DNA from: Myxococcota bacterium
Lineage (GTDB): Bacteria; Myxococcota_A; UBA796
Direction of reading: 5' to 3'
Length of the DNA: 64,000 nt
NCBI GenBank assembly: GCA_036156175.1
Contig: JAYZVA010000090.1
Coordinates: forward strand, 1,609-65,608
Program-made: the position numbers and the translations under genes
Notes under the pieces: model-generated
Told to the model about the DNA's origin: nothing
The model's input: the letters and a program-made list of their open reading frames with translations, nothing else
The model's database searches: none
In this document: in pieces, positions 1-64,000 of the stretch
How the letters are laid out: the number at the start of each line of letters is the position of its first letter
Numbering within the stretch: position 1 is the first letter of the stretch

Positions 1-699
1 GTTGCGGACCCGGCTCTGCTTGAGCTTCATTCCCTTTCGGGCACGGGTCCGAAAGACTTCCAGGCCATCGATCCCGCCGCGATCGAGCTCAAAGTCGGGG
101 TCCACAAACTGGTCTCGGATGGCCTGGGGTGCCGCCTCCCAGGGCGAGTGGGGATCGTAGTAATGGACAAACAGAAACAAGGGTTGGCCGCCCGGCCGCT
201 CGTCGATCGCCTTCAACGCGGCATCGGTGACCTCGTCTGCCCCCTTTCTCGGCGACCCGAACCACGAACTGAATTCCGTGTCTTTGTAGACCCGAAAACC
301 GCGGTCCAAGCCCATGTCGGACTCGAGCGGCATGGCACCAACAACGGCAATCCGATCCCACCCCGCGTCGCGCAGGCGTTCGGCCAGCAACGGCACATCC
401 TCGGGCACGGGCTGGCCGTTGCGGGGCACTCCGTGGCCGTGGGTGTCGAGACCAGACATCATCGTGGTGAGGGACCCCAAGGTCGTTGGCAAGGACGAGA
501 GCGCCCAGTTGAAGCGAACCCCCCTGGCAGCCAAGGCATCCAGGTGGGGCGTCGACGCGTCGGCGCCCCCGTACGCCGAAACGCTATCGACCCGAGTGGT
601 GTCGAAGCTGGCCAACACCACGACGGGTCCCGGCGCGGGGGCAGGCGGCGTGGAACACCCCAGCATCGAAAACAGTATCCAGGACCCAATCTGTCGCAT
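1..699 (-). CDS. Sulfatase-like hydrolase/transferase (alkaline phosphatase superfamily), predicted lipoprotein; the 3' end runs off the window
   Basis: My own minus-strand translation from the ATG (rc of cat 697-699) gives MRQIGSWILFSMLGC (lipobox LGC) ...VVVLASFDTTRVDSVSAYGG..STPHLDALAARGVRF..LPTTLGSLTTMMSG..LFLFVHYYDPHSPW. This resembles the sulfatase N-terminal block, with Thr at the nucleophile position. It is absent from the ORF track because there is no stop inside the window. Confidence 0.75.
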   Translation of the reverse strand, partial: MRQIGSWILFSMLGCSTPPAPAPGPVVVLASFDTTRVDSVSAYGGADASTPHLDALAARGVRFNWALSSLPTTLGSLTTMMSGLDTHGHGVPRNGQPVPEDVPLLAERLRDAGWDRIAVVGAMPLESDMGLDRGFRVYKDTEFSSWFGSPRKGADEVTDAALKAIDERPGGQPLFLFVHYYDPHSPWEAAPQAIRDQFVDPDFELDRGGIDGLEVFRTRARKGMKLKQSRVRN

Positions 700-772
700 G
701 GTGGCCGAATAACGTCCGCGCACCCAACCCAACACCTTGTCATTAACGGAAGACGCCCCTATCGTTGAGGAG

Positions 773-2083
773 ATGCGTCACTGGCTTCCCATCTGCATGC
801 TGTGCGCCTGCAGCGAATACGAGTTTGTTGAGAAGGTCGACTCGATCGCGGGCGGCGAGCCTCGGATCGAAGTCGATCCCACCATCTTGGACATGGGCGT
901 GTACGAACTGCATGGACCATCCGGGACCCGGCGGGTCGCCGTCTCGAACGTCGGTGAGGCGCCGCTGACGGTGCTTGGAGCCACCGTGAGCGACGCAACC
1001 GGACCGTTCACCGTGGCGGTGATGGACGAGACCCGGCTTGAACCCGATCAGTCCCTCAACCTGGTGGTGGAATTCACGCCCACCCTGACGGGAACCTCCC
1101 GCGACCAACTCATCGTGAGCAGCAACGATCCGATGCGGCCCGAGGTGGCGGTCGAGCTCAACGCGGTTGTGCCGGAAGCGGCAACCGACGAGGCGCCAGA
1201 CATTCTGCTCACCCCCACCAGCCACGACTTCGGCGTGATCGGCATCGAAGACACCGACAGCGCGGTGTTTGAAGTGCGCAATCGGGGCACAGCCGACCTG
1301 GTGATCAGCGAACTCGAACTGTTTGCCGACTCGGGCGAGCTCTCCCTGGACCGGCTGGAGGCCGCCAACGGTGCGCTGCCGTGGACCCTGCCGCCGGATG
1401 AGGCGCGGGAGGTCACGGTCCACTACAGCCCCACCGACGACGCCATGGACGGTGCGGAATTGGTGGTGAATTCCAACGATCCCGCGCGCCCCGAAGTGAG
1501 CGCGTACATCACCGGAAACGGCCGGGGATTCTCGGGGTTCTCCACCGGGTGGTACATCTACGACGACGGCTTGGACCACGAGACGACGTCCAGTCCCGCA
1601 CACGTCGTTGACACCCACGGCGACACCGACCTGTACTGGTACGAACCATCGGGCGTCCACGGGATGATCGGCACGACGGACCGCGAAGCGGACTTCGCCC
1701 GGATGCGGGAATACGTCATCACGGGTGCCGGCGCACCGACCGAAGTGACGGGTCCGATCTCGTTTTCGTCGTCGTCGCACCTCGCGACGTTTGCATTCGC
1801 CACCTACACCTACGTGGCCTGCGACTTCTGGATCGAGCCCGATGAAGACCCCGTGCTGTACGCCGTCGGTGCCGACGCCGTCGACGACGGCGTTCAGTTC
1901 ATGGTGAACGGCCACATCCTGGGGCACATGTACCTGCACAGCGAACCCCAGCATTGGTCGCTGCACGAAGTGGGCCGTCCGGGCGAAGTCAACACGCTCA
2001 TCGCCATCTTGGTCGACGACTCGCGGTCTCACCGCTACCTCAACAACCTCCGGTTCACCCGGGATGGGGTGATGGTGGAGTGA
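773..2083 (+). CDS. Secreted or lipoprotein with two choice-of-anchor-D/ASH-like beta-sandwich domains and an unknown C-terminal domain
   Basis: ORF 737-2083. The internal ATG at 773 gives MRHWLPICMLCAC (signal/lipobox-like). There are two repeats of the pattern ...V(S/E)N(V/R)G.A.L.(V/I)....(V/L).....F.V and NDP.RPEV. The start is uncertain (TTG 737 or ATG 773). Confidence 0.6.
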   Translation: MRHWLPICMLCACSEYEFVEKVDSIAGGEPRIEVDPTILDMGVYELHGPSGTRRVAVSNVGEAPLTVLGATVSDATGPFTVAVMDETRLEPDQSLNLVVEFTPTLTGTSRDQLIVSSNDPMRPEVAVELNAVVPEAATDEAPDILLTPTSHDFGVIGIEDTDSAVFEVRNRGTADLVISELELFADSGELSLDRLEAANGALPWTLPPDEAREVTVHYSPTDDAMDGAELVVNSNDPARPEVSAYITGNGRGFSGFSTGWYIYDDGLDHETTSSPAHVVDTHGDTDLYWYEPSGVHGMIGTTDREADFARMREYVITGAGAPTEVTGPISFSSSSHLATFAFATYTYVACDFWIEPDEDPVLYAVGADAVDDGVQFMVNGHILGHMYLHSEPQHWSLHEVGRPGEVNTLIAILVDDSRSHRYLNNLRFTRDGVMVE

Positions 2084-2701
2084 TCACCGGCCGGCCTGGG
2101 CGCCCCACAACTGTTGGAGCCGATGGTCGCGGCCGCATCCCGCGCGGTAGCTTTTGTACCGCGTCGGGTTCTTTTTGTAGAAGTCTTGGTGGTATTCCTC
2201 GGCGAGCCAGAACACTTGTTTGGGCAAGATTGGGGTCACCACCGTCCGCTTGAGGGTGCGCTCGGCCCGGGTCTTGCTGACGCCCGCCGCGGCACGCTCT
2301 TCCTCCGAGCCCACGAATACGGCCGTCCGGTACTGGTCTCCGCGGTCGCAGAACTGACCGTTTGCCTGCGTTGGGTCCACGTTGTGCCAGAAGGTGGAGA
2401 GCAGCTCTTCGTACGTGATGGTGGCCGGGTCGTACACCACTCGAATCGCTTCGAAATGTCCCGTCTCGCCGCCCGCAACTTGGCGGTAGGTCGGTCCCAC
2501 CTCCGGACCGCCGGTGTACCCCGACTCCACGGCGACCACCCCTGATCGCTTCTCGAACGGGGGCTCCATGCACCAGAAACACCCGCCGGCAAAGATCGCC
2601 TCGGCGAGGCCCGCCTTGGGGGCCTCGGCCGCCACCGTGGGCTCCGCCGCTTGCAGCGGTTCGCCGCAGCTCAACCACAGCACGAGCGCGGCCCCAATCA
2701 C
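2084..2701 (-). CDS. msrA: Peptide-methionine (S)-S-oxide reductase MsrA, with signal/lipobox
   Basis: GGCFWCMEPPFEK...GVVAVESGYTGG...YHQDFY motifs. A GTG start (rc 2699-2701) overlaps the msrB stop in a GTGA junction. The N-terminus reads VIGAALVLWLSCG. Confidence 0.9.
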   Translation of the reverse strand: MIGAALVLWLSCGEPLQAAEPTVAAEAPKAGLAEAIFAGGCFWCMEPPFEKRSGVVAVESGYTGGPEVGPTYRQVAGGETGHFEAIRVVYDPATITYEELLSTFWHNVDPTQANGQFCDRGDQYRTAVFVGSEEERAAAGVSKTRAERTLKRTVVTPILPKQVFWLAEEYHQDFYKKNPTRYKSYRAGCGRDHRLQQLWGAQAGR

Positions 2702-3180
2702 GGTTTGGCCTCTTTGGGCTGAAAGTCGAGAGCGTTGCCGTTGATGCAGAACCGTTGCCCGGTGGGGGGCGGCCCATCGGGGAACACATGCCCCAGGTGG
2801 CCGCCGCAGCGGTTGCATAAAATTTCCGTCCGGCTCATCCACAGCGAGTTGTCTTCGGCATCGGCCAGCGCGTTTTTCTCAATGGGCCGGGTGAAGCTGG
2901 GCCACCCCGTGCCCGACCGGAACTTGTCGTCGCTGGAGAACAGCGCGAGGCCGCAGCCGCCACAGGAATAGATTCCAGGGGCCTTGTTGTCCCAGTACTT
3001 TCCGGTGAACGCACGCTCCGTGCCTTTTTTGCGGAGGATGCGGTATTGCTCGGCTGTGAGGCTGCTGCGCCACTCGGCATCGGTCTTGGTCACCGCATCT
3101 GCGCGCGGCGACACAAAGCCGTCGGCGGCCTCCGAAGGGCCGCACCCCAGTGCCAGTGCCAAGCTGACCAGCCGTTTCAT
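2698..3180 (-). CDS. msrB: Peptide-methionine (R)-S-oxide reductase MsrB, predicted lipoprotein
   Basis: SCGGCGLALF...GTGWPSFTRPI...CNRCGGHLGHVFPDGP...RFCINGNAL. The likely start MKRLVSLALALGC (lipobox) has GGAGG 7 nt upstream. Confidence 0.9.
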   Translation of the reverse strand: MKRLVSLALALGCGPSEAADGFVSPRADAVTKTDAEWRSSLTAEQYRILRKKGTERAFTGKYWDNKAPGIYSCGGCGLALFSSDDKFRSGTGWPSFTRPIEKNALADAEDNSLWMSRTEILCNRCGGHLGHVFPDGPPPTGQRFCINGNALDFQPKEAKP

Positions 3181-3258
3181 TGCCCTGCCTCCAAACCGAT
3201 GATTCCAGAGTTGGAACGCGCCACTCCCCTTCATCATTCCCGATTTCAGCAACGATCG

Positions 3259-3876
3259 CTACACCGGTTTGCGGAAGGTCGTGGCGAGCCAGGGCTGCTC
3301 AATGCGGGGCAACCCCTTGGGGCGGTAATAGTGGTCCAAGAACACGAACCCGGCCGCCGTCATGAACCGCGTCCACGCGTCGAGGTCGTGGTAGGAGCTG
3401 TAGCGCTCCCCGTTCCACCCCTCCTCGTTGTCGCCCCGAGGGTTCGATGAGAAGAGGACGCCGCCGGGTTTGAGCGCGCGATGCAGCTCGCCCAGCACGC
3501 GCGGTAGTTCCGATCGCGGAACATGAAACAGGGTCGCGTTCGCGAACACGCCGTCGAAGTGCCCGTCGGGGAGCTCCAGCGCCAAGAAGTTCTGGTGCCA
3601 GACCTCGGCGCCTGAAAAGTCCCGTGCCATCTGGCAAAAGGTGGGCGACCCCTCCACGCCGGTGGGGATGTGACCCCGGCGCCGAAAGTCTGCCAAGTCA
3701 CGCCCCGGACCGCATCCAAAATCCAAGATGCGGTGCGGCCCATCGCCATCGAGCGCACCCAACAGGGCGTCCACGTTTTGCGACACATCGTGGTCGCGCG
3801 TGCCTTCCCAAAACGACTCGGCCCGTTCTTCGTAGCTCTGGATTGTCGGGCCGGTCAGGGAGTCGAGCCGACCCAT
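3259..3876 (-). CDS. Class I SAM-dependent methyltransferase
   Basis: ILDFGCGPGRD (motif I) and LKPGGVLF. The ATG overlaps the gloA stop by 1 nt (TGATG at 3874-3878). Confidence 0.8.
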   Translation of the reverse strand: MGRLDSLTGPTIQSYEERAESFWEGTRDHDVSQNVDALLGALDGDGPHRILDFGCGPGRDLADFRRRGHIPTGVEGSPTFCQMARDFSGAEVWHQNFLALELPDGHFDGVFANATLFHVPRSELPRVLGELHRALKPGGVLFSSNPRGDNEEGWNGERYSSYHDLDAWTRFMTAAGFVFLDHYYRPKGLPRIEQPWLATTFRKPV

Positions 3877-4292
3877 CACCACTCCCCTTGGCTCGGCATG
3901 CTCGCCCACGGTTCGGCCACGGGAAGCGCGTCGCCCGCCTGGAGCAGCTCAACCGAGATGTTGTCGGGGCTGCGCACGAACGCCATGCGGCCGTCTCTCG
4001 GTGGCCGCAGGATGGTCACGCCGTTTTCGACCAAGCGGCTGCAGACGGCGTAGATGTCATCGACCGCATACGCCACATGCCCAAAGTTCCGGCCGCCGTC
4101 GTAGGGCTCGACTTGGTCCCAGTTGTGGGTCAACTCCAGCGGCGGATCGTCGGGGCCCGCGGCGATGAAGACCAGCGTGAATCGGCCCCGTTCGGAGTCG
4201 CGACGGCGGACCTCGTGGAGCCCCAACAGTCCAAAGAAGTGCAAGGCTTTCTCGAGGTCGAGCACGCGAATCATGGTGTGGAGGTACCGCAT
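3876..4292 (-). CDS. gloA: Lactoylglutathione lyase (glyoxalase I)
   Basis: [20 protein letters not shown]...LELTHNWD...[14 protein letters not shown]...[17 protein letters not shown]. The start was chosen at the internal Met that matches GloA N-termini. Confidence 0.85.
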
Positions 4293-4377
4293 AGGTCGTC
4301 GTACTCTGCCGTGCGCCGGCACGCACCCCTTTTGCGTCGAGTTCCGCACGGTCTGCGCGCCGCGATAAGGCCCCCTC

Positions 4378-5280
4378 ATGAAACTCACCGACCACCTCAA
4401 GCACCTCGGCCTCAGCAACACCGAGGCCAAGCGTGCCCTTCAATCCGGCAAAGTGTTTCTGCACGGCATTCCCACAGCAGACGGTGGACGCACCATCGAG
4501 CCGTACCAAATCGAGCTTCGCCCAGAGGCACCAAGGCTGACCCCCGGCCGCGACTTGGTCATCGTCCACAAAGACGACGACTTGGTGGTCGTTTGGAAGC
4601 CCTCAGGGATGCTCAGCGTGCCGGCGGGCAAGGCCGGTGGCCACCTCAATGCCCTGGGCTTGGTGAGCAAGCTGATGCGGAGCCCGGCCTTGGTGGTGCA
4701 TCGAATCGACCAAGGTACGAGCGGCTTGATGATGATGGCCCGGAACGAAGCAGCCCAGCAGCACCTCAAGGACCAGCTTGAGCGCCACAGCGTTGAGCGG
4801 CGGTACATCGCCCTGGTGCACGGTCGGCCACCCGAGTCCGCATGGACGGTGTCAAACCACCTCGTTGACGACCGCGGAGACGGCCTGCGCGGCAGCGTCG
4901 ACGGCCAGCGGCCCCGGCACGCCAAGCACGCGAAGACGCGATTCCATCACCTCGAGCGCCTGGACAAACACATCAACTTGGTGGAGGCGCACCTGCACAC
5001 CGGACGGACCCACCAAGTGCGCATCCACCTCGCCGAGGGCGGCACGCCCATTCTGGGCGACGAGCGGTACGGAAGGCCTGCGGTGAACCGCGGCGTGTCG
5101 CGGCTCTGCTTGCACGCCGTCGTCCTGGGAATCCAGCACCCATCCTCGGGCGAGACGATCCGCTTCACCAGCCCCATACCGGACGGAATCGAGCGCATCA
5201 TGCGCTCGGCGCGCCATCAGCACGCCCACCCCACATCCAAGCGAACAAAGGGCCGGCGGCCCAAGAAGCACCGCTCTTAG
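4378..5280 (+). CDS. RluA-family 23S rRNA/tRNA pseudouridine synthase with N-terminal S4-like domain
   Basis: [15 protein letters not shown] catalytic Asp motif and [11 protein letters not shown] motif. Confidence 0.85.
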
Positions 5281-6281
5281 CTTCCGTCCCAGAGCACGCC
5301 GTCGGAGGTCTCGACCACCTCGCACTCGGCGGTCAGAGAAATGGTGCCTTCCGTCGGTCGAAAGACCACGGCCATGTTGCACATCTCGTCGGTGGACTCG
5401 TTGCCGTAGTTGACCGCTTCTTCGGTGGTGTTGTTCCACTCGCAGGTCCACTCAAACCCTTGCCCCGCCGCGACCGAGATGGGTTCCTCGTACTGCGTGA
5501 TCATCGGCGTGTGCCAGTCGTCGTTGGAGAAGAACACCTCGCCCACCTCGCCGGTCTCGCCGTCGTAGGGCGCGATGTCGAACCGGGTGCCCAAGGCGTG
5601 TTGATGCCCGGCCAAGACCATGACCTCCACGTCTTCATTGAACACGCATCGCGACCACTCCGTGTGGATGCCGCTGGGCGGAATGTTGATGTGTTCATCG
5701 CGCACGCTTCCGCCCCACATGGATTTTTCCACCGCGGTCTGCGCCACCGTGTAGGCGTTGATTTCGGAGTAGATGTCCACCGGGTCCGGCGTCGGGTTCA
5801 CGTAGTGCACTTCGTGCAACACATCGATGTTGGCCGGCACGTTGGCCACCGTGCCGTCCGGAAACACCATCTCCCCGCTCGGGTCGCCCTGTCCTCCGAA
5901 CACCATGACCGCCTCCTCCATCAGCGTCGAGTCGCCGTACAGCTCGTTGCAGTCGTAGGTGCCGTATTCAACCGGGGATTCGGTCACGCCGCCCAGAAGG
6001 CTGAAGTTCAACGCCGAGACCGTGAAGTGATGCGTGCCCTCGTTTTGGTTGTACTCCACCGACTGGACGGCGGTGAACCCTTCTGCGTCAACGGGAAGGG
6101 GGTACACCGAACACATCCAGACTTCGCTGAACGGTTCGGCCGTGCCGTACATGGATAGTTGAAACCCATCCGAGGGATCGGGCGCTTCGAGCACGGGCCG
6201 GTTCAGCGCGTCGGACCCACCGGTGTCGCCGTCCTTGTCGGTGCACCCCATCAGGGCGAGTGAAATGACAATTGCGCGCAT
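5277..6281 (-). CDS. Lipoprotein resembling copper type II ascorbate-dependent monooxygenases (PHM/DBH fold)
   Basis: The start MRAIVISLALMGC (lipobox) has GGGAGG upstream. Ligand-like pattern: GTHHF ... LHEVHY ... GHQHALG ... STDEMCNM. Compare PHM HH / H / HxH / DEMC. Confidence 0.55.
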   Translation of the reverse strand: MRAIVISLALMGCTDKDGDTGGSDALNRPVLEAPDPSDGFQLSMYGTAEPFSEVWMCSVYPLPVDAEGFTAVQSVEYNQNEGTHHFTVSALNFSLLGGVTESPVEYGTYDCNELYGDSTLMEEAVMVFGGQGDPSGEMVFPDGTVANVPANIDVLHEVHYVNPTPDPVDIYSEINAYTVAQTAVEKSMWGGSVRDEHINIPPSGIHTEWSRCVFNEDVEVMVLAGHQHALGTRFDIAPYDGETGEVGEVFFSNDDWHTPMITQYEEPISVAAGQGFEWTCEWNNTTEEAVNYGNESTDEMCNMAVVFRPTEGTISLTAECEVVETSDGVLWDGS

Positions 6282-6485
6282 GCATGCCTCCCTTGTGCCG
6301 GACCTACTGTATCCGAATCGGCCCCCATCCATCAGAGAATTCACGCGGTCCCGCGGCGCGGGAAATGGTGCATCGCGAACCCCAAAGCGCACCGCGCGCT
6401 CGAAACGCCGCCCACCGGGATTCGGGTCGCACACGCGCCTCGTTGACCGCATGACACACCCACAAAAATCCGATAGACCGCCTCC

Positions 6486-6779
6486 ATGCTCAGCACTTCT
6501 GTCGGACGTTTGCGATTGATTGGATTGATTGAGGGCTTGTCGTTTCTGGCGCTGGTCTTTGTCGCGATGCCAAAGAAGTACATGTTCGGTGATCCGACGT
6601 GGGTGAAAGCCGTGGGCCAAGTCCACGGGCTGCTCTGGGTGGTCTTCTGCTTCGCCCTCGTGGACGCCAAGTCCAATCAAGGGTGGTCGTTCAAGCAAGC
6701 CTTGGTGCCCTTCATCGCATCGATGCTTCCTTTCGGACCGTTCGTCGTCGACAAGCGCATCAAAGAAGGCCGGATCTGA
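6486..6779 (+). CDS. DUF3817-type small integral membrane protein
   Basis: LRLIGLIEGLSFLALVFVAMPKKY...VHGLLWVVF...LPFGPFVVDK, a typical DUF3817 pattern. Confidence 0.75.
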   Translation: MLSTSVGRLRLIGLIEGLSFLALVFVAMPKKYMFGDPTWVKAVGQVHGLLWVVFCFALVDAKSNQGWSFKQALVPFIASMLPFGPFVVDKRIKEGRI

Positions 6780-6941
6780 ATCACATCTTGCTGACGTTGT
6801 TGCCGCTCTTGTTGGTGGGATGAATTCGGTTCGCCACGCGTTCGAGTGCGATCGCGAGCTTGGCTTTCAGTTTGTTCAGAAGAAGACGTTTCACAGCTGT
6901 CTCAAGAAAGCGGGCGACCTGGGTTAATTTCTACAGGTGCC

Positions 6942-8876
6942 ATGAGTATACCCCGCCGCCCCATGCCCATGACCCGCGAAGAAGCGGGCAATCGCGACCT
7001 GGATGTCATCTTGGTCACGGGCGACGCCTATGTGGATCATCCGGGGTGGGGCATCTCGGCCATTGGGCGGTGGCTGGAAGACAACGGATTCTCGGTGGGC
7101 ATCATCGCCCAACCCGACTGGACCGACCCCGAAGCCTTCCGGGTGCTCGGCCGGCCGCGGTTGTTCATGGGCATCACGAGCGGAAACATGGATTCGATGG
7201 TGAATCACTACACGGCCAGCCGCCGGATCCGTTCAACCGATGCGTATTCGCCCGGTGGCGAGCGCGGGCTTCGGCCGGATCGGGCCACCATCCCGTATGT
7301 GTCCAAAGCACGGCAGGCGCTGCCCGGCTTGCCCATCGTTGTGGGCGGGGTGGAGGCCTCGCTCCGGCGGCTGGTGCACTTTGATTTTTGGCAAGACAAG
7401 ATTCGGGGGTCCATTTTGCTGGACTCCAAGGCGGACTTGCTGGTGTACGGGATGGGCGAGCTGGCGGTGGTCGAAATCGCCAAGCGGCTTCGAGACGGAC
7501 GGACCATCAAGGACTGCCGAGACATTCCCGGCACCGCCTATGCCTTGGGCGCGAAGGACCCGGTTCCCGTGGGCGACGACGTGATCGAATTGCCGAGCTT
7601 GGCCGAATGCAAGTCGGACCGCCGGGGGCTCAACCGGGTCACGTTGCACATGTACCGCGAGTCCAACCCCCACTGCGGAAAGACCCTCATTCAACAGCAC
7701 GGGTCGCGATGGGTGGTCCAAAACCCCCCGACTCGGCCGCTGGACACCCCCGAGATGGACCGGCTGCACGAGCTGCCCTACACCCACCGCCCGCACCCCT
7801 GCTACCGCAAAGAGATTCCCGCGCTGAACAGCATCGCGGGGTCGGTCACCGTCAATCGGGGATGCTCCGGCGGATGCAGCTTCTGCGCGCTGACGATCCA
7901 CCAGGGCAAAGACGTCACCAGCCGTTCCACCGAGAGCGTCCTCAAGGAAGTCGCCAGCCTTCCCCAGCGGAAGGGCTTCAACGGCATCGTGTCCGACCTC
8001 GGCGGCCCCACGGCAAACATGTTCCACATGAAGTGCATGTCCGCGGCTGCCAATGCCGTCTGCCGACGCGTGAGCTGCTTGCACCCTGTCCGATGCAAGC
8101 ACTACGGGACCGACCACAAGCCCTACCTGGAGTTGCTTCGGAAGGCGCGCAACCTGCCGGGAATTCGCCGAGTCTACGTCAACTCGGGCATTCGATACGA
8201 CCTTGCCGCACTCGACCCCGAGTTTGTCGAGGAACTGGCCACTCATCACACCCAGGGTCAGCTGTCGGTTGCGCCCGAGCACGCCAGCCCTGCCGCCTTG
8301 TCGATGATGCGCAAGCCCAACATCGAGTACTTCGACGACTTCATGCGTCGGTTCAAAGAGTCGAACACCAAGGCCGGCAAAGACCAATACGTGGTGCCCT
8401 ACTTTCAATGCGCCCACCCCGGTGTGGGTCCCAACGAGACCATCGAACTGGCCCTCTACATGAAGCGGTCCGGGTTGCGGCCGCGGCAGGTTCAGATGTT
8501 CATGCCCACGCCGGCAACGATCGCCACCGCGATGTACGTGTCGGGCGAGGACCCCTACACGAAGAACGACGTGTTTGTCGCCCGCGGCGACCGCGAACGC
8601 TCGCGGCAGCGGGCACTGCTGTTCTACTGGAAGCGCGAAGAATGGCCCCATGTGCGCGAGGCGCTCAAGACCTGGGGCCGCGCCGACCTGATTGGCAAGG
8701 GCCCCGACCACCTCGTCCCGCCCGGTCCCGCCTACGGTGCCTGGAAATTCTGGGCCCGCAACAAAGGGCAAGTCCGCTACGACACCCACATGGGCATGCG
8801 GGTCGAACGCGCGGCGCGGTACGAGGAAGACGAGCAAAACTGGGAAGCGAAGGCCACCAACGGCTGCGGGGGTTGA
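6942..8876 (+). CDS. ygiQ: YgiQ-family radical SAM protein (UPF0313)
   Basis: DVILVTGDAYVDHPGWG..., the radical SAM cluster motif CSGGCSFC, and a length typical of YgiQ. The start is taken at the internal ATG (MSIPRRPMPMTREE). Confidence 0.9.
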   Translation: MSIPRRPMPMTREEAGNRDLDVILVTGDAYVDHPGWGISAIGRWLEDNGFSVGIIAQPDWTDPEAFRVLGRPRLFMGITSGNMDSMVNHYTASRRIRSTDAYSPGGERGLRPDRATIPYVSKARQALPGLPIVVGGVEASLRRLVHFDFWQDKIRGSILLDSKADLLVYGMGELAVVEIAKRLRDGRTIKDCRDIPGTAYALGAKDPVPVGDDVIELPSLAECKSDRRGLNRVTLHMYRESNPHCGKTLIQQHGSRWVVQNPPTRPLDTPEMDRLHELPYTHRPHPCYRKEIPALNSIAGSVTVNRGCSGGCSFCALTIHQGKDVTSRSTESVLKEVASLPQRKGFNGIVSDLGGPTANMFHMKCMSAAANAVCRRVSCLHPVRCKHYGTDHKPYLELLRKARNLPGIRRVYVNSGIRYDLAALDPEFVEELATHHTQGQLSVAPEHASPAALSMMRKPNIEYFDDFMRRFKESNTKAGKDQYVVPYFQCAHPGVGPNETIELALYMKRSGLRPRQVQMFMPTPATIATAMYVSGEDPYTKNDVFVARGDRERSRQRALLFYWKREEWPHVREALKTWGRADLIGKGPDHLVPPGPAYGAWKFWARNKGQVRYDTHMGMRVERAARYEEDEQNWEAKATNGCGG

Positions 8877-8877
8877 T

Positions 8878-9351
8878 GTGTCGGATTTGCGCTCGCAGCT
8901 CATCGCCAAGCTGGGCGCCACGCCGCCCGAACCCGAGCCCGATGCGCCCCGATCGGACGACGCCTTGGCGGCCACCGCCCACCTCGACACCGACTGGTTC
9001 CGCGCCCTGACGCCGTTGGTGCGTGAATGCGGCGTGGCGCTCGGCACGCAGCCATCGTTTGCCGCGGCCCAAAATGCGCACCATGTGGTCGCCAAAACGT
9101 TGAAGAAAAACGGACGGGGCCGCGAACGGTCGGAGTTGGTGGACGCGTTCTCCCGGTACACCAAGAAGCGGGAAAAGGTCATCTGGGCACGGCTGAAGGC
9201 CTCCCTCACCGAGGCCGGGCAATCGCCCAAGCTCTACCGGGCCCTCAAGTCGAGCGCCGTGCCCGCCGAAACACTGCTCAACCGTTGGAACCGCATCAAG
9301 AACAAGGGGTGGTCCGCCGCCAACATCCGCACCGAACTCCTCCGGAGCTGA
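8878..9351 (+). CDS. Hypothetical protein
   Basis: This is the in-frame tail of ORF 8692-9351. The first plausible start after the ygiQ stop is GTG 8878. The sequence is VSDLRSQLIAKLG...NRWNRIKNKGWSAANIRTELLRS. I recognised no family. Confidence 0.45.
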   Translation: MSDLRSQLIAKLGATPPEPEPDAPRSDDALAATAHLDTDWFRALTPLVRECGVALGTQPSFAAAQNAHHVVAKTLKKNGRGRERSELVDAFSRYTKKREKVIWARLKASLTEAGQSPKLYRALKSSAVPAETLLNRWNRIKNKGWSAANIRTELLRS

Positions 9352-9355
9352 AGGC

Positions 9356-11797
9356 GTGGGCCGGACTGCACTGCCCGTCGACGGCATTGTCCCGTCCCTG
9401 CTCGATGCCCTCCAAGACCATCCTGCGGTGGCCGTGGCGGCACCCCCGGGTTCGGGAAAAACCACCCGGATTCCGCCGGCTGTGGCCGCCGCAGTGCCGG
9501 GTCGAACCCTGTTGCTGCAGCCCCGTCGCGTGGCTGCACGGGCGTGCGCCCGTCGACTCGCCCAGGAAGACGGCTCGGACTTGGGCGACCGATTCGGCTA
9601 CTGGGTGCGCTTCGACAAACGATTTGGACCCGAGTCGCGGGTGGTGGTGGTCACCGAGGGCATCTTGACCCGCATGCTCCAAAGCGACCCGTTCCTCGAC
9701 GGCATCGACGCCGTGATTCTCGACGAATTCCACGAACGCTCGATTCACTCGGATCTGGCCCTGGCGTTGGTCGCCGAGGTGATGCGGGAGGCGCGCCCCG
9801 ACCTGAAGTTGATCGTCATGTCCGCCACGCTGAATGCAGCGCCCGTGGTGTCCTTTCTCGGTGGGCCCGCTCGCTGTCCGACCATCACTGCAGAAGGCCG
9901 TCGCTTTCCGGTGGCCATTGAACACCGATCGATGGGCGACCATCGGCTCGAAACGGCCGTTGCACGCGCAATTCGTGACGCGGTCGAGCGGGACCCGAGC
10001 GGCCACGTGCTGGCCTTTCTGCCCGGTGCCGGTGAGATCGACCGGGTCCACCAAGCACTCTCCGACCTGCCGAATGTGGTTCCGCTGCACGGGCGCCTCA
10101 GCCCCCGTCAACAAGACGACGCCATTCGACCGTCGGACACGCAGCGCGTCATCTTGGCGACGAATATCGCCGAGACGTCGCTCACCATCGATGGCGTGAC
10201 CGCGGTGGTCGACGCCGGACTGGTTCGACGACCACGCTTCGATGCCCGCTTGGGCGTCGAACGGCTCGAGACCGTCCCCATTTCTTTGGCGAGCGCCGAG
10301 CAGCGGGCGGGGCGGGCGGGGCGCACCCGCGAAGGCCGCTGCATTCGTCTGTGGTCCAGCGCCGAGCACCTCCGCAGGCCCGCGCACGACGACCCCGCCA
10401 TTGCCCGCGAGGACCTCGCATCGACCGCACTGCAGCTTCATGCATGGGGCACCACACCATCGCGGTTCGAGTGGTTTGAGGCGCCCCCATCGGCCGCGCT
10501 GCGTCACGCCACCGGCTTGTTGGAACAGCTCGGGGCGATCGACGCGGGCACCCTGACCCAGATCGGACGCGAGCTCGTTCGCTTGCCGGTCCACCCCCGG
10601 CTGGGCAGTGTTGTCCGAGCGGGGGCGCGCCTTGGAGTGCTGCCTCTGGCGGCGGGTGCCGCAGCCTTGGCGAGCGAGCGGGACCCGTGGCGTGACCGCG
10701 CCACGGCCGACCTGATGGACCGACTGGATTGGCTGGGCCGCCCGGAGTCGACCGGCGCGAACCCGCACGCCCTTCGCGCGGTGCGGGCGGTCCAAGACGA
10801 CCTGATCCGAATCGGCCGATCCATGACCGGACGCTCCGACGGGCACGCCGGCACCGAGCACGACCGGACGCTGCAGTCGTTGTTGGCCGGATTTCCAGAC
10901 CGCGTTGGGCGTCGGCGCGACCCAAGTGGGCGGGCGGTTCTGCTGGCGAACGGATCGGGGGTCGATCTCGATCGGACCATCGAGTGCGGCGAGTGGATGC
11001 TTGCGATCGTTTTGACGGCGGGTCCTCGCGGGCGCGCCCCGCTCGTCCGCGTGGCGGCCGAATTCGATCCCGCCATCCTTGACTGCGATTGGGTGGAGGA
11101 GTGCTCCTTCGACCGGGAAACCGACGCGGTATCCGCGCGCCGCGTCCGTCGATGGGGGGCCCTCGTGATCGAAACCCGGCCCGCCCAACAACGCCCAAGC
11201 CCCGATGCCGTGGCCGCGGTCTTGGCCGAGGCCGCCCGAGGTCATGCCGACCGCCTGTTTCCGGAGACGGGCGCGTACGGGCGCCTGATGAATCGGCTGC
11301 GGTTCGCCGCCCGAGTGCATGGCCAGGTCGAGTGGCCCGACTGGATCGCGGATCCGACCCGCCTCATCGACGATTGGTGTGTGGGCAAGCGGTCCTTCGC
11401 AGACCTGCGAAAAATGGACTGCGCCAAAGCGGCTCTGGAACGCCTTCCGTATCCGTTGCGCACGGCCCTCAATCGCGTGGCCCCCGACACCTTCCGGGTC
11501 CCCAGCGGTGCCGCCATTCGATTGGAGTACCCCCCCAACGAGCCACCGGTGCTCGCCGCACGCATTCAGCAGGTGTTTGGAATGATGGAGACCCCAACCG
11601 TGGGAGGGGTTCCAATCACGATTCACTTGCTGGCGCCGAACAACCGACCCGCCCAAGTGACCCAGGACTTGGCCAGCTTCTGGTCATCGACCTATGCCGA
11701 TGTTCGCAAAGACTTGCGGGGCCGGTACCCCAAACACGCCTGGCCCGAAGACCCCAGCCAGGCCATTCCCGAGAATCGTCCGCGGCGGAAGCGTTAG
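9356..11797 (+). CDS. hrpB: ATP-dependent RNA helicase HrpB (DEAH box)
   Basis: APPGSGKTTRIP (Walker A), DEFHERS (DEAH-type), SATL, and the length and C-terminal HrpB domain. Confidence 0.9.
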   Translation: MGRTALPVDGIVPSLLDALQDHPAVAVAAPPGSGKTTRIPPAVAAAVPGRTLLLQPRRVAARACARRLAQEDGSDLGDRFGYWVRFDKRFGPESRVVVVTEGILTRMLQSDPFLDGIDAVILDEFHERSIHSDLALALVAEVMREARPDLKLIVMSATLNAAPVVSFLGGPARCPTITAEGRRFPVAIEHRSMGDHRLETAVARAIRDAVERDPSGHVLAFLPGAGEIDRVHQALSDLPNVVPLHGRLSPRQQDDAIRPSDTQRVILATNIAETSLTIDGVTAVVDAGLVRRPRFDARLGVERLETVPISLASAEQRAGRAGRTREGRCIRLWSSAEHLRRPAHDDPAIAREDLASTALQLHAWGTTPSRFEWFEAPPSAALRHATGLLEQLGAIDAGTLTQIGRELVRLPVHPRLGSVVRAGARLGVLPLAAGAAALASERDPWRDRATADLMDRLDWLGRPESTGANPHALRAVRAVQDDLIRIGRSMTGRSDGHAGTEHDRTLQSLLAGFPDRVGRRRDPSGRAVLLANGSGVDLDRTIECGEWMLAIVLTAGPRGRAPLVRVAAEFDPAILDCDWVEECSFDRETDAVSARRVRRWGALVIETRPAQQRPSPDAVAAVLAEAARGHADRLFPETGAYGRLMNRLRFAARVHGQVEWPDWIADPTRLIDDWCVGKRSFADLRKMDCAKAALERLPYPLRTALNRVAPDTFRVPSGAAIRLEYPPNEPPVLAARIQQVFGMMETPTVGGVPITIHLLAPNNRPAQVTQDLASFWSSTYADVRKDLRGRYPKHAWPEDPSQAIPENRPRRKR

Positions 11798-12636
11798 CCC
11801 GCGGCCGGCCACTCCAGCGTGAACCGCCCCACCGTTCCGGCGCGCAGCTCCCTCAGAAAGATTTCGCAGACCTTCTGCAAGTCGAGCATGCCGCCTTTTC
11901 CCAGACACCCCCGTCGGGCACCGATGCGCTCCAACAACTCATACGGTTCCGCCGGTACCGTCTCGAGACCGTACTTTTCTCGGAGCAGGTCCGGGTAGCG
12001 CGCGCTCATGAACCGCACGGCAAAGAACGCCACCTCATCGAGATCCAGCACCGCATCCCGAATGGCGCCGGTGACCGCCAGTCGGGACCCGCACTCCGGT
12101 GGGTCAAGCCGTGGCCAGAGAAACCCCGGGGTATCGAGCAACACGATGTCCTTGCCGACCTTGATGCGCGCCTGGTGCTGGGTGACGGCCGGGCGATTGC
12201 CAACCTTGGCAATCGCCTTGCCGCACATCGTGTTGATCAGCGTCGACTTGCCCACGTTTGGAATCCCGAGGATCATGGCCAAGATGGGCCGGCCGCCCTT
12301 GCGCCGCTCGGGCAGCATGCCGCGGGCAACGTCCACCAGGCCCTTGACCTCTTTCATCTTGTCTTTCTGGACCGGGATGGCGCGGACGCCGGGCTCGTTC
12401 TCCAAGTGGCGAATCCACGTTCCAGTGGCGCCCGGATCCGCCAGGTCCGCTTTGTTGAGGATCTTCAAGAACGGGGTCTCACCGCGCAGCTCCGGGACCA
12501 GCGGGTTGGAGCTGCTTCCCGGGATTCGAGCGTCCAACACCTCCATCACGAGATCCACCTTGGGCATGGCCTTTGCAATCTCGCGCCGGGCCTTGTTCAT
12601 GTGGCCCGGAAACCAGTTGATGCGACCGCCAGACAC
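11794..12636 (-). CDS. rbgA: Ribosome biogenesis GTPase A (YlqF/RbgA)
   Basis: INWFPGHMNKARREI, circularly permuted GTPase motifs NKADL...GIPNVGKSTLIN...DTPG. Confidence 0.9.
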   Translation of the reverse strand: MSGGRINWFPGHMNKARREIAKAMPKVDLVMEVLDARIPGSSSNPLVPELRGETPFLKILNKADLADPGATGTWIRHLENEPGVRAIPVQKDKMKEVKGLVDVARGMLPERRKGGRPILAMILGIPNVGKSTLINTMCGKAIAKVGNRPAVTQHQARIKVGKDIVLLDTPGFLWPRLDPPECGSRLAVTGAIRDAVLDLDEVAFFAVRFMSARYPDLLREKYGLETVPAEPYELLERIGARRGCLGKGGMLDLQKVCEIFLRELRAGTVGRFTLEWPAAG

Positions 12637-12643
12637 CGCGCCC

Positions 12644-13264
12644 TCAGAGCCGCGAGAGGTCGCCTGCCCCTTCGCGGATGACGTCGACCTCCCCTTGTGT
12701 GAGGTCCAGGATGGTGGTGGCTTGACCCTCGATCTCGTTGCCGAGATCGATCACCAAGTCGAGGCCGTGACCAAACGTATCCATGATCTCGTAGCCCATG
12801 GTGAGGTTCTGGCCGTTGGGTGCGGTGGGAATGCTTGTGGCCACCAGCGGCCGACCAAACTGCTCCACAACGGCCATGACAATGGCCTCATCGGGCACCC
12901 GGAGCCCCACCACCTCGCGCTTGTTCTTTAGGATCTTCGGCAGCGTTCGGCTCGACGGAAGCAACACCGTGAAGTGCCCCGGGACGATTCGGTTCAACAC
13001 CTTGAACGCGAGCCCATCGACCCGCGCCATCTCGGTGGCCATCGAGATGCTGCTGCAAACCAACGAGAGCGGTTTCTTTTCGTTGCGCCCCGGCTTGAGG
13101 GCCATCATTCGTTGCACGCCCTTCTTCGAGCCCGCATCGCAGCAGAACATCCAGCTGCACCCTGCCGGCATCGCGACCACGCCGTTGCCGTTCAGCACCG
13201 AGCAGATCCGATCAAGGTGACGCTGGTTCGGCGGATCGTCGTGGGTGTAGATGTGTTCGCTCAT
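12644..13264 (-). CDS. L-threonylcarbamoyladenylate synthase (YrdC/Sua5 family)
   Basis: YrdC-like pattern: VVAMPAGCSWMFCCDA...ALKPGRNEKKPLSLVCSSI...PGHFTVLLP...VGLRVPD. Confidence 0.75.
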   Translation of the reverse strand: MSEHIYTHDDPPNQRHLDRICSVLNGNGVVAMPAGCSWMFCCDAGSKKGVQRMMALKPGRNEKKPLSLVCSSISMATEMARVDGLAFKVLNRIVPGHFTVLLPSSRTLPKILKNKREVVGLRVPDEAIVMAVVEQFGRPLVATSIPTAPNGQNLTMGYEIMDTFGHGLDLVIDLGNEIEGQATTILDLTQGEVDVIREGAGDLSRL

Positions 13265-13295
13265 GGTTCACCATTACCGAGGCGACGGCGTTCGC

Positions 13296-13313
13296 GCCAG
13301 TGGCTACACTGGC
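13296..13313. promoter_or_regulatory. Inverted repeat GCCAGTG-N4-CACTGGC in the 52-nt divergent region between the tsaC-like and DUF457 genes
   Basis: 7-bp perfect arms overlap the TACACT -10-like box (13305-13310). The core half-sites are the same as in the htpG-upstream palindrome. Confidence 0.4.
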
Positions 13314-13316
13314 AAT

Positions 13317-14309
13317 ATGGACCCCATCTCCCAAGCCGCCATCGGTGCGGCAGCCGCCCAATCGGGCGCGCCATCGACCCCGCTTCGCACGGGCTTGTGG
13401 ATGGGTGCCATTGGCGGAGCCATGCCGGACATCGACGTCTTGATCCGGTCGCCGGCCGACCCCTTGTTGTTCTTGGAGTACCACCGCCATTTCACGCACG
13501 CGCTGGCCTTCATTCCATTCGGCGGTCTGGCAGCGGCAGCCGTGGGTTCGCTGCTGACCCGGGGACGGCACCGCATCCGCGACCTGTGGCTGCCCGCCAC
13601 GCTGGGATGGGCCACCCACGGATTGCTGGACTCGTGCACGAGCTATGGAACCTTTCTGCTGTGGCCCTTCTCCGGCGAGCGGATTGCCTGGCACTCGGTG
13701 GCCATCATCGATCCGTTGCTGACCCTGCCGCTGGTGGCCGGCGTGCTCCTCGCTTGGCGTCGAGGGAACCGAATCCTCGCCCGACTCGCGCTGGGGTGGG
13801 CCCTTGCCTACCTGTGCTTTGGGGTTGTGCAGCGCGACCGCGCCGCATCCGCGCAGCAACGCCTCATCGAAGAGCGGGGTCACACCGCGCTCCGGTCCGA
13901 GGTCAAGCCCAGCATTGGGAACAACTTCTTGTTTCGAGCCTTCTACGAGCACGATGGCCGCTACTGGGCCGATGCCATTCGCGTGCCCTGGTTTGGGCCC
14001 ACCAAGATCTACGAGGGCGAGAGCATCCCCGTTTTGACCGTCGCCGAATTGATTGCCGACCTGCCGGCGATTCATGCCCGGGACGTCCAACGATTCGCCT
14101 TCTTCTCCAACAACTTCTTGGTCAATGACCCGCGGCATCCCGGATTCGTCAGCGACTTCCGTTACGCCGCATTGCCCAATCGCGTTGCGCCGCTGTGGGG
14201 CATCGATCTGGGCGGAGCCGAAGCCGATCGGCACCTACAATTCGAACGATTCAACCGCGTGTCGGCCCCGGACCGCGCCGAGTTCATGCGCCAGTTGAAG
14301 GGCGAGTAA
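13317..14309 (+). CDS. Membrane-bound metal-dependent hydrolase (DUF457/YdjM-YbcI family)
   Basis: MDPISQAAIGAA...PDIDVLIR...HRHFTHALAF...GWATHGLLDSCTSYGT. The ATG at 13317 lies 6 nt after a TACACT -10-like box. Confidence 0.75.
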   Translation: MDPISQAAIGAAAAQSGAPSTPLRTGLWMGAIGGAMPDIDVLIRSPADPLLFLEYHRHFTHALAFIPFGGLAAAAVGSLLTRGRHRIRDLWLPATLGWATHGLLDSCTSYGTFLLWPFSGERIAWHSVAIIDPLLTLPLVAGVLLAWRRGNRILARLALGWALAYLCFGVVQRDRAASAQQRLIEERGHTALRSEVKPSIGNNFLFRAFYEHDGRYWADAIRVPWFGPTKIYEGESIPVLTVAELIADLPAIHARDVQRFAFFSNNFLVNDPRHPGFVSDFRYAALPNRVAPLWGIDLGGAEADRHLQFERFNRVSAPDRAEFMRQLKGE

Positions 14310-14976
14310 TGGGCAAGCCGGGGACCAGCGGGCCGTCGTCGATCGCCGCGGTGTAGTCGTCGATGGCGTGATCCGAAATCGCCTGGGCGGCAGCCGGATC
14401 CGGGCTGCCGTGGAGCACAGCAACTGTCTGCATTCCCGCGGCTCGCGCGGCCTGCAACCCGGCGATGCTGTCTTCGAAGACCATGCAGCGTTCGGGAGCG
14501 ATCTTCATGGCCTCCGCCAGCTTCAGATACCCCTCGGGATCGGGCTTCGAGCGGCGCACGTCTTCGCCGGTCACGATGGCCCTGAGCCTCGAAAACACGG
14601 GGTATTCGCGCTGAAGGCGTGCGACCTCAGCGCGAACATTGGACGTGCACAAACCGACCGGAAGGCGGCGTTGGAGCCCCTCGAAGAAATCGGTTGACCC
14701 CGGAATCAGCCGGAGGCCCTCTCGGTCCAACACATCCGCAAACGCTTCCATCAGCGCCCGGCCGACGTCCACTTCGGCCAGCTCGGGATGAGCCGCCTTG
14801 ACCCGACTCCCCGCGGCGGCCCACGTCAGGCCGTACAGGTCGCCCGGCGTCACCTTGGCTTCGTCCACACCGTGCGACAACAGCACGCGGGCCACCACGT
14901 TTTCGGTGTGGTGCTCGGTGTGAATCAGGGTGCCGTCCATGTCGAACAGCACCGCATCGACCGCTGGCGAGGTCAT
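14284..14976 (-). CDS. HAD-superfamily hydrolase (beta-phosphoglucomutase-like subfamily IA)
   Basis: VLFDMDGTLIHTE motif I, CTSN motif II, FEDSIAGLQAARAAGM motif III. The ATG overlaps the htpG stop (ATGA). Confidence 0.8.
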   Translation of the reverse strand: MTSPAVDAVLFDMDGTLIHTEHHTENVVARVLLSHGVDEAKVTPGDLYGLTWAAAGSRVKAAHPELAEVDVGRALMEAFADVLDREGLRLIPGSTDFFEGLQRRLPVGLCTSNVRAEVARLQREYPVFSRLRAIVTGEDVRRSKPDPEGYLKLAEAMKIAPERCMVFEDSIAGLQAARAAGMQTVAVLHGSPDPAAAQAISDHAIDDYTAAIDDGPLVPGLPITRPSTGA

Positions 14977-16817
14977 GCGCCCATGCTGTCGGCCGCTTTG
15001 GCCATCAATGCTTGAAGGCGCCCGGCAAATCCCTGCGGATCATCCAGCTTGCCTTCCGCGATCGACGCGTGGTCGAGCAACAGCCGCGCGAACGGCTCCA
15101 AGCCCGTGGCGCCGTCGTTGTTGAGTTTGGCGAGGGTCTGCACCAGCGCATGGTTGGGGTTGATCTCCAGCACGCGCTGGGCGCCCGGACCGACCTCTTG
15201 GTTCGCGGCCTTGAGGATCCGCTCCATGTTCGAGCCCATCGCGCCGGCTTGGTCCACCAACACCGATGGGCTGTCGGTGAGGCGACTCGACATGCGCACT
15301 TCGGACACATCGGTGCTGAGCAGTTCCCCCATCCATGCGATGAGCGGGCGGGCTTCGTCCTTCGCTTTTTTGGCTTCATCGTCGTCCGCATCGTCTTCGG
15401 GGAGTTCCCCGGTCAGAACGCTCTTCAGCGGCGTCCCGTCGTACTCCGACACCGACATGGCCACCCATTCGTCCACCGGGTCGGTCATCAACATGACCTC
15501 CCAGTCCCGCTTCTTGAAGCCCTCCAAGACCGGGGCGGACTGGATGCGATCTTTGTCGACGCTGGTGTAGTACCAGAGCGCATCCTGGCCCTCTTCCATG
15601 CCTTCCTTCAGATCCTTCAACGAAACGGTGGCCCCGTCCGACTCGGTTGTTTCGAATCGGAGCAGCTCCACCAAGAGGTCCTTGGAGTTCCCCGCATCCT
15701 CGGCAATGCCCTCTTTGAGAATGTGGCCAAACTCCGACCAGAACTGATCGTAGGTTCCATCGTCCTCTTTCTTCGCCTCTGCTGCCAGGTGCTTGAGCAT
15801 CTTCTTGGTCAGCTGTTTGCGAATGGCCTGCACGATGGGGGTCTGCTGGAGGATCTCCCGACTCACGTTGAGGTCGAGGTCTGGAGAGTCCACCACCCCG
15901 GTCACGAACCGAAGGAATCGCGGCACGATGTTTTCGGCGTGATCGAGCACCTTCACGCCCTTCTGGAACAGCTGAACGCCGACTTTGTAGTCGAGCCGGT
16001 CCAGCTGCCACGGACGGTTCTGGGGAACGAAGAGAATGGCGTTGAACTGGAGGGTCCCTTCGGCTCGGATGTGGATGCGCGTGAGCGGCTCTTGCCAATC
16101 ATTCGACACGTGTTTGTAGAGATCGGTGTAGTCATCGTCGGAGACATCCGCCGGCGACTGCGACCAGATGGCCTTGGCCCGGTTGACCTGTTCGTCCTCG
16201 ATGCGAACCGGCCACGGCACAAAGTCCGAGTGCTTGCGCACAATGCGTCGGAGCGCGTCGTTGTCGGCAAACTCCTTGGCGTCCTCCCTGAGCTTCAAGG
16301 TGATGGCCGTCCCCCGGTGTTCCCGGCTGCCTTCGGTGAGTTCGTACCCTTCGCCGCCATCGGACTTCCATGCGATCGGGGCGGCGTCGGGCAACGCCGA
16401 GAGGCTCTCCACCGTCACTTCTTCGGCCACCATGAAGGCCGAGTAGAACCCCACCCCAAACTGCCCGATGAGCGCGTCGGGGTTCTCGCCCTTTTCTTTG
16501 AGGGCATCGGCGAACGCCGACGTTCCGCTCCGAGCAATTGTGCCCAGGTGCTCCGTCGCCTCTTCTGCGGTCAATCCAATGCCATCGTCCTCAATGGTGA
16601 TCGTTGCCGCCTCGGCATCGCAGCGGATCCGGATGCCGGCTTCGCCATCCGCGGCCCGCAGGTCGTCTCGCTGAAGTCCAATGAACCGCGCCTTGTCGAG
16701 GGCGTCGGACGCGTTGGACACCAACTCGCGGAGAAAGATCTCCCGGTCGGAGTACAAAGAGTGGGTCACCAGATGAAGGATCTGGCGAACATCGGCTTCA
16801 AATCGACGCTGTTCCAT
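14973..16817 (-). CDS. htpG: Molecular chaperone HtpG (Hsp90)
   Basis: FEADVRQILHLVTHSLYSDREIFLRELVSNASDALDK, GQFGVGFYSAFMVA. GGAG lies 8 nt upstream of the ATG. Confidence 0.95.
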   Translation of the reverse strand: MEQRRFEADVRQILHLVTHSLYSDREIFLRELVSNASDALDKARFIGLQRDDLRAADGEAGIRIRCDAEAATITIEDDGIGLTAEEATEHLGTIARSGTSAFADALKEKGENPDALIGQFGVGFYSAFMVAEEVTVESLSALPDAAPIAWKSDGGEGYELTEGSREHRGTAITLKLREDAKEFADNDALRRIVRKHSDFVPWPVRIEDEQVNRAKAIWSQSPADVSDDDYTDLYKHVSNDWQEPLTRIHIRAEGTLQFNAILFVPQNRPWQLDRLDYKVGVQLFQKGVKVLDHAENIVPRFLRFVTGVVDSPDLDLNVSREILQQTPIVQAIRKQLTKKMLKHLAAEAKKEDDGTYDQFWSEFGHILKEGIAEDAGNSKDLLVELLRFETTESDGATVSLKDLKEGMEEGQDALWYYTSVDKDRIQSAPVLEGFKKRDWEVMLMTDPVDEWVAMSVSEYDGTPLKSVLTGELPEDDADDDEAKKAKDEARPLIAWMGELLSTDVSEVRMSSRLTDSPSVLVDQAGAMGSNMERILKAANQEVGPGAQRVLEINPNHALVQTLAKLNNDGATGLEPFARLLLDHASIAEGKLDDPQGFAGRLQALMAKAADSMGA

Positions 16818-16867
16818 CGCGAACGCTCCAGTGCAGAAAGTGAGAGTGGCTCCTACGAAGCCGCACG

Positions 16868-16886
16868 CCCAGTGTCAAGCACTGGG
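16868..16886 (-). promoter_or_regulatory. Inverted repeat CCCAGTG-N5-CACTGGG overlapping a perfect TTGACA -35 hexamer upstream of htpG
   Basis: The minus strand reads CCCAGTGCTTGACACTGGG, with 7-bp perfect arms. TTGACA lies inside and overlaps the 3' arm. The htpG ATG is about 65 nt downstream. Confidence 0.45.
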
Positions 16887-16912
16887 GCGTCGAACGGGTC
16901 GGGCGTCGAACG
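16885..16912 (-). repeat. Tandem direct repeat 2 x 12 nt (GGGCGTCGAACG on the plus strand) with a 4-nt spacer, upstream of the htpG promoter
   Basis: 16885-16896 and 16901-16912 are identical. The period is 16 nt. Confidence 0.7.
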
Positions 16913-16930
16913 AATCGGCTGAAGAGAGAC

Positions 16931-17584
16931 TCAGGTGCGGAGGCTCATCAACCATTCTTGCAGCGCGCCAAACGATGCCACCATCGCGGTCGGCTCCCGA
17001 GACTGCAGCAACGCCACCGAGTGCACGCCCCAGCTCACGGCCGCCGTGCGCACGCCCACGGCGTGGGCGAGATCGAGATCGAAGGTCGTGTCGCCAACCA
17101 TCACGCAGTCGGAGGCCGACACCCCAAGGGAAGCCATCGCTCGGACCAACACCGCCGGATCCGGCTTGCCCGGTGTCCCGGGCACGATCCCGTGGATGGC
17201 ATCCATCAAGGGCGCCAAGCCCATTCGTTCAGAGGCACGCTCCGCCCCGTTTTGGCTCTTGCCCGTCGCGATGGCGAGCTTGAACCCCGCTGCGCGAAGG
17301 GCCGTCAACATCGGCACGGCACCCGCAAACGGCCGCTCCCCCTCCCGGGCCATCTCGACGTAGCGCGTCGAGTAGGCCTTGACTGCGGCGTCGAGGGTGG
17401 GCCCATCAATGGAGAACAGTGCCCCGAGCATTGGTCCGAGGGGTTCGCCGATCCGGCGGCGAATGGCGTCGTCGGTCACTGTGGGCAAGCCAAGGGCATC
17501 GCCCACGAACTGCGCGGCACCGACAACGCACGCCGTTGAGTCGGCGAGCGTCCCGTCCAAGTCAAAGATGATAGCCGTGGTCAT
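16931..17584 (-). CDS. HAD-superfamily hydrolase (phosphoglycolate phosphatase-like)
   Basis: MTTAIIFDLDGTLADS motif I, ATGKS, VGDTTFDLDLAHAVG. Confidence 0.8.
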   Translation of the reverse strand: MTTAIIFDLDGTLADSTACVVGAAQFVGDALGLPTVTDDAIRRRIGEPLGPMLGALFSIDGPTLDAAVKAYSTRYVEMAREGERPFAGAVPMLTALRAAGFKLAIATGKSQNGAERASERMGLAPLMDAIHGIVPGTPGKPDPAVLVRAMASLGVSASDCVMVGDTTFDLDLAHAVGVRTAAVSWGVHSVALLQSREPTAMVASFGALQEWLMSLRT

Positions 17585-18203
17585 GCCCTCGCACCTAACA
17601 CTCGCACAGCCGGTGCACGTCGAGCCCGAACCGATCAAGCGTTCGCGGTTTGTGGGCAACGCCGCACCGGTGACCAGCAGCGCCGAAGCCATGGCCTTTG
17701 TTCGGTTGATCCGCGAACGCCACGCCGGAGCCGGCCACCACTGCTTTGCCTATCGGCTGGGACCCGGGGACGACGCATTTCGCGTCAGCGACGACGGCGA
17801 ACCGAGCGGCACGGGCGGCCAACCAATTCTCAACCACATTGATGGGGCATCGCTCCAAAACGTGGTGATCGTGGTCTCCCGGTATTTCGGCGGTGTGAAG
17901 CTGGGCAAAGGCGGACTGATTCGGGCGTACGGCGGCACGGCGGGCGACGCAATCGCGGCGGCCACCGTCATCTCCGTGCGGCAGACGTCGCCCCTGGTCG
18001 TGCGGTGCTCATACGCAGACCAAGGTGCCGTGGAGGTAATCAGCCGCGGCGCCGAGGGCCGGGTCGTGAACGCCGAGTTTGGAAGCGACGTCGCGTTGAC
18101 GGCGACGGTGCCCACCGAGGCGACGGATGCGGTCTGCCACCGCATTGGCGAGGCGACGGCGGGGCGCGCAGCCGTGGAGGTTGGCGTTCAGCCCAGGTTG
18201 TGA
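17583..18203 (+). CDS. yigZ: YigZ/IMPACT-family protein
   Basis: EPIKRSRFVGNAAPV...ARHHCFAYRLG...DDGEPSGTGGQPIL...VVVSRYFGGVKLGKGGLIRAYG. The start is uncertain (ATG 17583 or GTG 17613). Confidence 0.8.
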   Translation: MPSHLTLAQPVHVEPEPIKRSRFVGNAAPVTSSAEAMAFVRLIRERHAGAGHHCFAYRLGPGDDAFRVSDDGEPSGTGGQPILNHIDGASLQNVVIVVSRYFGGVKLGKGGLIRAYGGTAGDAIAAATVISVRQTSPLVVRCSYADQGAVEVISRGAEGRVVNAEFGSDVALTATVPTEATDAVCHRIGEATAGRAAVEVGVQPRL

Positions 18204-18913
18204 AAGACGTGGTTGACGTCTTCGTCATCCTCGAGGACCGCCACCATCTTCATCACGTCTTCCACTTCACTGTCCCCCAGCTCCATCAAGGTGTCGGGGA
18301 CGTGCTCCAAGGCCGTGGAGGTGACCTCCACATTCGACTCCTCCAAGCCCGCCTGAAGGGTTCCAAACTCCTCAAAACCGCATCGCAGAACCCAGATCGC
18401 ATCGCCGTTGTCGTCGACGCTCTCGCCCATCTCTTCCAAGCCGTGGTCGATCATTTCGAGTTCCAGCATCTCGGGGTCTTCGATGGCTTCGGGCTTGATG
18501 CGAAACACCCCCATGCGCTTGAACTGAAACGACACCGACCCGGTCGCCCCCATGTTTCCGCCGTTCTTCTTGAACGCGTGGCGAACGTTGGCCACCGTGC
18601 GCGTCGGGTTGTTGGTGGCTGCAACGACCATGACCGCCACACCGTGGGGCGCGTAGCCTTCGTAGATGGCTTCGGCCCAGTCGTCGGAGTCGGCGCCCAG
18701 GGCGCGCTTGATGGCCCCCTCAATCTTGTCGCGGGGCATCGATACCGCCCGACCGTTCTGGATGGCGCGCCGAAGTGCGGGGTTGGAGTCGGGGTCTTCT
18801 CCGCCGGCCTTGACCGCCGTTGTGATCTCGCGAATCACGCGCGTGAAGGCCTTGGACACGGCCTTGTTTCGGGCCATGATCGTGTGCTTTCGCGCCTCAA
18901 AGAATCGTCCCAT
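18188..18913 (-). CDS. yebC: YebC/PmpR-family DNA-binding transcriptional regulator
   Basis: MGRFFEARKHTIMARNKAVSKAFTRVIREI...DPDSNPALRRAIQNGRAVSMPRDKIEGAIKRA. GAGGAGG lies upstream. Confidence 0.9.
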   Translation of the reverse strand: MGRFFEARKHTIMARNKAVSKAFTRVIREITTAVKAGGEDPDSNPALRRAIQNGRAVSMPRDKIEGAIKRALGADSDDWAEAIYEGYAPHGVAVMVVAATNNPTRTVANVRHAFKKNGGNMGATGSVSFQFKRMGVFRIKPEAIEDPEMLELEMIDHGLEEMGESVDDNGDAIWVLRCGFEEFGTLQAGLEESNVEVTSTALEHVPDTLMELGDSEVEDVMKMVAVLEDDEDVNHVFHNLG

Positions 18914-19031
18914 CGTGCACCTCCTCGCTCGCCACGCCTCTCCCCTTATTCGGCTTCGCACAAGCGTCCAGCCGCCAGGGGCACCGGCCTCCGTGAATCG
19001 CCCGAACGCGCTCAGGTGTTAGGGGCCCGCA

Positions 19032-19571
19032 ATGCCCTTCATCACTTCCGTTGTTCTGATCATTGCGGGCTCCGCACCCGCGCATGCGCAAGGCGCCGAG
19101 TTGCCGCCCCTGATCGAGCGGGCGCCCCGGCTGTCCGAAGGCGTCTTTGGCATTGGCGCAGGCCTCGCGGTGGGCGAACCAACCGGCTTCAACATCGCCT
19201 TGCGCAATGAAGCACTTCACACGGTGTCGTCCACGGTGGGCTGGAACCTCTCGGCGGGGCGGTTCCATGCCCACAGCGACTACCAGGTGCCGTTCACCGA
19301 AATCATCCCCACCGAGGGCGTGTTGGCCATGACGCTCTACGCGGGCTTGGGTGCGACCTTGGACATCGGCGACGCCTTTGCCCTCGGCGCACGGGTGCCG
19401 GTTGTGGCGGCCATCAGCTTCGACAAACCGCTTGAGGTGTTCGTGGAACTCGCACCGGTCATCGGCGTGTTGCCGGATGTCGGCGTCGGGGTTCAGGCCA
19501 GCACGGGAATTCGCGGCTGGTTCAAACCCAACCGATCAGACGGCGATGGTCTTGAGGTCCGCGGCGAATGA
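19032..19571 (+). CDS. Small secreted protein, probable outer-membrane beta-barrel
   Basis: Signal peptide [20 protein letters not shown]. The body is Gly/Ala-rich with alternating hydrophobic strands, and GIRGWF occurs near the C-terminus. Confidence 0.5.
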
Positions 19572-20192
19572 ATGCCGCCCGCCGCACGCGGCGGAGAACG
19601 CCTCGCGGGTGACCCCCGGCGCCAGCTCTCGGACCAAGAAGCCGTTCGGCGTCACGTCCATGACCGCCATATCGGTCACGATCATCGTGACGCACCCGAT
19701 TCCCGTCAACGGAAGTGTGCAGGCATCCACGAGTTTTGACCGGCCATCGCGGCTGCATTGAATCATGGTCACCACCACCCGCTTGGCGCCATTGACCAGG
19801 TCCATGGCACCGCCCATGCCCTTCACCATCTTTCCGGGAATCATCCAGTTGGCGATGTCGCCGTTCTCAGCGACTTGCATGGCGCCCAGAATGGCGAGGT
19901 CGATGTGCCCGCCGCGGATCATGGCAAAACTCTCGGACGAGTCAAAAAATACCGAGCCATCGATGGTGGTCACGGTCTGCTTGCCCGCATTGATGAGGTC
20001 GGGGTCTTCCTCCCCTTCGTAGGGAAAGGGACCAATGCCGAGCAAGCCATTCTCGCTCTGCAGCACGACCTCGACGCCGTCCGGCACATGGTTGGCCACC
20101 AGTGTCGGGAGACCGATTCCGAGGTTGACGTAGTTTCCATCTTCCAGTTCGAGCGCCACACGCGCGGCGATTTGATCGCGAGACAGTCCCAT
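19536..20192 (-). CDS. scoB: 3-oxoacid CoA-transferase subunit B
   Basis: [35 protein letters not shown]...[14 protein letters not shown] (catalytic Glu motif SENG). Confidence 0.9.
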
Positions 20193-20193
20193 T

Positions 20194-20898
20194 TTAGCCC
20201 TCCGTCCGGCTTCGAGTGGTGCGTTGCTCAATCCATTTTTCGTAGTGCTCACCGCGGATGATCCGCTGCACATAGATGCCCGGAAGATGGATCTCATCCG
20301 GGTCCAGTGCGCCGGCGGGCACCAACTCTTCCACCTCGGCGATGGTCACCGTGGCCGCCTTGGCCACAAGCGGATTGAAATTCCGTGCAGTCTTGCGGAA
20401 CACCAGGTTTCCATGGGTGTCCCCTTTCCAGGCCTTCACGAACGCGAAGTCACCGTGCAGGGCTTCTTCCAGAAGGTACGTGCGGCCTGCAAACTCGCGG
20501 GTCTCTTTTCCCTCGGCGCGCAACGTGCCGACCCCCGTCGGGGTGTAAAACGCCGGGATCCCCGCGCCCGCAGCACGCATGCGTTCGGCCAGCGTGCCCT
20601 GGGGACACAGCTCGACCGTCAACTCGCCGGACAAAAACTGCCGCTCGAATTCCTTGTTTTCCCCCACATACGACCCCACCATAGTGGACACCTGCTTGGC
20701 TTGCAGCAACACCCCGAGTCCGCAGTGGTCGGTCCCCGCATTGTTGCTGACGAGGGTCAGGTTCGTGGTCCCTCGTTCGTGCAACGCCCGAATGAGGTTC
20801 TCCGGATTGCCGCTCAAGCCAAACCCGCCGACCAGCAGGGTGATCCCGTCGCCAATGTCGTCGATGGCCTCGGCGGCGCTGTGTATGGTTTTGTCCAT
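20194..20898 (-). CDS. scoA: 3-oxoacid CoA-transferase subunit A
   Basis: [36 protein letters not shown]...[27 protein letters not shown]. Confidence 0.9.
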
Positions 20899-21000
20899 GG
20901 TGGGCCCTCCGTTGTCGTGAGGACACCTGTATCGCTGGGCGCTCGGTGCGACCACGCCTGCCGCCCAGACAAGCGCCGATGGGTGGGCCAGGAGTGGTCC

Positions 21001-22401
21001 TCAGTCTCCCGGCGGGTCGTCGCACACAAAGCCCTCGACCTCGAGTGCGTCGATGAGGTGCCAGTTGGTGCTTCCACCGGTCGCCGCGGTGAACCCCACG
21101 TAGGCGTCAAAGGGGACGAGTCCGTCGATCATCTCGTCGAGATACAGCACCTCATCCACCCAGAATTTCAGGTGCGGACCGGTGACTTCGAGCTTCGCCA
21201 CGTGCCACGCGCCGTCTTCCATTTCGGGGAGCGTTGCCCAGGCAACGGGCGCGTTCACGTCGCCGTCGATGTGGACGCTGACGTGGTCGAGCGCCGTCGG
21301 ATCCCAGTGCTCGCCGTTATACCAGGTGTCGACCTCGATCGACCACCCTGGAAGCCCGTAGTACCCGATGCCGCCCCCAGTGCCGCCAACAAACGACGTC
21401 ATTCGCGAGACATCGAGCATGGTGAGCGAGATGCCATCGGCGCCAGTGCCGCCCGAAACATAAAACTCCCACTCGATCTCGAGGAGATCCGAAATCACCG
21501 TCGACATGGTCTGAAAGGCGGTCCCCGCTTGGGTGGTGACCGGCGCCGTCAGCTCGACCCACTCGTTCACCGAATCCCACATGGCCGACCCCTCGAAGTG
21601 CCACGCCGCCAGGTCGATGCTGTCCTCGGTGTATCCCTCGTTCTGGCATATGGTTGTGCACGTGGACGCGGTCTGGCCGCAGGAATCGGTCACATCGACG
21701 CAGATCGTGTGGTCGCCACTCGACCGCGCTTCGCTGTTCCAAGCCAGCGAAGCGATGCCATCCGGCGCCGCGGGCAGCGACGCGACTTCACCGTCCACAT
21801 CGGAACTCCACGTCACGACAAGGTCGTTGGCCGCGTCGCGATCGTCGCTCACCGCGGCCTCGAAGACGGCAAACGCACCGGGCGAAATCACGTCACCGAC
21901 TCCGGGAGAAATCAGACTCACACTCGGCGGTGCGTCTTGCTCGACCCGAAGCGGAACCGTGCGCGCGGGGACGTCCGGGTCGTTGCTGTGAATCACCATC
22001 GTCCCCGTTCCACCCGACGACCGGGCGGTGATCAACAGCGATTCCTCCGCTGCGAGGGTGACCGGCAGCGGCCGGTGAGAAAGCGTCCACCCTTCGCCCT
22101 CGACGGCGAGGGACTCCACGACCAAGTCGCCCAACCCGATGTTGGTCACGGTGATCGTTTCTTCGTACAGCCCGCACTGGATCTCCCCGTCGACGCCGTC
22201 CGGAGTGACCATGGAGATCGGAAACTCGGGTTCCGTCGGCGGGTCATCGGGTTCACTCGGGGGCGGTGCAGCCGTGTCGACCGTGAGTTCATCGGCAGGG
22301 TTTGCGGGCTTGAAGTCGTGCACCATGTTGTACTCGGTGCACCCCAGGGCCAGTGCCGCCGCACCCGCGAGAACTCCCATGCCTGCTGCCCGACCACCCA
22401 T
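21001..22401 (-). CDS. Lipoprotein with Ig-like domains and a C-terminal L-type (legume/ConA-like) lectin domain
   Basis: Start MGGRAAGMGVLAGAAALALGC (lipobox). C-terminal sequence: GADGISLTM...GGTGGGIGYYGLPGWSIEVDTWYNGEHWDP...HVSVHIDG...GFTAATGGSTNWHLI, matching the ADG / GGxLGY / xExDT / H(V/I)xI pattern of L-type lectins. Confidence 0.65.
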   Translation of the reverse strand: MGGRAAGMGVLAGAAALALGCTEYNMVHDFKPANPADELTVDTAAPPPSEPDDPPTEPEFPISMVTPDGVDGEIQCGLYEETITVTNIGLGDLVVESLAVEGEGWTLSHRPLPVTLAAEESLLITARSSGGTGTMVIHSNDPDVPARTVPLRVEQDAPPSVSLISPGVGDVISPGAFAVFEAAVSDDRDAANDLVVTWSSDVDGEVASLPAAPDGIASLAWNSEARSSGDHTICVDVTDSCGQTASTCTTICQNEGYTEDSIDLAAWHFEGSAMWDSVNEWVELTAPVTTQAGTAFQTMSTVISDLLEIEWEFYVSGGTGADGISLTMLDVSRMTSFVGGTGGGIGYYGLPGWSIEVDTWYNGEHWDPTALDHVSVHIDGDVNAPVAWATLPEMEDGAWHVAKLEVTGPHLKFWVDEVLYLDEMIDGLVPFDAYVGFTAATGGSTNWHLIDALEVEGFVCDDPPGD

Positions 22402-22440
22402 GGCTTTAGAATGCACCCCGATGGGCCGCCTGGCAAGGAC

Positions 22441-22456
22441 CCACCGGTGGTATAAT
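22441..22456 (+). promoter_or_regulatory. Extended -10 promoter (TGgTATAAT) positioned for a leaderless transcript of the candidate selenoprotein gene
   Basis: TATAAT lies at 22451-22456, preceded by TGG (22448-22450) and the palindrome CCACCGGTGG (22441-22450). The ATG at 22464 lies 7 nt after the hexamer, and there is no Shine-Dalgarno sequence. Confidence 0.5.
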
Positions 22457-22463
22457 CGCAACG

Positions 22464-24335
22464 ATGGCTCTTCGACTGGTGGGATTCACGCTGCTGTTTG
22501 GGTGCACGGCTGCGCCCGAACAACCGTGCATGGATGGGTACTCACGGGGGGCCGATGGTCGGTGCATCAGCGAACCCGATGACGTCGCAAGCGAGACCCC
22601 GTCCGATCCGGCATCATCGGACACCGGCGAACCCATCAGCCTGGTGCGCGTGGAGTGCGCTCCAGACTCTCCCACCAACGAACCCAGCATTGAAATGATC
22701 GGGAAATACGACACCGACGACAACACCGAGCCGCCCGGATTGCTGATCGAGGCCCTCGACGGTGTGGTGGACCAAGAACGCTTCTGGGTCGTGGGCCAAG
22801 GCGGACTCTTGAGCTTCGACATCAGCGGCGATGTCCCGGAACTTGGCGACGTCTTCGGCGGCATGAGCGGGCGCTTCTACCGGCTGATGCTGGTTGATCA
22901 CGACCCGCCACTGGTCTACGCCACCCACCGGGATTCAGGCCTTCAAATCGTGGACCGCTCCGACCCATCCGACCTCCGGCTTGTGAAGACGGTGACGAAA
23001 GACGGCCTGGGCGGAATGGTTCAGGTCGGCGACCGGGTCTACGCCACGCAGCATGACGGAACGCTTGTGGTTTTTGACGCCACCGATCCGACCGCACCCG
23101 AGGAGCGTGCATCGATCGAGGCGCCGGGCCACCCGTGGAATGTCGTGGAAACCAACGGCTGGCTGTACACTGCAGACAACACCCGCGGGGTGGGCGCATT
23201 CAGCCTCTCCGACCCCGACGAGCCCGAGTTTGTCGGCCACACCGATCTGGGCAACGGCGTCCTGGACCTGGCGACGGACGGCACCCGGCTGTTCGCCGCG
23301 GCGGGTTCAGCCGGCCTGATCGTCCTCGACCTCAGCGACCCGTCTTCCCCCCGAGAGAGTGCCCGACTGTGGACGGGCTCGCCTGTGGTTGATGTCAGCG
23401 TATCGGACGCCATGGTCTGGCTGGTGGACCATGAAGCCGTGTGGGCCGTGGATGTTCGCCAGCCCGACCAGCCAACCGTGATTGGGCGCATGGAGACGCC
23501 CCGATTCGCGATGTCGGTCTGGGCCGAAGGAGACGAAGCATGGGTGGGTGACTGGACCGCAGTCGAAGGGTACCGAGCGCACCCCGAGCGCGCAGCCAGC
23601 ACGATTGTCGCTCACCCCGACACCCTGCGTCTGGCCTCCGACCGCCATGACGCCACCGTGCGGCTGGTCAATCTGGGGCCCCACGACGGCGCTCTTCTCC
23701 GCTGGGATGCCAACGAGACGGACGCCACCATCGGCGTGTCCTCGACCACGGTCGGCGCGCAGGACGGCGTGACGATCGCTGTGGACTGGCCCGAATCCAC
23801 TGGCAACGGGCAGGTCTGCCTCTTGACCAGCGACCCTTCCAACCCCACCGTCTCCATCAATGTGCAGCGTTCCGACCAACGGCTCAGTGTGCCGGTGGGG
23901 ACCGCAGCACCGGACTTTGAGCTGCCCACGCTCGATGGCGAGCGCCTGCGGCTCAGCGAGCAACTTGGGCATCCCGTGCTGCTCGTCTACTTCGCAACCT
24001 GGTGACCCGTGTGTCCGTCCGAGGTCTCGGACATCAGCGAACACATGTGGCGCGACTACCGCGACGATGGGCTGCGGGTGTGGGGCATCTCATCCACCGA
24101 CCGCGAAGCCGACCTCCGCCGATTTCGAGACCAACTCGGCGTTGACTTCCCCATTCTCTTCGATGCGGCCGGGGATGTGCACGCGCAGTGGCTGCAGGAA
24201 CTGGCGTTTCACTCTGCGGCCTACCCACAGGACTGGCTGATCGACCCCGAAGGACGCGTGGCGTACGCCAACAATCGCTACGAACCCGATGAGATCCGCG
24301 CGTTGCTTGACCAATGGTTTGACCGCGAGCCCTGA
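22464..24335 (+). CDS. Candidate selenoprotein. Domain order: lipobox, LVIVD-repeat beta-propeller, Ig-like domain, C-terminal TlpA/redoxin-like thioredoxin-fold domain with a U-P-V-C motif. The TGA at 24003-24005 is read as Sec.
   Basis: ORFs 22464-24005 and 24009-24335 are in the same frame and are separated only by the TGA. Read-through gives ...APDFELPTLDGERLRLSEQLGHPVLLVYFATW-[TGA]-PVCPSEVSDISEHMWRDYRDDGLRVWGISSTD..FPILFDAAGDV...DPEGRVAY, the canonical redoxin F-W-A-x-W-C-x-x-C block. A SECIS-like hairpin follows. LVIVD-type repeats are present (LQIVDRSDPSDL, LVVFDATDPTAP, GAFSLSDPDEP, LIVLDLSDPSSP). Confidence 0.7.
24009..24046 (+). promoter_or_regulatory. Candidate bacterial SECIS stem-loop directly downstream of the in-frame TGA
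   Basis: Upper stem GTCCGA (24017-24022) pairs with TCGGAC (24027-24032), with loop GGTC (24023-24026). A possible lower stem GTGTGT (24009-24014) pairs with ACACAT (24041-24046). The apex GAGGUCUC resembles the E. coli fdhF SECIS apex (GCAGGUCUGC, from memory). It sits 21-24 nt from the U of UGA. Confidence 0.55.
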
Positions 24336-24347
24336 CGGCCCACCCAA

Positions 24348-24767
24348 TCAGGAATCGTCGGAGATGCCGGTGTCGCCCATGGCGATGCGGTTGGCCGCAT
24401 TGGCCTCGTCGATGAGCACGCCGTTGACCACCTTCGAGGCAGCAGACCACCCCTCTTCCGAGGCGAAAGCGGCGTTGTCGTGGGTGGTGTTCTCCCGGAC
24501 ATCGAGCGCCCAATCAAAGCCGCCTTTCTCCACACCGAACTCCATCCCACCGCGCTTGGCGTTCCACTCGACGGTGTCGGAACCCGCCTCCGCTGGGGCC
24601 ATCATGGCTTCCATTCGAGCCTGAGCGCGGTCCGAGATGGCCACCTCGACATCGGGCTCGGCAGCGGGCGCGCCCGCAGGCTCGCCCGAGGGCGGGGCCG
24701 TGCTGCTGGGCTCGGGGATGAGGGACGCGGGGGCAAGGCCGGTTGGCCCGTTGGTACCATCAATCAT
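24348..24767 (-). CDS. Hypothetical acidic protein
   Basis: ORF 24348-24797. The internal ATG (MIDGTNG) has GAGGAG 7 nt upstream. I recognised no family. Confidence 0.45.
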   Translation of the reverse strand: MIDGTNGPTGLAPASLIPEPSSTAPPSGEPAGAPAAEPDVEVAISDRAQARMEAMMAPAEAGSDTVEWNAKRGGMEFGVEKGGFDWALDVRENTTHDNAAFASEEGWSAASKVVNGVLIDEANAANRIAMGDTGISDDS

Positions 24768-24907
24768 TGGGAATCTCCTCTGGACGTGAGGGACCACGCC
24801 TGCCGAGCAGGTCGGTGGCCCATAGAGTTTCCCCGGCGACTCCTTGAAGTCGACATGACATTACCGCGAATCCCCAAAAAAAACAAGTCGAACGCCGGTT
24901 TATCCGG

Positions 24908-25525
24908 TCAATATTGGACGGGCTCCGCATCCAAGTGACGCCACAAGTACCACGTACCCACCGTCCGGTACGGCGCCCATGGCGCCGCAATGGCCGCCAC
25001 TTCTTCAACCGTCAGCGCCGCCCGTTCGGCGTACAGCTGCTCGACGGCGCGGATGACACCGATGTCGCCCAGCGGCAACACATCGGGTCGAAGCAAGGTG
25101 AAGATCAACACCATCTCGGCGGTCCATGGGCCGATTCCGCGGAGGCTGGTCAGCCGCGTTCGAACCGCATCATCGTCCATCGAATCCCAGTCGGTCGTGG
25201 TCACCCACTGCCCGTTGGTGGCAAGTCCAAGGATGTATTCCACCTTTCGACCCGACAATCCCACTGCCTTCAACGCCTCGGGAGAGTGCGCAACGACATT
25301 CGCCGGGGTCACGGGACCCACCAGTGCCACCAAGCGACCCCAAACGGCATCGGCCGCTTTGGCCGAGATCTGCTGCCCGACAACCGCGTGAACGAGGGTC
25401 TCGAACACGTCGCGCTTCGAGCGCAACGGCGGCTCTTCGTAGGTGTCGATGACGGCGGCCATGACCGGGTCAACGGCGCGAAGATGGGCCTTGGCGTCGC
25501 TCCAATACGGCGGTGCGGAGTTCAT
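24908..25525 (-). CDS. DNA-3-methyladenine glycosylase II (AlkA-like, HhH-GPD superfamily)
   Basis: DVFETLVHAVVGQQISAKAADAVWGRL...LSGRKVEYILGLA...LTSLRGIGPWTAEMVLIF...D (HhH-GPD with catalytic Asp context). Confidence 0.8.
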   Translation of the reverse strand: MNSAPPYWSDAKAHLRAVDPVMAAVIDTYEEPPLRSKRDVFETLVHAVVGQQISAKAADAVWGRLVALVGPVTPANVVAHSPEALKAVGLSGRKVEYILGLATNGQWVTTTDWDSMDDDAVRTRLTSLRGIGPWTAEMVLIFTLLRPDVLPLGDIGVIRAVEQLYAERAALTVEEVAAIAAPWAPYRTVGTWYLWRHLDAEPVQY

Positions 25526-25543
25526 GGGCCCCCTTTAACGGAG

Positions 25544-25558
25544 TCGGCGGTATACAAT
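25544..25558 (+). promoter_or_regulatory. Candidate promoter -10 region (TCGGCGG-TATACAAT) upstream of the M66-like protease gene
   Basis: TACAAT at 25553-25558 is preceded by TCGGCGG (25544-25550). GGAGG at 25568-25572 lies upstream of the ATG at 25577. Confidence 0.4.
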
Positions 25559-25576
25559 CCAGCCACTGGAGGCGCG

Positions 25577-28390
25577 ATGCGTGCGATGCTCATGGCAGGA
25601 CTGGCGGTTGCGGGGTGTTCGGACGCAGCCAAGACCATCGCGGACGCCATCGCTTCTGGCGGTGACACGGCAGCTGGAGCGGATGCAAGCCTTCCAGACA
25701 CGGCGGTCGATCCCGATGACGCGGACCCGTATTCGGCGTGCGTGGATGACCTGATTCCCCCCATGGAGTGGTTCGACGACCGACTCACGCAAACCGTGTC
25801 GGGCTCGATCGAGTTCGGGCAGACGCACGTGAGCCGTCCGGACGACGACCGCTGGGCACCGCCACTCATCGAGCACCGCGCGGCACTGCTGTTGTTTTCC
25901 CCGGACGAAGCCCTGAACGATGCGTCGGATGGCCGGCTCGCCGCGTGGCGGGGCAGCGAACTCATCGGCGTGATGCGCCTCGCCCCGCCCGCACAACTCC
26001 CAACCCCGCTGGAACAGGACCTCACTGAGGTTGCGCTCGAGCCCTGGTCGACAACGGCATGGAGCGCCGCGCTTCCGTGGCAGTGGGTCGAGGAGGGCAC
26101 GCGGCTGACCATCGGCATCGATGCGGGCGACGCGGTGCTCACCGCGGAGCACACACTCACGGACCTCGGTGCTCCGCAGCGGTTCACGCTCTCCCGCTCA
26201 AAAATGGTGCTGTTCGGGGAGGCGGATCACCCGACCACAACCGAGACCGCCGAGCGAATCGGGCGTGATTTCTTTGCAGCGGTTCCCGTTTCCTCCATGC
26301 GGTGGGTCGACTCGGCTCCGTGGCGGCTCGATGAGATCGTGGTCCGGGCCGACGGCGGGCCGGTGGTCGTGGCATCCGAGGGGGAGCGGCTCAGCCAAAC
26401 CTCAGACCCCGATCGCTGGCACATCCTGAAGCATCAGTTCGCGATTGCGATGAGCCTCGCGAACACCGGGCGCGGACTGGCAAAGACCACCGGAGGCGAC
26501 AGCTCGCCGTACGCCTTCGGAACCTCCGTTGGCTCGGGTTGGGTCCGCAATGATGACGGAACCTATTCGGACCTCGACAACGCACCGTACGCCGCCGGCT
26601 GGACGGGCTGGACCGCAATGTGGCTCGGCGAGTGCGCCAATGTCTTCATCCACGAGATTGGGCATTCCTTTACGCTCGCGCACTTCACAGCCGGGACCGG
26701 CAGCGCGTGGGGAATTGGCGACGAGTACCCGCTGGACGGTGTCAACTTGGAGGCCCACCCGTGGGGCTTTGACTCGACCCGACAGCGCTTCCGCACGTGG
26801 TACCGGGTCAATGCCGACGGACCGGTGGTCGCAGAGTCCGGCGGCTGGCAGGGAAAGAGGGACCCGATGAATGGCGGGGAGTCTCCAAACTCGGCCTCGT
26901 GCTTTCCCCAGTACACGCCGTACCATGCCTGGAAGATCCAAGACTGGTCGGAGACGCGGCCAACAATTGCGCGCATCGATGGCGAACCGGGCGTGTACAC
27001 TTGGGATGCCGAGTCGCGGACCATGGTCAAGACCGAGCCGGTCGAAGACGGCTCCATGGCGCCGGTCGCGGTCGATGTTCCCGTGGTGACCGTGATTGGG
27101 ACAATTGCCCACCGACCCGAGTCAAGCCGCGTCTACCCGCCCATTCATTGGGCGAGCGGCAATTCGTTTGACTTTGCAGCACCCGGCGATGCGACCCTTC
27201 ATCCCCACTATGCGGGGTCGAACTACTTCGTGGAGATCGAATACGCCGACGGGTCGAGCGAGCAACGCCTGATTGCGCAGCCAACGGTCCCCGCCACCGA
27301 CACGGACTTGTATCTCTGGAGCGTCAACCTGGAATCAGGGCGGAGTCCCGAGCGCGTCTCGCTGTTCCAGACCGTGGATCCCCATCCTGGCATGGACGTG
27401 GCCACGGCGTCGCTGCTTCACAGCGCACGCATCGACCCGCCAGACGAACCCGTCCCCGCGCCCGTCTTGATCGGAAACGGCTTTGTCGCGAACGGTGCCG
27501 TCTCGCTCACCGAGTGGTGCGAACCCGACATCAACTGTGCCCAGCGGGCGCGGTCAACGGAGTGGGCCACTGGGGCGACCCCGCTGCGCTTCACCGAGCG
27601 GGCGGATGCGCCCGACCCGGCCATTGCGTGCAGCGAAGACGGCTCGGTGACGGAACTGGTGGTGCCCATCCAAGACCAGAGTGGGGAACGCGCGTCGCTT
27701 GTGGTCCATGCGCAGCGAACCGTCCAAACCGCCACCCACCAATGGGCCGGTCCCATCAACGACGACACACCCTGGATCGACGCGGACAACGTTCGCCAAG
27801 GGCTCCGGGCCTGGGTGCCCCACGCACCCAATGCCGATCTGCCCGTCGGCACGTGGTCGAACGCCGACCCGTACACGCTCACTGCCCTGTCCGAGGGTTC
27901 CGCATTCGCCACGGTGCCCTTGGTCATCAACCTCACCATCTTGCCCACTGACGCGGTCGATGTGGGCGGCGGGTACGAAGGCCCGTCCGTCACCACGGAG
28001 GGCAGCTCCACGTTCTTCACGGTCGATGACCCCGCCATGGGACCAACCGAGGGCGTCTGGTGGGGCAGTTCGGCCGCAACGCCGCTGACCATTCCCGTTC
28101 GGAACACCGCGACCGGCGCCACCACGCAGCTTCGGCTCGATGGGTGGAAACGCAGCTGCGACCTCGGGTGGGGCACGTGGTGGTCTCTGAACTCCGCCCA
28201 GGTCGCCGATGGATCCTGTGAGCAGCGGCCTCAGCTCGCGGTCTCGTCGAGCGGAAATGAGCACCTTGAGTCGGGCGAAACCTACGCCAGCCCGCCATCG
28301 GGACCATTGATTCTCCGGGCCCACGCCTGGCATTTGGGCAAACGCATCGTCGATACTCGCGCGATTGAGGTCACCTACACCGTTCCCTGA
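25577..28390 (+). CDS. Large lipoprotein with an M66 (StcE/TagA)-like zinc metalloprotease domain
   Basis: Start MRAMLMAGLAVAGC (lipobox). FIHEIGHSFTLAHF is an HExxHxxxxxH motif, as in M66 HEVGHNYGLGH. About 450 C-terminal residues have no family that I recognise. Confidence 0.65.
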   Translation: MRAMLMAGLAVAGCSDAAKTIADAIASGGDTAAGADASLPDTAVDPDDADPYSACVDDLIPPMEWFDDRLTQTVSGSIEFGQTHVSRPDDDRWAPPLIEHRAALLLFSPDEALNDASDGRLAAWRGSELIGVMRLAPPAQLPTPLEQDLTEVALEPWSTTAWSAALPWQWVEEGTRLTIGIDAGDAVLTAEHTLTDLGAPQRFTLSRSKMVLFGEADHPTTTETAERIGRDFFAAVPVSSMRWVDSAPWRLDEIVVRADGGPVVVASEGERLSQTSDPDRWHILKHQFAIAMSLANTGRGLAKTTGGDSSPYAFGTSVGSGWVRNDDGTYSDLDNAPYAAGWTGWTAMWLGECANVFIHEIGHSFTLAHFTAGTGSAWGIGDEYPLDGVNLEAHPWGFDSTRQRFRTWYRVNADGPVVAESGGWQGKRDPMNGGESPNSASCFPQYTPYHAWKIQDWSETRPTIARIDGEPGVYTWDAESRTMVKTEPVEDGSMAPVAVDVPVVTVIGTIAHRPESSRVYPPIHWASGNSFDFAAPGDATLHPHYAGSNYFVEIEYADGSSEQRLIAQPTVPATDTDLYLWSVNLESGRSPERVSLFQTVDPHPGMDVATASLLHSARIDPPDEPVPAPVLIGNGFVANGAVSLTEWCEPDINCAQRARSTEWATGATPLRFTERADAPDPAIACSEDGSVTELVVPIQDQSGERASLVVHAQRTVQTATHQWAGPINDDTPWIDADNVRQGLRAWVPHAPNADLPVGTWSNADPYTLTALSEGSAFATVPLVINLTILPTDAVDVGGGYEGPSVTTEGSSTFFTVDDPAMGPTEGVWWGSSAATPLTIPVRNTATGATTQLRLDGWKRSCDLGWGTWWSLNSAQVADGSCEQRPQLAVSSSGNEHLESGETYASPPSGPLILRAHAWHLGKRIVDTRAIEVTYTVP

Positions 28391-28440
28391 GCACCCCATC
28401 GGTGTAGACGCGGACCCGCTCGTCATCTACCCTGTTGTCG

Positions 28441-29679
28441 ATGATCAATCGCCGCGAGTTCGGACTGCTTTCAATGGGGGCCCTGTGCCCGCTTCGCGCG
28501 GTCGCCGATGGCACCGCGGCAGAACGCAAATTCGTGTTCATCTTCAACGATGGAGGCTGGGACACCAGTCACGTCTTCACGCCACTCTTTGGGGTCAGTG
28601 GCGCCTACATCGAAGAAGGCGCCACCCGCCGCACAGCGAACGGCATCGAGTACATCGACCACCCTGCCCGACCGGCCGTTCGAGAGTTCTTCGAGCGTCA
28701 CGGTCAACAAGCGGCCGTCATCAATGGAATTGAGGTTCCATCGATTACGCATGAGCGGTGCCGAGAGCTCATCTTGACCGGATCCGGCGCGCTCGCGGAT
28801 GACTGGGGAGCGATCCTTGCGGGGCGCTCCGAGCGGAACCTTTTGCTCCCTCATGTGGTCCTGGATGGGCCGGCGTTCACCCAGACCTTTACGGATCGGG
28901 TGGTCCGAATCGGGGACGCGAACCAACTGCCCAGCTTGCTGGACAACACCGCATTCTCGCTGTCCGCGCTGCCGATCACCGAACTCGGGATCGACGCGGA
29001 GGCGATGGCCGATGCATTCGTGGCGGAACGGGCATCCCGTCACGGCGGCGCGTTCGGCACCGATTACCGAAACGCGCTGGACCGCATTGCCGAGCTCATG
29101 GCGTGGGACGACCTCCAGCTTGACAGCATGATCGCGGGTTGCGAGCGCGACATTGCGGCGGATTGCGCCCTGGCCTTTGACCTGTTCGAGGCCAACCTCA
29201 CCCGCTGCGCCATGCTTCGGTACAAAGGATGGTGCTCCGAAGGGTGGGACACCCACCAAGGCCTTGACCTGCAAGGGCGCAACTTTGGCGACCTGTTCGC
29301 GTACCTCAACGAGGCAATGGATGACCTCAATGGTCGGACCGCAGCATCCGGGAACCCCTTGGCCGATGAAGTCACCATCGTCGTGTTCAGCGAAATGGGG
29401 CGGGAGCCGACCCTGAACACGTGGGGCGGTCGGGACCATTGGACCTTCACAAGCGCCATGATGATCGGGTCGGGCGTCCGGGGGGGCACCGTCGTGGGCT
29501 CGCTGGATGAATCCGGCCGGGGGCGGCGGGTTGACCTCGACACAGGAGCGGCAACGGACGGCGGACGCCTCATGGGGCCCGATGACTTCGGCGCCACGCT
29601 GCTCGCCCTCGGCGGCGTGGACCCCGCCCCCTTCGTCGGCACCGAGCCCGAGCCGATTCGAGCGGTGCTCCAATCGTGA
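28441..29679 (+). CDS. DUF1501-family protein (sulfatase-like fold) with twin-arginine signal
   Basis: MINRREFGLLSMGALCPLRAVA (RR motif); FIFNDGGWD...SEMGREPTLN..GRDHW. A TACCCT box lies 7 nt upstream of the ATG. Confidence 0.75.
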   Translation: MINRREFGLLSMGALCPLRAVADGTAAERKFVFIFNDGGWDTSHVFTPLFGVSGAYIEEGATRRTANGIEYIDHPARPAVREFFERHGQQAAVINGIEVPSITHERCRELILTGSGALADDWGAILAGRSERNLLLPHVVLDGPAFTQTFTDRVVRIGDANQLPSLLDNTAFSLSALPITELGIDAEAMADAFVAERASRHGGAFGTDYRNALDRIAELMAWDDLQLDSMIAGCERDIAADCALAFDLFEANLTRCAMLRYKGWCSEGWDTHQGLDLQGRNFGDLFAYLNEAMDDLNGRTAASGNPLADEVTIVVFSEMGREPTLNTWGGRDHWTFTSAMMIGSGVRGGTVVGSLDESGRGRRVDLDTGAATDGGRLMGPDDFGATLLALGGVDPAPFVGTEPEPIRAVLQS

Positions 29680-30026
29680 TCTGGGCTTTGCTGCTGTCGT
29701 GTGCTGAACCGTCGGAAGTCGACTCGGCGGGCGCCCTTTTGGACACGGGTACGGCAGCCGAGGAGGCCTGCGATTCCGGCTGGAACAGCTGGGCCGGCGG
29801 CTTCTTCACAACCTACTGCACGTCTTGCCACCACCCCAACAGCGCGAACCGACATGGGGCGCCCGAAGGGATGAACTTTCACACCAAGCTGGACGCCGTC
29901 AGCCACCTCGACCGCGTGCGGGTGCGGGTCTTGTCGATGAAAGACATGCCGCTGGGTGGTGGGGTGCCCGAACCCGAGTTGGTTCGACTGGCCGCATGGG
30001 CCGACTGCGTGGATGGTGGGCCGTGA
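29676..30026 (+). CDS. Stand-alone planctomycete-type cytochrome c domain (PSCyt1-like) lipoprotein
   Basis: The GTG start overlaps the DUF1501 stop (GTGA). MIWALLLSCAEP lipobox; heme motif YCTSCHH; ...LSMKDMPLGG..PEPELVRLAAWADCV matches the PSCyt C..CH ... MP ... W pattern. Confidence 0.65.
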   Translation: MIWALLLSCAEPSEVDSAGALLDTGTAAEEACDSGWNSWAGGFFTTYCTSCHHPNSANRHGAPEGMNFHTKLDAVSHLDRVRVRVLSMKDMPLGGGVPEPELVRLAAWADCVDGGP

Positions 30027-30853
30027 TTCTGTGGCTGCTCGCCTGCGCGGGAACGCCAACCGTCACCGAACGCGCCTCCCCCCACGCCCAACCCGGAACG
30101 GCACCCAGCACCGATACCGGTGAACCCGGGTTGCCCGCGGTCGCCGTGGAAGAACTGGAGCCCTCATGGAGCCCCGAGGACGTCGGCGAACGCCTGGCCA
30201 CGGCGCTGGGCCAGATGCCGGATCCCACCGAAGCGGTCAACACCTATGCCAACTTGATGCGTCAAGGCGATGCGGTCTGCCCGGGTTCGGAACGGGTGAT
30301 CGTCGACACCTGGCTGTATGGGTGTGATGCATCCACCGGGTACAGCTTCGCGGGGGTCACCGACTGGCTCACCGGTGAATACGATGTCGCCGGGCAGCCG
30401 ATGGAGATGGAAGGCGTCGCCGGTGATTTCTGGATCGACACCCCAGAGGGACACCGACTGGAGGGCGGCGGAAACGCGGTGGTGCTCACCGATGGTTCGA
30501 CCTGGATCGGCGATCTCACGGGAAGCTGGCGATACTCCGGCGGCAGCGACTGGTTCGCGTACGGCTTCAGCGGCACCGTGTCGATCCAGCACCTGCCGGG
30601 ATTGTTCACCCTCGCGGAAGGGGCAGCCGATGTGCTCGGGACCCACATGGCACTGCACGAACTGATGCTCCCCGATGCCTGCAACGGCGGAGCCCAAGGC
30701 GATCTTTCCCTGCGCGACCCCAATGGCGGGTGGTACCGAATTGCCTTTGAAGGCTGCACGGAGTGCGGGCCCATCACCTTCGAGGGCACCCCAATCGGCG
30801 AGGCATGCGTCGACTTTGGGCCCTTCTTGGCGCGCATCGGGAGCTGGCCATGA
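30023..30853 (+). CDS. Hypothetical lipoprotein
   Basis: The GTG start overlaps the upstream stop (GTGA at 30023-30026). VILWLLACAGTP lipobox. I recognised no family. Confidence 0.55.
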   Translation: MILWLLACAGTPTVTERASPHAQPGTAPSTDTGEPGLPAVAVEELEPSWSPEDVGERLATALGQMPDPTEAVNTYANLMRQGDAVCPGSERVIVDTWLYGCDASTGYSFAGVTDWLTGEYDVAGQPMEMEGVAGDFWIDTPEGHRLEGGGNAVVLTDGSTWIGDLTGSWRYSGGSDWFAYGFSGTVSIQHLPGLFTLAEGAADVLGTHMALHELMLPDACNGGAQGDLSLRDPNGGWYRIAFEGCTECGPITFEGTPIGEACVDFGPFLARIGSWP

Positions 30854-32454
30854 TTGTCGCGCTCTGGCTCGCCTGCACCTCGGCGGACCCCGAACCATCG
30901 GCCGGTCACCGGGGCACCGCCGACGCCATCGAAGACACCGCGTCGGGCTCGCTTCCCCGGGCTCGATTGGACGATGCCGCATGGTTGCGACGCGTCAGCT
31001 TCGATCTCCGGGGCGTGCCGCCAACCACCGCCGAACTGGACGAGTTGAACGACGACCCTTCGCTTGCCCCCAACCTTCGGGACGCGATGATGCACAGCGC
31101 GCGCTTCGAGTCGCGAATGGTGAACGCGCTGGCGGAGCGGTGGCACACCCGAGTCGACGAGTTCGACATCGTCGCCTTCGACTACGGCTTGCCTTCGAGT
31201 GCGGAATACGAATTCGAGCGGGCGGTGGGCGAGGAACCCCTGCGGCTCTTGGCCCGCATCATCGCCACCGATCGGCCCTGGACCGACGCGGTGCTGGCGG
31301 ACTGGACGATGGCCACCCCGTTGCTTGGCGAGATTTGGCCCATCGACTACCCCAGCGGCGAGTCCGGGTGGCAGCCCGCTCGGTACACCGACGGCAGGCC
31401 TTCAGCCGGCGTGCTCTCCACCAACGGGCTGTGGTGGCGGTACACGACGACCGACTCGAACATGAACCGCGGACGCGCTGCAGCCATCTCGCGACTTCTG
31501 CTGTGCGAAGACTACCTGATCCGCCCGGTGGCGTTTTCGGAAGCCGACACATCGGGCACCACCACCGCCGATGCGGCCCAGGAAGATCCGTACTGTCTGG
31601 CCTGCCACTCCAGCCTCGACCCCATCGCGGCATCCCTGTTTGGGTTTTGGTGGATGTCGCTGTATTCGCGGATTGAGGAGACGACCTACCACCCCGAACG
31701 CGAGGCGCTCTGGGAACAATACCTGGGCGTCAGCCCTGGCTGGTACGGGGAACCGATCAGCGGACTGAGTCAACTGGGCCCGTCCATCGCGAATGACAGC
31801 CGCTTCTTTTCGTGCGCGGTGGAATCGATGGCCGAGTTCGTCTGGCGTCGCCCGGTCACCGCAGACGATTCCGATGCCATCGAGTCGCTGCGACGCGGGT
31901 TCTTGGAGGGCGGTGCCGTCGTGCGTCCACTGATTGGCGCGCTGACGGAGGCCGACGCGTACCACGATGCCGAGCCGCGCATGATGACCCACGACCAGTT
32001 TGCTGACACCGTCGAGGCGCTCACTGGGTTCCGGTGGACGCACGAGGGGTACGACATGCTCGACACCGACCGATTGGGGCACCGGCTCCTGCTGGGAGGC
32101 GTGGATGGCATTGCCAATCGCGCACCGCAAGATCGACCGGGGCTCACCTGGGCACTGGTGGTCAAGCGGACGGCGGAGGCCGCCGCATCGCATGCGGTCG
32201 AGCGGGAGCTGGTCGACGGCGGCGAGCGGCGTCTCTTTCGGTTCGTGACCTTGGACACCGTGCCCGATGACGACGACTTCGAACGCGAACTTCGCGGATT
32301 TCACCGGGGCTTCTACAGCCGGGATGCGCCCGATGAATGGGTCGACGAGATGCGCGAGCTCTGGTCGGCGTTGGCGGCCATCGGCACGCCAACCGAAGCG
32401 TGGCAGGCGACCGTGTCCGTGATGATTCGGGACCCGGCATTTTTGACGCACTGA
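30850..32454 (+). CDS. DUF1549/DUF1553-like protein (the usual partner family of DUF1501), lipoprotein
   Basis: The ATG overlaps the upstream stop (ATGA). MIVALWLACTS lipobox. WLRRVSFDLRGVPPTTAELDEL is a DUF1549-like block, and DPYCLACHSSLDPIAASLFGFW is a C..CH..DP block. Confidence 0.6.
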   Translation: MIVALWLACTSADPEPSAGHRGTADAIEDTASGSLPRARLDDAAWLRRVSFDLRGVPPTTAELDELNDDPSLAPNLRDAMMHSARFESRMVNALAERWHTRVDEFDIVAFDYGLPSSAEYEFERAVGEEPLRLLARIIATDRPWTDAVLADWTMATPLLGEIWPIDYPSGESGWQPARYTDGRPSAGVLSTNGLWWRYTTTDSNMNRGRAAAISRLLLCEDYLIRPVAFSEADTSGTTTADAAQEDPYCLACHSSLDPIAASLFGFWWMSLYSRIEETTYHPEREALWEQYLGVSPGWYGEPISGLSQLGPSIANDSRFFSCAVESMAEFVWRRPVTADDSDAIESLRRGFLEGGAVVRPLIGALTEADAYHDAEPRMMTHDQFADTVEALTGFRWTHEGYDMLDTDRLGHRLLLGGVDGIANRAPQDRPGLTWALVVKRTAEAAASHAVERELVDGGERRLFRFVTLDTVPDDDDFERELRGFHRGFYSRDAPDEWVDEMRELWSALAAIGTPTEAWQATVSVMIRDPAFLTH

Positions 32455-32472
32455 TGCGCTCCGGGGTCCGAA

Positions 32473-32973
32473 CTACCGGCGCTGAAGGACCCCCAACTCC
32501 GCGAGAACGGCCCTCGCCGACTGCTCATTGAGCGGCTTGGAGGAGTTGGTCAGCAACTCGCGGCCCAAGACCGTCGCACCCAGGTGCGAAAGCTGAAGCC
32601 GCATCGCCACCAACACCTTCTGACCACCGCCGCCGCTGTGGGTCGCCAGCCCGATGGGCTTGAGGGTGAAGAGTTCGCGAAAGTCGCTGGTGGCAACCGA
32701 CAACCACGCGATCGCATTGTTCAACACCGGCGGCATTGACCCGTTGTATTCGGGCGCTGCAATCACCATGGCGGTGGCGTTTCGGAACGCCGCCTCGACC
32801 GGATCCAGTGCATCCGGGCGACCGGCGGCCTCGCGCTCCGGTGTGTAGATCGGGAGGTTGGTGGCGGTCAGGTCCAACACCCGGTTGTCCAGACCCAGCT
32901 CATTCGCGATCGCCGCCAGCCGTTCCGCCAGCTTCAGGTTGTGGCCACTGCTGGCTGCGCAAATCAACAACAT
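32473..32973 (-). CDS. NAD(P)H-dependent FMN reductase-family oxidoreductase
   Basis: MLLICAASSGHN...VIAAPEYNGSMPPVLNNAIAWLS. Confidence 0.75.
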   Translation of the reverse strand: MLLICAASSGHNLKLAERLAAIANELGLDNRVLDLTATNLPIYTPEREAAGRPDALDPVEAAFRNATAMVIAAPEYNGSMPPVLNNAIAWLSVATSDFRELFTLKPIGLATHSGGGGQKVLVAMRLQLSHLGATVLGRELLTNSSKPLNEQSARAVLAELGVLQRR

Positions 32974-33155
32974 CGCCCTCGCCTCCAACCGCCTCGTAGC
33001 CCGGAACCCGGTCTTGGACATCACCCATCTGCCGATTCACCGCCCGCGAGCAGCGGTCCCCAACCCCCACCGAATCCCACCGGAGTCATTCGTTCGCCGG
33101 TGATGCAGAGGCCTTGGAAGGTTGGCCCATCGGTCGGCGGGGTTACACGCTGTGC

Positions 33156-34181
33156 ATGGCTATGAGCAAGAGCGATGGTGCCGGCGTGCACCGGGAGCAC
33201 GTGGCGGCCTCTGTGGTGGTGCCGACCATCCACACGCTGCCCGACGACCGGATCTTGGTGTGCAACGACGCGCACGGGTTGGTGACGGGCCCGCTGATCA
33301 ACGACGGACGCACCGTCGACTCTTGGCGGCGCCGCGCAACCATCAAGCACGACGCGACCGCCTGGCCGAGTCCCGGTCCCTACGATGCTGCGGTGGTGCG
33401 CCTCGAAAAAGACAAAAAAGCCTTCCAGATGGCGCTTCACGCCGTGTGCGCCTCGCTGAAGCCTGCCGCGCCCCTGTGGGTGTACGGAGCCAACGACGAG
33501 GGCATCAAGAGCGCCGCCAAGGTCATGATGCCGGTGCTGGATGGGGTCGAGACCATCGATGCGCGCAAGCACTGCCGCGTGTTGATGGGGCGCAACCGTT
33601 CTCCCAACCATGCGCTGCGCGCACGCATCGATGACTGGGCATCGCGCGAGACCCTCGCATTTGCGAACGAGACCATTGAACACACGGTCTTTCCGGGTGT
33701 CTTCGCCAAAGGGCGCCTCGACCCCGCCACGGCATTGCTCGTCTCCTGCATCCACGTCCCCGCCCCCAACAGCCGAATTCTCGACTACGCGTGCGGCGCC
33801 GGCGTGATCGGCGGCTGGCTCCTCCGCCGGGACCCGACGCTTGCCCTGACCCAGCTGGACGCGGACGCCGTTTCGACGACCGCCGCCGCAATCAACGTGC
33901 CCAAGGCGAACACGGTTACCGCAGCGTCGCTGGATGCTCTGGGGCCGGCCGACTGCTTCGACTGCATCGTGTCGAATCCCCCCATTCATGTGGGCACTGC
34001 CCGAGACTATGGCGTCCTGCGCCACCTGATTGGCGCCAGCCCGGGGCGGTTGAGCCCCGGAGGCGAACTCTGGCTGGTCGTGCAGCGTCAGGCAGACCTG
34101 GCCCCCCTGCTCCAGGAACGATTCTCCAACGTGACCGTGGTCGAAGACGACGGACGCTTTCGGGTCTGGGCCGCGCGCTGA
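33156..34181 (+). CDS. RsmC/RlmG-like class I SAM-dependent rRNA methyltransferase
   Basis: ILDYACGAGVIGGWL (motif I) and IVSNPPIHVG (NPPxH motif IV). The start is uncertain (33114 or 33156). Confidence 0.7.
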   Translation: MAMSKSDGAGVHREHVAASVVVPTIHTLPDDRILVCNDAHGLVTGPLINDGRTVDSWRRRATIKHDATAWPSPGPYDAAVVRLEKDKKAFQMALHAVCASLKPAAPLWVYGANDEGIKSAAKVMMPVLDGVETIDARKHCRVLMGRNRSPNHALRARIDDWASRETLAFANETIEHTVFPGVFAKGRLDPATALLVSCIHVPAPNSRILDYACGAGVIGGWLLRRDPTLALTQLDADAVSTTAAAINVPKANTVTAASLDALGPADCFDCIVSNPPIHVGTARDYGVLRHLIGASPGRLSPGGELWLVVQRQADLAPLLQERFSNVTVVEDDGRFRVWAAR

Positions 34182-34188
34182 GGCCGCC

Positions 34189-35550
34189 CTACGGTCGGTG
34201 TCGGTACACCAGGTTGAGGCCCGCAGAGAACAACCGAAGCGAATAGGTTCCATTGCCAGAGGGGTACACGGGCCCTTCATCCGGATCGGCCAAGTACGAT
34301 GCCGCGGAGGTCGTGATGGTTCGCTGGGGGGTGAAGAGCCACCCTGCGCTGACCCCGATGTCCAGACCAGCCGCGGTGCGCAGGCCCGCCCCAATGCGGG
34401 TGTCGATGGACTCAAAATCGATGTTGGCGGGATGCACCCACTCGTCGGGGATTGCCCGACTGGAGTACACCGTTCGCGCCATCCAGAAGGTGTCCTCGCC
34501 ATCGATGTCGAGGCGCAATCCGCCGCCTGCGGTGTGTTGATAGCCCAAGCTGCGGTCGGTCTGGGTCTGGATGATCTCGCTGACATCGCTCAAGCCGTAC
34601 CCCTCCAAGATGGCCTCCAAGGCGGGATCCCGGCTCCCCAGCTGCGGGTCCACCATTTCAAAGGCCATGACGGATGCATCTTCCCATCCAATCCAGTGGC
34701 CCTCGACGGCCCAGCGCATGGGTCCCCAGCGACGGGCCAGCAAAACCTGAAGCTCAGCGGGCATCACGATCTCGCCCTCGAGTTCGCTCTCGAGGGTCAG
34801 CGTGAAGGCATTGCTGGGCACCAGGTCGACGTCACCGGTCACCGGAATGCGCGACCCCGTTCGGTACGATGCGGCGACGGTCCAGGGTTCAAAGGCGGTC
34901 CATTGCGCACCAAACACGGCGCCCACAGTCCGACCCTGCACGTTGGTGATGTCCACCACGCCCTCGAGCAGCGGATCGCCGATGAGGTCGGCGAGGTCAT
35001 CGCCGAACAGCTCGACCAACACCGCACCGGAGTCCAGGGCGTACCGCGATTCCGCCTCGAGCGTCTGAACCGCGACCCCGCCTCCCAGGTGCAGGCCGGC
35101 AATGGGCTCCACACCCACGGATGCGCCCATCTCCAGAACCGCGAGTTGCCCGCTGATTCCGTGGAAGCGCTGCGAACTGGACGACGAAACCGCGCCCGCT
35201 GCACGGGCATACGGGGCGCCAAACGACAGCCCCACGCCCACGCCATCAACGCCGGGAATGCTCAACGTCATGGCCGCAAATGGTGCGCCTTGGGACGCGG
35301 CTCCCCCTTCGGCAGATTCGCCCGTCAACTGGGACGAATACGATGCGATGAACTGGGTCCACTCGGCACTGACCTCAAAACCGGAGGTGGCTGCTGCGGC
35401 GGGATTGAAGGGGATGCCGTGCACCCCCGTCTCACCGACGCCCGCAAAGGCGCCGCCGTACTGGGGCATTCCAAACCCAGCAGCCGACCCTCGTGCGTGC
35501 ACCGGACCGGAGCACACCAAGGCAGCGAATGGCATCAAGATGCGAATCAA
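34189..35550 (-). CDS. Outer-membrane transport protein (OMPP1/FadL/TodX family)
   Basis: Signal peptide (L)IRILMPFAALVCSGPVHA; beta-barrel-like sequence; C-terminal ...GLNLVYRHRP. Alternative starts are ATG 35610 (immediately after the upstream stop) and ATG 35535. Confidence 0.6.
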   Translation of the reverse strand: MIRILMPFAALVCSGPVHARGSAAGFGMPQYGGAFAGVGETGVHGIPFNPAAAATSGFEVSAEWTQFIASYSSQLTGESAEGGAASQGAPFAAMTLSIPGVDGVGVGLSFGAPYARAAGAVSSSSSQRFHGISGQLAVLEMGASVGVEPIAGLHLGGGVAVQTLEAESRYALDSGAVLVELFGDDLADLIGDPLLEGVVDITNVQGRTVGAVFGAQWTAFEPWTVAASYRTGSRIPVTGDVDLVPSNAFTLTLESELEGEIVMPAELQVLLARRWGPMRWAVEGHWIGWEDASVMAFEMVDPQLGSRDPALEAILEGYGLSDVSEIIQTQTDRSLGYQHTAGGGLRLDIDGEDTFWMARTVYSSRAIPDEWVHPANIDFESIDTRIGAGLRTAAGLDIGVSAGWLFTPQRTITTSAASYLADPDEGPVYPSGNGTYSLRLFSAGLNLVYRHRP

Positions 35551-35610
35551 TCCCCCCGGAACGCGATGATAGTGGAGTCGTTCGGACTCCTCAAGGACCA
35601 ATGCGACCAT

Positions 35611-36342
35611 TCATGGAGTCGCCGGCTCTCCCGCCGCAGACCGACCAAACATCGCCGTGATGCCATCGGGACAAATGGTCTGGGACCCCTTCGGTTCCCA
35701 GCACCGCAAATGATGCGCCCGGCCATCTCTGAATCGCACAATCACGCTGCGCTGGCCCGAGGGGTACCACAGACGCCACCGCCCGACTCTCTGACCGTGG
35801 TCAAAGCGTGCCCGGGCCCGAAGTTCGCCGTTGTCGTGCCACGAAAACATGGGCCCATCCGGTTGGCCATCCACCCAGGTCACGGCCTCATCAAGCTGCC
35901 CGTTTGGGTGCCAAAACCGCACAACACCGTCCTGGCGGTTGTTGCGCCAGGTGCCCACACTCGCCCGCTCGCCCGTCGGATGCCAGGTTCGGAACACGCC
36001 TTCTCGGGCACCGTGCACCCACGTCGACTCCGAGGCCCGCTTGCCCGTCGGGTGCCATGACACTGCCCCACCATGGGGCTGCCCGTCGTGCGAATAGCCA
36101 ACCCCCAGGGGCTGTCCATTCGCGTACCACGCCACCACCGGTCCGTGCGAACGGTTCCCCTTCCAGCAGCTGACCTGCAGGGCGCCGTCCGGACCCGGCT
36201 CCGTCTGCCGGACCGCGTCGTCCCAGCAGGGAACCGTGCATTCTCCGGGCGACGGGCACGCATCCACCATCGCCAAAGCGTCATCGATGCTGGGCGTCGG
36301 CACAGCGGCCACCGCCCACCCAATCCAGAAAAACGCAACCAT
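35611..36342 (-). CDS. MORN-variant repeat protein (YwqK-like)
   Basis: Repeats of the form W(Y/H)(A/P)(N/T)G(Q/K/E)....G.W..G...G....W. Start MVAFFWIGWAVAA (signal/anchor). A TACCTT box lies 6 nt upstream of the ATG. Confidence 0.7.
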   Translation of the reverse strand: MVAFFWIGWAVAAVPTPSIDDALAMVDACPSPGECTVPCWDDAVRQTEPGPDGALQVSCWKGNRSHGPVVAWYANGQPLGVGYSHDGQPHGGAVSWHPTGKRASESTWVHGAREGVFRTWHPTGERASVGTWRNNRQDGVVRFWHPNGQLDEAVTWVDGQPDGPMFSWHDNGELRARARFDHGQRVGRWRLWYPSGQRSVIVRFRDGRAHHLRCWEPKGSQTICPDGITAMFGRSAAGEPATP

Positions 36343-36399
36343 GCGGATAAGGTAGCGCCCCTCCTGCACATCGCACAGCAAAACTGTTACGACTCCCCC

Positions 36400-36855
36400 A
36401 TGATCACCGCCGCCGAAATCCAAGATGCTCAAGACTCATGGGGGCGCAGCGTCGTGCACGTCGGCGCTGCCGAAGACTGGAACGCCGCGCATGCGCGAGC
36501 GGTGGAGTTGGTGGAACAGCACTACCGCCTCGACGGCTCCTTGCTCTTTGGCCCCACCAAGGCGGCCGAAATCCAGTTTCGGAACCACCTTGAAGCGGCC
36601 GTGTCTTACTTCGTGGGCAACAACCCCGCGTTTCCAGAGGACCAGGGGTTTGCCCTGCAACCCTGGACATCGGTTCGATTTGAGAACACCGGGATCGTCA
36701 TCCGCGGCGAAACCGGAATGGCGATGGGCAATTACTTCTTTGGAACCGCGGATGGCGCCGAGGTGAAGGTCGAGTTTTCCTTCGTCTACGTGCGCGACGC
36801 CAAGGGCCGCCTCAAGATTCAACTGCACCACTCCGCCCTGCCCTACAGCGGCTGA
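36400..36855 (+). CDS. NTF2-like (SnoaL/DUF4440-type) protein
   Basis: MITAAEIQDAQDSWGRSVV... The size and alpha+beta pattern resemble the NTF2-like fold. The assignment is tentative. Confidence 0.45.
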   Translation: MITAAEIQDAQDSWGRSVVHVGAAEDWNAAHARAVELVEQHYRLDGSLLFGPTKAAEIQFRNHLEAAVSYFVGNNPAFPEDQGFALQPWTSVRFENTGIVIRGETGMAMGNYFFGTADGAEVKVEFSFVYVRDAKGRLKIQLHHSALPYSG

Positions 36856-36856
36856 C

Positions 36857-37990
36857 TCACAGGTAGCGCAGCCACCAGAGATCCCGACGGCGGCGCTTGA
36901 GGGCATCCCAGCGGGTGCACACGGGGACCAACACGGCCACCACGGTCGCCCATGCGCCCAAAATGACCCAGATTCGTACGGGCTCTGACGCCGGCACCCG
37001 AGGCTGACCGTGCGCGAGCCACGCCAGGGCGTTTCCAAGGGCATGGGCCAGCGGCAGGTGCAGCAAATAAAACATCATTGGCACACGCCCCATCCGGGCA
37101 ATGGTCTCCCACAACGCGCCCCTGCGACGATGGGCACCCGCCAACACCAGGACCCCCGCGCCCAACGTGAGCAGGTAAAACGCCACGCTGGGCGGGTACT
37201 TGCTGGGACTCAAAAAGTCGGCCACGGTCATCGCAGCTGCGTCTTGCATCGCCCACGGATTGGGATCCGAGTCCACCCCGCCTCGGTACAGGGCAAACGC
37301 AAGCAGCATCCCCATGCCGACGTTGAACAGCCGCGCGGGCCGGGCGCTTCGAAGGGGCATCGCAACCGACCAGCCAACGGCGGCCGCCGCAAACCACGGC
37401 AACAGCGGATAGGAGCACCGAATGGTGTGACCAAATGCCGTGAGCGACCCCGGCCGCACCAAAATGCCCCACCAGGCGGATGCCGGTCGAAGTTGGGCCC
37501 ACTCCAGACCACCAACAACGGCCAACCCCACGGCCAGCATTGCCGGAGCCGGCAGGGCCGTCAGCCCGGCCAGCAGGATCATGGAGCCACCCAGCGCCCA
37601 CAACACACCAAAATACGTCTGTGTCGGGTCCCACGACCAGCTGAAGCTGACCCAGGTCGCCTCGAGCACAATGAGCCACAGACCGCGGGTGAACAAAAAC
37701 GCCCGGGTGTCGTGCGGTCTGGCCCGGTTCCGAAGCGCCGCGGCGGCGCCCATGAGGAAGACAAAGGTTGGCGCGCACAGATGGGTGACCCACCGAACCA
37801 AGAAGAATCCGATGCTTGTCGACTCCCAGTTCATCGGATCCGCGCCGGCCGGCGCAACGAAGCCGCGAACGTGATCGAGGGTCATCAAGACGATGACCAA
37901 CCCGCGCAGTTCGTCAAAGGCACGGTGACGCGCTTCGGTTGGGGTCGTCGAGTTCGGTTGAAGGGGGGGCATCGGCGTATAATGCCACAT
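36857..37990 (-). CDS. DUF1624/heparan-alpha-glucosaminide N-acetyltransferase-like polytopic membrane protein
   Basis: RHRAFDELRGLVIVLMTLDHVRGF followed by multiple hydrophobic segments. The start is taken at the internal ATG (MWHYTPMPP). Confidence 0.7.
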   Translation of the reverse strand: MWHYTPMPPLQPNSTTPTEARHRAFDELRGLVIVLMTLDHVRGFVAPAGADPMNWESTSIGFFLVRWVTHLCAPTFVFLMGAAAALRNRARPHDTRAFLFTRGLWLIVLEATWVSFSWSWDPTQTYFGVLWALGGSMILLAGLTALPAPAMLAVGLAVVGGLEWAQLRPASAWWGILVRPGSLTAFGHTIRCSYPLLPWFAAAAVGWSVAMPLRSARPARLFNVGMGMLLAFALYRGGVDSDPNPWAMQDAAAMTVADFLSPSKYPPSVAFYLLTLGAGVLVLAGAHRRRGALWETIARMGRVPMMFYLLHLPLAHALGNALAWLAHGQPRVPASEPVRIWVILGAWATVVAVLVPVCTRWDALKRRRRDLWWLRYL

Positions 37991-38224
37991 GCTCTCGCCC
38001 CTCCTCCGACCCTGCAGTGCGGGTCTCGAGTCACTCAAACCGCCCGTTGTCCGGCGCGGCCGCGACGCATCGACTGGCGGGACCGGTGCGGTCGACTTCG
38101 TCAGAGCGGGGAACGCCCGCTCCTCGTCCCCCCGACCAGCGGGCCGCCAAAACGCTGCGTGGACGGACACGGACGATTCCGGTCAACCCCGCGCCTTTTG
38201 GCTGGCGCACAAACGGTTCACGCC

Positions 38225-38701
38225 GTGAACGAACCCGCTCCGTCCCCACCGCAGCCCACCATCTGGGTCGACGCCGATGGCGTCCCGGGCGCCGTCAAAG
38301 ACATCATCTTCAACGCCAGTCAGCGCACCAAGGCCCCCGTGCGGCTGGTCGCCAACCGCTGGCATCAGACCCCCCCGTTTCGGTGGATCGCCGCCGTGGT
38401 GGTCGAGGGGGGACTGGATGTGGCCGATGACTACATCGCCGAACAATGCGCGGCCGGCGACCTGGTGATCACCTCGGATGTCCCGCTGGCCGCCCGGGTG
38501 ATTGAACGGGGCGCCACGGTTGTTCGATTTCGCGGAGAGGTATTGGATGCATCCAATGTGCAGCAGCGCCTTCAGGTCCGCGACTTCTTCGACGACCTGC
38601 GCGGTACCGGGGTGCAAACTGGGGGTCCACCACCGTACGGTCCGAAGGACAAACAGCGCTTCGCAAACGCCTTGGACCGGTGGTTGGCCGCGCAACGATG
38701 A
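38225..38701 (+). CDS. yaiI: YaiI/YqxD-family protein (UPF0178/DUF188)
   Basis: TIWVDADGVPGAVKDII...LVANR...DVADDYIAEQCAAGDLVITSDVPLAARVIERGA...VQTGGP closely parallels E. coli YaiI. A GTG start is inferred. Confidence 0.85.
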   Translation: MNEPAPSPPQPTIWVDADGVPGAVKDIIFNASQRTKAPVRLVANRWHQTPPFRWIAAVVVEGGLDVADDYIAEQCAAGDLVITSDVPLAARVIERGATVVRFRGEVLDASNVQQRLQVRDFFDDLRGTGVQTGGPPPYGPKDKQRFANALDRWLAAQR

Positions 38702-38736
38702 TGAGAATCCGCACGACGCATTGCACTTGAGCCGGT

Positions 38737-39270
38737 TCACTCCTCGAGGGCGTCGACCCAGCCTGCGGAACTGTCGGGAAAGGCGTCGCAATAGGGCACG
38801 TAGGGCTTGATGTCGAGCACCGGTGTGCCGTCGATCAGATCGAGCCCTTGCACGATCAAGCGGGCACCCTCTCGTCCAATCAACGCCACTGCCGAGAGGC
38901 CGATTGGATTGGGGTGGTGGGGAGAACGCGTCGCCAAGACCCCGCGTCGAATGCCGCCGCGCGGCGGACGGACCAGGGGCCCCCACTTTGGATTCAAATG
39001 CAGGTAGGTCACCAGCCAGATTCGGTCGAACCCTTCGATGTCACGCAAGGCCGTTTCCGGCACCCGTTCGGTGTCGATCTCAACGGCGCCCACCATCGGG
39101 TCTCCGCCGCCGCCCCCGCCGCGAACGACGGCTTGGCGGGGTGTTCCGTGGCGCTCGGTGTAGGGCGAGCGCACGAACCCAATCGGAGCCATGGTGACGG
39201 TTGACGGCACATCCACGGCACCGCGGTGGTCGCGGGGTGGTGGGACGTCTTTGTTCTTGGACCACGCCAT
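38737..39270 (-). CDS. trmO: tRNA (N6-threonylcarbamoyladenosine(37)-N6)-methyltransferase TrmO (TsaA/YaeB family)
   Basis: PIGFVRSPYTERHGTPRQ...FDRIWLVTYLH...GVLATRSPHHPNPIGLSAV...GTPVLDIKPYVPY. Confidence 0.85.
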   Translation of the reverse strand: MAWSKNKDVPPPRDHRGAVDVPSTVTMAPIGFVRSPYTERHGTPRQAVVRGGGGGGDPMVGAVEIDTERVPETALRDIEGFDRIWLVTYLHLNPKWGPLVRPPRGGIRRGVLATRSPHHPNPIGLSAVALIGREGARLIVQGLDLIDGTPVLDIKPYVPYCDAFPDSSAGWVDALEE

Positions 39271-39306
39271 GGCGGACTGTATCTCGGGAGGCTCGGCCTT
39301 GCCGGG

Positions 39307-40413
39307 CTACTCGTTCGACGTCAGTGCCGCGGTCTCGTCGCGCACATCGCCCTTGCCCCACTCGGTGTCCTTGTTGGCGAGCTTGGCGGCCTGCTTGGCT
39401 TTCTTCTCGGCCTGCAGCTCCACCAAGTGGTGGTGCGTCGTGAAGAACGGCAGGCTGGCGCCGCGAAACTCGTCCAGGGTCTCGAAGCCGTGCTGCTCCA
39501 TGAAGGCCAAGGTCCCCTCGATGAGTTCGTCGACCATGCCGAAGCCTTGCAGCATGGGCCCCGTGCACGACTGCACGGTGTGGGCACCCACCAGCATGTG
39601 TTCAATGGCATCATTGGCGCACGTGACGCCGCCGATGCCCGAGATCGTCAACTCGGGCAGCGACCGCGCAATCTCCGAGACCATGCGCAGGGCGATCGGT
39701 TTCACCGCGTAGTAGCTGTAGCCACCATAGGTGCTGTAGCCCTGCACCGTGGGCTGCGGCTTGAGGGTCTTCAGGTTGATCCCAATGCACGCCAAGATGG
39801 TGTTGATGGCGCTCACCCCATCGGCACCGCCGGCCAAAGCAGCCCGGGAGGGGGCGGTGATGTCGGTGATGTTCGGGGTCATCTTCGCCCAAATGGGGCG
39901 GCCGTTCGCAACTTCAGACACCCACCGGGTGACCGTTTCGACCCGTTCGGGGTCTTGCCCCATCGCCGCCCCCATGCCGCGCTCCGGGTGACCGTGGGGG
40001 CAGGAGAAGTTCAACTCGAGGGCATCGCAGCCCGCGTCAAAGGAACGCGACGCCACTTCCTGCCACCGGCCTTTGTCGAAGCTCTCCATGATCGAACCAA
40101 TCAAGATTCGTTCGGGAGGGGTGTCTTTCACCCGCTTGAAGAAGTCTTCCCAATCTTCGAACGAGAGGTCAGAGATCAGCTCGATGTTTTGGAATCCCAC
40201 GTTGTCTTTGCTCGGACTCCGCAGCTTTCCGTATCGGGGCTGAACGTTGACGACGGGCGTATCGGACAAGGCCGTGGTCTTCGCCACCACGCCGCCCCAC
40301 CCCGCCGCGAAAGCCTTGTTCATGATGGTGGCGTTGGTGCTGGGAGGGCCCGATCCGATCACGAAAGGATTGGGAAATTTCAGGCCGTTTACGGTCGTCT
40401 CCAAGGTGGGCAT
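39307..40413 (-). CDS. Dihydropyrimidine dehydrogenase PreA-like / dihydroorotate dehydrogenase-like FMN oxidoreductase (no ferredoxin domain)
   Basis: LKFPNPFVIGSGPP...ALELNFSCPHG...AKMTPNITDI...GVSAINT...SGIGGV. GAGGA lies upstream of the ATG at 40413. Confidence 0.75.
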   Translation of the reverse strand: MPTLETTVNGLKFPNPFVIGSGPPSTNATIMNKAFAAGWGGVVAKTTALSDTPVVNVQPRYGKLRSPSKDNVGFQNIELISDLSFEDWEDFFKRVKDTPPERILIGSIMESFDKGRWQEVASRSFDAGCDALELNFSCPHGHPERGMGAAMGQDPERVETVTRWVSEVANGRPIWAKMTPNITDITAPSRAALAGGADGVSAINTILACIGINLKTLKPQPTVQGYSTYGGYSYYAVKPIALRMVSEIARSLPELTISGIGGVTCANDAIEHMLVGAHTVQSCTGPMLQGFGMVDELIEGTLAFMEQHGFETLDEFRGASLPFFTTHHHLVELQAEKKAKQAAKLANKDTEWGKGDVRDETAALTSNE

Positions 40414-40571
40414 AGTCGTCCTCGAGTTGATGCGTGAGTGTACCACCCGACGCCGCGTGGACGGGTCACTCCTGCAAAATGGGGACCCCATGGTACGACG
40501 GATTGCCCGCCGTTGGATACCCAGGGTCACCGGTTTCGTTCCGAGGGGCGGCTGGAAAAGGAGAACCCGAG

Positions 40572-42074
40572 ATGATGTGGAAGTGGATTGGCGTCGGTGT
40601 GTACATGATGGCCCTGGTCGCAATCGGCGTGGTGGCCAGTCGGCGCATGTCCTCGGTTCGCGATTACTACGCAGGCAACAAGCGCTTCGGATTCTTGGCC
40701 GCGGCGTTCTCCGCAAGGGCCACCGGCGAGTCTGCTTGGTTGCTGCTCGGGCTGACGGGAATGGGGGCGTTGCTGGGGGTCCAAGCCTTCTGGGTGGTGT
40801 TGGGCGAGGTGCTCGGCGTGGCCGGGGCATGGCTGCTGATGTGCCGGCCCTTCAAGCGGCTCACCGACGAGTACGACTCGCTGACGATTCCCGACTACCT
40901 GGAGAGCCGATTCCAAGACAAGAGCCAGCGCCTGCGTAAGGTGGCGGCCACCTGCCTGGTCGTGTTTGTGACCATCTATGTATCGGCCCAAATCGACGCC
41001 ACCGGCACGGCCTTCGAGAGCTTCTTGGGCGTGGACTACTACACGGGCGCGCTTGTGGGATTTGCGGTTGTGATGGCCTACATCGTGTCCGGCGGGTTTG
41101 TGGCCGTGGTGTGGTCCGACGTGTTTCAAGGAACGCTCATGTTCTTGGGGCTGGTCACGCTGCCCATCGTGGCGTTGGCATCCATCGGCGGCTGGAGCGA
41201 GATGATGACCGCACTGCACGCCATCGATCCGCACCTCACGAGTCTGTCGGGACCGGGCGGTTGGTCGGGCATCCGGGTGTTGGAGATCGTTGGCCTGAGC
41301 CTCATCGGGCTCGGGTTTTTGGGTTCACCGCAGATCTTTGTGCGCTTCTTGGCCCTCAAGAGCGAGGACGAGATCGCGCCCGGCGCGGCAACCGCGTTGG
41401 TGTGGACGTTGCTGGCGGACTCCGGCGCGGTGGTGACCGGAATGGTGGGACGCGCCATCTTGGCCCCCGTCGGCACGTCGGCGGACTTGCTGGGCAACGG
41501 GGGGCAGGACGTGCTGCCGTTGTTGGTGGAGCAGGCCCTCCCGGCGCTGTTGGTCGGCTTGTTCATCGCCATCGTGTTGAGCGCCATCATGTCCACGGTC
41601 GATTCGTTGCTGGTCGTGGCCTCTTCGGCGGCCGTCCGGGATTGGTACCAGCAGGTCAAGCACCCCGAGATGCCGGACGAGGCCTTGGTGGGCTTGTCCC
41701 GCAAGGTCACGTTTGGCCTGGCCTTGGCCAGCCTCGGCATCGCGTTGACCGTCGCGGTGCTCGTGCCCGGACGGACCGTGTTTTGGTTTGTCATCTTTGG
41801 ATGGTCTGGCATCGCGGCCACGTTCTGCCCCACCATCATCCTCAGCCTGTTCTGGGGCCGCTTCACCGCCAACGGCGCACTGGGCGCGATGCTGGCGGGA
41901 TTCGTGGGCGTGCCCCTGTTCAAGTTTGGTGCCACGGCCTTGCCCGGGGTGGGGCCCGCCTTCGCCGCCCTGTCCGAGCTGCCGCCGGCGTTTGCGCTCT
42001 CGGCGTTGGTCGGGATTGCGGTGAGCCTCCGCGACCGCGCGGGTCAGGCGGCTTTGGCGAAGGCGGAGGCCTGA
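40572..42074 (+). CDS. Sodium:solute symporter family transporter (PutP/PanF-like)
   Basis: AAGGAG lies 7 nt upstream of the ATG. YYAGNKRFGFLAAAFSARATGESAWLLLGLTG (SSS signature region), with about 13 hydrophobic segments. Confidence 0.8.
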   Translation: MMWKWIGVGVYMMALVAIGVVASRRMSSVRDYYAGNKRFGFLAAAFSARATGESAWLLLGLTGMGALLGVQAFWVVLGEVLGVAGAWLLMCRPFKRLTDEYDSLTIPDYLESRFQDKSQRLRKVAATCLVVFVTIYVSAQIDATGTAFESFLGVDYYTGALVGFAVVMAYIVSGGFVAVVWSDVFQGTLMFLGLVTLPIVALASIGGWSEMMTALHAIDPHLTSLSGPGGWSGIRVLEIVGLSLIGLGFLGSPQIFVRFLALKSEDEIAPGAATALVWTLLADSGAVVTGMVGRAILAPVGTSADLLGNGGQDVLPLLVEQALPALLVGLFIAIVLSAIMSTVDSLLVVASSAAVRDWYQQVKHPEMPDEALVGLSRKVTFGLALASLGIALTVAVLVPGRTVFWFVIFGWSGIAATFCPTIILSLFWGRFTANGALGAMLAGFVGVPLFKFGATALPGVGPAFAALSELPPAFALSALVGIAVSLRDRAGQAALAKAEA

Positions 42075-42082
42075 CGGGGCCT

Positions 42083-42886
42083 TCAGTGCGCTGTGACCCC
42101 GTCCAACGCCCGTTCAATGGCCTGCAATCCGGCCGTTAGGCACGCCGGGCCCGGTTGGAGAATCTCCGCCGAAGACAGTTCATGAATGCGCCCGTTCTCG
42201 ATGGCGGGAATGGCGGACCACCCCGGGCGGGACAACACCGCATCGCGGTCAAAGCGCTTGCCGCACCAACTGGCCAACATCACCTCGGGCGCGGCGTCGA
42301 GCACTTCTTGGGGCTGCACAAAGCGTTCCTTGGCGAGCTTGCCTGTCGACCGCTCCGCAAAGATGTCATCGCCACCGGCAATGCCGATCAGCTCGCTGAC
42401 CCACTGAATGGCCGAAATCATGGGGTCATCCCACTCCTCAAAATAGACGCGCGGCCGGTGACCGCGGGCCGCGGCCCGATCCTGGGCGGCCTCGAGTCCG
42501 GTGATGTAGGAGCCCACCAAATCGGCCGCGGCATCGGCGCGGCCCACCAAGCGACCCACGTCCACCACCACATCCAGAATCTCCTGGATGCTGCGTTGGT
42601 TGAAGATCAGCACATTCAGATTGTTGGCGATGAGCTTGCGGGCGAGGTCGGCTTGGATGTCGGAAAACCCGATCACCAAGTCGGGTTCCAGCGCCTGAAT
42701 CTTCCGCAGTGAACCGTCCACAAAGGCGCTGACCACCGGCTTGTCACGCCGGGCTTCGGGCGGACGCTCGGTGTAGGCGCTGATGCCCACAATGCGATCG
42801 TGTTCGCCAAGTGCATACAGGATCTCTGTGGGCTCTTCCGTCAGACACACAATGCGCTGAGGACCCCTGGGCACTGTCCATGTCAT
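42083..42886 (-). CDS. Class III (BtuF/FhuD-like) periplasmic-binding-protein-fold protein, with no obvious signal peptide
   Basis: RIVCLTEEPTEILYALGEHDRIVGIS...LEPDLVIGFS... Confidence 0.65.
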   Translation of the reverse strand: MTWTVPRGPQRIVCLTEEPTEILYALGEHDRIVGISAYTERPPEARRDKPVVSAFVDGSLRKIQALEPDLVIGFSDIQADLARKLIANNLNVLIFNQRSIQEILDVVVDVGRLVGRADAAADLVGSYITGLEAAQDRAAARGHRPRVYFEEWDDPMISAIQWVSELIGIAGGDDIFAERSTGKLAKERFVQPQEVLDAAPEVMLASWCGKRFDRDAVLSRPGWSAIPAIENGRIHELSSAEILQPGPACLTAGLQAIERALDGVTAH

Positions 42887-42917
42887 CGGCCGTCTGCGCT
42901 CCCCGGTTGGGCGGTTG

Positions 42918-44387
42918 CTAGAACAGGTTGTTCTTTCGCGCTGCCAGCGCATGATTGATGTAGACCGTCTTGGATTCCGAGTAGAACTTCCAGGCATCGG
43001 GCCCCATCTCGCGGGGACCAACGCCGGTCGCCTTGATGCCGCCAAATGGCATGTGCGCCTCGCCGCCAATGGTGGGGTTGTTCACGTGCATCATGCCGGT
43101 CTCCAAGCGTTCGATGACCTGAAAGGCGTGGCTGATGTCGCGGGTGAACACCGAACCGGTGAGCCCGTATTTGACGCCATTGGCGACCGAGATGGCTTCG
43201 TCCACCGACGACACCCGGATCACCGACAACACGGGGCCAAAGATCTCCTCGGTGGCGATGCGGGCCGAGGCGTCGACGCCGTCGAATACGGTGGGCGCGG
43301 GGAAGTACCCCCCGGCCAGTCCGCCTTCCGTCAATCGCGAGCCGCCGCAGCGAAGTTCTCCCTCACCGGCGCCAATCTCCATGTACTTGAGCACCTGTGC
43401 CAACTGCTTTTCCGAGACGCTGGGGCCCATGGTGGTGGCCTCATCAAGGGGGTGCCCGGCGCGCACCGCCGCGGCATGGTCGAGCACCTTGGCAACGAAC
43501 GCATCGGCCACGTCGTCCATGACGATCGCCCGACTTGTCGCAGTGCACCGCTGACCGGTGGACCCGAACGCCCCTTTTGCACACGCGCCGGCGGCCAAGT
43601 CCAGGTCGGCATCCGAAAAAATCAACAGGGGATTCTTGCCCCCCAGCTCGCACTGAATCGGTTTGTGCAACGCCCCGCACTGGGCCTCGATGATGCGGCC
43701 AACCTCGGTGGATCCCGTAAAGCTGATGGCGGTCACATCCGGGTGCTCGATGATGGCTGTTGCGGGCGCGACATCGCCGTGAACAATGTTGACCACGCCA
43801 TCGGGAATGCCGGCCTCTTGGATGAGCTTGCCGATCAGGTGCGCGGTGGCCGGTGTTTCCGGTGCGGGCTTGAGCACCACCGTGTTTCCCGCCGCGATGG
43901 CGGGCGCGATCTTCCACAGGGGAATGCAGACGGGAAAGTTCCAGGGAGTGATGAGCCCCACGACGCCGTGGGGGCGCCAGATCGTCATCGCGAAGGTGCC
44001 GGGAATCTCACTTTCTGTGGTGATCCCCGTCATGCGCCGGGCATCGCCTGCTGCGAACTCGACGTAGCGGGTGGTCTTCGCAACCTCCCCGCGGGCCTCG
44101 GCAATGATCTTGCCCTCCTCCATCGAGAGGACCTCGGCCAGCCGCTCTTGATCGCGCTCCAGCAGCCGCACAAGCCGAAACAGGTACTCGCCCCGCTTGG
44201 GGGCCGGGGTGTCGCGCCACGCGGGCAGTGCAGCCTTGGCCGCTTCAATGGCGGCGTGCGCTTCATCGGCACCCGACACCGGGCGGGTGCCCAGCACATT
44301 CGCGACGTCGGCCGGACACGTGTTCTCGGCAGTCTCGGGTCCCGGCAGCCATTCACCGCCAATCCAGTTTCTGCAATCGATGTTCAT
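42918..44387 (-). CDS. NAD(P)+-dependent aldehyde dehydrogenase
   Basis: FTGSTEVG, ELGGKNP, GQRCTA catalytic Cys context, PFGG. Confidence 0.9.
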   Translation of the reverse strand: MNIDCRNWIGGEWLPGPETAENTCPADVANVLGTRPVSGADEAHAAIEAAKAALPAWRDTPAPKRGEYLFRLVRLLERDQERLAEVLSMEEGKIIAEARGEVAKTTRYVEFAAGDARRMTGITTESEIPGTFAMTIWRPHGVVGLITPWNFPVCIPLWKIAPAIAAGNTVVLKPAPETPATAHLIGKLIQEAGIPDGVVNIVHGDVAPATAIIEHPDVTAISFTGSTEVGRIIEAQCGALHKPIQCELGGKNPLLIFSDADLDLAAGACAKGAFGSTGQRCTATSRAIVMDDVADAFVAKVLDHAAAVRAGHPLDEATTMGPSVSEKQLAQVLKYMEIGAGEGELRCGGSRLTEGGLAGGYFPAPTVFDGVDASARIATEEIFGPVLSVIRVSSVDEAISVANGVKYGLTGSVFTRDISHAFQVIERLETGMMHVNNPTIGGEAHMPFGGIKATGVGPREMGPDAWKFYSESKTVYINHALAARKNNLF

Positions 44388-44390
44388 GGA

Positions 44391-45848
44391 TCAATCCTTC
44401 CGTTGAAGCGTCATGAGGGCCAAGTACAGTCCGCCGGCAATGAAGAAGCCCACGAACCACGCATAGGTGTAAATGTCGGTCCAGATCGGCGCCACCTCGT
44501 CCACAAAGCCCGCGGCCTTGGCGAAGCCCAACACGTTGGGCAACACGGCCACGATCAGCGCAATGACCGCCGCGGGATTGAACCCGCCGCTGTACCAGTA
44601 GGGACCGTCCTTGCGGAACAAGCCGTCGAGGTCGTACTCGGTCTTCCGCAACAGGAAATAATCGGCGATCAGGATGCCACCGATGGGGCCCAACAAGGCC
44701 GAGTAGCCAATCAACCAGGTAAAGATGTAGCCGCCGGTGGACGCGATCAGCTTCCAGGGCATGATGGCCACCCCGATGCCCGCGGTGATCATCCCGCCCA
44801 TTCGGAACGTGACTTTCTGGGGTGCAGCGTTGATCATGGCGTTGGCCGGGCTCACCACGTTGGCGGCGATGTTGGTCGAGAGGGTGGCGATCGACAACGC
44901 AAACAAGCTGACCACCACCGAGAATCCGCCGCCCATTTTCCCAAGAAGGACCGTGGGATCCCAGATGGGTTCACCAAAGATGACCGTCGTGGCACTGGTC
45001 ACCGCGACGCCGATGAACGCAAACAGGGTCATGGTCGTGGGCAACCCAATCGCCTGGCCCAGCACCTGGTCCCGCTGGCTCTTCGCATAGCGGGTGAAGT
45101 CGGGGATGTTCAGGGAGAGCGTGGCCCAGAAGCCGACCATCGCGGTCAATGAGGGGAAGAACACGCTGAGAAACTGACCTTCCTTGGGACCGCCCGCATC
45201 AAACTGGCTGGGCGTGGACAACATGGTGCCAAACCCACCGGCTTTGGCATACGCCCAGCCGAGCAGCGCGAGCCCCATCGCGATCAAGAACGGCGCCGCG
45301 TAGGTCTCGAGGATCCGAATCGATTCCACGCCGCGCCACAAAATGGCCACCTGAATGGCCCAGAACCCCAGGAAACACAAGAACTCCACGCCGTTGATGC
45401 CCAAAAAGCCAATGGGTTCACCCCCCAGCGGGCCTCCGGCCACGACGCCCAGCAGCTGGTAAATCGCCGCCCCGCCAATCCAGGTTTGAATGCCGAACCA
45501 CCCGCAGGCCACCAATGCCCGCAGCAAGCTGGGGATGTGGGCGCCGTGAATTCCAAACGCGGCCCGCGACATCACGGGAAACGGCACGCCGTATTTCGTG
45601 CCCGGATGGCCGTTCAAAATCATGGGAATCAACACAATGACGTTGCCCAACATGACGGTCATGACGGCTTGTCCCCAGCTCATGCCTTGTTCGATCAGAC
45701 CGGCCGCCAACATGTAGGTCGGCACGCACACCACCATGCCCACCCACAGGCTGGCCATGTTCATGACGGACCAGTGGCGCTCGGCGTCGGTCGTGGGACG
45801 AATGTCGTCGTTGATCAGGGACGGGTCGGGGTTCTGTACAGCAGACAC
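44391..45848 (-). CDS. NCS1-family nucleobase/hydantoin:cation symporter
   Basis: NDDIRPTTDAERHWS...(NCS1 N-terminal motif), 12 TM-like segments. The GTG start (rc 45846-45848) is preferred because GAAGGAAGG lies 4 nt upstream. The ORF track starts at TTG 45869. Confidence 0.85.
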   Translation of the reverse strand: MSAVQNPDPSLINDDIRPTTDAERHWSVMNMASLWVGMVVCVPTYMLAAGLIEQGMSWGQAVMTVMLGNVIVLIPMILNGHPGTKYGVPFPVMSRAAFGIHGAHIPSLLRALVACGWFGIQTWIGGAAIYQLLGVVAGGPLGGEPIGFLGINGVEFLCFLGFWAIQVAILWRGVESIRILETYAAPFLIAMGLALLGWAYAKAGGFGTMLSTPSQFDAGGPKEGQFLSVFFPSLTAMVGFWATLSLNIPDFTRYAKSQRDQVLGQAIGLPTTMTLFAFIGVAVTSATTVIFGEPIWDPTVLLGKMGGGFSVVVSLFALSIATLSTNIAANVVSPANAMINAAPQKVTFRMGGMITAGIGVAIMPWKLIASTGGYIFTWLIGYSALLGPIGGILIADYFLLRKTEYDLDGLFRKDGPYWYSGGFNPAAVIALIVAVLPNVLGFAKAAGFVDEVAPIWTDIYTYAWFVGFFIAGGLYLALMTLQRKD

Positions 45849-45996
45849 AAGGCCTTCCTTCGGGGGCAAGGGGGCACCCCTGACTGCGATGAACGCCCAG
45901 AATGCAGGAACAAAAGCGCATCACCGCGTGTGAAAACATGGGCTCCCGCACCGGAGTTGCGCCGCTCAGGCGCCACCGGTGCCGGTCCGTTCGGCG

Positions 45997-46878
45997 CTAC
46001 CGCTCGCTCAGCTCATCGTAGGCGTCGGGGCGCCGATCCCGGTAGAACTGCCAGGTGTTGCGCACCTCATCGATCATCGACAAGTCGAGGTCGGCGATGA
46101 CCAACTCGTCGTCGTCCTCCGAGCCGCAGGCTTCAAACTGGCCACGGGGATTCACGAAATACGAGTTGCCGTAAAACTTGCCGATGTTCCACGGTGCTTC
46201 GGTTCCGACCCGGTTGATGGCGCCCACGAAGTAGCCGTTGGCCACGGCGTGCGCGGGCTGCTCGAGCTTCCAGAGGTACTGGCTGAGTCCGGCCACCGTC
46301 GCCGATGGGTTGAACACGATCTCCGCGCCGTTCAAGCCGAGGCACCGCGCGCCCTCGGGAAAGTGCCTGTCGTAGCAGATGTAGACGCCCACCTTGGCGT
46401 ACTTGGTATCGAAGATTGGGTACCCGCCGTCGCCGGGAGCGAAGAAGAACTTCTCCCAGAAGCCGGCCACCTGAGGGATGTGTTGTTTGCGGTACTTGCC
46501 CAGGTATGTGCCGTCGGCATCGATGACCGCAGCGGTGTTGAAGTAGACCCCGCGGCGATCGGCTTTCTCGTAGACCGACGCCACAATGACCATGTCGTAC
46601 TTCTTGGCGTATTCAGCCAACGCGTGGGTCGTTGGGCCGGGGACCGGCTCAGCGGCCGCGTACCAGCGGGGGTCTTGGCTTGGGCAGAAATACGGCCCAT
46701 TGAAGATTTCTTGGAGGCAGAGGATCTGCACGCCTTTCTCACCGGCCTCCTCAATGAACGGGATGTGCTTGTCGTACATCGCCTTTTGGATGTCGGCGAC
46801 GGGCACACTCTCGTCGTTGATGGGGTTGCTGCACTGAATCAGGCCGCAACGGACGATGTCGTTCTTGGACTCTGCCAT
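45997..46878 (-). CDS. Beta-ureidopropionase-like carbon-nitrogen hydrolase (nitrilase superfamily)
   Basis: Catalytic triad contexts: LCLQEIF (Glu), YRKQHIP (Lys), ICYDRHFPE (Cys). GGAGGA lies upstream of the ATG. Confidence 0.8.
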   Translation of the reverse strand: MAESKNDIVRCGLIQCSNPINDESVPVADIQKAMYDKHIPFIEEAGEKGVQILCLQEIFNGPYFCPSQDPRWYAAAEPVPGPTTHALAEYAKKYDMVIVASVYEKADRRGVYFNTAAVIDADGTYLGKYRKQHIPQVAGFWEKFFFAPGDGGYPIFDTKYAKVGVYICYDRHFPEGARCLGLNGAEIVFNPSATVAGLSQYLWKLEQPAHAVANGYFVGAINRVGTEAPWNIGKFYGNSYFVNPRGQFEACGSEDDDELVIADLDLSMIDEVRNTWQFYRDRRPDAYDELSER

Positions 46879-46985
46879 GGGTTCCTCCGGGGGTCGGTGG
46901 TCGATGTAGTCCTGTATGCCGCGGTCTTCAAGAGCGGCAACAGCGGCTAAGCATACCGGAGGGCCGTGCAGTCGGGGTCGCGGCG

Positions 46986-47777
46986 ATGATAGATCCATGG
47001 GGAATTGGGGACCAAATGTTCTGGAAGACCACCACCGGTGTGCACGGCATCAGCGTCGATCCTTCGGGCGTGATCCTATCCGTCGGCCGCGGCCATTCCG
47101 CGACGGCGAGCACTGTTTCTCATCTTCAGTTCATGGATGGACTGCACCATCACCGCGTCCGAACCGAACACGGCGAAGCCGTGCTCGAGCGGGCCGTTGC
47201 CGAATGCCACCGCTACGTCGATCCCCACCTCCACCGGTCGTTATTTGCGGCGCGTTTGGCCACTTGGCGATCGCTGCCCAGCGACCCGGAATTGGAGCAC
47301 ATCGCGGCACGACCCGACGAAGCGGGTCGGCGTGCGGGCGCCCAATCGGACTGGGTCTTGGAGTTCAATCCCCTCGATCGGGTCCGAATCGCCCAAGAAG
47401 GCGCCACGTGGACGGCCGCCCACGGTCGCCAGACAGCCCACCCCACGCGTCGGTCTGCCGTGTTGGTCACCGAACAGTGGTTGTATGCGGTTGGCCCGGG
47501 CGTTCAGATTCATTCCAAGACCGGCGACGCCGTCCTGGCAGCGGCATCCGCAGAGCCCGCCCTCGGGGTCAACCCATGGGGCTTTGGGCACTGCGTTCAA
47601 GCCCACGAACTGTACCGAGCGGGCAGTCGCGTGGTCGCCACCTACTCGCTGCCCGAGGCGGTGCATTCCCCGGAACTCCGCCGGGTGATCGATTCCCACG
47701 GGCTTGTGGAGCTCTGCCCCCGTCGGGGGATCGTGAGCCGGTTCAGCACCGAGCGATTTCGACCGCGGAGGCCTTAG
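46986..47777 (+). CDS. Hypothetical protein
   Basis: ORF only; I recognised no family. The start is uncertain (46986 or 47016). Confidence 0.35.
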   Translation: MIDPWGIGDQMFWKTTTGVHGISVDPSGVILSVGRGHSATASTVSHLQFMDGLHHHRVRTEHGEAVLERAVAECHRYVDPHLHRSLFAARLATWRSLPSDPELEHIAARPDEAGRRAGAQSDWVLEFNPLDRVRIAQEGATWTAAHGRQTAHPTRRSAVLVTEQWLYAVGPGVQIHSKTGDAVLAAASAEPALGVNPWGFGHCVQAHELYRAGSRVVATYSLPEAVHSPELRRVIDSHGLVELCPRRGIVSRFSTERFRPRRP

Positions 47778-48100
47778 CTGCCGTCGGCGGCTTCGCCCGT
47801 GTCGCCTCCGCCTTCTTCGGCGTCCCCCGTATCGTCCGCTCCGCCCGTGTCGGAGTCGGGTGGGCCGCCATCGGCGTCACCGGGGTCGCCTTCGTCGCCA
47901 TCATCGGCATCGCCGCCCTCGTCGGCGTCTGCATCGGCGTCGGCGTCCGCATCGGCATCCGCATCTGCATCCGCATCCAGGTCCATCGCTTCGCCTTCTT
48001 GACCGCCCAGTTCTCCGCCGGGATCCTCATCCACGGACATCGACGTGCACGCACCCACCCACAGGGCGGAAATCAGGGTCAAGAGCATGGTCAATCGCAT
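47774..48100 (-). CDS. Small highly acidic lipoprotein with a (Asp-Ala)n tract
   Basis: Start MRLTMLLTLISALWVGAC (lipobox). The mature part is D/E/G-rich and contains D-(AD)9. Confidence 0.55.
   Translation of the reverse strand: MRLTMLLTLISALWVGACTSMSVDEDPGGELGGQEGEAMDLDADADADADADADADADADEGGDADDGDEGDPGDADGGPPDSDTGGADDTGDAEEGGGDTGEAADGS
47921..47977 (-). repeat. Coding dipeptide repeat (Asp-Ala) x ~9.5
   Basis: Codon by codon this reads D A D A ... D over 19 codons. The codons vary (GAT/GAC; GCA/GCC/GCG), so the DNA repeat is imperfect. Confidence 0.8.
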
Positions 48101-48170
48101 GGGAACTCCCCGGTTGAGTCTGCACGGTACCACCGAAATCGTCGACCCGCGAATGGAACGATCGACGGCC

Positions 48171-49346
48171 TCAGCCCATGGCTTTGCGCCGATCAATCTC
48201 CGCCAAAATCAACCGCAACTCGCGGCCCACCTGACCGGCGACCGACCGGTTCTCTTGGGCGCGGCGGATCAGGTACGGCACCACGTCACGCACGGGACCG
48301 TAGGGTACGTACTTGCTCGCATTGCCGCCCGCCCGGGCCAGATTGAAGCTGATGTGGTCACTCATGCCGTACAGCTGCGCAAAGTGAATGTGGGGGTGAT
48401 CGAGCGGCACGCCGCAGTCGGCAGCCGCCGACACCACGAGCTGGCACGACCGTTCGTTGTGAGTGGCCGCGCAGAACGCAATCGCGTCGATGTGCTCGAT
48501 GCAGTACAGCACCGCGGCATCAAAGTCGGCGTCGACGGCCGCTTTGGAGACGTGGATGGGGTTTTCATACCCCTTCTCTTCAGCGCGGGCGGCTTCCTTC
48601 TCCATGTAGGCCCCGCGCACCAGCTTGACCCCCAACAAGTAGTCGCCGGTCACCGCCCGCTTGTGCGAGGCCTTGAGGTAGGCCAGCCGGTCGTGACGGT
48701 ACAGCTGCACGGTGTTGAAGACGGTGGGTTTGTGGCGGTTGAATCGCGCCATCAACCCTTCCACCACCCCGTCGATGGCGTCTTGGATCCACGACTCTTC
48801 GGCGTCGATGTAGACGCACACATCGAGGTCCGCCGCCGCCGTGCAGATCTCGGTGAGCCGGTCGTTCATTCGCTCGACTGCCGCGCGGTCGTCGGCATCG
48901 AGCACTGCGCCGGCGTTCAACTTTTCGAGCAGCGCGAAGGGCGCGTAGCCCGTGACCTTGCAGCTCACGTAGGGCACGGACGGATTGGCATCGGCAAACC
49001 GAATGCACCGCAGCTGTTCGACCAGGTTGGCGTCGAACTCGTCCTGGCTCTCTTTGGCTTCGACGCCGTAGTCCAGGATGGTGCTGACGCCCTGCGCGGC
49101 CAGACCCGCCACCATGGGTTCGGACTCCTCGAGGCTCTCGCCACCGCAGAAGTGCTCGTAGATGGTCGCCTTCAAGATGGAATCCACCGGCAGCCCAATC
49201 TGCAATGCGAGGTTGGTGATGTGGGAGCCAATGTCCACAATCGTGCTGTTCGACATGATGCGAAACAGCCACGCCGACTTCTGCAGTTCGGTGTCGTCCT
49301 TGCCCGCGAAGGCCACGAGGGTGTCGTCGAAGCGCACGGTGCTCAT
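48171..49346 (-). CDS. Proline dehydrogenase (monofunctional PutA-like)
   Basis: FAGKDDTELQKSAWLFRIM...YEHFCGGES...ILDYGVE...VKLVRGAY...FATHN...FAQLYGM. A TACGAT box lies 6 nt upstream of the ATG. Confidence 0.85.
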   Translation of the reverse strand: MSTVRFDDTLVAFAGKDDTELQKSAWLFRIMSNSTIVDIGSHITNLALQIGLPVDSILKATIYEHFCGGESLEESEPMVAGLAAQGVSTILDYGVEAKESQDEFDANLVEQLRCIRFADANPSVPYVSCKVTGYAPFALLEKLNAGAVLDADDRAAVERMNDRLTEICTAAADLDVCVYIDAEESWIQDAIDGVVEGLMARFNRHKPTVFNTVQLYRHDRLAYLKASHKRAVTGDYLLGVKLVRGAYMEKEAARAEEKGYENPIHVSKAAVDADFDAAVLYCIEHIDAIAFCAATHNERSCQLVVSAAADCGVPLDHPHIHFAQLYGMSDHISFNLARAGGNASKYVPYGPVRDVVPYLIRRAQENRSVAGQVGRELRLILAEIDRRKAMG

Positions 49347-49506
49347 GGCCCCATCGTAACGCACCCTGAAACGAAAAGGATGCCCCACCTCCGAAGCGGC
49401 CCGTGCCCTTGATTTCGGTCCCCGGAGATGAACGGCAAACAAGACGAATCCGCGCGTCCACAGAGGCTACACGCTCCATGCAGGGACCGCGGGCGACCAT
49501 TCCCTT

Positions 49507-51531
49507 TTGCGTCGACGGGCGGTGCTGGCCTATCGTGACCGTGGCGCGCCACCCGGAGATTCAACCCTGCAACGCTTTCTGACCAACCGTCCGTGGATTG
49601 AGTGGCTCTTGTACGGACTGCTGCTCACGGCCATCTTCGGCCCGGCTGTGGCCGACGCCAACGCGGTCATCGGCGCCGACGTCGATCTGCGCGGAACCCT
49701 CTGGTATTTCTGGTGGTTTGGCGATGCCCTGCTGAGCGGCGAGAGCACAGAAATCACCAACCTGTTTTGCTATCCCTATGGCGTCGACATCCACGCCCAA
49801 ACGGGCGGGAACTTTCTCGATGCGGCCTTGTCGGTGCCCTTCCAGTGGGTATTCGGCACGCCCGGCTACTATGCCGTATTCGTCATGGCGCTCTTTGCCG
49901 CCAACGCCTTGGCCTTCCGGTCGCTGCTCCGCACCATTGGTGTCGGGGCGGGCGCGCGTGTGGCGGGGACGCTGTTCTGGATGGTCAACCCGTTCGTGTT
50001 CCACGAACTCATCTGGGGCCGCCCCACCCAAGCGTTCATGCTGTTCAGTTTGTTGGCCATCCGATCGTTCTGGCTGCTCCACCGCGAGCCCCGGCTTCGC
50101 CATGCGGCCTGGACCGGCGTGTGGGTGGGGCTGCAGGGGCTCACGTACTGGTACGCCGGCTATTTCCTGGCCTTTGTGCTGGGATGGATGGCCCTCTGCC
50201 TGGGTCGAAGCACGGCGGCCAAAGTGGGCGCGGGCAAGCTCGCGGGACTGTACGGCGCCGGCGCAGCGGTCTGCGGCATGCTGCTGGCCCGCGCCGTCGG
50301 CCGCATCATGAGCAAAGCCGACAGCGGGTCGATCCCCATGGACAGCATCGCCAGCGGCAGCTGGCTTGTGCCGGACACCCTCGCCAACTACGTGGGCGGA
50401 TTCATTCTGGGCTACCAAGTGACCGAAGGCCACGGCTACCCCATGCTGCAGAGCTGGCTGTGGGCGCCGCTCCTGCTGGCAGCGCTCGCGGCGGGGCAGC
50501 GGCGGCTGTTGTGGCTGGGCGCAGTCGTCGTCACCCTGGCCGTTGCCACCGGACCCGAGTGGGTGGTGGGCGACACGTTGTTCCGGATGCCCCAGTACAT
50601 GGCGCTGTACCACGTGCTCCCTTTCTTCGAGCGGCTGTGGTTTCCCTACCGAATATTGGGCTTCACCTTCATTGCCCTCTCGGTGGCGGGCGCCCTGCTC
50701 GTCGACAAACACATCCGCCTGCGCTGGGTGCTTCCCGCCGCATTGGTGCTGTTTGGCCTCGGTGTCGCAGAATCGGTCCGCCTGAAGGCCATTCCACTCA
50801 TGACCACCGACGTGACCGCTCCCACCGTCGCCGATCGCATTCGAGACGAAGGCGGACCTGTCATCAACGTGCCGTTCGACTCTGGCGACGTCTCGGTGCT
50901 GCTGCAGGTCGCCCACGGCCAGCCCATCTTGAGCGGCATGGGGGAAAATTCCGCCTACTTCAAGCCCCAAGAACACCTCGACCGCATGGAGAACAACACC
51001 TTTTTGCGCTTCTTGGATGAGATCGTTCTCGAGCGCGAAGAGGAACTCGCGTTCACGGCGAGCGACAAAGCCGCCATCGAAGCCCAAGGGTTTCGGTGGG
51101 TGGTGTTGTTCCGAGAACAGGTGCTGGCCACCCAGACCCGGTTTTACAACGACGCCGCCGAAGCGGACGCCCCAGCCATGAGCTTCGAGCAGATGCGATT
51201 CAAGACCGCATTCGACGTGCAGCGCGCCATCAGCGAGCACCTCGGCCCCGCGCTCATGGTCGACGGACAATACGTGCTCTGGGACCTGCAAAACCCGCAG
51301 ACCGCCCCGTGCTGCGACAACGAATACGCCCTGCTGTGGCGGGAAGCATCCAACCCCCACTTTGAAGTGCTCGAGCGAATGGGGCGGTCACTGACCAACA
51401 AAATGCAGCCGCCCGCAGAGGAGACGCTCGACCCCAATGTGGTGCCGCCGGAGGTGGTGCCCATGCCGCCTCCGAGCCCCGGTCAGCCGCCTAGGGGACC
51501 AGGCCCCGCTCCTTCAACACCCCGGCGATGA
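49507..51531 (+). CDS. Large polytopic membrane protein (glycosyltransferase-39/YfhO-like topology), Pro-rich C-terminus
   Basis: There are more than 10 hydrophobic segments in the N-terminal 400 aa, followed by a soluble domain. The only available start is non-ATG (TTG 49507 or GTG 49522). Confidence 0.55.
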   Translation: MRRRAVLAYRDRGAPPGDSTLQRFLTNRPWIEWLLYGLLLTAIFGPAVADANAVIGADVDLRGTLWYFWWFGDALLSGESTEITNLFCYPYGVDIHAQTGGNFLDAALSVPFQWVFGTPGYYAVFVMALFAANALAFRSLLRTIGVGAGARVAGTLFWMVNPFVFHELIWGRPTQAFMLFSLLAIRSFWLLHREPRLRHAAWTGVWVGLQGLTYWYAGYFLAFVLGWMALCLGRSTAAKVGAGKLAGLYGAGAAVCGMLLARAVGRIMSKADSGSIPMDSIASGSWLVPDTLANYVGGFILGYQVTEGHGYPMLQSWLWAPLLLAALAAGQRRLLWLGAVVVTLAVATGPEWVVGDTLFRMPQYMALYHVLPFFERLWFPYRILGFTFIALSVAGALLVDKHIRLRWVLPAALVLFGLGVAESVRLKAIPLMTTDVTAPTVADRIRDEGGPVINVPFDSGDVSVLLQVAHGQPILSGMGENSAYFKPQEHLDRMENNTFLRFLDEIVLEREEELAFTASDKAAIEAQGFRWVVLFREQVLATQTRFYNDAAEADAPAMSFEQMRFKTAFDVQRAISEHLGPALMVDGQYVLWDLQNPQTAPCCDNEYALLWREASNPHFEVLERMGRSLTNKMQPPAEETLDPNVVPPEVVPMPPPSPGQPPRGPGPAPSTPRR

Positions 51532-52687
51532 CCTCGGCCATCAGCTTGTAGCCATCGGCATCCGGATGACCACCATCGAAGAACAGCGGTTCCCGCATCG
51601 ACGGTCGCGATTCGAACTCCGCCAGGACTTCCTTGGCGATGACCGAGGGCGGGACCCCAAAGAAAGGCGAGCGCTTTGGCACCTCGGGGGCCACCGCCGA
51701 GGCGATGGTTTCGCCTTGCGGAGTGACCAACAGCTGCCGCCCATTCACCGTCTGCATGGTCACGAGCACCTCTCCAGACTTGGCTCCACTGTAGGCCGCC
51801 TGGCCGTCGCGGAACGCGCGGGTGAGGCCAATTACCGGCACCGGATCCATCGCCGCCGTCACTGCCGCGACGTCCGCCGCCACCGGATCGCTGGCCCCCT
51901 CATACGCACCGGCGATGTCGGGCATCTGCAGGTCAAAGGTCGACAGAGCCGGGAGCACAACCACCAACGGCGCATCGCCCGCCAGCTCCGCCAACTCCTT
52001 CATTGACTTGGCAAACATGCCCACTGGATCCTGTTCCGGGTAGGGCGGACGCAGCGAGTAGATCACCAGGTCGGGCTCGAGATCCGCCAGGTACTTCTTG
52101 GCCCAGCGCACCATGCCCGCCGAGATTCCGGCCGGTGCCGAAGCGTTGACCACCTGGACCCCCAGCAACCGCTCCAAGTGGGCCGGATAGCTCTGTTCGT
52201 ACGGAACGCCCCAGCCAAAGCTCTCGGAAGCGCCCATCGCAACGACGCGAAACCCCTTTTTCTGGCCCACATACGTGTGGTTGCGTCCGGCTTTGCCATC
52301 CGGAATTCGAATCCCGTTTGCGTCGGTGCTGATGGTGAAGGACCGCCGGCGGGTGAATTCGTCCCCGATCTTGCGGCTGCGCACTTCGTTTGGATTGTGC
52401 GGCCGATCGGGCACCGTGGTTTCGACGGCCTTCAGATTGGCCTTCAGTCCGAGACTGATTTCGCCCAAGGGCGCGTCGAGTTGGTGATCGGGGTGTTCCT
52501 CGGGCGGAGGCCGGAACGCGGCCTCTTGCGCCGCCCCATCGAAAATGCCGGCCTGGTTTTTCTCAACCTGGGTCTGGTATGCATCCCAAACGACGTACAC
52601 CGAGCCAACAGCGACCAACGCCACCGCGCCCCACACCAATCGAAACACAACGGGGTTGGGGCCGGCTCCGGGTTCTTTTTCACTCAT
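51491..52687 (-). CDS. SGNH/GDSL-family hydrolase with N-terminal membrane anchor
   Basis: VVAMGASESFGWG (block I, GAS in place of GDS) and FDGGHPDADGY (block V DxxH). Start MSEKEPG with GAGG upstream. Confidence 0.65.
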   Translation of the reverse strand: MSEKEPGAGPNPVVFRLVWGAVALVAVGSVYVVWDAYQTQVEKNQAGIFDGAAQEAAFRPPPEEHPDHQLDAPLGEISLGLKANLKAVETTVPDRPHNPNEVRSRKIGDEFTRRRSFTISTDANGIRIPDGKAGRNHTYVGQKKGFRVVAMGASESFGWGVPYEQSYPAHLERLLGVQVVNASAPAGISAGMVRWAKKYLADLEPDLVIYSLRPPYPEQDPVGMFAKSMKELAELAGDAPLVVVLPALSTFDLQMPDIAGAYEGASDPVAADVAAVTAAMDPVPVIGLTRAFRDGQAAYSGAKSGEVLVTMQTVNGRQLLVTPQGETIASAVAPEVPKRSPFFGVPPSVIAKEVLAEFESRPSMREPLFFDGGHPDADGYKLMAEVIAGVLKERGLVP

Positions 52688-52718
52688 GATCAACCTCGCA
52701 CACGGATCTATGGGCCGT

Positions 52719-52731
52719 TCGGCGGTATAAT
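52719..52731 (+). promoter_or_regulatory. Candidate promoter -10 region (TCGGCGG-TATAAT)
   Basis: A perfect TATAAT at 52726-52731 is preceded by TCGGCGG, 17 nt upstream of the ATG at 52749. Confidence 0.45.
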
Positions 52732-52748
52732 GCACGTGGAAGTTCACC

Positions 52749-54722
52749 ATGTTCAACCCCCCCCTGAACATTGGCCGGCGCGTCCTCAATTGTTGCGTGT
52801 GCGTTGCGGCGTTGGGCTGCAGTTCCCAGAATGCGGACTGCATGGACGGCTATGCTGTCGACCAAAATGAGCGTTGCAGGCCGATCATCGAATCGGCAGG
52901 TGACTCACTCAACACGCCCCCCACTGCACCGGCTCTGAGGATTCAGCCCACCCATCCGCGCCCATTTGGCTCGGACCTGCGCTGCGAAATTGAAAGTCCC
53001 AGCATCGATACGGACGGCGATGCGGTGGCGTACACGGTGTCGTGGACCCGAAACGGATCGCCATTCGACGCCGATGCGAGCACGCACCTGAAGGCCGACA
53101 CGGTGCTCGCCAAACACCTCAGCGAGGGCGACGAATGGGCCTGCACCGTCGCCCCCAACGACGGCACCGCCACTGGGCCCGTTGCCACCTCGACGGTCAC
53201 CGTGGGCATTGAACCCCAGCTGTGGGGCCAAGCCGACTTGTCGATGGACGATGCCGACTTCACCTTGACCGGTGAAGCGAGCGGCGAGAGCGCCGGCAGC
53301 ATGCTGGCATCGGCGGGCGACATCGATGGCGATGGCCGGATGGATTTCATCGTGGGCGACACGTGGTGGAACCATCCTCACGCGGGGTCCATGGCGGGCA
53401 AGACGTACGTGATCTTGGGCCGTCACCTCGCCGAAGAGGGCATTCAATCCCTGTCCGATGCCGCATGGAGCTTTGAAGGAGAAGAGGGCGCGGTCTACCA
53501 AGATCCCGACTGCAGCGACTCGGGCGAGGTCGAGGGCCGGTGCGGCGGAGATTGGGTGGGCCACTCTGCCGCGGGCGGCATGGATGGCGACGGGGATGGC
53601 GTTCCCGATCTGCTGATCAGCGCCTACCGGTCGGACGAGCGCGGGGTGAACCGCGGAAAGTTTGGGTTCTTCTCGGGTTCGGAATTGGGCGCCTTCGGTG
53701 TCCGCAGCGTTGGCTCAGCCGAGCTGCAAATTCACGGCGAAGCGAATGGCGACAAGCTCGCGCACAGCGTGGAATGGGCGGGAGACGTTGACGGCGACGG
53801 AATCGCCGAAGCCTTGACCGGTTCGGCGTACCACTCCGCCACGGGGCACCATGCTGGACGGGCGTACCTCATTCCGGGAACGGTGTTTGCGCAGCAAGGC
53901 GATCGCGACATCGCAGAAACGAACGCCATCGCATGGGACGGCGAGACCGCCGAGGAGCGCCTTGGACAGCTGACCGAACCGCTGGGGGACATCGATGGCG
54001 ATGGCCTCGCGGACTTCTCGTTCACGGCGCTCCGCAGCCAGGCAAACGGGGTTGGAACCGGCGAACTCGAGTTCCGGGGGTCGGGGATCGTTCACATCGT
54101 GCTGGGCGCAGACGTCGCGACCATGGAACCGGGAAGCCTTCAGTCCGTGAGCGACGCGCACGGAGCATGGATGGGCGAGCGCGGCGGCGATGCCGCGGGC
54201 GCGGCAGCCGCCCTCGGCGACGTGGACGGCGATGGGCTGCCCGACCTCGGCGTGGGCGCCTATGGACACAGCGCCGATGGCCGCGAAGCCGGCAAGGCGT
54301 ACATTGTAACGAGCGACCAGCTGAACCGGCCGGGTCGCCACGACCTTGCGACAGCGGTCTACGGTTTCCACAGCGACTCCGACCACGCCTGGGCCGGCAA
54401 GAGCCTCAGCACCGCGCACGACCTCGACCGCGACGGACGGGACGACGTGCTGGTCGGTGCCATGGGCTACACGCCCGACGGCGCGGAGTTCGCGGGCCGA
54501 AGCTACCTCCTCCTCTCCTCGACACTGGAACGGGGAACCCACAGCCTCTCCGATGCCGACTACGCCTTCGACGGCGCCACCGCCTGGGATTCTGCCGGAT
54601 CGGCGGTTCTTGGTCCCGGCGATGTCAACGGCGACGGCTTGCCAGACCTGGTGTTTGGCGCATGGCAAGGCGACTCCGCCGACGGCGCTAACGGCCGAAT
54701 TTACCTGTTTTGGAACCCATAA
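52749..54722 (+). CDS. FG-GAP/integrin-alpha-like beta-propeller lipoprotein, paralog 1
   Basis: Lipobox VAALGC. Seven Ca-binding-type repeats: DIDGDGRMDF, GMDGDGDGVPDL, DVDGDGIAEA, DIDGDGLADF, DVDGDGLPDL, DLDRDGRDDV, DVNGDGLPDL. Confidence 0.8.
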   Translation: MFNPPLNIGRRVLNCCVCVAALGCSSQNADCMDGYAVDQNERCRPIIESAGDSLNTPPTAPALRIQPTHPRPFGSDLRCEIESPSIDTDGDAVAYTVSWTRNGSPFDADASTHLKADTVLAKHLSEGDEWACTVAPNDGTATGPVATSTVTVGIEPQLWGQADLSMDDADFTLTGEASGESAGSMLASAGDIDGDGRMDFIVGDTWWNHPHAGSMAGKTYVILGRHLAEEGIQSLSDAAWSFEGEEGAVYQDPDCSDSGEVEGRCGGDWVGHSAAGGMDGDGDGVPDLLISAYRSDERGVNRGKFGFFSGSELGAFGVRSVGSAELQIHGEANGDKLAHSVEWAGDVDGDGIAEALTGSAYHSATGHHAGRAYLIPGTVFAQQGDRDIAETNAIAWDGETAEERLGQLTEPLGDIDGDGLADFSFTALRSQANGVGTGELEFRGSGIVHIVLGADVATMEPGSLQSVSDAHGAWMGERGGDAAGAAAALGDVDGDGLPDLGVGAYGHSADGREAGKAYIVTSDQLNRPGRHDLATAVYGFHSDSDHAWAGKSLSTAHDLDRDGRDDVLVGAMGYTPDGAEFAGRSYLLLSSTLERGTHSLSDADYAFDGATAWDSAGSAVLGPGDVNGDGLPDLVFGAWQGDSADGANGRIYLFWNP

Positions 54723-56695
54723 TGAAACGCATACCCCCCCTCGTTTTGGCCCCCATTGGCGTTGTTGGACTCGCGATGATGTCGGGTTGTTCCGCTGAAT
54801 CAAACGCGTGCATCGACGGCTACGCCCGTGACGCCGATGGCCGGTGCCAACCCGCGGACTACGAGACAGCGAACACCGCGCCCACAGCACCAGCAGCGGT
54901 GATTCAACCCAACCAACCGCGCGCCAACGGTTCGGATCTGGTGTGCGTCATTCAGTCGCCGAGCATCGATACCGACGGCGAGTCCATCGCGTACAGCATT
55001 GCCTGGACCCGGAATGGCACCGTCGTCGAGTCGAAAAGCCAGACAACGGTGTTTGGCGACACGATTGACGGTGCGAGACTCATGGAAGGCGACGAGTGGT
55101 CGTGCACCATCACACCCAGCGACGGCAACAGCGACGGCCCCGTCGGCTCGGCGACCGCAACCGTGGGGCCCGGATTCGCGGGATGGGACGACCAGGTCGT
55201 CTCGCTCAGCGATGCTGACTACACGTTGATCGGCGAAGCGAACGGCGGCAGCGCGGCCGGGGCCAGCCTGGCTCCCGCAGGCGACCTCGATGGCGACGGC
55301 CTGATGGACATCCTCATCAACGATTACTGGTGGGACCACCCGGAAACCGGAGCCGATGCCGGAAAGACCTACGTGTTTTTGGCCGCCGACCTCGGCGCGA
55401 ACCCGCAGATTTCATTGTCCGATGCTGCCTGGGCATTCGAGGGCGAGTTTGGCCGCCAGGAAAACGACCCCGACTGCGAAGACGCCAGCGAGTTCGACGA
55501 TCGTTGCGGCGGCGACTGGTCCGGCCACTCCATTGCGGGCGGAATGGACGGCGATGGGGATGGCGTATCCGACCTGTTGATCTGCTCCTACAAGAGCGAC
55601 GAAGGAGCCTTCAACCTGGGGAAAGCCGCGTTTTACTCCGGAGCATTGCTGGGACCGCGAGGGGTGCGCTCGATCGGCGATGCGGATGTCACCCTGTTCG
55701 GCGAGAACAGCGGCGACAACATGGGCCACAGCGTCAACTGGGCTGGCGATGTTGACGGCGATGGCGTCGCAGACATGGTCACGGGTTCGCACATTCACGG
55801 TGCGGTCGAGGAGTCTGCAGGACGCACGTACTTGATGCTGTCGGGCCACCTGACCGAACACGGCGATCGCCACCTCCCGGAAGCCGCCGACTACATCTGG
55901 GACGGGGAATACGAAAACGACCAATCCGGCAAGCGCGTCGTCCATGTGGGTGACATCGACGGCGACGGGATGGGCGACATCGCCTCCGTTGCGCTCCGGA
56001 ACCGCGACAACGGCTCGGGCCACGACATCAACGGTGAACGCCGCGGGAGCGGAAAGTTCTACATTTTGCTGAGCAGCGACATCAACGCCACGCCGCCGGG
56101 CACCGTGGCCAGCCTCAGCGACGCACCGCTCGCCTGGATGGGCGAAGAGGGCGGCGATGCACTGGGGTACGGCGTCGACACCATGGGCGACTTTGATGGC
56201 GACGGCCTTGACGACATTTGTGCGGGCTCGTTCGGTCACAGCGAAAATGGGGATGCGTCCGGCAAGTCCTACGTCATCACGGCTGCGGACATGCCGAGCG
56301 ACGGCACCCGCGACGTGGCCAATGCGTCGTACGGGTTCGTGGGCGAAGACACCAATGACTGGAGCGGTTTGGCTGTGGCATCCGCGGGCGACATCGACCG
56401 CGACGGTCGAAACGACATCACGATCGGCGCGATGGGCCACTCCACACCGGAGCGGGAGCTTGCCGGGCGCGCCTACCTGTTCTACGCCGGCAACACCGAG
56501 GCGGGAACCCACGATCTCGGCGACGCCGACCACATCTTTGATGGCGAGCGTGCGTGGGACGGCGCGGGCTACCGAACCATTGGCCCCGGCGACATGAACG
56601 GGGATGGCATGCCCGACCTGGTCATCAGCGCGTGGCAAGGCGATGCGCCCGACGGCGCAGCCGGAAAGGTGTACATCATGATGAACCCAGAGTGA
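54722..56695 (+). CDS. FG-GAP/integrin-alpha-like beta-propeller lipoprotein, paralog 2
   Basis: The ATG overlaps the upstream TAA (TAATG). Lipobox MMSGC. Colinear with paralog 1 (for example SPSIDTDGESIAYSIAWTRNG, DLDGDGLMDI ... DMNGDGMPDL). Confidence 0.8.
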   Translation: MKRIPPLVLAPIGVVGLAMMSGCSAESNACIDGYARDADGRCQPADYETANTAPTAPAAVIQPNQPRANGSDLVCVIQSPSIDTDGESIAYSIAWTRNGTVVESKSQTTVFGDTIDGARLMEGDEWSCTITPSDGNSDGPVGSATATVGPGFAGWDDQVVSLSDADYTLIGEANGGSAAGASLAPAGDLDGDGLMDILINDYWWDHPETGADAGKTYVFLAADLGANPQISLSDAAWAFEGEFGRQENDPDCEDASEFDDRCGGDWSGHSIAGGMDGDGDGVSDLLICSYKSDEGAFNLGKAAFYSGALLGPRGVRSIGDADVTLFGENSGDNMGHSVNWAGDVDGDGVADMVTGSHIHGAVEESAGRTYLMLSGHLTEHGDRHLPEAADYIWDGEYENDQSGKRVVHVGDIDGDGMGDIASVALRNRDNGSGHDINGERRGSGKFYILLSSDINATPPGTVASLSDAPLAWMGEEGGDALGYGVDTMGDFDGDGLDDICAGSFGHSENGDASGKSYVITAADMPSDGTRDVANASYGFVGEDTNDWSGLAVASAGDIDRDGRNDITIGAMGHSTPERELAGRAYLFYAGNTEAGTHDLGDADHIFDGERAWDGAGYRTIGPGDMNGDGMPDLVISAWQGDAPDGAAGKVYIMMNPE

Positions 56696-56765
56696 CCCTT
56701 CCCTGCCGCTCCGACGCAGTGGGCCCCGGCGGTTCTGCACACAACCCGCTCAACCGGCCGCCCGT

Positions 56766-57770
56766 TCAGGAGCCGCAGTCCCCGGTCTCCGCGACGTCGG
56801 GCACCGCTCCCCAGGGCTCGCGGTAGGACCACGTGTCCGCACAGGTCGTGTTCCACTTGGGCTTTGCCTGGTCCCGAAATTCAAAGTCGCCGTTGGCCCG
56901 GAACTCGCCGACCCAGAAGTTGTCGTCGTCGTACCGGGTGGCACCCATGATGATGTGCTGCACGGGATGCACGGTGGTCGCCGCCAGATCCACCCACCGA
57001 TGCAGGTGCCCCGCCAAATGAACGCGGGCATTGTCGTGCCGACCAAGGACCGTCGACAAATCCGGATTTGGCCCTTCGTTTTCGTTCCGTGCCGTTGAGG
57101 CAATCATGTGATGGTGCGACATCACCACCGTGGGGTCACCGACCGAGAGCTGGGCATCCAACCAAGCCAACTGTTCTTCGCCGTACGAGCCGGTGCCGGT
57201 CGCGCAGGCAGCGTCCGACGCATCCCAGGTCGGACCCAACTGCGAGTTCAGCAAGACGAATCGCCACGCCCCGATGGTCACCGCATCCGTGATGGGGGCG
57301 TCGAAGAAGCGCTCAAACAACCCGTGGGTAAAGTCCCGACTGTGGTGACCGTCTCCGCCGCCGCATCGCACCTCATAGTCGTGATTGCCCCACACAATGT
57401 GCAGCGGGATGGTGAGCTCGCCAAGCAAGTCCGCCGCCCGCGAAAAGGCCGTCTCTTCTTGTTCGTAGACGTCGAGGTCCGTGCCGTGGTGGGCGTCGTG
57501 AACGACATCACCGAGCAGGAACACCGCATCGGGTGCAGGCTCAATCGCGTTGATGGCGGCCACAACCGAGCGCAGCCTGTCGGGCGTCTTCATGATGCTC
57601 TCGTTGTCCAGCCCTTCACCTTCGGAACAACACGTGTACTGCGGGCCAATCACGTGTGAGTCGGCCACAAAGACCGCATTCACCGGCCCATCAACGGCGC
57701 CCGTCTCCCGGTCCTGCGGCCCCGTCTTTGTGCACCCCAAGACCGCGATCAGCGCCCACATTCCCTTCAT
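56766..57770 (-). CDS. Calcineurin-like metallophosphoesterase, lipoprotein
   Basis: Start MKGMWALIAVLGC. VFVADSHV, LLGDVVHD, VWGNHDY, GHLHRW. Confidence 0.8.
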   Translation of the reverse strand: MKGMWALIAVLGCTKTGPQDRETGAVDGPVNAVFVADSHVIGPQYTCCSEGEGLDNESIMKTPDRLRSVVAAINAIEPAPDAVFLLGDVVHDAHHGTDLDVYEQEETAFSRAADLLGELTIPLHIVWGNHDYEVRCGGGDGHHSRDFTHGLFERFFDAPITDAVTIGAWRFVLLNSQLGPTWDASDAACATGTGSYGEEQLAWLDAQLSVGDPTVVMSHHHMIASTARNENEGPNPDLSTVLGRHDNARVHLAGHLHRWVDLAATTVHPVQHIIMGATRYDDDNFWVGEFRANGDFEFRDQAKPKWNTTCADTWSYREPWGAVPDVAETGDCGS

Positions 57771-59056
57771 GCAGCCCGCCGCGACAGCCGAAAGAAATAG
57801 GCGGCCGACAGCGCAAAACACACGGTGCAGAAAGCGGCCGTCGCGTAGCTGAAGGCGGTGAAGAAATCGAGCCAAGACAACGTTGGTTGGCCGAAGTTCT
57901 TGTAGAGCAACAGCGCCACGGACCCCACGTACCCCGAAGCATCCGCCACGTAGATCAGGAACCCCGCCGTCGCCGCTCGCCCAACAACGGCGATCAGCCG
58001 GTCAAAGAGCACGCAGTTGACCGGCACGTAGCCCAAATACAGCCCAATCCCGACGCTCACCATCCACACCGCCGGCGAGATCAATCCCGCATCGTGCAGC
58101 AGCGTCGAGAACCCCGTCAGCAGCGCGCCGGCCAGCATCAGCCCGTGAACGGCCATCAGCGCGCGGCGGTTGTTCTTTACGCGCACCAACAAGGCGACGG
58201 CAAACAACGACCCGAAGGCGACAGGAAGCTCGGCGGTGGTGAGAATCGCGGGCTCATCGGCGTAGCCGAGTGCAGCCCAGATCTCGACGGCGAAGTTGTC
58301 TCGAAAGTCGCGGTAGGCCGTGAGCAGCACGTAGCCAATCACCAACAACGTCAGCCCCATCGCGTATTCACCAAAGAACGCCCGCCGGTCGGCCGCATCC
58401 ATGGGCTTTCGCTCGGTGCGTTCGGCCACGTCGGCGTCGGTCGGTTCGGGAATCTGGCTGAGCATCCACAGACAGACCCCCAAGGGGGGCAGAAACACCG
58501 CCCCCGTCGCGAACGGCATCCAGGCTTCCGGGACACCGGCACCCATGACCCATTTCCCCACGGACTTCACAAACCCGCTGGCGACAATGAAGCTGGCGCA
58601 CAGCCCGGCACCCAACAAATCGGAGACCACTCGCCCCTCCAGAAATCCGAAGACCAATCCCCAGATCATGCCCAGGGGCAGCCCGTTGAGGACCAACGCC
58701 AGCGCACACCACGGGGCGGGCAGAATCGCGAAGAGCAGCAGCGCCAGCCACGCCACGGCGATGAAGGATCCGATGGCCCGCGCGCGGTCCGCCGAGGCCA
58801 TCTCCGACACGACCTTGATGCCCAAGAACTTGCTTGCCGCGTAGCCCATGACCTGGGCCAAGATGTACAGAATCTTGAGGTCCATCTCCGGAAGCCCCGG
58901 AATCAATGCGACGCCATCGTACGTGCCCACCGCAAACGGCTTGCGAAACGCGTACATGCAGAAGTAGGTCGAGAAGGCAGCCGTCATGGCCCATGCCGCC
59001 AACAGCCGCCCGGAGCCGGCCTGAAGCCTGGCCTTGATGGATGTCATCGTGCCCAT
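57767..59056 (-). CDS. MFS-like transporter (DUF5690-type)
   Basis: About 12 hydrophobic segments; FSTYFCMYAFRKPF...; GGAGGAG lies 6 nt upstream of the ATG at 59056. The stop overlaps the downstream ATG (ATGA). Confidence 0.65.
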   Translation of the reverse strand: MGTMTSIKARLQAGSGRLLAAWAMTAAFSTYFCMYAFRKPFAVGTYDGVALIPGLPEMDLKILYILAQVMGYAASKFLGIKVVSEMASADRARAIGSFIAVAWLALLLFAILPAPWCALALVLNGLPLGMIWGLVFGFLEGRVVSDLLGAGLCASFIVASGFVKSVGKWVMGAGVPEAWMPFATGAVFLPPLGVCLWMLSQIPEPTDADVAERTERKPMDAADRRAFFGEYAMGLTLLVIGYVLLTAYRDFRDNFAVEIWAALGYADEPAILTTAELPVAFGSLFAVALLVRVKNNRRALMAVHGLMLAGALLTGFSTLLHDAGLISPAVWMVSVGIGLYLGYVPVNCVLFDRLIAVVGRAATAGFLIYVADASGYVGSVALLLYKNFGQPTLSWLDFFTAFSYATAAFCTVCFALSAAYFFRLSRRAA

Positions 59057-59211
59057 GGGCGGCTCCTCCGTCCTTCCCCAGTCTGCCACGGCTTGACCGC
59101 GGAATCACCCCGAGGGGTCGAACCCGCCCACCATCGGGCCACGCCACCGCACGCGCATCGCCCGCGCCGAGCACGGAGCCCACCGGCAACGCAGGGCGAA
59201 ACGGTCTCCAA

Positions 59212-60303
59212 CTACGGCTGCTCGGCAAACGAAAACGACACGGCCTGGAAGACGTCGCCCGTCTCTGTGTCCCGCAACGACGCATCGATGCGCCCTGCCT
59301 CCCAGTCGATCGCCATCCACCCAAAGTTGGCCTGCACCGTGGCGTCGTTGATCCGGGCGGGATCCGCTTCGGGGCGCGTCAGGCCCGCCACGAAGGGGGG
59401 AATGGTCTGATTGAGCGCGCTGCTTGTGATTTCGACGAGCACACTGCCCGCCTGCTCGTGCCGGTACAGACCGCCAATGTGCCGGTCGCCCGATGCGATG
59501 ATCACGGGACCGGCCTCGTGCAGCGCGTCCAGCAGCCGCTGCCGTTCGTGGGGCATGGTGTCCCACCGCTCCCACCCGTGGGCGGTCGAGATCACCTGAA
59601 TGCTGGACATCACGATCTTCAGGTCCGCAGGCTTCTGGATGGCCTGCTCCAGCCACGCCCACTGCGCATCGCCCAGCATGGTCGCCGCTGCCGGCGATGC
59701 TGCGTACTTTTTCCCGCCGGCCGGACCGCGCACCAGCGGCGAGCGAAAGCTGCGGGTGTCCAGTGCGATCAGCTGGACGACACGGCCGTTCATCGGGATC
59801 AACCAATCCGCGAACACCCCGGGGCGCGTTCGGCGCACGTCGTCTTCGGTCGCTTCCCAGAAGTCCAAGAAGAGGGCTTCTGCCCGGTCGCGATGCGGGA
59901 AGTCACCACCGGCATCGTTGAGCCCGTAGTCGTGATCATCCCACGTCGCAAAGAACGGTACGGCCGCCCGAAGCGAAGCAAAGGCCGGAGCGGCGGCTTG
60001 ATCGGCGTACGCTTGGGCAAGCTCGGGCAGATCCGGGGCGCTGGGTGCTCGGTCCGAAAGGTCCCCGTACACATTGTCGCCCAGCATCAACACGGCATCG
60101 GGTCGCTGCTGCGCGATGGTGGACCAGTGGGCTTGGTCGCGGGTCTGGTTGTTGCAGCTGCCAAACGCAATGACCGACGCATCGGCAGGCGCCTCCTTCG
60201 CCACCGCAAGCGGCGGAGAGGGCGGAGTGGTGGTCGACCCCAGAGGGTTCTTTCCACACGCCAGCGCAACGGAACACACCACCAAAAGTCGAAACACGCT
60301 CAC
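59212..60303 (-). CDS. PhoD-like alkaline phosphatase/phosphodiesterase, lipoprotein
   Basis: GTG start (V)SVFRLLVVCSVALAC lipobox. FGSCNNQ...LMLGDNVYGD...ATWDDHDYG...SGDRH. Confidence 0.75.
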   Translation of the reverse strand: MSVFRLLVVCSVALACGKNPLGSTTTPPSPPLAVAKEAPADASVIAFGSCNNQTRDQAHWSTIAQQRPDAVLMLGDNVYGDLSDRAPSAPDLPELAQAYADQAAAPAFASLRAAVPFFATWDDHDYGLNDAGGDFPHRDRAEALFLDFWEATEDDVRRTRPGVFADWLIPMNGRVVQLIALDTRSFRSPLVRGPAGGKKYAASPAAATMLGDAQWAWLEQAIQKPADLKIVMSSIQVISTAHGWERWDTMPHERQRLLDALHEAGPVIIASGDRHIGGLYRHEQAGSVLVEITSSALNQTIPPFVAGLTRPEADPARINDATVQANFGWMAIDWEAGRIDASLRDTETGDVFQAVSFSFAEQP

Positions 60304-60403
60304 CTCGCTGGCTCTCCAGAGCAAAAGAAATCCAACCCGCCTTAACCACCTTGGCGGCACCGACGCGGCTTGGTTCGCGGCCCGGCATGGGATACCGGCC
60401 TGC

Positions 60404-61435
60404 ATGTCCAATCCCATACTCGCCACCATCCCACTGGGCCTTCACTGGCCCACCCTCGATCCCTTTTTGTTCTGCGCGCATCACCGCGACGACTACCCCC
60501 CGGGAAACGCCAACCAAGGCGTGGAACCGGGCGCGCTCCACGGACGGTCGGTGGGCAGCGATTTCACGCTGAAGGATGGCTGGCGCATGTACCACGGACG
60601 CGAAGTCCCCGGCTTCCCCCAACACCCCCACCGAGGCTTCGAAACCGTGACGATCGCCCGGACCGGGTTCATCGACCATGCCGACTCGCTGGGGGCGCAA
60701 GCGCGCTTTGGTGAAGGCGACGTTCAGTGGATGACGGCGGGACGCGGCGTGGTTCACTCGGAGATGTTTCCGCTGGTCCAGACCCAACAGGCCAACCCCA
60801 CCGAGCTGTTCCAGGTGTGGCTCAACTTGCCCGCCAAGAGCAAGCTGGTGGACCCCTACTTCACGATGATCTGGTCCCACGACATCGCGACCGAAGTGCA
60901 CGCCGATGCCGCCGGAAACCAAACCCACGTCTCGGTGGTAGCGGGGCGCCTGGGCAGCGCCCGCGGGGCAACCACTCCCCCGGACTCATGGGCCGCCGAC
61001 CCGGACCACGGCGTCAACATCTGGACCATCATCATGCAGCCGGGCGCCACGTGGACCCTCCCGGCAACCCGAGCCAATCGGACACGGGTGCTCTACGCCT
61101 ACGACACGTCGGGCGTGGCCATTGCCGGGCAGCACACGGCCTCCGCCGCCGGCTTCCAGCTTGACCCGACTGCGGCCGTCACCGTCACCAACGAGGGCGC
61201 CCCCACCGAGATGCTGTTGCTCGAAGGGCAGCCCATCGAGGAACCGGTGGCCCAACACGGTCCGTTTGTCATGAACACCCGGGCGGAGCTCGCCGAGGCG
61301 TTTCGCGACTACCAACGCGATGGGTTCGGCGGCTGGCCGTGGCCGGCGGTCGATCCGGTGCTGCCCCGGAGCGAAGGCCGCTTCGCGCGACACGCCGACG
61401 GTCGGGTGGAGCGGCCCACCAAGGGTTCGAACTAA
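60404..61435 (+). CDS. Pirin-family protein
   Basis: FPQHPHRGFETVTI...GDVQWMTAGRGVVHSEMF (cupin metal ligands). Confidence 0.85.
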   Translation: MSNPILATIPLGLHWPTLDPFLFCAHHRDDYPPGNANQGVEPGALHGRSVGSDFTLKDGWRMYHGREVPGFPQHPHRGFETVTIARTGFIDHADSLGAQARFGEGDVQWMTAGRGVVHSEMFPLVQTQQANPTELFQVWLNLPAKSKLVDPYFTMIWSHDIATEVHADAAGNQTHVSVVAGRLGSARGATTPPDSWAADPDHGVNIWTIIMQPGATWTLPATRANRTRVLYAYDTSGVAIAGQHTASAAGFQLDPTAAVTVTNEGAPTEMLLLEGQPIEEPVAQHGPFVMNTRAELAEAFRDYQRDGFGGWPWPAVDPVLPRSEGRFARHADGRVERPTKGSN

Positions 61436-61450
61436 TTGCGGTGACCGGGC

Positions 61451-62503
61451 CTACGGAGCCGCCAACGCCAGCTCCCACACCTCAACCTTCTCGCGGGTCC
61501 GGCGCTGGGAGCCGTCCGAGCCGCGGGTCGGCTTCACCTTGCGCTGCAGTCGCTGCACCAGTCGAAACCGGTCACCGGCGAGCTCGGCATCGATGGGGTG
61601 CGGCACATCGGGCTGGACCAATCGAATGATGTTCGAGAACACAATGATCACGCGGCCGTCAGGGGCCATCGCGGCCGCGGCCTGGTCGAAAAAGCGTTCG
61701 AACAGGCCGTCCTGAAAACAGAGGGCTTGATCGAGGATGTCGTCGGTTTCGCCCCGCGTCCACGGCGGATTGAACACGACGAGGTCGGGCGACCCCGGTG
61801 CCGCCTCGAGCAGATCGGCGCACACGGGCGTCACGGCCGATGCATGCGGTAACCGCTTCAACTCGCGTCGGACGCTCTCGGTTGCGTTGGGGTTGTTGTC
61901 GGTCGCCGTCACCCGCTCAAAGCCGGCCTTCGCCAGCATGAAGGCGAGCACGCCGCAGCCGGTCCCCACATCCACCGCGTGCGCCCGGCGGCCAGCGTAT
62001 TGGCTCAGCCACGTCCCGAAGAGCTCCAGGTGGGTGGTGCGCGCCGGAGCGTAGGTGCCGTAAAACGGGTGGACCGAATGCCCAAGCACGGCCAAGGGCA
62101 CGCCCTTGATGTGCCGCTGGTTTGCTCCATGAAGCGCCTGAACTTCAATGAACGGAAGGTCAAAGCGGTGTTGGTCGGGGTACAGATCGCCAAGCAGTCC
62201 GTTTGGTTCGGCGCCCTCGAGCAGCACGCGGTGCTCGAACACTGGAGCCACCAGCCGGAGCGCCGTCGCCCGAACGCGCCGGGAGTGCGCCCGCCGCGCG
62301 GCGTACGATGAACCCTTTCCGGGCGGCTTCATGGCGGCATTCAGTGCGTCCAACACCGCCACTCCCGCCGCGTACGTGGTCGTGAGCCGTCGCACGTTGC
62401 CCGCCAGCAGCGACTGGGCCACTGCGCGCGGTTCCTCGGAAGCGTCCACGTTGCGAATGGAAGCTTTTTCAATCGGTGCGGGTCGAAGCAGTGTGAGGGT
62501 CAT
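61451..62503 (-). CDS. Class I SAM-dependent methyltransferase with NPPW motif (HemK/RsmC-like)
   Basis: VDVGTGCGVLAFML (motif I) and VVFNPPWTRGE (motif IV). Confidence 0.7.
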   Translation of the reverse strand: MTLTLLRPAPIEKASIRNVDASEEPRAVAQSLLAGNVRRLTTTYAAGVAVLDALNAAMKPPGKGSSYAARRAHSRRVRATALRLVAPVFEHRVLLEGAEPNGLLGDLYPDQHRFDLPFIEVQALHGANQRHIKGVPLAVLGHSVHPFYGTYAPARTTHLELFGTWLSQYAGRRAHAVDVGTGCGVLAFMLAKAGFERVTATDNNPNATESVRRELKRLPHASAVTPVCADLLEAAPGSPDLVVFNPPWTRGETDDILDQALCFQDGLFERFFDQAAAAMAPDGRVIIVFSNIIRLVQPDVPHPIDAELAGDRFRLVQRLQRKVKPTRGSDGSQRRTREKVEVWELALAAP

Positions 62504-62559
62504 GGTGGGGCGCCTTCCTTCACGCCGCAGCTAAGGGTATAGCACCAAAAGGGGGACGA

Positions 62560-63984
62560 ATGATGAGGCATGCGATTTGGGTCGTGGCAGCGGCCATGGG
62601 GTGCGTCGAGGCGCAGTACGCAACCACCGAGCCGCCGGAGACCTCCGGTGTGGCAGACACCGGGAGCGCGCCCGCCACGCCGGTGGATGGCCAGGTGGCC
62701 TTCCAGGGCACCTACAACGCGCCGGATGCCCTTTTGTTCGAATGGACCATGGACGACGGCGAAACGGCCGAACTCCGCGTCAGCGGACCCGATGGCTTTG
62801 AGGCCATGGTGCCCGGACTGAGCGGCTCGACCCACACCCTTCAAGCGCTGGCCGACGGCGAGTACCACGCAACGGTGACGGTGCGCCACGCCGACGGCAG
62901 CCAATCCGCCGCGTCGCTCACCCAGCTGGTCGGCACCAACCGCTTGGTCTACCGCTCCGAGGTGCCGCTCGACCGCGCGATGGATGTGTGGGGGACCGGG
63001 GACGTGGCCGTGGTTGGTGGCGGAACCAACAGCCGAACCAGCGCGTTGGTGGTGGACATCTCCACCGCAACCCAACCCGACGGGCTCCACACGATGACCG
63101 GAATCGGGTTCGTGAGGGACGTGAAGGTCTTCGATGATCTGCTCTTCACCGCGGTGGACCCAAACTCCGACGGGTGCGAGCTCTGCGATGACATCGGCGT
63201 ACGAATCTACGAGTTCAGCAACCCGGCCGAACCGAAGCTGCTGTCCACCATCGGCTCGCCCGCCTGGGCGGTGCACAACATGACCTACAGCAACGGTCAC
63301 CTGTACCTGGCCAGCATGGCCGAGGGGTCCGTGGCCGTCTTTGACGTGCGCGACCCGGCCGAACCGACCCGCGTGGCCACGTGGTACTCGCAAGAGGCCC
63401 CCGGCTTTGCCCACGGCCCGGGCGGCTCCACCCACGACATGACCGCCCAAGGCGACCGGTTGTATGTGGCCCACGTGACCGGCTTCAGCATCGTCGACAT
63501 CGCCGATCCCACCAATCCAACGACCTTGTCCGATACCCGGGTCAACATGGGCATGCACAACGTGTGGCCCAACGCGGATGGCACGCGGCTGGTGGGCACC
63601 CAAGAGATCTTCGGGGGTGCGCTGTCCCTGTGGGACATCTCGGACCCCGAGAACATCGCGTTGTTGGACAGCCGCTCAAACGGCGACGACCGCTGCGTGC
63701 ACAACGCGTACTTCGACGGCGACACCGTGTTCGCCGCCTGGTACATCGACGGCGTGTACAGCTTCACCGTCGATGACGACACGCTGGTGGAGACGGGACA
63801 CTACGACACCTACGACGGCGCCCCGCCGGCACCGCCCGACGGCGCACCGCCACCCGGACCGCCCATCGAGGGCGCGTGGGGTCTCTGGACGTACGGCGAC
63901 CACGTTGTGGTCGGCGACACCGAGCGGGGAATGGTCGTCGTGGACCACTTCCCGCGCGTCATCAAGCAGTCGTCCTACCGGTAA
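62560..63984 (+). CDS. LVIVD-repeat / choice-of-anchor-B-like beta-propeller lipoprotein
   Basis: Lipobox AAAMGC. Repeats: HNMTYSNGHLYLA...VAVFDVRDPAEP, HDMTAQGDRLYVA...FSIVDIADPTNP, LSLWDISDPENI, HNAYFDGDTVFAAWY. Confidence 0.75.
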   Translation: MMRHAIWVVAAAMGCVEAQYATTEPPETSGVADTGSAPATPVDGQVAFQGTYNAPDALLFEWTMDDGETAELRVSGPDGFEAMVPGLSGSTHTLQALADGEYHATVTVRHADGSQSAASLTQLVGTNRLVYRSEVPLDRAMDVWGTGDVAVVGGGTNSRTSALVVDISTATQPDGLHTMTGIGFVRDVKVFDDLLFTAVDPNSDGCELCDDIGVRIYEFSNPAEPKLLSTIGSPAWAVHNMTYSNGHLYLASMAEGSVAVFDVRDPAEPTRVATWYSQEAPGFAHGPGGSTHDMTAQGDRLYVAHVTGFSIVDIADPTNPTTLSDTRVNMGMHNVWPNADGTRLVGTQEIFGGALSLWDISDPENIALLDSRSNGDDRCVHNAYFDGDTVFAAWYIDGVYSFTVDDDTLVETGHYDTYDGAPPAPPDGAPPPGPPIEGAWGLWTYGDHVVVGDTERGMVVVDHFPRVIKQSSYR

Positions 63985-64000
63985 ACGCGCACGTAGTCCA

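Follow-up and report, generated by a model that had tools for sequence, protein, structure and literature searches.

Whether an in-frame TGA marks the end of a gene or the site of selenocysteine (Sec) insertion is the question raised by this locus. In the window (i.e., the whole stretch of 64,000 nucleotides that we analyzed), the region 22464..24335 on the + strand is currently split into two open reading frames (ORFs) of 513 and 108 aa. The upstream ORF (22464-24005) starts with an ATG at 22464 and ends with ...LVYFATW-TGA, and the codons around this TGA (CTC GTC TAC TTC GCA ACC TGG TGA CCC GTG TGT CCG) read LVYFATW-*-PVCPSE. From the TGA at 24003..24005 onward, the frame is unbroken, with neither frameshift nor stop before the true terminator TGA at 24333..24335. 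We conclude, with a probability of about 0.93, that 22464..24335 is a single gene of 623 sense codons plus the terminal TGA, in which a hairpin directs the insertion of Sec at the UGA in codon 514, the product being a predicted exported lipoprotein that combines a β-propeller with a Sec-containing redoxin. The joined protein would thus read ...VYFATW-U-PVCPSEVSDISEHMWR across the Sec site. The first-pass annotation had placed the TGA at the first redox Cys of a CxxC motif with the same frame open beyond it, which is how the sequence reads and how it aligns with ResA/TlpA proteins. It had also listed a second ORF at 24009. This ORF is indeed a continuation in the same frame, but the GTG at 24009 is just the Val codon of the U-P-V-C motif and is not conserved as a start. 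A scan of the window revealed no other coding-like read-through frames.

The domain that spans the TGA is readily recognized when the two ORFs are joined. With the TGA translated as C, a Pfam search detected AhpC-TSA (PF00578; 90.4 bits against a cut-off of 26, E 1e-25) over residues 478-601, across codon 514 and over positions 1-123 of the 124 in the profile, as well as Redoxin (PF08534; 59.9 bits against a cut-off of 26.6). The earlier proposal that the joined ORFs form a redoxin/AhpC-TSA block is therefore well founded. ResA is the best NCBIfam match of the domain, and sequence matches in the PDB are to ResA and other thioredoxin-family thiol-disulfide oxidoreductases, with E values down to 4e-16. 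Together, these matches delineate a TlpA/ResA-like thioredoxin-fold domain at 23895..24266 on the + strand. Its active-site motif U-P-V-C (24003..24014), extended to W-U-P-V-C, aligns with the W-C-P-H-C of ResA (3c71_A), with U in place of the first Cys, while the Pro of A-Y-P is aligned to the cis-Pro of ResA (P-L-P-T-T). The second Cys, at position +3 after the TGA, is a Cys in 67/67 family sites.

Taken alone, this single sequence would be compatible with a pseudogene, in which a recent TGC/TGT-to-TGA nonsense mutation has struck a Cys-type redoxin and left its downstream frame to decay. It also fits this scenario that gene callers end the protein at the TGA, so that database entries are truncated (those named at NCBI carry the label "hypothetical protein"). 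The homologues, however, speak against it. Among the 42 closest database homologues (30-63% identity), 41 stop exactly at ...[YF]FATW, and the sole full-length protein, P0014, has W-C-P-H-C with a TGC codon. A scan of GTDB genomes, which was blind to the codon itself since it was seeded on the peptide preceding the stop, returned 66 TGA family sites at 63 loci in 52 species-level genomes, mainly from Myxococcota and also from Calditrichia, Neomarinimicrobiota, and Latescibacterota. These sites share 23-63% protein identity, and P-x-C follows the TGA in each of the 66. The scan also returned two Cys forms (TGT in L052 and TGC in L065). Including the window, the internal codon is TGA in 67/67 family sites and never TAA or TAG; the terminal stops of the same 67 genes are TGA in 37, TAG in 26, and TAA in 4. 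Moreover, a syntenic relative that is 61% identical (L084) shares the TGA as well as the initial portion of the downstream hairpin, at which point its contig ends. The column, which the first-pass annotation had proposed to check, holds TGA in orthologues and TGC/TGT in rare homologues.

The frame downstream of the TGA tells the same story. It is open for 104-113 codons in most family members, and in the window copy the Pfam domain is covered to its end. Since all-pairs dN/dS values are saturated (median of 0.64), we used close pairs instead, in which dN/dS downstream of the TGA is 0.08-0.45 in 13/13 cases. This shows that the post-TGA frame is under purifying selection, the downstream protein, for which a conservation check had been proposed, being kept in both length and sequence. 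A TGA conserved across such divergent proteins, followed by an intact and selected frame of near-constant length, excludes a recent nonsense mutation at the level of the family, and we give the pseudogene scenario practically no chance.

The same frame bears on a second scenario, in which the TGA is a true stop and a 513-aa propeller protein reassembles with a separately translated 108-aa piece, initiated for example at the GTG at 24009. The codon following the Pro in the window is indeed a possible start, but ATG, GTG, or TTG occurs at this position in just 11 of the 67 members. Position +2 is Q, I, or A in about 36% of the members. In 54/67, no in-frame start occurs until 10-66 codons downstream, past the second Cys. 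In addition, a split protein would have lost the nucleophile of its CxxC, and the split would leave unexplained both the constant TGA and the covarying hairpin described below. We therefore regard a split protein as extremely improbable.

The hairpin, at 24017..24032 on the + strand, follows the UGA at a distance of 11 nt and consists of a 6-bp stem, with a 5' arm GUCCGA (24017-24022) and a 3' arm UCGGAC (24027-24032), closed by a GGUC loop (24023-24026). Synonymous sites are essentially frozen in the codons +4 to +9 (CCG in 40/42, TCC in 55/61, GAG in 66/66, GTC in 62/62, TCG in 57/63, and GAC in 61/62), while the same amino acids use mixed codons elsewhere. Across the family, 94.9% of the cells in the hairpin are paired, as opposed to 19-53% in slid registers, and two pairs (GC/CG/AU/UG and CG/GC/UA) show a total of 12 double-sided changes, a result that was reached in 0/500 shuffles. 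A standalone redoxin-only site and members outside the main Myxococcota group have hairpins of different sequence in the same place (L054 site 3358, L059, L061, L063, and L066). In the Cys form P0014, the residues E-V-S-D are kept, but Val is encoded by GTG and the stem is degraded, with 4 bp left. When TGA, open frame, stem, and GGTC loop were combined into a composite pattern, we found 63 matches in the 2.5 Mb scanned, 59 of which are family sites; the 4 non-family matches of the TGA and GGTC-hairpin pattern all lie in non-coding-looking frames. The hairpin resembles that of Escherichia coli fdhF (NC_000913.3), where the distance from UGA to stem is likewise 11 nt and the apical A-GGUC-U is identical. 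However, in contrast to fdhF, which has a bulged U, the stem in the family is a perfect 6-bp helix of unrelated sequence. That the hairpin is a putative bacterial SECIS, with a small G-containing apical loop close behind the UGA, is strongly supported by these sequence comparisons.

Other RNA analyses were less telling. Folded alone, the window hairpin is no more stable than shuffled sequences (z = -0.23, in 65% GC sequence), and Rfam gave no match on the whole window at gathering thresholds or on 23950-24120 with E values up to 10. Since RNAalifold recovered only the 3 central pairs from a 42-nt alignment, we base the 6-bp stem on explicit counts of pairs. An additional lower stem, formed by columns 10-12 and 38-40, is unsupported, being 67% paired with no double changes. 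As a separate observation, the codon of the second Cys is biased to TGT, a bias for which a lower stem would have accounted.

Taken together, the conserved TGA, the Cys alternates, the selection downstream, and the SECIS-type hairpin support the original proposal of a Sec-containing (UxxC) thioredoxin-fold redoxin. In a third scenario, the UGA is decoded, though as a residue other than Sec, either through hairpin-stimulated near-cognate read-through (inserting Trp or Cys) or through reassignment of UGA. In some systems, read-through is enhanced by downstream structures, and no Sec machinery was seen in the window or in related loci. More specifically, ARAGORN predicted no tRNA-Sec in the 64-kb window or 67 related loci. 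When the window and the 79 scan loci were queried by tblastn using SelD, SelB, and a partial SelA (380 aa) of E. coli, the only match was that of SelB to the TypA GTPase in L015. With about 64 kb of this genome searched, this negative evidence is weak, and Sec use is known in the phylum, Anaeromyxobacter having 11 selenoproteins (PMC1794560). Several features argue against a non-Sec reading. The site is that of the catalytic Cys, with Cys alternates; the GGUC loop is of the fdhF type and at identical spacing; and Trp as the CxxC nucleophile would inactivate the domain. As for reassignment, TGA ends most coding-like frames of the window and 37/67 family genes, which shows that UGA is not reassigned. 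We thus consider that a UGA read as something other than Sec has only a very small chance of being correct.

Sec insertion would then proceed as follows. In the mRNA, the hairpin 11 nt past the UGA would expose its GGUC loop and recruit SelB-GTP-Sec-tRNA(Sec) to the ribosome, so that the UGA would be decoded as Sec, the first residue of U-P-V-C in the TlpA/ResA-like domain. We infer both the SelB dependence and the actual incorporation of selenium at residue 514 from sequence. The resulting protein would display, from N to C terminus, a signal peptide with a lipobox, an LVIVD β-propeller, an all-β domain, and the Sec-redoxin domain. Its most likely role is that of a thiol-disulfide (selenenylsulfide) reductase outside the cytoplasm, for which the propeller may serve as a platform that binds the substrate of the redoxin domain.

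This predicted architecture was delineated as follows, all features being on the + strand. The N terminus is a probable lipoprotein-type signal peptide, MALRLVGFTLLFGC (22464..22505), whose lipobox Cys14 is almost invariant in our homologue alignment (A1); the product is predicted to be exported and lipidated. The following LVIVD-repeat β-propeller (PF08309; 45.8 bits against a cut-off of 20.2) occupies approximately 22689..23579, with bounds carried over via the same alignment. In the AF2 model built for P0014, the Cys-form homologue, the propeller has pLDDT values above 90, and Foldseek searches with this model returned generic propellers only (WD40-type, designed 8-blade, and BamB). Between propeller and redoxin lies an all-β linker domain (approximately 23604..23873), which corresponds to residues of about 400-490 in the P0014 model, where every strand has a high pLDDT. 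This domain, which the model suggests is an Ig-like sandwich in its fold class, shows the motifs N-x-G and DP-x-x-P, the conserved columns being N403, G405, D457, P458, and P461. The redoxin domain is poorly modeled in P0014 (pLDDT of 35-55) because most alignment rows are truncated in that region. As for the genomic context, neighbour-gene clustering over 63 loci identified no conserved partner gene, and genes for cytochrome-c maturation or DsbD/CcdA are not conserved neighbours at these loci.

How does this protein relate to known families? Its closest relatives by fold are ResA/TlpA/DsbE(CcmG), which provide the best PDB and NCBIfam matches and with which it shares the W-C-x-x-C after strand β-1, a Glu three residues past the second Cys, the aligned cis-Pro, and export (predicted here). 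In contrast to these proteins, the nucleophilic Cys would be replaced by Sec. Since the scores are far under the cut-offs for ResA (NF002854; 63 vs. 170 bits) and DsbE (TIGR00385; 27.9 vs. 123 bits), it is not an orthologue of either. Membership of the peroxiredoxins (PrxQ, BCP, and AhpC) was rejected, with scores of 16-29 bits against cut-offs of 140-272 and with F-A-T-W-U-P-V-C, where a Thr is at -2 and the partner Cys is that of a CxxC, instead of the P-x-x-x-T-x-x-C/U motif. None of the NCBIfam selenoprotein models fits. For example, NF041054, the ResA-like WAxxUGC selenoprotein, has in common a ResA-like fold using Sec, but the score is 22.9 bits against a cut-off of 300 and the motif is W-U-P-V-C, not WAxxUGC.

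UxxC redoxin-fold selenoproteins are themselves a well-known class, catalogued since 2004-2005. UxxC families were first reported by Kryukov and Gladyshev (2004) and in PMC1088965, and include Prx-like thiol:disulfide oxidoreductase (PF00578), thiol-disulfide isomerase-like (cd02966), and Redoxin (PF08534) proteins (PMC13188914). The family described here shares with these the PF00578/PF08534 thioredoxin fold, the predicted Sec as first residue of UxxC, the existence of Cys homologues, and a SECIS hairpin right after the UGA with a G in its small apical loop. However, its redoxin is the C-terminal domain of a lipoprotein of ~620 aa with an LVIVD propeller and an all-β domain. Our literature search found no paper linking LVIVD with selenocysteine, and the fused LVIVD-propeller/Sec-redoxin architecture appears to be uncurated. 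The family could already belong to one of the bins represented by the published exemplars WP_010940744.1, MGB1650493.1, and HEU0032618.1. We see an even chance that these lipoproteins constitute an undescribed or uncurated selenoprotein family that is found widely, often in several copies, among uncultured Myxococcota of mostly aquatic origin and is systematically truncated in databases, in which the propeller would present an envelope or extracellular target to the selenenylsulfide site.

Databases list this gene and nearly all its relatives as proteins of roughly 510 aa that lack the catalytic domain, while the correct product would be about 620 aa long with Sec at its active site. A little-known group of Myxococcota would thereby gain a multi-domain selenoprotein that is exported, and the finding implies that organisms bearing the family carry the Sec trait and need selenium. 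By analogy with fdhF, to which the SECIS loop of the family is so near, the protein might be directly expressible in E. coli. While the principles of Sec decoding are unchanged, the family offers a clean case of an RNA element inside a coding sequence, with six frozen codons, compensatory changes, and decay after a Sec-to-Cys change. It could be used to train bacterial SECIS detectors, Rfam being without coverage here.

The window gene lies on the forward strand, its upstream ORF running from an ATG at 22464 to a TGA at 24003-24005 (codon 514) and ending CTC GTC TAC TTC GCA ACC TGG TGA. The same frame then continues as CCC GTG TGT CCG TCC GAG (P-V-C-P-S-E), up to a TGA stop at 24333-24335. When the internal TGA is read as Cys, the joined product has 623 residues, and residues 478-601 match positions 1-123 of the 124 in the Pfam AhpC-TSA profile (E 1e-25). 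Redoxin is also matched, with codon 514 inside both matches, and the N-terminal region hits the LVIVD repeat. The solved structures that match best by sequence are ResA and further extracytoplasmic thiol-disulfide oxidoreductases of the TlpA type; in these alignments, the TGA coincides with the first Cys of W-C-x-x-C. The same-frame split at the first redox Cys described by the first-pass annotation is thus borne out by the sequence at 24003-24005 and by the continuing frame. G+C is 62-68% across the whole window. Since most coding-like frames in the window terminate in TGA, this codon is an ordinary terminator there, and the genetic code is standard. The gene is flanked on one side by a divergently transcribed L-type-lectin-domain protein and on the other by a convergent 149-aa ORF of unknown family, beyond which lie an HhH-GPD glycosylase and an M66/TagA-type peptidase. 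Across 63 loci, the family has no conserved neighbor gene.

A search of the joined protein against 5.8 billion protein clusters returned 42 homologues with 29-99% identity. Of these, 41 terminate exactly at [YF]F-A-T-W (lengths of 455-546 residues), the single full-length homologue being P0014 (642 aa), which reads F-F-A-T-W-C-P-H-C. We also scanned one genome per GTDB species, using the peptide before the stop as seed and a Cys-bearing confirming query, so that the scan is not biased to TGA. This yielded 79 loci, with 66 sites of F-A-T-W followed by TGA in 63 of them, from 52 assemblies. After the TGA comes P-[VQIA]-C, then 104-113 open codons in almost all members; in two family loci, TGT (L052) and TGC (L065) replace the TGA. 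Including the window, the internal codon is TGA at 67/67 sites; the terminal stops of the same genes are TGA (37), TAG (26), and TAA (4). The post-TGA frame, computed without the hairpin codons, shows a dN/dS of 0.08-0.45 in the 13 pairs whose divergence is low enough to avoid saturation, with third positions the most variable, and thioredoxin-fold landmarks, including the A-Y-P cis-Pro position, are kept in the family consensus. The first-pass annotation had proposed that orthologs be checked for Cys or TGA at this column and for protein-level conservation downstream; the column holds TGA or, rarely, a Cys codon, and the downstream protein sequence is conserved. Its alternative, a recent nonsense mutation leaving a pseudogene, is excluded by the family-wide TGA and the open, conserved frame that follows. 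The window's closest GTDB relative is only 39% identical. The nonsense reading is further contradicted by a 61%-identical relative that shares the upstream gene order (YdjM, HAD, HSP90, IMPACT, YebC, two CoA-transferases, L-type lectin) and carries the same TGA, its contig running out 24 bases further downstream. Separate translation of the C-terminal piece from its own start, which would make this a split protein, is argued against by the available starts: a possible start codon occurs at the Val position in only 11/67 members, and in 54/67 the first in-frame start is 10-66 codons downstream, beyond the second Cys.

The 52 assemblies are mostly labelled Myxococcota or Deltaproteobacteria, with one each of Calditrichia, Neomarinimicrobiota, and Latescibacterota. 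Many family-bearing MAGs (including L003, L007, L010, L015, L017-L019, L021, L030, and L046) carry the label "uncultured Enterobacterales," "Enterobacteriaceae," "Cognaticolwellia," or "Rickettsiales." These labels do not fit the family's otherwise Myxococcota distribution and are probably mistaken. In L007, the post-TGA frame is open for 484 codons from 6848 onward, versus the usual ~107, so this member either lacks the usual terminator or continues as a fusion into the following gene.

A hairpin, GUCCGA-GGUC-UCGGAC (24017-24032, forward strand), starts 11 nt after the UGA and is identified by its family-wide conservation; the window sequence taken by itself gives no significant signal (z = -0.23), and Rfam contains no matching family. 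Synonymous sites are near-fixed in its six codons (Pro CCG 40/42, Ser TCC 55/61, Glu GAG 66/66, Val GTC 62/62, Ser TCG 57/63, and Asp GAC 61/62), whereas nearby codons for the same amino acids are mixed (GTG 29, GTC 29, GTA 5, and GTT 3 for Val -9; five codons for Ser -16). Compensatory stem changes convert C-G to U-A in L001 and to G-C in L038, L040, L045, and L049, while the closing G-C pair becomes C-G in L006, L011, L017, and L025, at the cost of an Asp-to-Glu change, and A-U in L024. Of the cells in the ungapped alignment of 67 sequences, 94.9% are paired, and both sides have changed in 12 cells, at two of the six pairs. None of 500 shuffles reached the observed pairing and double changes, a count that is not a probability because the sequences are related; the changes are spread over no fewer than four or five distinct lineages. 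Slid registers pair only 19-53%. Other stems with GUU-type loops occupy the same position in L059, L061, L063, and L066, members outside the main Myxococcota group, and at the one standalone redoxin-only site (L054 site 3358). As for the Cys forms, P0014 keeps the E-V-S-D residues with a GTG Val codon and only four pairs left, and nothing comparable is present in L052 or L065. The composite pattern marks the family specifically, occurring 63 times in the 2.5 Mb scanned, 59 of them family sites and the other four in non-coding-looking frames. A lower stem proposed below the hairpin was not supported. The second Cys codon (24012-24014; alignment columns 10-12) is TGT in 48/67 members despite the G+C-rich genomes (~65% in the window), a bias that the unsupported lower stem would have accounted for.

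The hairpin resembles the E. coli fdhF SECIS (TGA-CACGGCCCATC-GGTTGC-AGGTCT-GCACC in NC_000913.3), the stem starting 11 nt after the UGA in both and the apical A-GGUC-U being identical; the bulged U of the fdhF element is absent from the family hairpin. In the fdhF loop, G23 and U24 are the SelB contacts. In position, coding location, and small G-containing apical loop, the family hairpin fits the published description of bacterial SECIS elements, which follow the UGA directly, inside the coding region, and have a small apical loop with a G (PMC1088965).

Together, the invariant TGA, Cys alternates, downstream selection, and SECIS-type hairpin support the original proposal of a selenocysteine (UxxC) redoxin, and we put the probability that the UGA of the window gene encodes Sec at about 0.93. 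That decoding depends on SelB and incorporates selenium is inferred. The 64-kb window contains no tRNA at all, and none of the 67 related loci has a tRNA-Sec; apart from a TypA GTPase, tblastn searches of the window and the 79 scan loci gave no hits when E. coli SelD, SelB, and a partial SelA were the queries. Sec is used in the phylum, Anaeromyxobacter dehalogenans having 11 selenoproteins (PMC1794560).

The product is predicted to be an exported lipoprotein, as its N terminus (MALRLVGFTLLFGC) combines a basic residue and a hydrophobic stretch with an L-F-G-C lipobox whose Cys14 is near-invariant in the family. The AlphaFold model of P0014 shows a confident β-propeller followed by an all-β domain (pLDDT above 90); its redoxin domain is poorly modelled, as the majority of the alignment rows end at the TGA. 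Foldseek matches were confined to generic propellers (WD40-type, designed 8-blade, and BamB-type). The redoxin domain is nearest to ResA, TlpA, and DsbE, with scores far under their NCBIfam cut-offs; the same comparison rejected a peroxiredoxin identity and membership of the WAxxUGC selenoprotein family. Most likely, the product would act as an extracytoplasmic selenol/thiol reductase, with the propeller binding its substrate. A second LVIVD-repeat protein in the window (62560-63984, forward strand, 474 aa, weak PKD match) has neither a redoxin domain nor an in-frame TGA.

Thioredoxin-fold proteins with UxxC are the commonest predicted bacterial selenoproteins, catalogued as "Prx-like thiol:disulfide oxidoreductase" (PF00578), "thiol-disulfide isomerase-like" (cd02966, TlpA family), and "Redoxin family protein" (PF08534) (PMC13188914; PMC1088965; PMC1794560), so the catalytic principle and recoding mechanism are known. 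The family may already sit inside one of these bins. The fusion of an LVIVD propeller to a Sec-redoxin in a lipoprotein appears undescribed: among the papers searched, none joins "LVIVD" with "selenocysteine," the 2026 review has no mention of propellers, lipoproteins, or periplasmic location, there is no fitting NCBIfam model, and named NCBI records of truncated versions read "hypothetical protein." The window gene is a solid, correctable mis-annotation, and the family illustrates cleanly how a SECIS can lie within coding sequence, which would not surprise a specialist.

The LVIVD-redoxin gene is duplicated in tandem in L013 (sites 101 and 1921) and L028 (9636 and 11435) and reaches four loci per genome (L018, L040, L041, and L055, all CAZFLE01), the TGA and hairpin being kept in every copy. 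CAJWOS01 carries both a Sec form (L049; TGA, W-U-P-Q-C) and a Cys form without the hairpin (L052; TGT, W-C-P-A-C). On the contig of another family member (L054, CAZRYF010000031.1), a second in-frame TGA site at 3358-3400 reads LAYFATF-TGA-PIC; just 33 open codons precede the TGA and 107 follow it, and the site has its own hairpin, GGUCUGGA-GUU-UUCAGACC. It resembles a self-contained TlpA-like UxxC selenoprotein gene, in which case Sec is used in at least two genes of that genome. The window also encodes a methionine sulfoxide reductase A (PF01625; 2084-2842, reverse strand). Some bacteria have selenoprotein members of this family, and the copy here is the Cys form (G-C-F-W-C).

Follow-up and report, generated by a model that had tools for sequence, protein, structure and literature searches.

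A putative selenocysteine insertion element in the coding region of a predicted LVIVD beta-propeller lipoprotein from Myxococcota

We analyzed a 64,000-nucleotide stretch of DNA from a Myxococcota bacterium, hereafter the window, in which a 16-nt hairpin at positions 24017-24032 lies 11 nt downstream of an in-frame UGA codon. Comparison of this locus with its relatives indicates that the hairpin is very probably a bacterial SECIS element, situated in the coding region of a predicted extracytoplasmic lipoprotein in which a TlpA/ResA-like thiol:disulfide oxidoreductase domain is attached to an LVIVD beta-propeller. A sequence-only reading of this locus had proposed selenocysteine (Sec) recoding rather than a nonsense mutation. 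That proposal is borne out by a UGA present at every one of 157 family sites, a Pfam domain that runs across the UGA, an open frame beyond it, frozen synonymous sites and compensatory changes in the stem.

Gene and predicted protein architecture

When translated in a single frame through its one internal TGA, the gene at 22464-24335 yields a 623-aa product with a lipoprotein signal, an LVIVD beta-propeller region, a linker and a C-terminal AhpC/TSA domain. Its features are as follows.

22464..24335, + strand: predicted selenoprotein gene, complete, read through the internal UGA
22464..22505, + strand: predicted lipoprotein signal peptide, MALRLVGFTLLFGC, ending in the lipobox LFGC (Cys14)
23292..23366, + strand: best-scoring LVIVD repeat, aa 277-301 (PF08309, 45.8 bits against a cutoff of 20.2)
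23895..24266, + strand: AhpC/TSA thioredoxin-fold domain, aa 478-601 (PF00578, profile positions 1-123 of 124)
24003..24005, + strand: in-frame UGA, predicted Sec codon, position 1 of the UxxC motif (W-U-P-V-C)
24012..24014, + strand: TGT, resolving Cys of UxxC (Cys in 100% of 133 family sequences)
24333..24335, + strand: predicted true stop codon of the gene, TGA

Pfam searches with the 623-aa protein returned AhpC-TSA (1.1e-25), Redoxin (PF08534, 3.1e-16) and LVIVD (3.8e-12), and the LVIVD repeat region as a whole covers roughly aa 95-375. The PF00578 match spans the UGA, which would encode Sec at aa 514 in the context FATW-U-PVC and stands for the first Cys of a CxxC motif. The C-terminal domain has a TlpA/ResA-like thioredoxin fold; its best NCBIfam match was the ResA subfamily at 63 bits, under the cutoff of 170, and DsbE scored 27.9 against a cutoff of 123. 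At the other end of the protein, Cys14 is conserved in at least 90% of the family alignment and, judging from the motif, is predicted to be the lipobox cysteine. An exact-protein look-up found no identical record for the 513-aa product that ends at the UGA. A second LVIVD gene in the window, at 62560-63984, was considered as a paralog and rejected: it is a distant, repeat-level relative that ends in TAA and has no thioredoxin domain.

An invariant UGA within a conserved reading frame

Our family comprises 157 related sites in 153 loci, mostly from marine Myxococcota metagenome-assembled genomes (MAGs). TGA occupies the codon corresponding to UGA 24003 at all 157 sites, and is still identical where protein identity has fallen to ~30%. 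About 40 database proteins stop exactly at this point, with the C-terminal sequence ...YFATW. The tblastn matches in the 153 loci continue past the TGA to residues ~616-623. Beyond the TGA, nearly all members have another 104-112 codons before the next stop, and the amino-acid sequence of this stretch is conserved, with conserved residues varying in their synonymous codons; the glycine at +22, for example, is GGC in 71 sequences, GGG in 22, GGT in 15 and GGA in 13. No conserved start codon was found after the UGA, a GTG at codon +2 occurring in only 13 of 133 sequences. The UGA aligns with a Cys in TlpA homologs (WCPPC) and in P0014 (FFATWCPHC), a full-length Cys form of 642 aa.

We also considered reassignment of TGA to a sense codon. 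The family genes end in TGA (69), TAG (56) or TAA (9), and because so many terminate with TGA, this codon is an ordinary stop in the carrier organisms. Reassignment was rejected on the grounds that half of the family genes end in TGA and that more ORFs of the window end in TGA than in either other stop codon.

A hairpin at a fixed distance from the UGA

The elements of the proposed structure are listed below.

24017..24032, + strand: predicted SECIS core, a 6-bp stem GUCCGA/UCGGAC with tetraloop GGUC, 11 nt after the UGA
24023..24026, + strand: apical loop GGUC, nt 21-24 counted from the U of UGA, predicted SelB contact
24009..24014, + strand: lower helix 5' arm GUGUGU, optional; in the minimum-free-energy (MFE) fold here, not conserved
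24041..24046, + strand: lower helix 3' arm ACACAU, optional; in the MFE fold here, not conserved

The hairpin exists as originally described: the UGA and the five segments of stem, loop and outer helix lie exactly where the sequence-only reading had placed them, and the GGUC loop falls at nt 21-24 as that reading had counted. Both the 6-bp hairpin and the outer helix were present in the MFE structures of 24003-24060 and of 23970-24100. The 16-nt hairpin alone has a predicted energy of -7.6 kcal/mol and the 58-nt segment one of -17.4 kcal/mol. Set against dinucleotide shuffles, the single-sequence folds were no better than chance (z = -0.10 and +0.24). In this window of 65% GC, 148 of 1566 TGA triplets (9%) precede a hairpin that fits an ungapped version of the generic bacterial SECIS model, and five precede a GGUN tetraloop on a stem of 6 bp or more. 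That the hairpin exceeds chance is thus known from comparison with relatives only, and not from single-sequence folding.

Conservation and covariation of the hairpin

Across 134 distinct sequences, 98.9% of the stem cells are paired. In the window, as in 131 of 134 relatives, the stem consists of 6 perfect bp with no bulge. The loop is GGUC in 132 of 136 distinct sequences and GUUU, GUUG or GGUU in the others; its distance from the UGA, 17 nt (24006-24022), is invariant in the ungapped family alignment. Four of the six stem pairs are forced by the peptide S-E-V-S-D when its serines are encoded by UCN. Only third-codon positions are left free by the peptide. In the loop, both such positions are invariant: the third base of the Glu codon is G in 133 of 133 sequences (GAG) and that of the Val codon is C in 132 of 132 (GTC). 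Hairpin proline is CCG in 89 of 90 cases, and hairpin serine is UCN only. Outside the hairpin, these genes show 0.6-2.2 bits of synonymous entropy at conserved codons for the same four amino acids.

The two remaining stem pairs, 18-27 and 15-30 (numbered from the U of UGA), are exactly those made by third-codon positions and are not dictated by the peptide. The stem noted in the single sequence shows compensatory changes at both pairs in the relatives. Pair 18-27 is CG in 114 sequences, GC in 17 and UA in three, and is never unpaired. Pair 15-30 is GC in 122, CG in six and AU in three, with G-U and U-G intermediates also occurring. On a neighbor-joining tree these pairs changed at least three and at least eight times, respectively, giving at least 11 state changes in total, and at least nine independent changes at the two pairs preserved pairing. 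None of 500 shuffles reached the covariation score of the hairpin. Three distant members with the peptides QEFPE, LELSD and QEFPG (L071, L072 and L073) form different hairpins that place a G-U-containing apex at nt 20-24; L071 alone has a bulged A at nt 17. Collectively, these substitution patterns indicate that the hairpin is under RNA-level selection independent of the peptide.

Part of the original proposal did not hold up. The helix formed by 24009-24014 and 24041-24046, put forward as an extension of the hairpin, belongs to this sequence only. Across the family it is 47.9% paired. Lower-stem pairing, at a mean of 6.9 pairs, barely exceeds the 6.0 obtained with shuffled flanks, and we rejected the helix as a conserved part of the element. 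The proposal had also raised the possibility that Cys-containing orthologs might carry the hairpin equally. In four TlpA-type Cys homologs no hairpin forms at the corresponding place (-0.2 kcal/mol or weaker at best). The sole within-family Cys ortholog (L154), with the peptide AEVSD, keeps a weakened 4-bp remnant with a GGUG loop, at -3.6 kcal/mol compared to -7.6 kcal/mol here.

The peptide S-E-V-S-D occupies the place of the usual TlpA-type R/Q-x-E-x-P stretch. Since the hairpin lies in coding sequence, the putative SECIS has apparently also fixed this peptide.

Proposed decoding mechanism and Sec machinery

According to our model, a ribosome reaching UGA 24003 would meet a hairpin 11 nt downstream, whose GGUC tetraloop would be contacted by the SelB C-terminal domain. 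SelB would then bring its Sec-tRNA(Sec) into the A site, competing with RF2. The selenocysteine would serve as the nucleophile of the U-P-V-C redox center, and after 109 further codons translation would end at the real TGA stop. SelB binding, Sec incorporation, the presence of selA, selB, selC and selD elsewhere in the genome and a periplasmic or lipoprotein location are inferred in this scheme.

A Pfam scan for SelA, SelB and SelD domains found none among the 40 ORFs of the window. ARAGORN found no tRNA gene of any kind in the window, and in the 832 kb of sequence from related loci its only hit was a single tRNA-Ala; neither contained a tRNA-Sec. Because sel genes need not be linked to the genes that they serve, we regard their absence from the window and related loci as uninformative rather than negative. 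Separately, a scan of the window for further selenoprotein genes (UGA plus hairpin, with open frames on both sides) gave nine candidates, eight of them in Arg-rich shadow frames, and these were discarded. When the remaining genes in those 832 kb were searched for SECIS elements of this type, four weak matches were returned, none plausible.

Alternative explanations

One rival account is that the hairpin is a by-product of encoding P-S-E-V-S-D and has no RNA function, the UGA being decoded, or not, by other means. The peptide does set four of the six pairs and the loop G-U, given UCN serines, and the Cys ortholog with AEVSD still forms a 4-bp version. However, every synonymous position of the hairpin is frozen or covarying while comparable codons in other parts of these genes are free to vary, and its serines are never AGY, compared to 15-25% AGY at other conserved Ser sites. 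Moreover, compensatory third-position changes have arisen repeatedly, distant members retain a hairpin at this distance despite encoding very different peptides, and TlpA-type homologs do without the S-E-V-S-D peptide altogether. The synonymous-site data have largely refuted this account, to which we assign only a slim chance. A slightly smaller chance attaches to a hairpin that promotes decoding of the UGA as an amino acid other than selenocysteine, such as Trp, Cys or Arg inserted by near-cognate read-through. Sequence alone does not tell which amino acid is inserted, the Sec machinery was not found in the window or related loci, and the UGA is directly followed by C, a context that makes for a weak terminator in E. 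coli. Yet the site is that of the catalytic Cys of a CxxC motif, the classic site of Sec/Cys exchange; the apex and spacing match the SelB-binding element of fdhF; and the same domain family is listed among marine selenoproteins.

Gene callers, for their part, treat the TGA as a genuine stop, annotating two genes, and the databases store the two halves apart (P0001-P0042, ending in YFATW, and P0076-P0089, of 86-108 aa). On such a reading the locus would be a pseudogene, or would encode a 513-aa LVIVD protein and, with its own initiation, a 108-aa thioredoxin-like fragment, for which the window offers a GTG at 24009. It is hard to reconcile with an identical stop codon at 157 sites that have diverged to ~30% protein identity and with the lack of any conserved start codon past the TGA. 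In addition, the thioredoxin-fold domain begins 36 residues before the TGA and would be split, with loss of its nucleophile, and a full-length Cys form exists. The conservation pattern refutes a genuine stop for practical purposes, and we rate it as exceedingly improbable. Just as improbable, in our estimation, is a role for the inverted repeat outside decoding, either as a DNA palindrome to which a dimeric protein binds or as an RNA signal for some other task such as pausing or processing. The element is self-complementary on both strands, and symmetric changes in a DNA palindrome would mimic covariation. Against such a role, every member has it at exactly the same nucleotide distance from the in-frame UGA, its asymmetric center GGUC is invariant, the G-U and U-G intermediates at pair 15-30 fit RNA and not DNA, and the distant members keep the structure and the loop G-U but not the half-site sequence.

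Implications

On the SECIS interpretation, the locus should be annotated as one 623-aa selenoprotein rather than as a 513-aa "hypothetical protein" and an orphan "peroxiredoxin" fragment, the form in which about 60 members are stored. If the gene is one selenoprotein, its carriers, mostly uncultured marine Myxococcota, must therefore decode Sec. For method, the family offers a clean natural case in which a coding-region SECIS can be separated from peptide constraint, as the free third-codon positions are the ones that are frozen or covarying. Biologically, the family points to thiol-disulfide chemistry outside the cytoplasm that depends on selenium and is tethered to a beta-propeller, with several paralogs per genome. 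What is known of Sec decoding is unchanged by the finding.

We suggest more tentatively, and with some doubt, that this is an undescribed architecture, expanded to several paralogs per genome in marine Myxococcota, whose bulge-less 16-nt SECIS has stayed nearly identical in nucleotide sequence while the proteins diverged to ~30% identity. Were this true, it would imply unusually stringent SelB-SECIS recognition in this lineage, with the SECIS having dictated the peptide SEVSD, and would provide a naturally minimal SECIS for selenoprotein engineering.

Comparison with known systems

The E. coli fdhF SECIS sequence cited in the sequence-only reading is correct: it is 100% identical in the fdhF of 5419 of 5426 E. 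coli genomes. Like the hairpin described here, it lies within coding sequence and has its stem base 11 nt after the UGA (nt 15). The likeness of the apex also held up, A-GGUC-U being identical in the two, including the closing A-U pair; in fdhF this GGUC loop carries G23 and U24. In its predicted fold the E. coli element places GGUC at nt 22-25 and bulges out a U at 17/18. Both hairpins start 11 nt after the UGA, and the 1-nt offset in loop position (nt 21-24 here) arises because the perfect 6-bp hairpin here has no bulged U17. In fdhF, the minimal 17-nt SelB-binding stem-loop comprises nt 15-31 after the U of UGA, and the bulged U17 is reported as a SelB contact (PMC8659212). The fdhF element further differs in having a lower helix (nt 4-14 with nt 32-41), whereas no lower helix is conserved in our family, and in its host, a molybdopterin formate dehydrogenase rather than a thioredoxin-fold oxidoreductase.

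The bacterial SECIS model of bSECISearch specifies a loop of 3-9 nt, an upper stem of 4-16 bp, a UGA-loop distance of 16-37 nt, an MFE of at most -7.5 and a G at loop position 1 or 2, as a rule with G or U after it (PMC13188914). The hairpin at 24017-24032 agrees with every structural element of this model (loop 4 nt, stem 6 bp, GG at loop positions 1-2, distance 17 nt), and at -7.6 kcal/mol the core hairpin passes the energy limit narrowly. It also follows an in-frame UGA within an AhpC/TSA domain, aligned with the Cys of homologs. We found no structural difference from the consensus, a permissive model that 148 of the 1566 window TGAs pass in its ungapped version. Rfam gave no match over the whole window at gathering thresholds and none at E<=10 over 23900-24150; no curated model covers the hairpin element.

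The kind of signal and the selenoprotein family are already catalogued in ocean metagenomes (GOS 2008). In the GOS Dataset S1, the block "#Prx-like 3" contains two reads with YFATWUPVCPSEVSD (...AYFATWUPVCPSEVSDIEHSLWQQYKDQG...), and the Sargasso contig AACY023808862 (L134) belongs to the family found here. The Prx-like 3 selenoproteins of the Sargasso Sea and GOS selenoproteomes (PMC1088965, PMC2398784) share the C-terminal domain, the UxxC motif and the marine setting, and the present protein has the features of the Prx-like UxxC group, an AhpC/TSA or Redoxin fold with predicted Sec first in W-U-P-V-C. However, the short GOS reads did not reveal the ~510-aa N-terminal part with its lipoprotein signal and LVIVD propeller. 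The sole Prx-like 3 fusion described is to an "Unknown_3" domain with three conserved Cys (PMC2398784), and the literature that we searched held no link between LVIVD and selenocysteine.

Finally, the Cys-containing TlpA/ResA/DsbE proteins share with our family the thioredoxin fold, a W-C/U-x-x-C site and a probable extracytoplasmic location. In contrast to them, the family has at most 41% identity, scores below the ResA cutoff, probably uses Sec in place of the first Cys, carries SEVSD instead of R/Q-x-E-x-P and is fused to a beta-propeller.

Conservation of the UGA in a gene family split by gene callers

The reading frame at 22464-24005 stays open past its UGA to a second TGA at 24333-24335, and the read-through product is a protein of 623 aa in which three parts can be recognised. 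The N-terminus, MALRLVGFTLLFGC, looks like a lipoprotein signal, and its Cys14 is at least 90% conserved in the family alignment. LVIVD beta-propeller repeats (PF08309) precede a thioredoxin-fold domain of the AhpC/TSA / Redoxin type at the C-terminus (PF00578, aa 478-601, E = 1.1e-25). The UGA is residue 514, within the AhpC/TSA domain, where it takes the first position in the redox motif (FATW-U-PVC). The nearest NCBIfam models for this domain are the ResA, DsbE and TlpA-type thiol:disulfide oxidoreductases, with scores under their cutoffs.

A protein search returned ~40 homologs of roughly 520 aa, every one stopping exactly at ...YFATW, and a sole full-length homolog, the 642-aa database protein P0014, with FFATWCPHCSAEVSD. 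A C-terminal query returned fragments of 86-108 aa that start just past the UGA, followed by TlpA-family Cys proteins of at most 41% identity. Gene callers split the gene everywhere, into ~40 N-terminal "hypothetical proteins" (database entries P0001-P0042) and C-terminal fragments (P0076-P0089), some of which are named "peroxiredoxin".

GTDB genomes and JGI metagenomes were scanned and yielded 153 loci, mostly from marine Myxococcota ("Deltaproteobacteria") MAGs, in which tblastn matches continue across the TGA to the protein end. The codon after YFATW is TGA at 157/157 family sites; a single TGT at the aligned codon came from an unrelated thioredoxin in one locus flank. The open frame past the TGA spans 104-112 codons in nearly all members (usually about 107); a member with 484 codons may be a further fusion and one with 72 a truncation. 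Family genes terminate in TGA (69), TAG (56) or TAA (9), indicating that TGA is an ordinary stop in the carriers and is recoded only at the selenocysteine (Sec) site.

Several MAGs contain 2-4 gene copies (CAYXGP01, loci L015, L018 and L020; CAYFPX01, L023, L050 and L053; JBCBLB01, L011, L044 and L066). Some paralogs are in tandem, about 1.8 kb apart, each with UGA and selenocysteine insertion (SECIS) hairpin; loci with two sites are L013 (101, 1921), L034 (2636, 4435), L053 (4306, 6174) and L096 (31, 1857). Many "binchicken" TPA carrier MAGs (L003, L006, L010, L015, L018, L020, L021 and others) are titled "uncultured Enterobacterales/Enterobacteriaceae". These names are probably wrong, since other carriers are labelled Myxococcota/Deltaproteobacteria and GC is high.

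The hairpin downstream of the UGA

The sequence-only reading had proposed that a SECIS hairpin follows the UGA and supports Sec recoding. Its coordinates were exact against the window sequence:

24003-24005, + strand, in-frame UGA
24017-24022, 5' arm GUCCGA
24023-24026, loop GGUC
24027-24032, 3' arm UCGGAC
24009-24014 and 24041-24046, possible outer helix GUGUGU / ACACAU

Hairpin and outer helix were both present in the MFE folds of 24003-24060, 23970-24100 and 24003-24047. Compared with dinucleotide-preserving shuffles, the single-sequence fold was unremarkable (z = -0.10, +0.24, -0.96). Moreover, an ungapped hairpin fitting a generic bacterial SECIS model follows 148 of the 1566 TGA triplets on both strands of this 65% GC window, and 5 of them precede a GGUN tetraloop on a stem of 6 bp or longer. 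Because the fold does not stand out in a single sequence, the hairpin's significance had to come from comparison with relatives.

Selection on the hairpin at the RNA level

The post-Sec peptide in the family is P-x-C-P/A-S-E-V-S-D and, given UCN serines, encoding it already settles 4 of the 6 base pairs in the stem as well as the G and U of the loop. The remaining freedom lies in the third bases at Pro/Ala(+4), Ser(+5), Glu(+6), Val(+7), Ser(+8) and Asp(+9), counted in codons after Sec, and in the choice of serine codon family. Codon counts across the family revealed that every free position is constrained: Pro is CCG in 89/90 cases, Glu GAG in 133/133, Val GTC in 132/132 and Asp GAC in 122/126, and AGY is absent at both serines. 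At other Pro, Val, Ser, Gly and Glu codons of these genes, which are just as well conserved, synonymous entropy is 0.6-2.2 bits.

Both stem pairs made of free third positions covary. With the U of UGA as nt 1, pair 18-27 is C-G in 114 sequences, G-C in 17 and U-A in 3, and is never unpaired; pair 15-30 is G-C in 122, C-G in 6, A-U in 3 and G-U/U-G in 2, with 1 mismatch. Mapped onto an NJ tree of the flanking protein sequence, pair 18-27 changed state at least 3 times and pair 15-30 at least 8 times, indicating repeated events rather than one inherited variant. Stem pairing is 98.9% over 134 distinct sequences, and RNAalifold also recovers the stem. By contrast, the outer helix, although part of the window's MFE fold, is not conserved (47.9% paired across the family; mean 6.9 lower-stem pairs versus 6.0 with shuffled flanks). 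Collectively, conservation of the UGA and selection on the hairpin in relatives bear out the proposal that it is a SECIS element.

Three distant Sec-containing members have other post-motif peptides, TlpA-like Q-E-F-P in L071 (L071:4201-4245) and L073 (L073:3841-3885) and L-E-L-S-D in L072 (L072:2621-2665). Their sequences are unlike the main family, yet the hairpin apex lies at nt 20-24 and the loop has G-U: L071 and L073 have a GUU triloop, L072 an AGUUG loop of 5 nt. In L071 an A also bulges out at nt 17, where E. coli fdhF (formate dehydrogenase) has its bulged U.

A hairpin arising purely from the encoded peptide would also be expected in Cys-containing orthologs. In four TlpA-type Cys homologs (52-68% GC) a stable hairpin was absent (best -0.2 kcal/mol or none), but a weak remnant persists in L154, the locus encoding P0014 and the only within-family Cys ortholog, which is full-length with a TGC codon (L154:1615-1659). 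Its hairpin codons are GCG GAG GTG TCC GAC, with Val GTG in place of GTC, and they leave a 4-bp hairpin with a GGUG loop (-3.6 versus -7.6 kcal/mol for the window hairpin). This single case looks like a fossil SECIS and would fit a recent switch from Sec to Cys.

Sec machinery and genomic neighbourhood

No selA, selB or selD domains were found among 40 window ORFs and no tRNA in the window, and 832 kb of related loci contained no tRNA-Sec; these results are uninformative because such genes need not adjoin selenoprotein genes. The surrounding genes appear to form a cluster that encodes secreted or envelope proteins:

21001-22461, - strand, L-type-lectin-domain protein, divergent orientation
24914-28390, + strand, 1158-aa M66 peptidase / TagA-like lipoprotein
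28435-29679, + strand, DUF1501 protein
30763-32454, + strand, PSCyt2/PSD2 (DUF1549/DUF1585) protein

None of these four is an obvious redox partner. A second LVIVD-repeat protein (474 aa, 62560-63984, + strand, TAA stop just inside the window end) is a distant relative at the repeat level only (28% over 156 aa) and lacks a thioredoxin domain. The methionine sulfoxide reductase A (PMSR) gene at 2084-2842 (- strand) has an uninterrupted ORF; selenoprotein forms of MsrA exist in some bacteria.

Comparison with known selenoproteins and SECIS elements

UxxC "Prx-like" selenoproteins have been known from the Sargasso Sea since 2005 (PMC1088965) and were split into subgroups by GOS analysis in 2008 (PMC2398784). 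Two reads listed there under "Prx-like 3" (Dataset S1) contain ...GHPVVLAYFATWUPVCPSEVSDIEHSLWQQYKDQG..., and their peptide is that of L134, a Sargasso contig. Hence, these domains were already on record as Sec-recoded. NCBIfam and the literature that was searched made no mention of the lipoprotein and LVIVD propeller region at the N-terminus, of the Myxococcota link or of the multi-copy expansion, and the architecture joining an LVIVD lipoprotein to the selenoprotein domain is modestly novel.

Rfam had no match to the hairpin or the window. The bacterial SECIS consensus has a 3-9-nt loop with G in its first two positions, a 4-16-bp stem, 16-37 nt from UGA to loop and an MFE of -7.5 kcal/mol or lower (PMC13188914); the window hairpin agrees, with a 4-nt loop, GG, 6 bp, 17 nt and -7.6 kcal/mol. 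On this sequence evidence, the hairpin is very probably a functional, bulge-less SECIS with an fdhF-like apex that would direct Sec insertion at the UxxC centre of a domain resembling TlpA. The fdhF sequence that the sequence-only reading had given was correct, being unchanged in 5419/5426 E. coli genomes, and folds with GGUC at nt 22-25, an A-U closing pair and a bulged U at 17/18. The one-nucleotide loop offset that it had noted is real and arises wholly because the bulged U is missing from the window hairpin. The minimal fdhF element spans nt 15-31, beginning 11 nt past the UGA, with U17, G23 and U24 critical (PMC8659212); the window element spans nt 15-30 with the same 11-nt start. Thus, apex and spacing resemble those of E. 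coli fdhF, whereas the bulge, a defining fdhF feature, is missing from the window element.

Follow-up and report, generated by a model that had tools for sequence, protein, structure and literature searches.

Conserved genes of uncultured Myxococcota join an LVIVD β-propeller to a ResA-type redoxin domain with a predicted selenocysteine

TlpA-like domains are known from fusions with other modules, as in Neisseria PilB, in which a TlpA-like N-terminal domain is fused to MsrA/MsrB and feeds them. Most thioredoxin-fold selenoproteins are small and carry no hint of their clients. Among selenoproteins, UxxC proteins of the AhpC-TSA/Redoxin type are catalogued classes (PMC13188914, PMC9312934). Myxococcota are not mentioned in these two reviews and the word "propeller" has 0 occurrences in either; "repeat" and "lipoprotein" likewise have 0 occurrences in PMC13188914. 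LVIVD repeats have been described as cell-surface interaction modules (PMC2447325; bioRxiv 10.1101/2022.05.06.490989). The literature searched gave no paper that mentions LVIVD together with selenocysteine (Sec), nor a description of this propeller-redoxin fusion, and none of the curated NCBIfam models recognizes the protein analyzed here, in line with an earlier note on this DNA, which had not recognized the fusion as a described family.

The fusion is encoded in a 64-kb stretch of DNA, the window (Table 1). Translation of positions 22464-24335 yields 624 codons interrupted by one stop only, a TGA at 24003-24005 in the context YFATW-stop-PVC. The ORF 22464-24005 ends at this TGA, the first position of the W-U-P-V-C redox motif; past it, the frame stays open as far as 24335, with GC3 unbroken over the internal TGA (0.77 on the upstream side, 0.76 on the downstream side). 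Other in-frame stop junctions in the window (3259, 39307, 44391 and 21001) lack a Sec-like context. A promoter and terminator scan near the gene gave nothing informative, and no tRNA lies within the window.

Table 1. Features of the read-through gene and of a second LVIVD gene in the window
Feature	Position	Strand	Basis or remark
Read-through gene	22464..24335	+	623 residues plus terminal TGA at 24333-24335
Predicted lipoprotein signal peptide, lipobox LLFG-C14	22464..22505	+	Read from sequence
Optional Cys hairpin C22-x11-C34	22527..22565	+	β-hairpin E26-28/E34-36 in the window model
Cys65	22656..22658	+	Conserved in 65/65 aligned copies
Seven-bladed LVIVD β-propeller, residues 76-372	22689..23579	+	Pfam and AF2
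Ig-like β-sandwich, residues 381-469, HYDIN/CFA65/VesB type	23604..23870	+	AF2 strands
TlpA/ResA-type thioredoxin-fold redoxin domain, residues 476-623	23889..24332	+	Pfam, PDB relatives
Predicted UGA selenocysteine codon, residue 514	24003..24005	+	TGA in 76/76 copies
Bacterial SECIS-like stem-loop	24008..24047	+	Folds and 76-copy alignment
Second LVIVD lipoprotein	62560-63984		LVIVD 5e-11 plus sub-threshold PKD match

Species-representative MAGs contained 71 further loci with 75 copies of the gene, the window providing copy 76. Nearly all of these MAGs are labelled Myxococcota or Deltaproteobacteria, and paralogous loci number up to three per genome. The Sec codon is TGA throughout the 76 copies, in the context YFAT[WF]-U-P-x-C, and a conserved P-x-C-x-S-E-V-S-D follows directly past it. 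A possible start codon at most two codons past the TGA is present in only 8/76 copies, and none is conserved. Downstream of the UGA, a conserved upper stem of 6 bp (24017-24022 pairing with 24027-24032) carries the apical loop GGUC (24023-24026); the hairpin begins 17 nt past the UGA, and its loop and spacing resemble those of E. coli fdhF. Over the 76 copies, 95.3% of the stem cells are paired, versus 18-53% in slid controls, and the stem covaries at two pairs, with the observed score reached in 0/500 shuffles. In nine sequences, a swap of Ser codons in the stem (TCC..TCG to TCG..TCC) is both synonymous and compensatory; in five, CG or AU replaces the GC closing pair; and a divergent YFATF-U-PVC-SLEFPD subgroup keeps the hairpin with a different sequence. 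The free energy of the hairpin compared with shuffles is unremarkable for GC-rich sequence (z = -0.22); as energy alone is not unusual, the case for a SECIS therefore consists of conservation and covariation. An Rfam search of the window returned zero matches. Judged from these alignments, the UGA at 24003 is predicted to be read as selenocysteine, directed by the GGUC-loop hairpin inside the coding sequence.

The frame, the Pfam matches and the conservation bear out the original proposal of a single read-through selenoprotein consisting, in order, of a lipobox signal, a short Cys hairpin, a propeller, an Ig-like domain and a UxxC redoxin domain. A contrary scenario, in which the two ORFs are always separate genes in relatives, had also been considered; instead, the 76 copies are continuous past the TGA. 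With the architecture conserved, the two ORFs are thus never independent genes in relatives.

At the N terminus, the LLFGC lipobox recognized earlier is present, with Cys14 found in 63/65 full-length relatives and a lipobox-like motif in 62/65. Such a motif is evidence for predicted export and lipid anchoring only, and does not extend to the surface location given in the earlier note. The Cys hairpin is modelled in the window protein as had been suggested, but it occurs in only 19/65 relatives; after it, residues 35-64 form an acidic linker of low model confidence. Cys452 of the Ig domain (23817-23819) is found in 59/65 relatives and may form a disulfide with Cys65.

AF2 models of the 513-aa product of the window gene (pLDDT 86.6) and of a full-length Cys homologue, P0014 (pLDDT 87.1, pTM 0.83), both contain a seven-bladed propeller. 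In the window product, 28 strands over residues 76-372 make up seven four-stranded blades with pLDDT mostly >90, and the initial estimate of about five LVIVD repeats was an undercount. Pfam LVIVD (PF08309) matches two stretches (3.8e-12; 45.8 bits versus a cutoff of 20.2), and the read-through protein gives no match to choice-of-anchor B (TIGR04312). A Foldseek comparison of the propeller with the PDB retrieved generic WD40/BamB propellers only, and the propeller carries no recognizable binding or catalytic signature. Polar and aromatic residues that vary little or not at all in the propeller are E96, R137, R156, D205, Y235, D238, D330, D363 and W364. The proposed Ig-like domain is confirmed by the AF2 β-sandwich and by a match of the equivalent P0014 segment to the HYDIN/VesB-like Ig model PF22544 (27.2 bits, cutoff 25.5); the P0150 segment scores 22.4 bits against this model, and the window's own Ig segment has no Pfam match.

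In the C-terminal domain, Pfam identifies AhpC-TSA at residues 478-601 (1.1e-25) and Redoxin (3.1e-16), so that HMM searches support both the LVIVD and the redoxin assignment of the earlier note. The active site reads W513-U514-P-V-C517-P-S-E520, with U replacing the first Cys of WCxxC. U/C514, C517, E520 and P588, the latter a cis-Pro candidate, are present in 65/65 relatives, and residues 507-641 of the P0014 model adopt a thioredoxin fold. Among solved structures, its closest relatives are 2LS5, ResA (1ST9/3C71), Etrx (2YP6/4HQZ/4HQS) and DsbE/CcmG. ResA is also the best NCBIfam match (3e-17), yet no cutoff was passed (ResA, 63 versus 170 bits; DsbE, 27.9 versus 123; TlpA, 15.5 versus 230); falling this far short of every curated cutoff, the protein does not qualify as an equivalog of a named family member. 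A search with the redoxin domain returned only tail fragments of its own family and two distant stand-alone proteins (32-36% identity).

The relatives also answer the earlier question of whether they carry Sec or Cys at the active site: beside the TGA of all 76 copies, full-length versions with Cys numbered only three, P0014 and P0121 with FFATWCPHC and P0128 with YFATWCPQC, their Cys aligning with the Sec position. In P0014, a TGC codon is aligned to the TGA and the hairpin is weakened; in P0128, the SEVSD peptide is gone, with SHTSN in its place. Sec is retained in about 97% of lineages, and the comparison shows both the recoding signals and the near-obligate use of Sec. With Cys forms so rare, the family is a good natural setting in which to study when Sec becomes irreplaceable.

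Together these genes make up a family that is conserved among uncultured Myxococcota and has so far escaped annotation; gene callers always split its members at the UGA. In the databases, 41/42 homologues stop exactly at ...YFATW, eleven tail fragments of 86-108 aa stand as separate entries, and no entry of the family bears a functional name. Among the best 150 representative matches, the family accounts for approximately 75 clusters at 50% identity, only 2 of which are full-length. Public data misrepresent the family, which has at least 76 gene copies, as a truncated "hypothetical protein" with an orphan fragment beside it; a dedicated model would mend these records and enlarge the Myxococcota selenoproteome. 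All-against-all clustering of the flanking ORFs of 72 loci revealed no partner in more than 11 loci. The neighbors are clade-specific only, with a sulfatase-like gene at 8 loci and DsbA-like and FG-GAP/ASPIC-like genes at 6 each, so that no conserved neighbor points to a client, and the conserved neighborhood of the loci contains no CcdA/DsbD gene.

A second LVIVD lipoprotein, from which the earlier note had concluded that the propeller is a module and the redoxin an add-on, does exist in the window. It shares 28% identity over 156 aa with the read-through protein (E = 6e-8), scores 53 bits against choice-of-anchor B (TIGR04312; cutoff 100) and, going by a sequence match below cutoff, may have an N-terminal PKD-type domain. 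It is too remote a relative, with too different an architecture, to prove modularity, and the add-on status of the redoxin does not follow from it.

Given domain identities, an architecture and a conservation pattern that are directly observed, we infer a catalytic direction, an electron donor, a type of client and a role for the propeller. Most likely, the protein is a selenol/thiol-disulfide reductase that works outside the cytoplasm and uses the propeller-Ig module as a platform for partner binding; that the propeller binds substrates, as first suggested, is a reasonable inference. The mature protein would consist of a lipidated Cys, a flexible acidic linker, the seven-bladed propeller, an Ig-like spacer and a TlpA/ResA-type domain with W-U-P-x-C-x-x-E. 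The U514 selenolate would attack an oxidised sulfur or selenium center, such as a disulfide, in an extracytoplasmic client, C517 would resolve the mixed intermediate to leave an intramolecular selenenylsulfide, and a CcdA/DsbD-type membrane electron conduit would re-reduce the latter. The client or partner would be chosen or held by the rigidly attached propeller-Ig module. This explanation as a whole, an exported, lipid-anchored selenoprotein acting as an extracytoplasmic reductase whose propeller-Ig module selects or holds its partner, is one that we consider probable, with some reserve.

Alternatively, the redoxin could be a selenol peroxidase (Prx/GPx-like) that detoxifies periplasmic or cell-surface peroxides, with the propeller only as a scaffold or anchor. 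Peroxidases typically carry Sec as the attacking residue, the top Pfam match is AhpC-TSA, PrxQ/BCP and PrxU are matched weakly in NCBIfam (1e-6 to 1e-4), and the family inhabits oxic aquatic habitats, going by sample names. However, all Prx models score far under cutoff (PrxQ/BCP, 28 bits versus 140-260), NCBIfam and PDB both give their best relatives among proteins of the ResA/TlpA/DsbE type, and the motif P-x3-T/S-x2-C(U) is absent. In its place, ...LLVYFATWU presents Ala at -3, Thr at -2 and Trp at -1, of which the latter two match WCxxC reductases, and the glutamate of CxxCxxE, which ResA/TlpA proteins typically have, does not vary. We therefore regard a peroxidase as unlikely.

The propeller might also be the enzyme, with the Sec-redoxin as its built-in electron donor, by analogy to Neisseria PilB. 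Beyond that precedent, the conserved polar and aromatic residues of the propeller listed above would suit such a role, and the pTM of the P0014 model suggests a fixed domain arrangement. Yet we found no conserved His/Cys cluster for a metal or cofactor, the fold matches are generic scaffolds, and catalysis by LVIVD repeats is undescribed, the literature presenting them as cell-surface interaction modules. An enzymatic propeller thus appears quite improbable. The notion that the TGA is a true stop or a pseudogene lesion, leaving a 513-aa propeller lipoprotein and a separate or untranslated 108-aa downstream ORF, accords with gene-caller annotation and public records, and some UGA termination is to be expected in selenium starvation, but the comparative data effectively refute it and leave it a negligible chance: the TGA is kept in every copy across dozens of species, amino-acid conservation peaks across it, no conserved start codon lies downstream, the hairpin covaries, the Cys of full-length Cys homologues falls at the TGA in alignments, and the thioredoxin fold would break in the middle of its active site.

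Returning to the reductase, a bolder version would make the propeller-Ig module a dedicated client-recognition or catalytic device, and the whole an extracytoplasmic selenoenzyme with built-in substrate targeting. We give this version a small chance. If true, the family could comprise, for example, selenol-driven reductases with which aquatic Myxococcota act on specific proteins of the envelope, the matrix or the surface of prey, and the near-total retention of Sec would imply chemistry beyond the reach of Cys. In any event, a redox domain joined to a large interaction module offers a concrete handle on the substrate.

Compared to known systems, the window protein has in common with TlpA/ResA/CcmG(DsbE) and with the S. 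pneumoniae Etrx1/Etrx2 lipoproteins the thioredoxin fold, W-C-x-x-C-x-x-E, a putative cis-Pro loop and, presumably, extracytoplasmic anchoring. Unlike these proteins, it has Sec for the attacking Cys, and it is preceded by approximately 460 residues of propeller and Ig domain rather than by a bare anchor. The long form of the "ResA-like WAxxUGC motif-containing protein" (NF041054) is also a multi-domain ResA-like selenoprotein, but its motif is UGC versus UPxC here, and the window protein scores 22.9 bits against a cutoff of 300 and is thus not a member. With the catalogued UxxC classes, namely "Prx-like thiol:disulfide oxidoreductase" (PF00578), "Redoxin family protein" (PF08534) and "thiol-disulfide isomerase-like" (cd02966), which are defined by domain and motif only and compared here by description, it shares the Pfam domain and the UxxC Sec motif. 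As in LVIVD/"choice-of-anchor B" cell-surface proteins, PF08309 repeats form a β-propeller in a predicted exported protein; the non-family LVIVD matches returned have modules of the FlgD-Ig, Por-secretion or PKD kind beside the propeller, and none has a redox domain. PilB provides a precedent for a TlpA-like domain fused to the module that it serves, but it differs in partner module and domain order and is without Sec. Since Sec-UxxC redoxins are catalogued and TlpA fusions are known, the novelty of the family therefore lies in its architecture and not in its chemistry.

Translation of the window yields one reading frame of 624 codons, which runs from an ATG at 22464 through a single internal stop, the TGA at 24003–24005, and continues in the same frame to a TGA at 24333–24335. 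The internal TGA (LLVYFATW-stop-PVCPSEVSD) stands where a thioredoxin-type CxxC motif has its first Cys, and GC3 is equal on either side of it (0.77 and 0.76). With Cys substituted at the stop, the product matched both LVIVD and redoxin models of Pfam (see table), confirming the fusion gene reported in the earlier note. NCBIfam matches were all sub-threshold (ResA top, 63 bits vs 170), and this search returned no family-specific model.

Features of the Sec-fusion protein, its homologues and neighbouring genes
Feature	Position	Strand	Detail
Signal peptide with lipobox	N-terminus		LLFG-C14
Small β-hairpin	after lipobox		held by C22 and C34; AlphaFold2
Acidic linker	between Cys hairpin and propeller		disordered; AlphaFold2
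β-propeller	residues 76–372		28 strands, seven four-stranded blades; AlphaFold2
LVIVD			Pfam E = 3.8e-12, 45.8 bits vs cutoff 20.2
β-sandwich (Ig-like)	residues 381–469		AlphaFold2
Thioredoxin fold	C-terminal part, after β-sandwich		AlphaFold2
AhpC-TSA	residues 478–601		Pfam E = 1.1e-25
Redoxin			Pfam E = 3.1e-16
Cys forms P0014/P0121	L072:13-1941
Tandem gene copies	L012 (101, 1921); L032 (7636, 9435); L050 (9054, 10922)
Predicted lipoprotein, divergently transcribed	21001–22461	-	signal ...LALGC
Convergent ORF	window neighbour		149 aa, no assigned function
HhH-GPD glycosylase	window neighbour
CoA-transferase subunits	window neighbours
HtpG	window neighbour
M66/TagA-type metalloprotease	25550–28390	+	Peptidase_M66 3e-23; TagA lipoprotein 1.6e-8
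DUF1501 protein	28408–29679	+
PSCyt2/PSD2/PSCyt3 protein	30751–32454	+	DUF1549/1585/1588
Second LVIVD lipoprotein	62560–63984	+	sub-threshold N-terminal PKD match, then propeller

Among 5.8 billion proteins, a search picked out 42 members of the family. All but one of these, 41, end exactly at ...YFATW; the sole run-through, P0014 (642 aa), reads FFATWCPHC. With the redoxin domain as query, the hits included eleven 86–108-aa tail fragments, each called as a gene of its own, and no close stand-alone relative. Scanning genomes, one for each species, gave 71 loci, all of which have TGA at this codon (76 copies, including tandem duplicates and the window). A 6-bp stem capped by a GGUC loop (GUCCGA-GGUC-UCGGAC) begins 17 nt 3' of the TGA. 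Across the 76 copies, its pairing holds in 95.3% of cells, vs 18–53% with a slid partner, and its covariation score was reached by none of 500 shuffles. In nine sequences, a Ser codon pair TCC...TCG is swapped to TCG...TCC, two synonymous changes that jointly replace a C-G pair by a G-C pair. The closing G-C pair is C-G in three sequences and A-U in two. In addition, a divergent subgroup (YFATF-U-PVC-SLEFPD) carries another peptide and another hairpin (GUCUGGA-GUU-UCCGGAC) in the same place. An ATG, GTG or TTG lies within two codons 3' of the TGA in only 8 of 76 copies; in most, the first possible start is at least 10 codons downstream, past the resolving Cys, and the tail ORF has no conserved start of its own. 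As the fold energy of the hairpin region is unremarkable for GC-rich sequence (z = -0.22) and Rfam gave no match in the window, the case for selenocysteine rests on comparative evidence, which strongly suggests that the UGA is decoded as Sec. A true stop at the TGA would suit the database records ending there; it is very unlikely, being at odds with the TGA in all 76 copies and with the paired hairpin substitutions. The 64-kb window contains no tRNA. An apparent 485-residue extension past the Sec codon at one locus (L004:6848 onward) is an artefact of a masked N run that removes the real stop.

Constraint is relaxed where Cys has replaced Sec. Because the peptide of the SECIS region is relaxed in the Cys form P0128 (CPQCASHTSNID; SHTSN replaces SEVSD), and the stem is weakened in P0014, which keeps SAEVSD, part of the apparent protein conservation 3' of the UGA is RNA constraint. 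In an exhaustive HMMER search over 1.84 billion representatives, the top 150 matches included about 75 single-stretch clusters of this family, at 50% identity. Only two of these, P0121 and P0128, are full-length Cys forms; Sec is therefore retained in roughly 97% of the lineages sampled.

AlphaFold2 models of the window's 513-residue product (pLDDT 86.6, pTM 0.80) and of P0014, a full-length Cys homologue (pLDDT 87.1, pTM 0.83), share a common plan and domain order. Homologues' sandwiches matched PF22544 (HYDIN/CFA65/VesB-like Ig; 27.2 bits vs cutoff 25.5); the window protein's own segment did not. Given these models and the PF22544 match, the five-part layout described in the earlier note is right in content and order, apart from the blade number of the propeller, which is seven instead of about five. 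Among 65 full-length relatives, the lipobox Cys is kept in 63 and the C22/C34 hairpin, an optional decoration, is found in 19. C65 (65/65) and C452 (59/65) possibly form a disulfide stapling the N-terminal segment onto the Ig domain. The active-site block G-x-P-V-x-L-x-Y-F-A-T-W-U-P-x-C-x-S-E-V-S-D and P588 are likewise conserved.

The redox domain has three hallmarks of the TlpA/ResA/DsbE reductases: the glutamate of CxxCxxE, a conserved Pro loop and a Trp just ahead of the active site's first residue. Among solved structures it is closest to ResA, to the Etrx lipoproteins of pneumococcus and to DsbE/CcmG. A peroxidase role would be in keeping with the AhpC-TSA match; the peroxiredoxin signature P-x3-T/S-x2-C is absent from the domain. 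Our preferred reading is therefore a selenol/thiol-disulfide reductase acting outside the cytoplasm, in which U514 would attack as the nucleophile, C517 would resolve the intermediate, and a CcdA/DsbD-type conduit, assumed by analogy, would re-reduce the enzyme. The large, well-ordered propeller-Ig module has invariant polar and aromatic residues (E96, a GQGG turn, R156, Y235, D238, W364), as might be expected if the propeller itself were catalytic and fed by the redoxin; it contains no metal-binding pattern, and LVIVD repeats are treated in the literature as partner-binding modules (PMC2447325). A partner-binding platform is the simplest reading of the module.

Source MAGs are labelled Myxococcota, Deltaproteobacteria, Myxococcales or Nannocystaceae, and sample names indicate lakes, rivers, estuaries, ocean water and activated sludge; none of the 71 loci is from an isolate genome. 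Co-assembly bins titled 'uncultured Enterobacterales' or 'Klebsiella sp.' (L001, L004, L005, L009, L014 and other 'binchicken' loci) probably carry placeholder or wrong taxonomy, the gene being otherwise typical of Myxococcota. Several MAGs hold two or three loci (e.g. JBCBLB, with L010, L041 and L062). A shortened divergent-type copy (L059:412-1760; ATF-U-PIC...LEFSD) retains the TGA and a hairpin; by tblastn, an N-terminal segment and the redoxin part are present and most of the propeller is seemingly deleted.

The gene appears to stand alone. Its window neighbours are unrelated, and no conserved partner emerged when the ORFs flanking 72 loci were clustered. The neighbours that recur are clade-specific: 8 loci have a sulfatase-like gene downstream, 6 have a DsbA-like gene upstream and 6 have FG-GAP/ASPIC-like proteins. 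The adjacent lipoprotein combines a bacterial Ig (Big_7) segment with a legume-lectin-like β-barrel (match below the Pfam cutoff, 62.5 vs 78.3 bits). Further downstream are a large StcE/TagA-type metalloprotease, here in a Myxococcota-like genome, and a DUF1501–PSCyt2/PSD2/PSCyt3 gene pair typical of Planctomycetes-type genomes. The second LVIVD lipoprotein, previously offered as proof that the propeller is a module, says little on this point: it has a PKD match plus propeller layout and is 28% identical to the Sec-fusion protein over 156 residues only. Its choice-of-anchor B match is below cutoff (53 vs 100 bits) and its MtoX (methanethiol oxidase) match very weak (E about 1e-3).

The suggestion that the fusion is an undescribed family agrees with the searches: the literature searched contained no paper with both 'LVIVD' and 'selenocysteine', the protein is recognised by no NCBIfam model, and all named database records read 'hypothetical protein'. 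Public annotation systematically misses a conserved, almost obligately Sec-using architecture. Predicted prokaryotic selenoprotein classes include the PF00578 'Prx-like thiol:disulfide oxidoreductase' (UxxC/UxxU), the PF08534 'Redoxin family protein' (UxxC) and the cd02966 'thiol-disulfide isomerase-like' class (UxxC) (PMC13188914, PMC9312934). Neither review mentions 'propeller', and PMC13188914 mentions neither repeat nor lipoprotein. These classes are defined by domain and motif, and the C-terminal domain of the Sec-fusion protein fits their definitions; the novel part is the fusion, undescribed as far as we found, and its kind of chemistry is already familiar.

Follow-up and report, generated by a model that had tools for sequence, protein, structure and literature searches.

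Introduction

In Planctomycetes and Verrucomicrobia, few gene families of unknown function have expanded as much as DUF1501/PSCyt, the role of which is still called unknown in the literature that we found. The parent system has been described as membrane-targeted, Tat-dependent and probably concerned with electron transport, its function being unknown (PMC3542564). A published four-gene cluster of PVC genomes consists of DUF1501, a PPC-like protein, PSCyt1/Big_2/PSCyt2/PSD1 and PSCyt1/WD40 (PMC3542564), components that differ from those of the module considered here. Proteins with PSCyt3 and PSD2-5 (DUF1588/1585/1587/1592/1595) are in published PVC genomes paired with DUF1552, not with DUF1501 (He et al. 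2017, Fig. S7).

Here we consider a four-gene locus of an uncultured marine myxobacterium, located in a stretch of 64,000 nucleotides that was analysed as a whole (the window). The locus represents, in compact form, a variant of an envelope module that is widespread, and its genes appear to encode a secreted metalloenzyme-like protein (D), two proteins with haem-binding motifs (c and P) and a new beta-rich lipoprotein (L).

Results

Gene Structure and Conserved Overlaps

All five open reading frames of the region are found on the forward strand where the initial annotation had placed them, and their lengths of 937, 412, 116, 276 and 534 aa recur in the NCBI PGAP calls of a Myxococcota MAG (MEC8192813-817). 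The first is a protease gene (25577-28390), separated by 50 nt from D (28441-29679), which is followed by c (29676-30026), L (30023-30853) and P (30850-32454). The last four had been described as chained by GTGA, GTGA and ATGA start/stop overlaps, and direct reading bears this out: the junction D>c (29676-29679) reads caatcGTGAtct, c>L (30023-30026) reads ggccGTGAttc and L>P (30850-30853) reads ggccATGAttg. When about 90 related loci are considered, the overlap is -4 in 68/85 junctions of type L>P, in 19/25 of type D>c and in 15/30 of type c>L, and P>D junctions have -1 or -4 in 32/66 cases. The overlaps are not due to chance, since they are conserved over these loci, and the same conservation backs the earlier reading of them as signs of translational coupling.

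The recurrence bears also on the suspicion that a fused PSCyt1-PSCyt2-PSD1 gene has been broken by frameshifts or assembly errors, and that the overlaps come from gene calling. High-GC MAG sequence does hold many spurious ORFs, and there is at least one in-frame TGA elsewhere in the window, but the split layout, in which each gene has a signal peptide of its own, occurs at about 90 independent loci in about 45 assemblies. Furthermore, c never matches PSCyt1, P lacks PSD1, and the fetched loci contain no fused form; neither do the 120 listed homologues of c, with lengths of 96-161 aa throughout. Such an artefact, to which we attach a vanishingly small probability, is effectively refuted.

Lipobox-like N-termini are found in 37/42 c, 69/83 L and 78/88 P proteins, with the candidate lipobox Cys conserved in 37/38, 80/80 and 84/85, respectively. 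In the window, the signals of c (MIWALLLSC), L (MILWLLAC) and P (MIVALWLAC) are unusually short, with 7-9 residues before the Cys and no basic n-region.

The Four Gene Products

D matches Pfam DUF1501 (PF07394) with an E value of 1.8e-17 and a score of 64 bits (cut-off 27), in an alignment that covers model positions 226-342 of 390 only. All of its homologues (43/43) match DUF1501, the best with E = 5.8e-28, and none (0/43) matches DUF1552. The N-terminus, MINRREFGL, contains the Tat motif NRREFGL, so that the original assignment of D as a DUF1501 protein with a Tat signal stands; of 79 homologues, 73 have an RR pair within their first 15 residues and none has a lipobox. The residues D41, H104, C107, D270, H272, E318 and H333 are near-invariant, an Asp/His/Cys/Glu set that fits a metal site but does not prove it, and D is presumed to be the catalytic, metal-binding subunit. 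No PDB homologue of D was found by sequence and profile searches.

P is a predicted 534-aa lipoprotein, all-alpha and of the PSCyt/PSD superfamily, which has a CxxCH of its own. This motif, CLACH at 31594-31608 (within CLACHSSLDP, 31594-31623), had escaped the initial annotation, where the haem domain was taken to have been split off from P; instead, C249, C252 and H253 do not vary in any of the homologues (85/85), nor do H281, C219 and C322. P scores 32.7 bits against PSCyt2/DUF1549 (PF07583; cut-off 29.8), covering model positions 14-81 of 209 only, and 27.5 bits against PSD2/DUF1585 (PF07624; cut-off 25.8). The score for PSCyt3/DUF1588 (PF07627) is 22.5 bits, under the cut-off of 27, and those for PSD5 and PSD4 are likewise under their cut-offs. 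Across the family, PSCyt2 is matched, weakly, by 42/42 members, PSCyt3 by 40/42, PSD2 by 36/42 and PSD4 by 29/42, and along P the order is PSD4 (residues 60-162), PSCyt3 (186-263) and PSD2 (300-370). PSD1/DUF1553 (PF07587) gives no match to the P of the window at E<=1, and 3/42 homologues match it at E<=0.01. From the former description of P as DUF1549/DUF1553-like there remains, then, the DUF1549 fragment but not DUF1553, and by these profile matches the body of P is of the DUF1592/DUF1588/DUF1585 type.

The AF2 model of P has a pLDDT of 80, with low confidence in residues 200-301 and least around the CxxCH (residues 223-272). A Foldseek search with this structure gave no cytochrome match and no structural match in the PDB, and the CxxCH region gives a weak match to cytochrome c555 (E = 0.019).

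The 116-aa protein c is a putative mono-haem-type cytochrome c lipoprotein, with CTSCH at 29817-29831, a Met-Pro pair (29946-29951) that begins MPLGGG (29946-29963), and a lipobox. No variation is seen at C48, C51, H52, M91 or P92 among the members compared (38/38), and the family has the CxxCH and distal Met ligand by which class-I cytochromes c are recognized. That c is a conserved, free-standing CxxCH protein is thus confirmed, but its proposed likeness to PSCyt1 is not: PSCyt1 (PF07635) matches 0/22 members at E<=10, and the matches found are instead weak ones to class-I cytochromes c. Cytochrome_CBB3 matches 9/22 members, all weakly and below the cut-off (best E 0.0011), and the c profile matches, again weakly, the haem-binding helix of CcoP in the PDB (E = 5e-4). 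There are 253 free-standing c homologues of 96-161 aa, none with a Pfam domain, and c forms a free-standing family of its own.

L, a predicted lipoprotein of 276 aa that is rich in Cys and in beta structure, has no match in Pfam or NCBIfam and belongs to an undescribed family, for which an exhaustive HMMER search gives 350 cluster representatives. Conserved are C8, C86, C101, C220, C245, C248 and C262, five of which were re-checked at >=95%, and a motif RDPxGxW. The AF2 model has a pLDDT of 93.6, and a Foldseek search with it gave no significant match in the PDB, where none of D, L and P has a homologue.

The Neighbouring Protease

The initial annotation of the upstream gene as a StcE-like M66 protease is correct. 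The predicted lipoprotein matches Pfam M66 (E = 3e-23, 82.6 bits, cut-off 20.6), TagA (35.5 bits, cut-off 25) and StcE itself (PDB 3UJZ, E = 5.6e-10), and carries HEIGHSFTLAH at 26651-26683. It was also hinted that it might belong with the four genes, and one may imagine a single functional unit in which, for example, the protease releases or processes the substrates of the module. The gene shares its strand with the module and ends 50 nt before D, no terminator-like site was found in between, and the same layout exists in a close relative (locus L091), where the protease has 68% identity. This relative is, however, the only other place where the protease stands 5' of D; the other approximately 90 module loci have no M66 homologue, and the downstream genes FMN_red, MTS, MORN_2 and HGSNAT of L091 are syntenic with the window as well. 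From whole-neighbourhood synteny in one relative and absence elsewhere it follows that the linkage goes back to recent shared descent and not to selection for the pairing. A functional unit is therefore improbable, and the protease is probably a mere neighbour outside the module.

Conservation of the Module

Over the about 90 related loci, which come from some 45 assemblies, L, P and D form a conserved core, and c is an accessory component, present in 25/56 complete modules and absent from 31/56. L had been seen as an extra lipoprotein inserted among the other genes; it is instead part of this core and lies directly 5' of P in nearly all loci. The genes stand in the orders D-c-L-P, L-P-D-c, c-L-P-D and L-P-D, all of which derive from a single order by cyclic rotation, and at five loci (L017, L056, L060, L061 and L062) c and L are merged into one ORF. 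No conserved neighbour outside the module was seen among the inspected related loci.

The modules co-diversify as units. Distance matrices correlate pairwise with r = 0.75-0.85 among L, P and D, and with r = 0.45-0.60 between c and these three; in both cases the observed value was reached in 0/500 permutations.

Modules are present in several copies in Myxococcota MAGs; genome representatives contain more than 1300 homologues of P and 270 loci, and paralogous modules within a genome probably differ in substrate. As for operons generally, co-inheritance alone would also predict co-diversification.

Discussion

Proposed Mechanism

The most likely reading, to which we give about an even chance, is that the four genes are one translationally coupled operon, the products of which assemble as a membrane-tethered periplasmic complex of DUF1501/PSCyt type. 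D would be exported in folded form by the Tat pathway and act as the catalytic subunit, with P as its obligate partner, a helical lipoprotein whose invariant CxxCH probably binds haem covalently, H281 being a candidate for the distal ligand. L, a presumably disulfide-rich beta lipoprotein, would be the scaffold through which c, a small His/Met cytochrome c lipoprotein, docks. In this position, c could connect the P haem and D site to the respiratory chain, passing electrons in one direction or the other. Among the 31 complete modules without c, only two have another CxxCH ORF nearby, and therefore electron input from c is not essential to the core; c would then be an optional electron-transfer adaptor on L-P-D.

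More tentatively, L-P-D, with or without c, could be an unrecognised class of membrane-tethered periplasmic enzymes, in which an alkaline-phosphatase-like DUF1501 metalloprotein, connected to one or two haems of c type, carries out chemistry that is redox-coupled and not purely hydrolytic. If this is true, L is a new fold that recruits a cytochrome and the present locus, as the smallest and fully split form, would define the minimal core of the DUF1501/PSCyt superfamily of Planctomycetes, Verrucomicrobia and Myxococcota.

DUF1501 is, we presume, grouped in Pfam clans with alkaline-phosphatase-like hydrolases, which to our knowledge normally have no need of electrons. One may suppose that D is an ordinary esterase of the alkaline-phosphatase superfamily which scavenges phosphate or sulfate esters with non-redox partners: P as a substrate-binding or regulatory lid, its CxxCH binding metal or forming a disulfide, L as scaffold and c as a loose passenger. 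The lack of c in more than half of the complete modules is in line with this, as is the absence of a confident cytochrome-like fold around the CxxCH of P in AF2 and of a cytochrome match in Foldseek. The metal phosphatases PhoD and PhoX are also exported by the Tat pathway. In PVC genomes, moreover, PSCyt genes adjoin sulfatase genes (PMC5615132). However, a lid would not explain why the whole Cys-x-x-Cys-His, including the His, is kept in every P protein, nor why its segment resembles c555, however weakly, and a c gene coupled at -4 to D in most D>c junctions and at five loci fused to L does not behave as a passenger. We regard the purely hydrolytic complex as rather unlikely.

Comparison with Known Systems

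Pairs of DUF1800 and DUF1501 genes, in which a Tat-signal DUF1501 protein likewise has an adjacent helical partner, occur in Proteobacteria and Actinobacteria; L and c are, as far as we know, no part of these pairs, and a Pfam search finds no DUF1800 match in P. The neighbouring protease shares with the StcE/TagA mucinase-type M66 metalloproteases the M66 catalytic and TagA domains, a predicted lipoprotein signal and HExxHxxxxxH, and differs from them by a C-terminal region, long and uncharacterised, of about 340 aa; no conserved linkage ties it to the module. With class-I cytochromes c (CcoP haem domains, c5/c555), c has in common the CxxCH in an N-terminal helix, a distal Met-Pro and a size of about 100 aa, but it scores under every Pfam cut-off, has in addition a predicted lipoprotein anchor, a C-terminal Cys and an RxGAPxG segment that is conserved, and is always found within the D/L/P module.

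Among the closest known systems is the DUF1501 + PSCyt1/PSCyt2/PSD1 (DUF1549/DUF1553) module that Planctomycetes and Verrucomicrobia possess (Kamneva et al. 2012, PMC3542564), which likewise combines a Tat-signal DUF1501 protein with a CxxCH-containing PSCyt/PSD protein. Both modules occur in several copies per genome, neither has a known function, and the N-terminal RRxSxDLRGxxP segment of P gives a partial match to PSCyt2. In contrast to the latter, the present module lacks PSCyt1 and PSD1, its P is a predicted lipoprotein of about 530 aa where the PVC counterpart has about 800-1100 aa, L is an obligatory additional subunit and a separate cytochrome c an optional one, and its hosts are Myxococcota MAGs. 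With the DUF1552 + PSCyt3/PSD2-5 module the body of P shares the PSD4-PSCyt3-PSD2 signature, with CxxCHxxxDP inside the PSCyt3 match, but here the partner is DUF1501 and never DUF1552, and P adds the PSCyt2 fragment. A DUF1501 partner combined with a PSCyt3-type body that carries a PSCyt2 fragment means that the module bridges the DUF1501/PSCyt2 and DUF1552/PSCyt3 types of pair.

The locus had been put forward as a tractable model, which is doubtful since every carrier found is an uncultured MAG, but it offers four small secreted proteins as concrete constructs. On the basis of its sequence, we read the module as a new variant within the known, uncharacterised DUF1501/PSCyt system, predicted to form a membrane-tethered periplasmic haem/metalloenzyme complex. 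What is new is that uncultured Myxococcota show an equal expansion of this system, that its conserved core there is D, P with its CxxCH, and L, here as separate small proteins, and that the cytochrome c is, as we propose, a detachable adaptor which docks through L.

Organization of the Module

The module consists of four genes, here called D (DUF1501 protein; 28441-29679), c (small CxxCH protein; 29676-30026), L (putative lipoprotein without an assigned family; 30023-30853) and P (putative lipoprotein of PSCyt/PSD type; 30850-32454), which lie on the forward strand in a region of 65% G+C, downstream of an M66 protease gene (25577-28390, forward). The gap between the protease gene and D is 50 nt, and the D>c, c>L and L>P junctions read GTGA, GTGA and ATGA; the ORF listing and the junction reads reproduce exactly the five genes and the three 4-nt overlaps of the initial annotation. 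The same five proteins, with identical lengths of 937, 412, 116, 276 and 534 aa, are found at NCBI in a Myxococcota metagenome-assembled genome (MAG) as MEC8192813-817, named 'M66 family metalloprotease', 'DUF1501 domain-containing protein', 'hypothetical protein' (twice) and 'DUF1549 domain-containing protein', respectively. In related loci, a -4 overlap occurs at 68/85 L>P, 19/25 D>c, 15/30 c>L, 7/9 D>L and 7/66 P>D junctions, the last of these having a -1 overlap in another 25/66.

An early Cys in a lipobox-like context is present in 37/42 homologues of c, 69/83 of L and 78/88 of P. In the window the signal peptides are unusually short (c, MIWALLLSC, 29676-29702; L, MILWLLAC, 30023-30046; P, MIVALWLAC, 30850-30876), with 7-9 residues before the Cys and no basic n-region, as also in many homologues of the three proteins, and the c ORF has no earlier ATG, GTG or TTG start. 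Because the signal peptides are so short, we infer lipoprotein status rather than assert it, and c, L and P are referred to as putative lipoproteins. Among the homologues of D, 73/79 have RR inside the first 15 residues and none has a lipobox, in agreement with the Tat-type N-terminus first proposed for it. Taken together, the sequences show a self-contained, translationally coupled module: one DUF1501 protein, predicted to be exported by the Tat pathway, along with two or three putative lipoproteins.

Distribution, Order, and Gene Fusions

On contigs with c homologues, the four genes occur in the orders D-c-L-P, L-P-D-c and c-L-P-D. When the P alignment was scanned over one genome per species, 270 loci were confirmed; the best 80 of these come from about 45 MAGs, several of which contribute 3-4 of these loci, some of the loci having two or three modules. 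Ninety-one loci (the window and the fetched related loci L001-L090) were then searched; HMMs represented c, L and P, and D and the protease served as further queries. In practically every locus L, P and D are neighbours, and each gene order can be derived from D>c>L>P by cyclic rotation, except at a few loci (L035, L063, L075 and L085) that have L at a distance or on the opposite strand. Among the 56 complete modules with flanks, c is present in 25 and absent from 31. The co-occurrence of the four genes is in this way borne out for L, P and D, with c in 25/56. No second copy of the module was found in the window.

Another CxxCH ORF lies close to 2 of the 31 modules without c, and one of these two is probably spurious. 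In L059, a 369-aa ORF with two CxxCH (CNDCH and CASCH; 12774-13880, forward) follows directly 3' of a module without c; this ORF has no relation to the c family and is a candidate for an alternative cytochrome partner. In five loci, c and L form a single ORF of about 345-375 aa with c N-terminal (L017, 8403-9929; L056, 1827-3062; L060, 2558-3793; L061, 3-1058; L062, 8655-9872). These natural fusions tie c physically to L, not to P.

The distance matrices of L, P and D correlate with r=0.75-0.85, and that of c with the others at 0.45-0.60, values that were equalled by 0/500 permutations. From this follows that modules duplicate and diverge as units. Paralogy, at up to 4 of the best 80 loci per MAG, is comparable to the degree reported for Planctomycetes: L021 (12.5 kb) holds three L-P-D modules within 12 kb, two in tandem and one divergent, L057 holds two, and L063 two or three. 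The NCBI labels of contigs with the module include Myxococcota, Deltaproteobacteria and some implausible taxa; 'uncultured Enterobacterales', 'Klebsiella pneumoniae', 'Cognaticolwellia sp.' and 'Alphaproteobacteria' (on L012, L015, L023, L030, L036, L087 and others) are probably wrong taxonomy on MAGs.

The DUF1501 Protein and Its PSCyt/PSD-Type Partner

The assignment of D to DUF1501 holds, both for the window protein (Pfam, E 1.8e-17) and for 43/43 aligned homologues, with a DUF1552 match in 0/43. PDB sequence and profile searches with D gave no match.

P had been described as DUF1549/DUF1553-like. The first half of this description stands for a fragment: P matches the N-terminal third of the PSCyt2/DUF1549 model (positions 14-81 of 209), scoring 32.7 bits where the cut-off is 29.8. 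The second half does not, as PSD1/DUF1553 has no Pfam match in the window protein and matches only 3/42 homologues. PSD2/DUF1585 is above its cut-off of 25.8 with 27.5 bits, and PSCyt3/DUF1588, PSD5 and PSD4 are under theirs in the window protein; among the homologues, PSCyt2 is matched in 42/42, PSCyt3 in 40/42, PSD2 in 36/42 and PSD4 in 29/42. No PSCyt1-fused P protein was found by motif search in any fetched locus, and NCBIfam has no family for any of the five proteins.

P has a CxxCH of its own (CLACHSSLDP, 31594-31623), inside the PSCyt3 match, and therefore the module has two CxxCH proteins, not the single haem-motif protein of the initial annotation, where this second motif is absent. 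C249, C252 and H253 of P are retained without exception in 85/85 homologues, and the same holds for C219, C322 and H281 (in YHxERE). The AF2 model of P is all-alpha (pLDDT 80). Residues 200-301 (about 31447-31752) have the lowest confidence, with pLDDT 40-60 and the rest above 90; they are also the most conserved stretch and contain CxxCH, FGFW and YHxERE. To judge from the model, this stretch may fold only around a cofactor. Foldseek with the P model gave no match in PDB, and the sole match of PDB sequence and profile searches is a weak one to cytochrome c555.

The Putative Lipoprotein L and the Small Cytochrome-Like Protein c

L has no match in Pfam or NCBIfam. An exhaustive HMMER search returned 350 cluster representatives, all of about 250-300 aa, in which the lipobox Cys, six more Cys (GDxxCPG, GC, CxxC and others) and RDPxGxW are conserved. 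Its AF2 model (pLDDT 93.6) has two helices followed by a long series of beta hairpins, for which Foldseek found nothing significant in PDB (top hits MORN and OspA-like sheets, E about 0.07, TM<0.2). L had been taken for an extra, inserted lipoprotein; it adjoins P and D in essentially every one of the 91 loci, and by this distribution is a predicted obligatory subunit without a family model.

The proposed resemblance of c to PSCyt1 was not upheld: the window protein has no Pfam match, and PSCyt1 gave 0 matches even at E<=10 among the 22 family members (the window protein and 21 homologues). Sub-threshold Pfam matches to Cytochrome_CBB3 occur in 9/22 members, together with sub-threshold ones to Cytochrom_C, and the family profile matches the haem-binding helix of CcoP in PDB (E=5e-4). 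That c is conserved and free-standing is well founded. A single-sequence search gives 22 homologues with 39-99% identity and a profile search 253, and the 120 of the 253 that were listed are all free-standing, 96-161 aa long, with 0 carrying a Pfam domain. C48, C51, H52, M91 and P92 are invariant (38/38), and conservation is 37/38 for the lipobox Cys and for a C-terminal Cys. These residues are consistent with a mono-haem cytochrome c of the His/Met type. We class c as a separate, optional, putative cytochrome family without a family model.

The Protease Neighbor

The M66/StcE-like character of the protease is clear from Pfam (Peptidase_M66, 3e-23, plus a TagA domain) and from its match to StcE (3UJZ, 5.6e-10). 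Its supposed coupling with the module does not extend beyond one close relative. In L091, where P is 75% identical, an M66 gene (68% identical) also lies 50 nt upstream of D, and the downstream genes (FMN_red, MTS methyltransferase, MORN_2 and HGSNAT-type acyltransferase) share the order of the window. In the 91-locus search, an M66 homologue was found in none of L001-L090, the window being the sole carrier, and the protease is missing from loci with P identity <=63%. Shared ancestry accounts best for this adjacency. The 50-nt gap has no promoter- or terminator-like site and folds no better than shuffled controls; protease and module may be co-transcribed in this genome.

Other Features of the Window

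Scans of the window for tRNA and Rfam families were empty. An LVIVD-repeat protein gene (22464-24005, forward) stops at an in-frame TGA (24003-24005), and the same frame continues into an AhpC/TSA-Redoxin domain (24009-24335; whole span 22464-24335, forward), with readthrough giving ...LLVYFATW-[TGA]-PVCPSEV. In a WCxxC motif of TlpA/ResA type this TGA takes the place of the first Cys, and the product is therefore a probable thiol-disulfide oxidoreductase with selenocysteine (UxxC). A hairpin 3' of this TGA (GUCCGA-GGUC-UCGGAC) has no Rfam match and an energy no better than shuffled controls (z=-0.22). Divergent to this gene lies 21001-22461 (reverse), whose 486-aa secreted product contains a beta-barrel domain resembling legume lectins (62.5 bits, under the Pfam cut-off of 78.3).

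Discussion

The module is a member of the known, uncharacterised DUF1501/PSCyt superfamily. In a published view that resembles the mechanism proposed below, the parent system is membrane-targeted, Tat-dependent and probably involved in electron transport, with its function unknown (PMC3542564), and in PVC genomes it is linked to carbohydrate-binding modules and sulfatases (PMC5615132). In the papers found on DUF1501/1549/1553/1552/1588/1592/1800, there are genomic descriptions and no function is assigned.

Two of the module's proteins are shown by their alignments to carry invariant motifs of the haem-c type. In the mechanism we propose, D, P, L and c would assemble into a membrane-tethered periplasmic complex, where D would be a catalytic metalloprotein using D41, H104, C107, D270, H272, E318 and H333, P its haem-bearing partner, and L a scaffold that docks c. 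The latter would connect the complex to the electron-transport chain, and as it is absent from about 55% of modules, it is not essential to the core. This absence also fits a rival reading that we keep alive, of D as a plain esterase and of P as a lid without a redox role. The locus defines a minimal core, brings out a second haem motif and the informative c::L fusions, and adds a further phylum to the range of a PVC 'signature' system.

According to the legend of Fig. S7 in He et al. 2017, PSCyt2 genes occur in clusters with DUF1501, and PSCyt3 genes in clusters with DUF1552. Since P carries both PSCyt2 and PSCyt3 signatures and has a DUF1501 partner, the module bridges these two published pair types. 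It differs from both in that its P is short, a putative lipoprotein and of mixed PSCyt2 and PSCyt3 signature, in that PSCyt1 and PSD1 are lacking, in its obligatory L and separate, optional c, and in its hosts, which are uncultured Myxococcota. It is distinct, too, from the PVC cluster of four genes that Kamneva et al. described.
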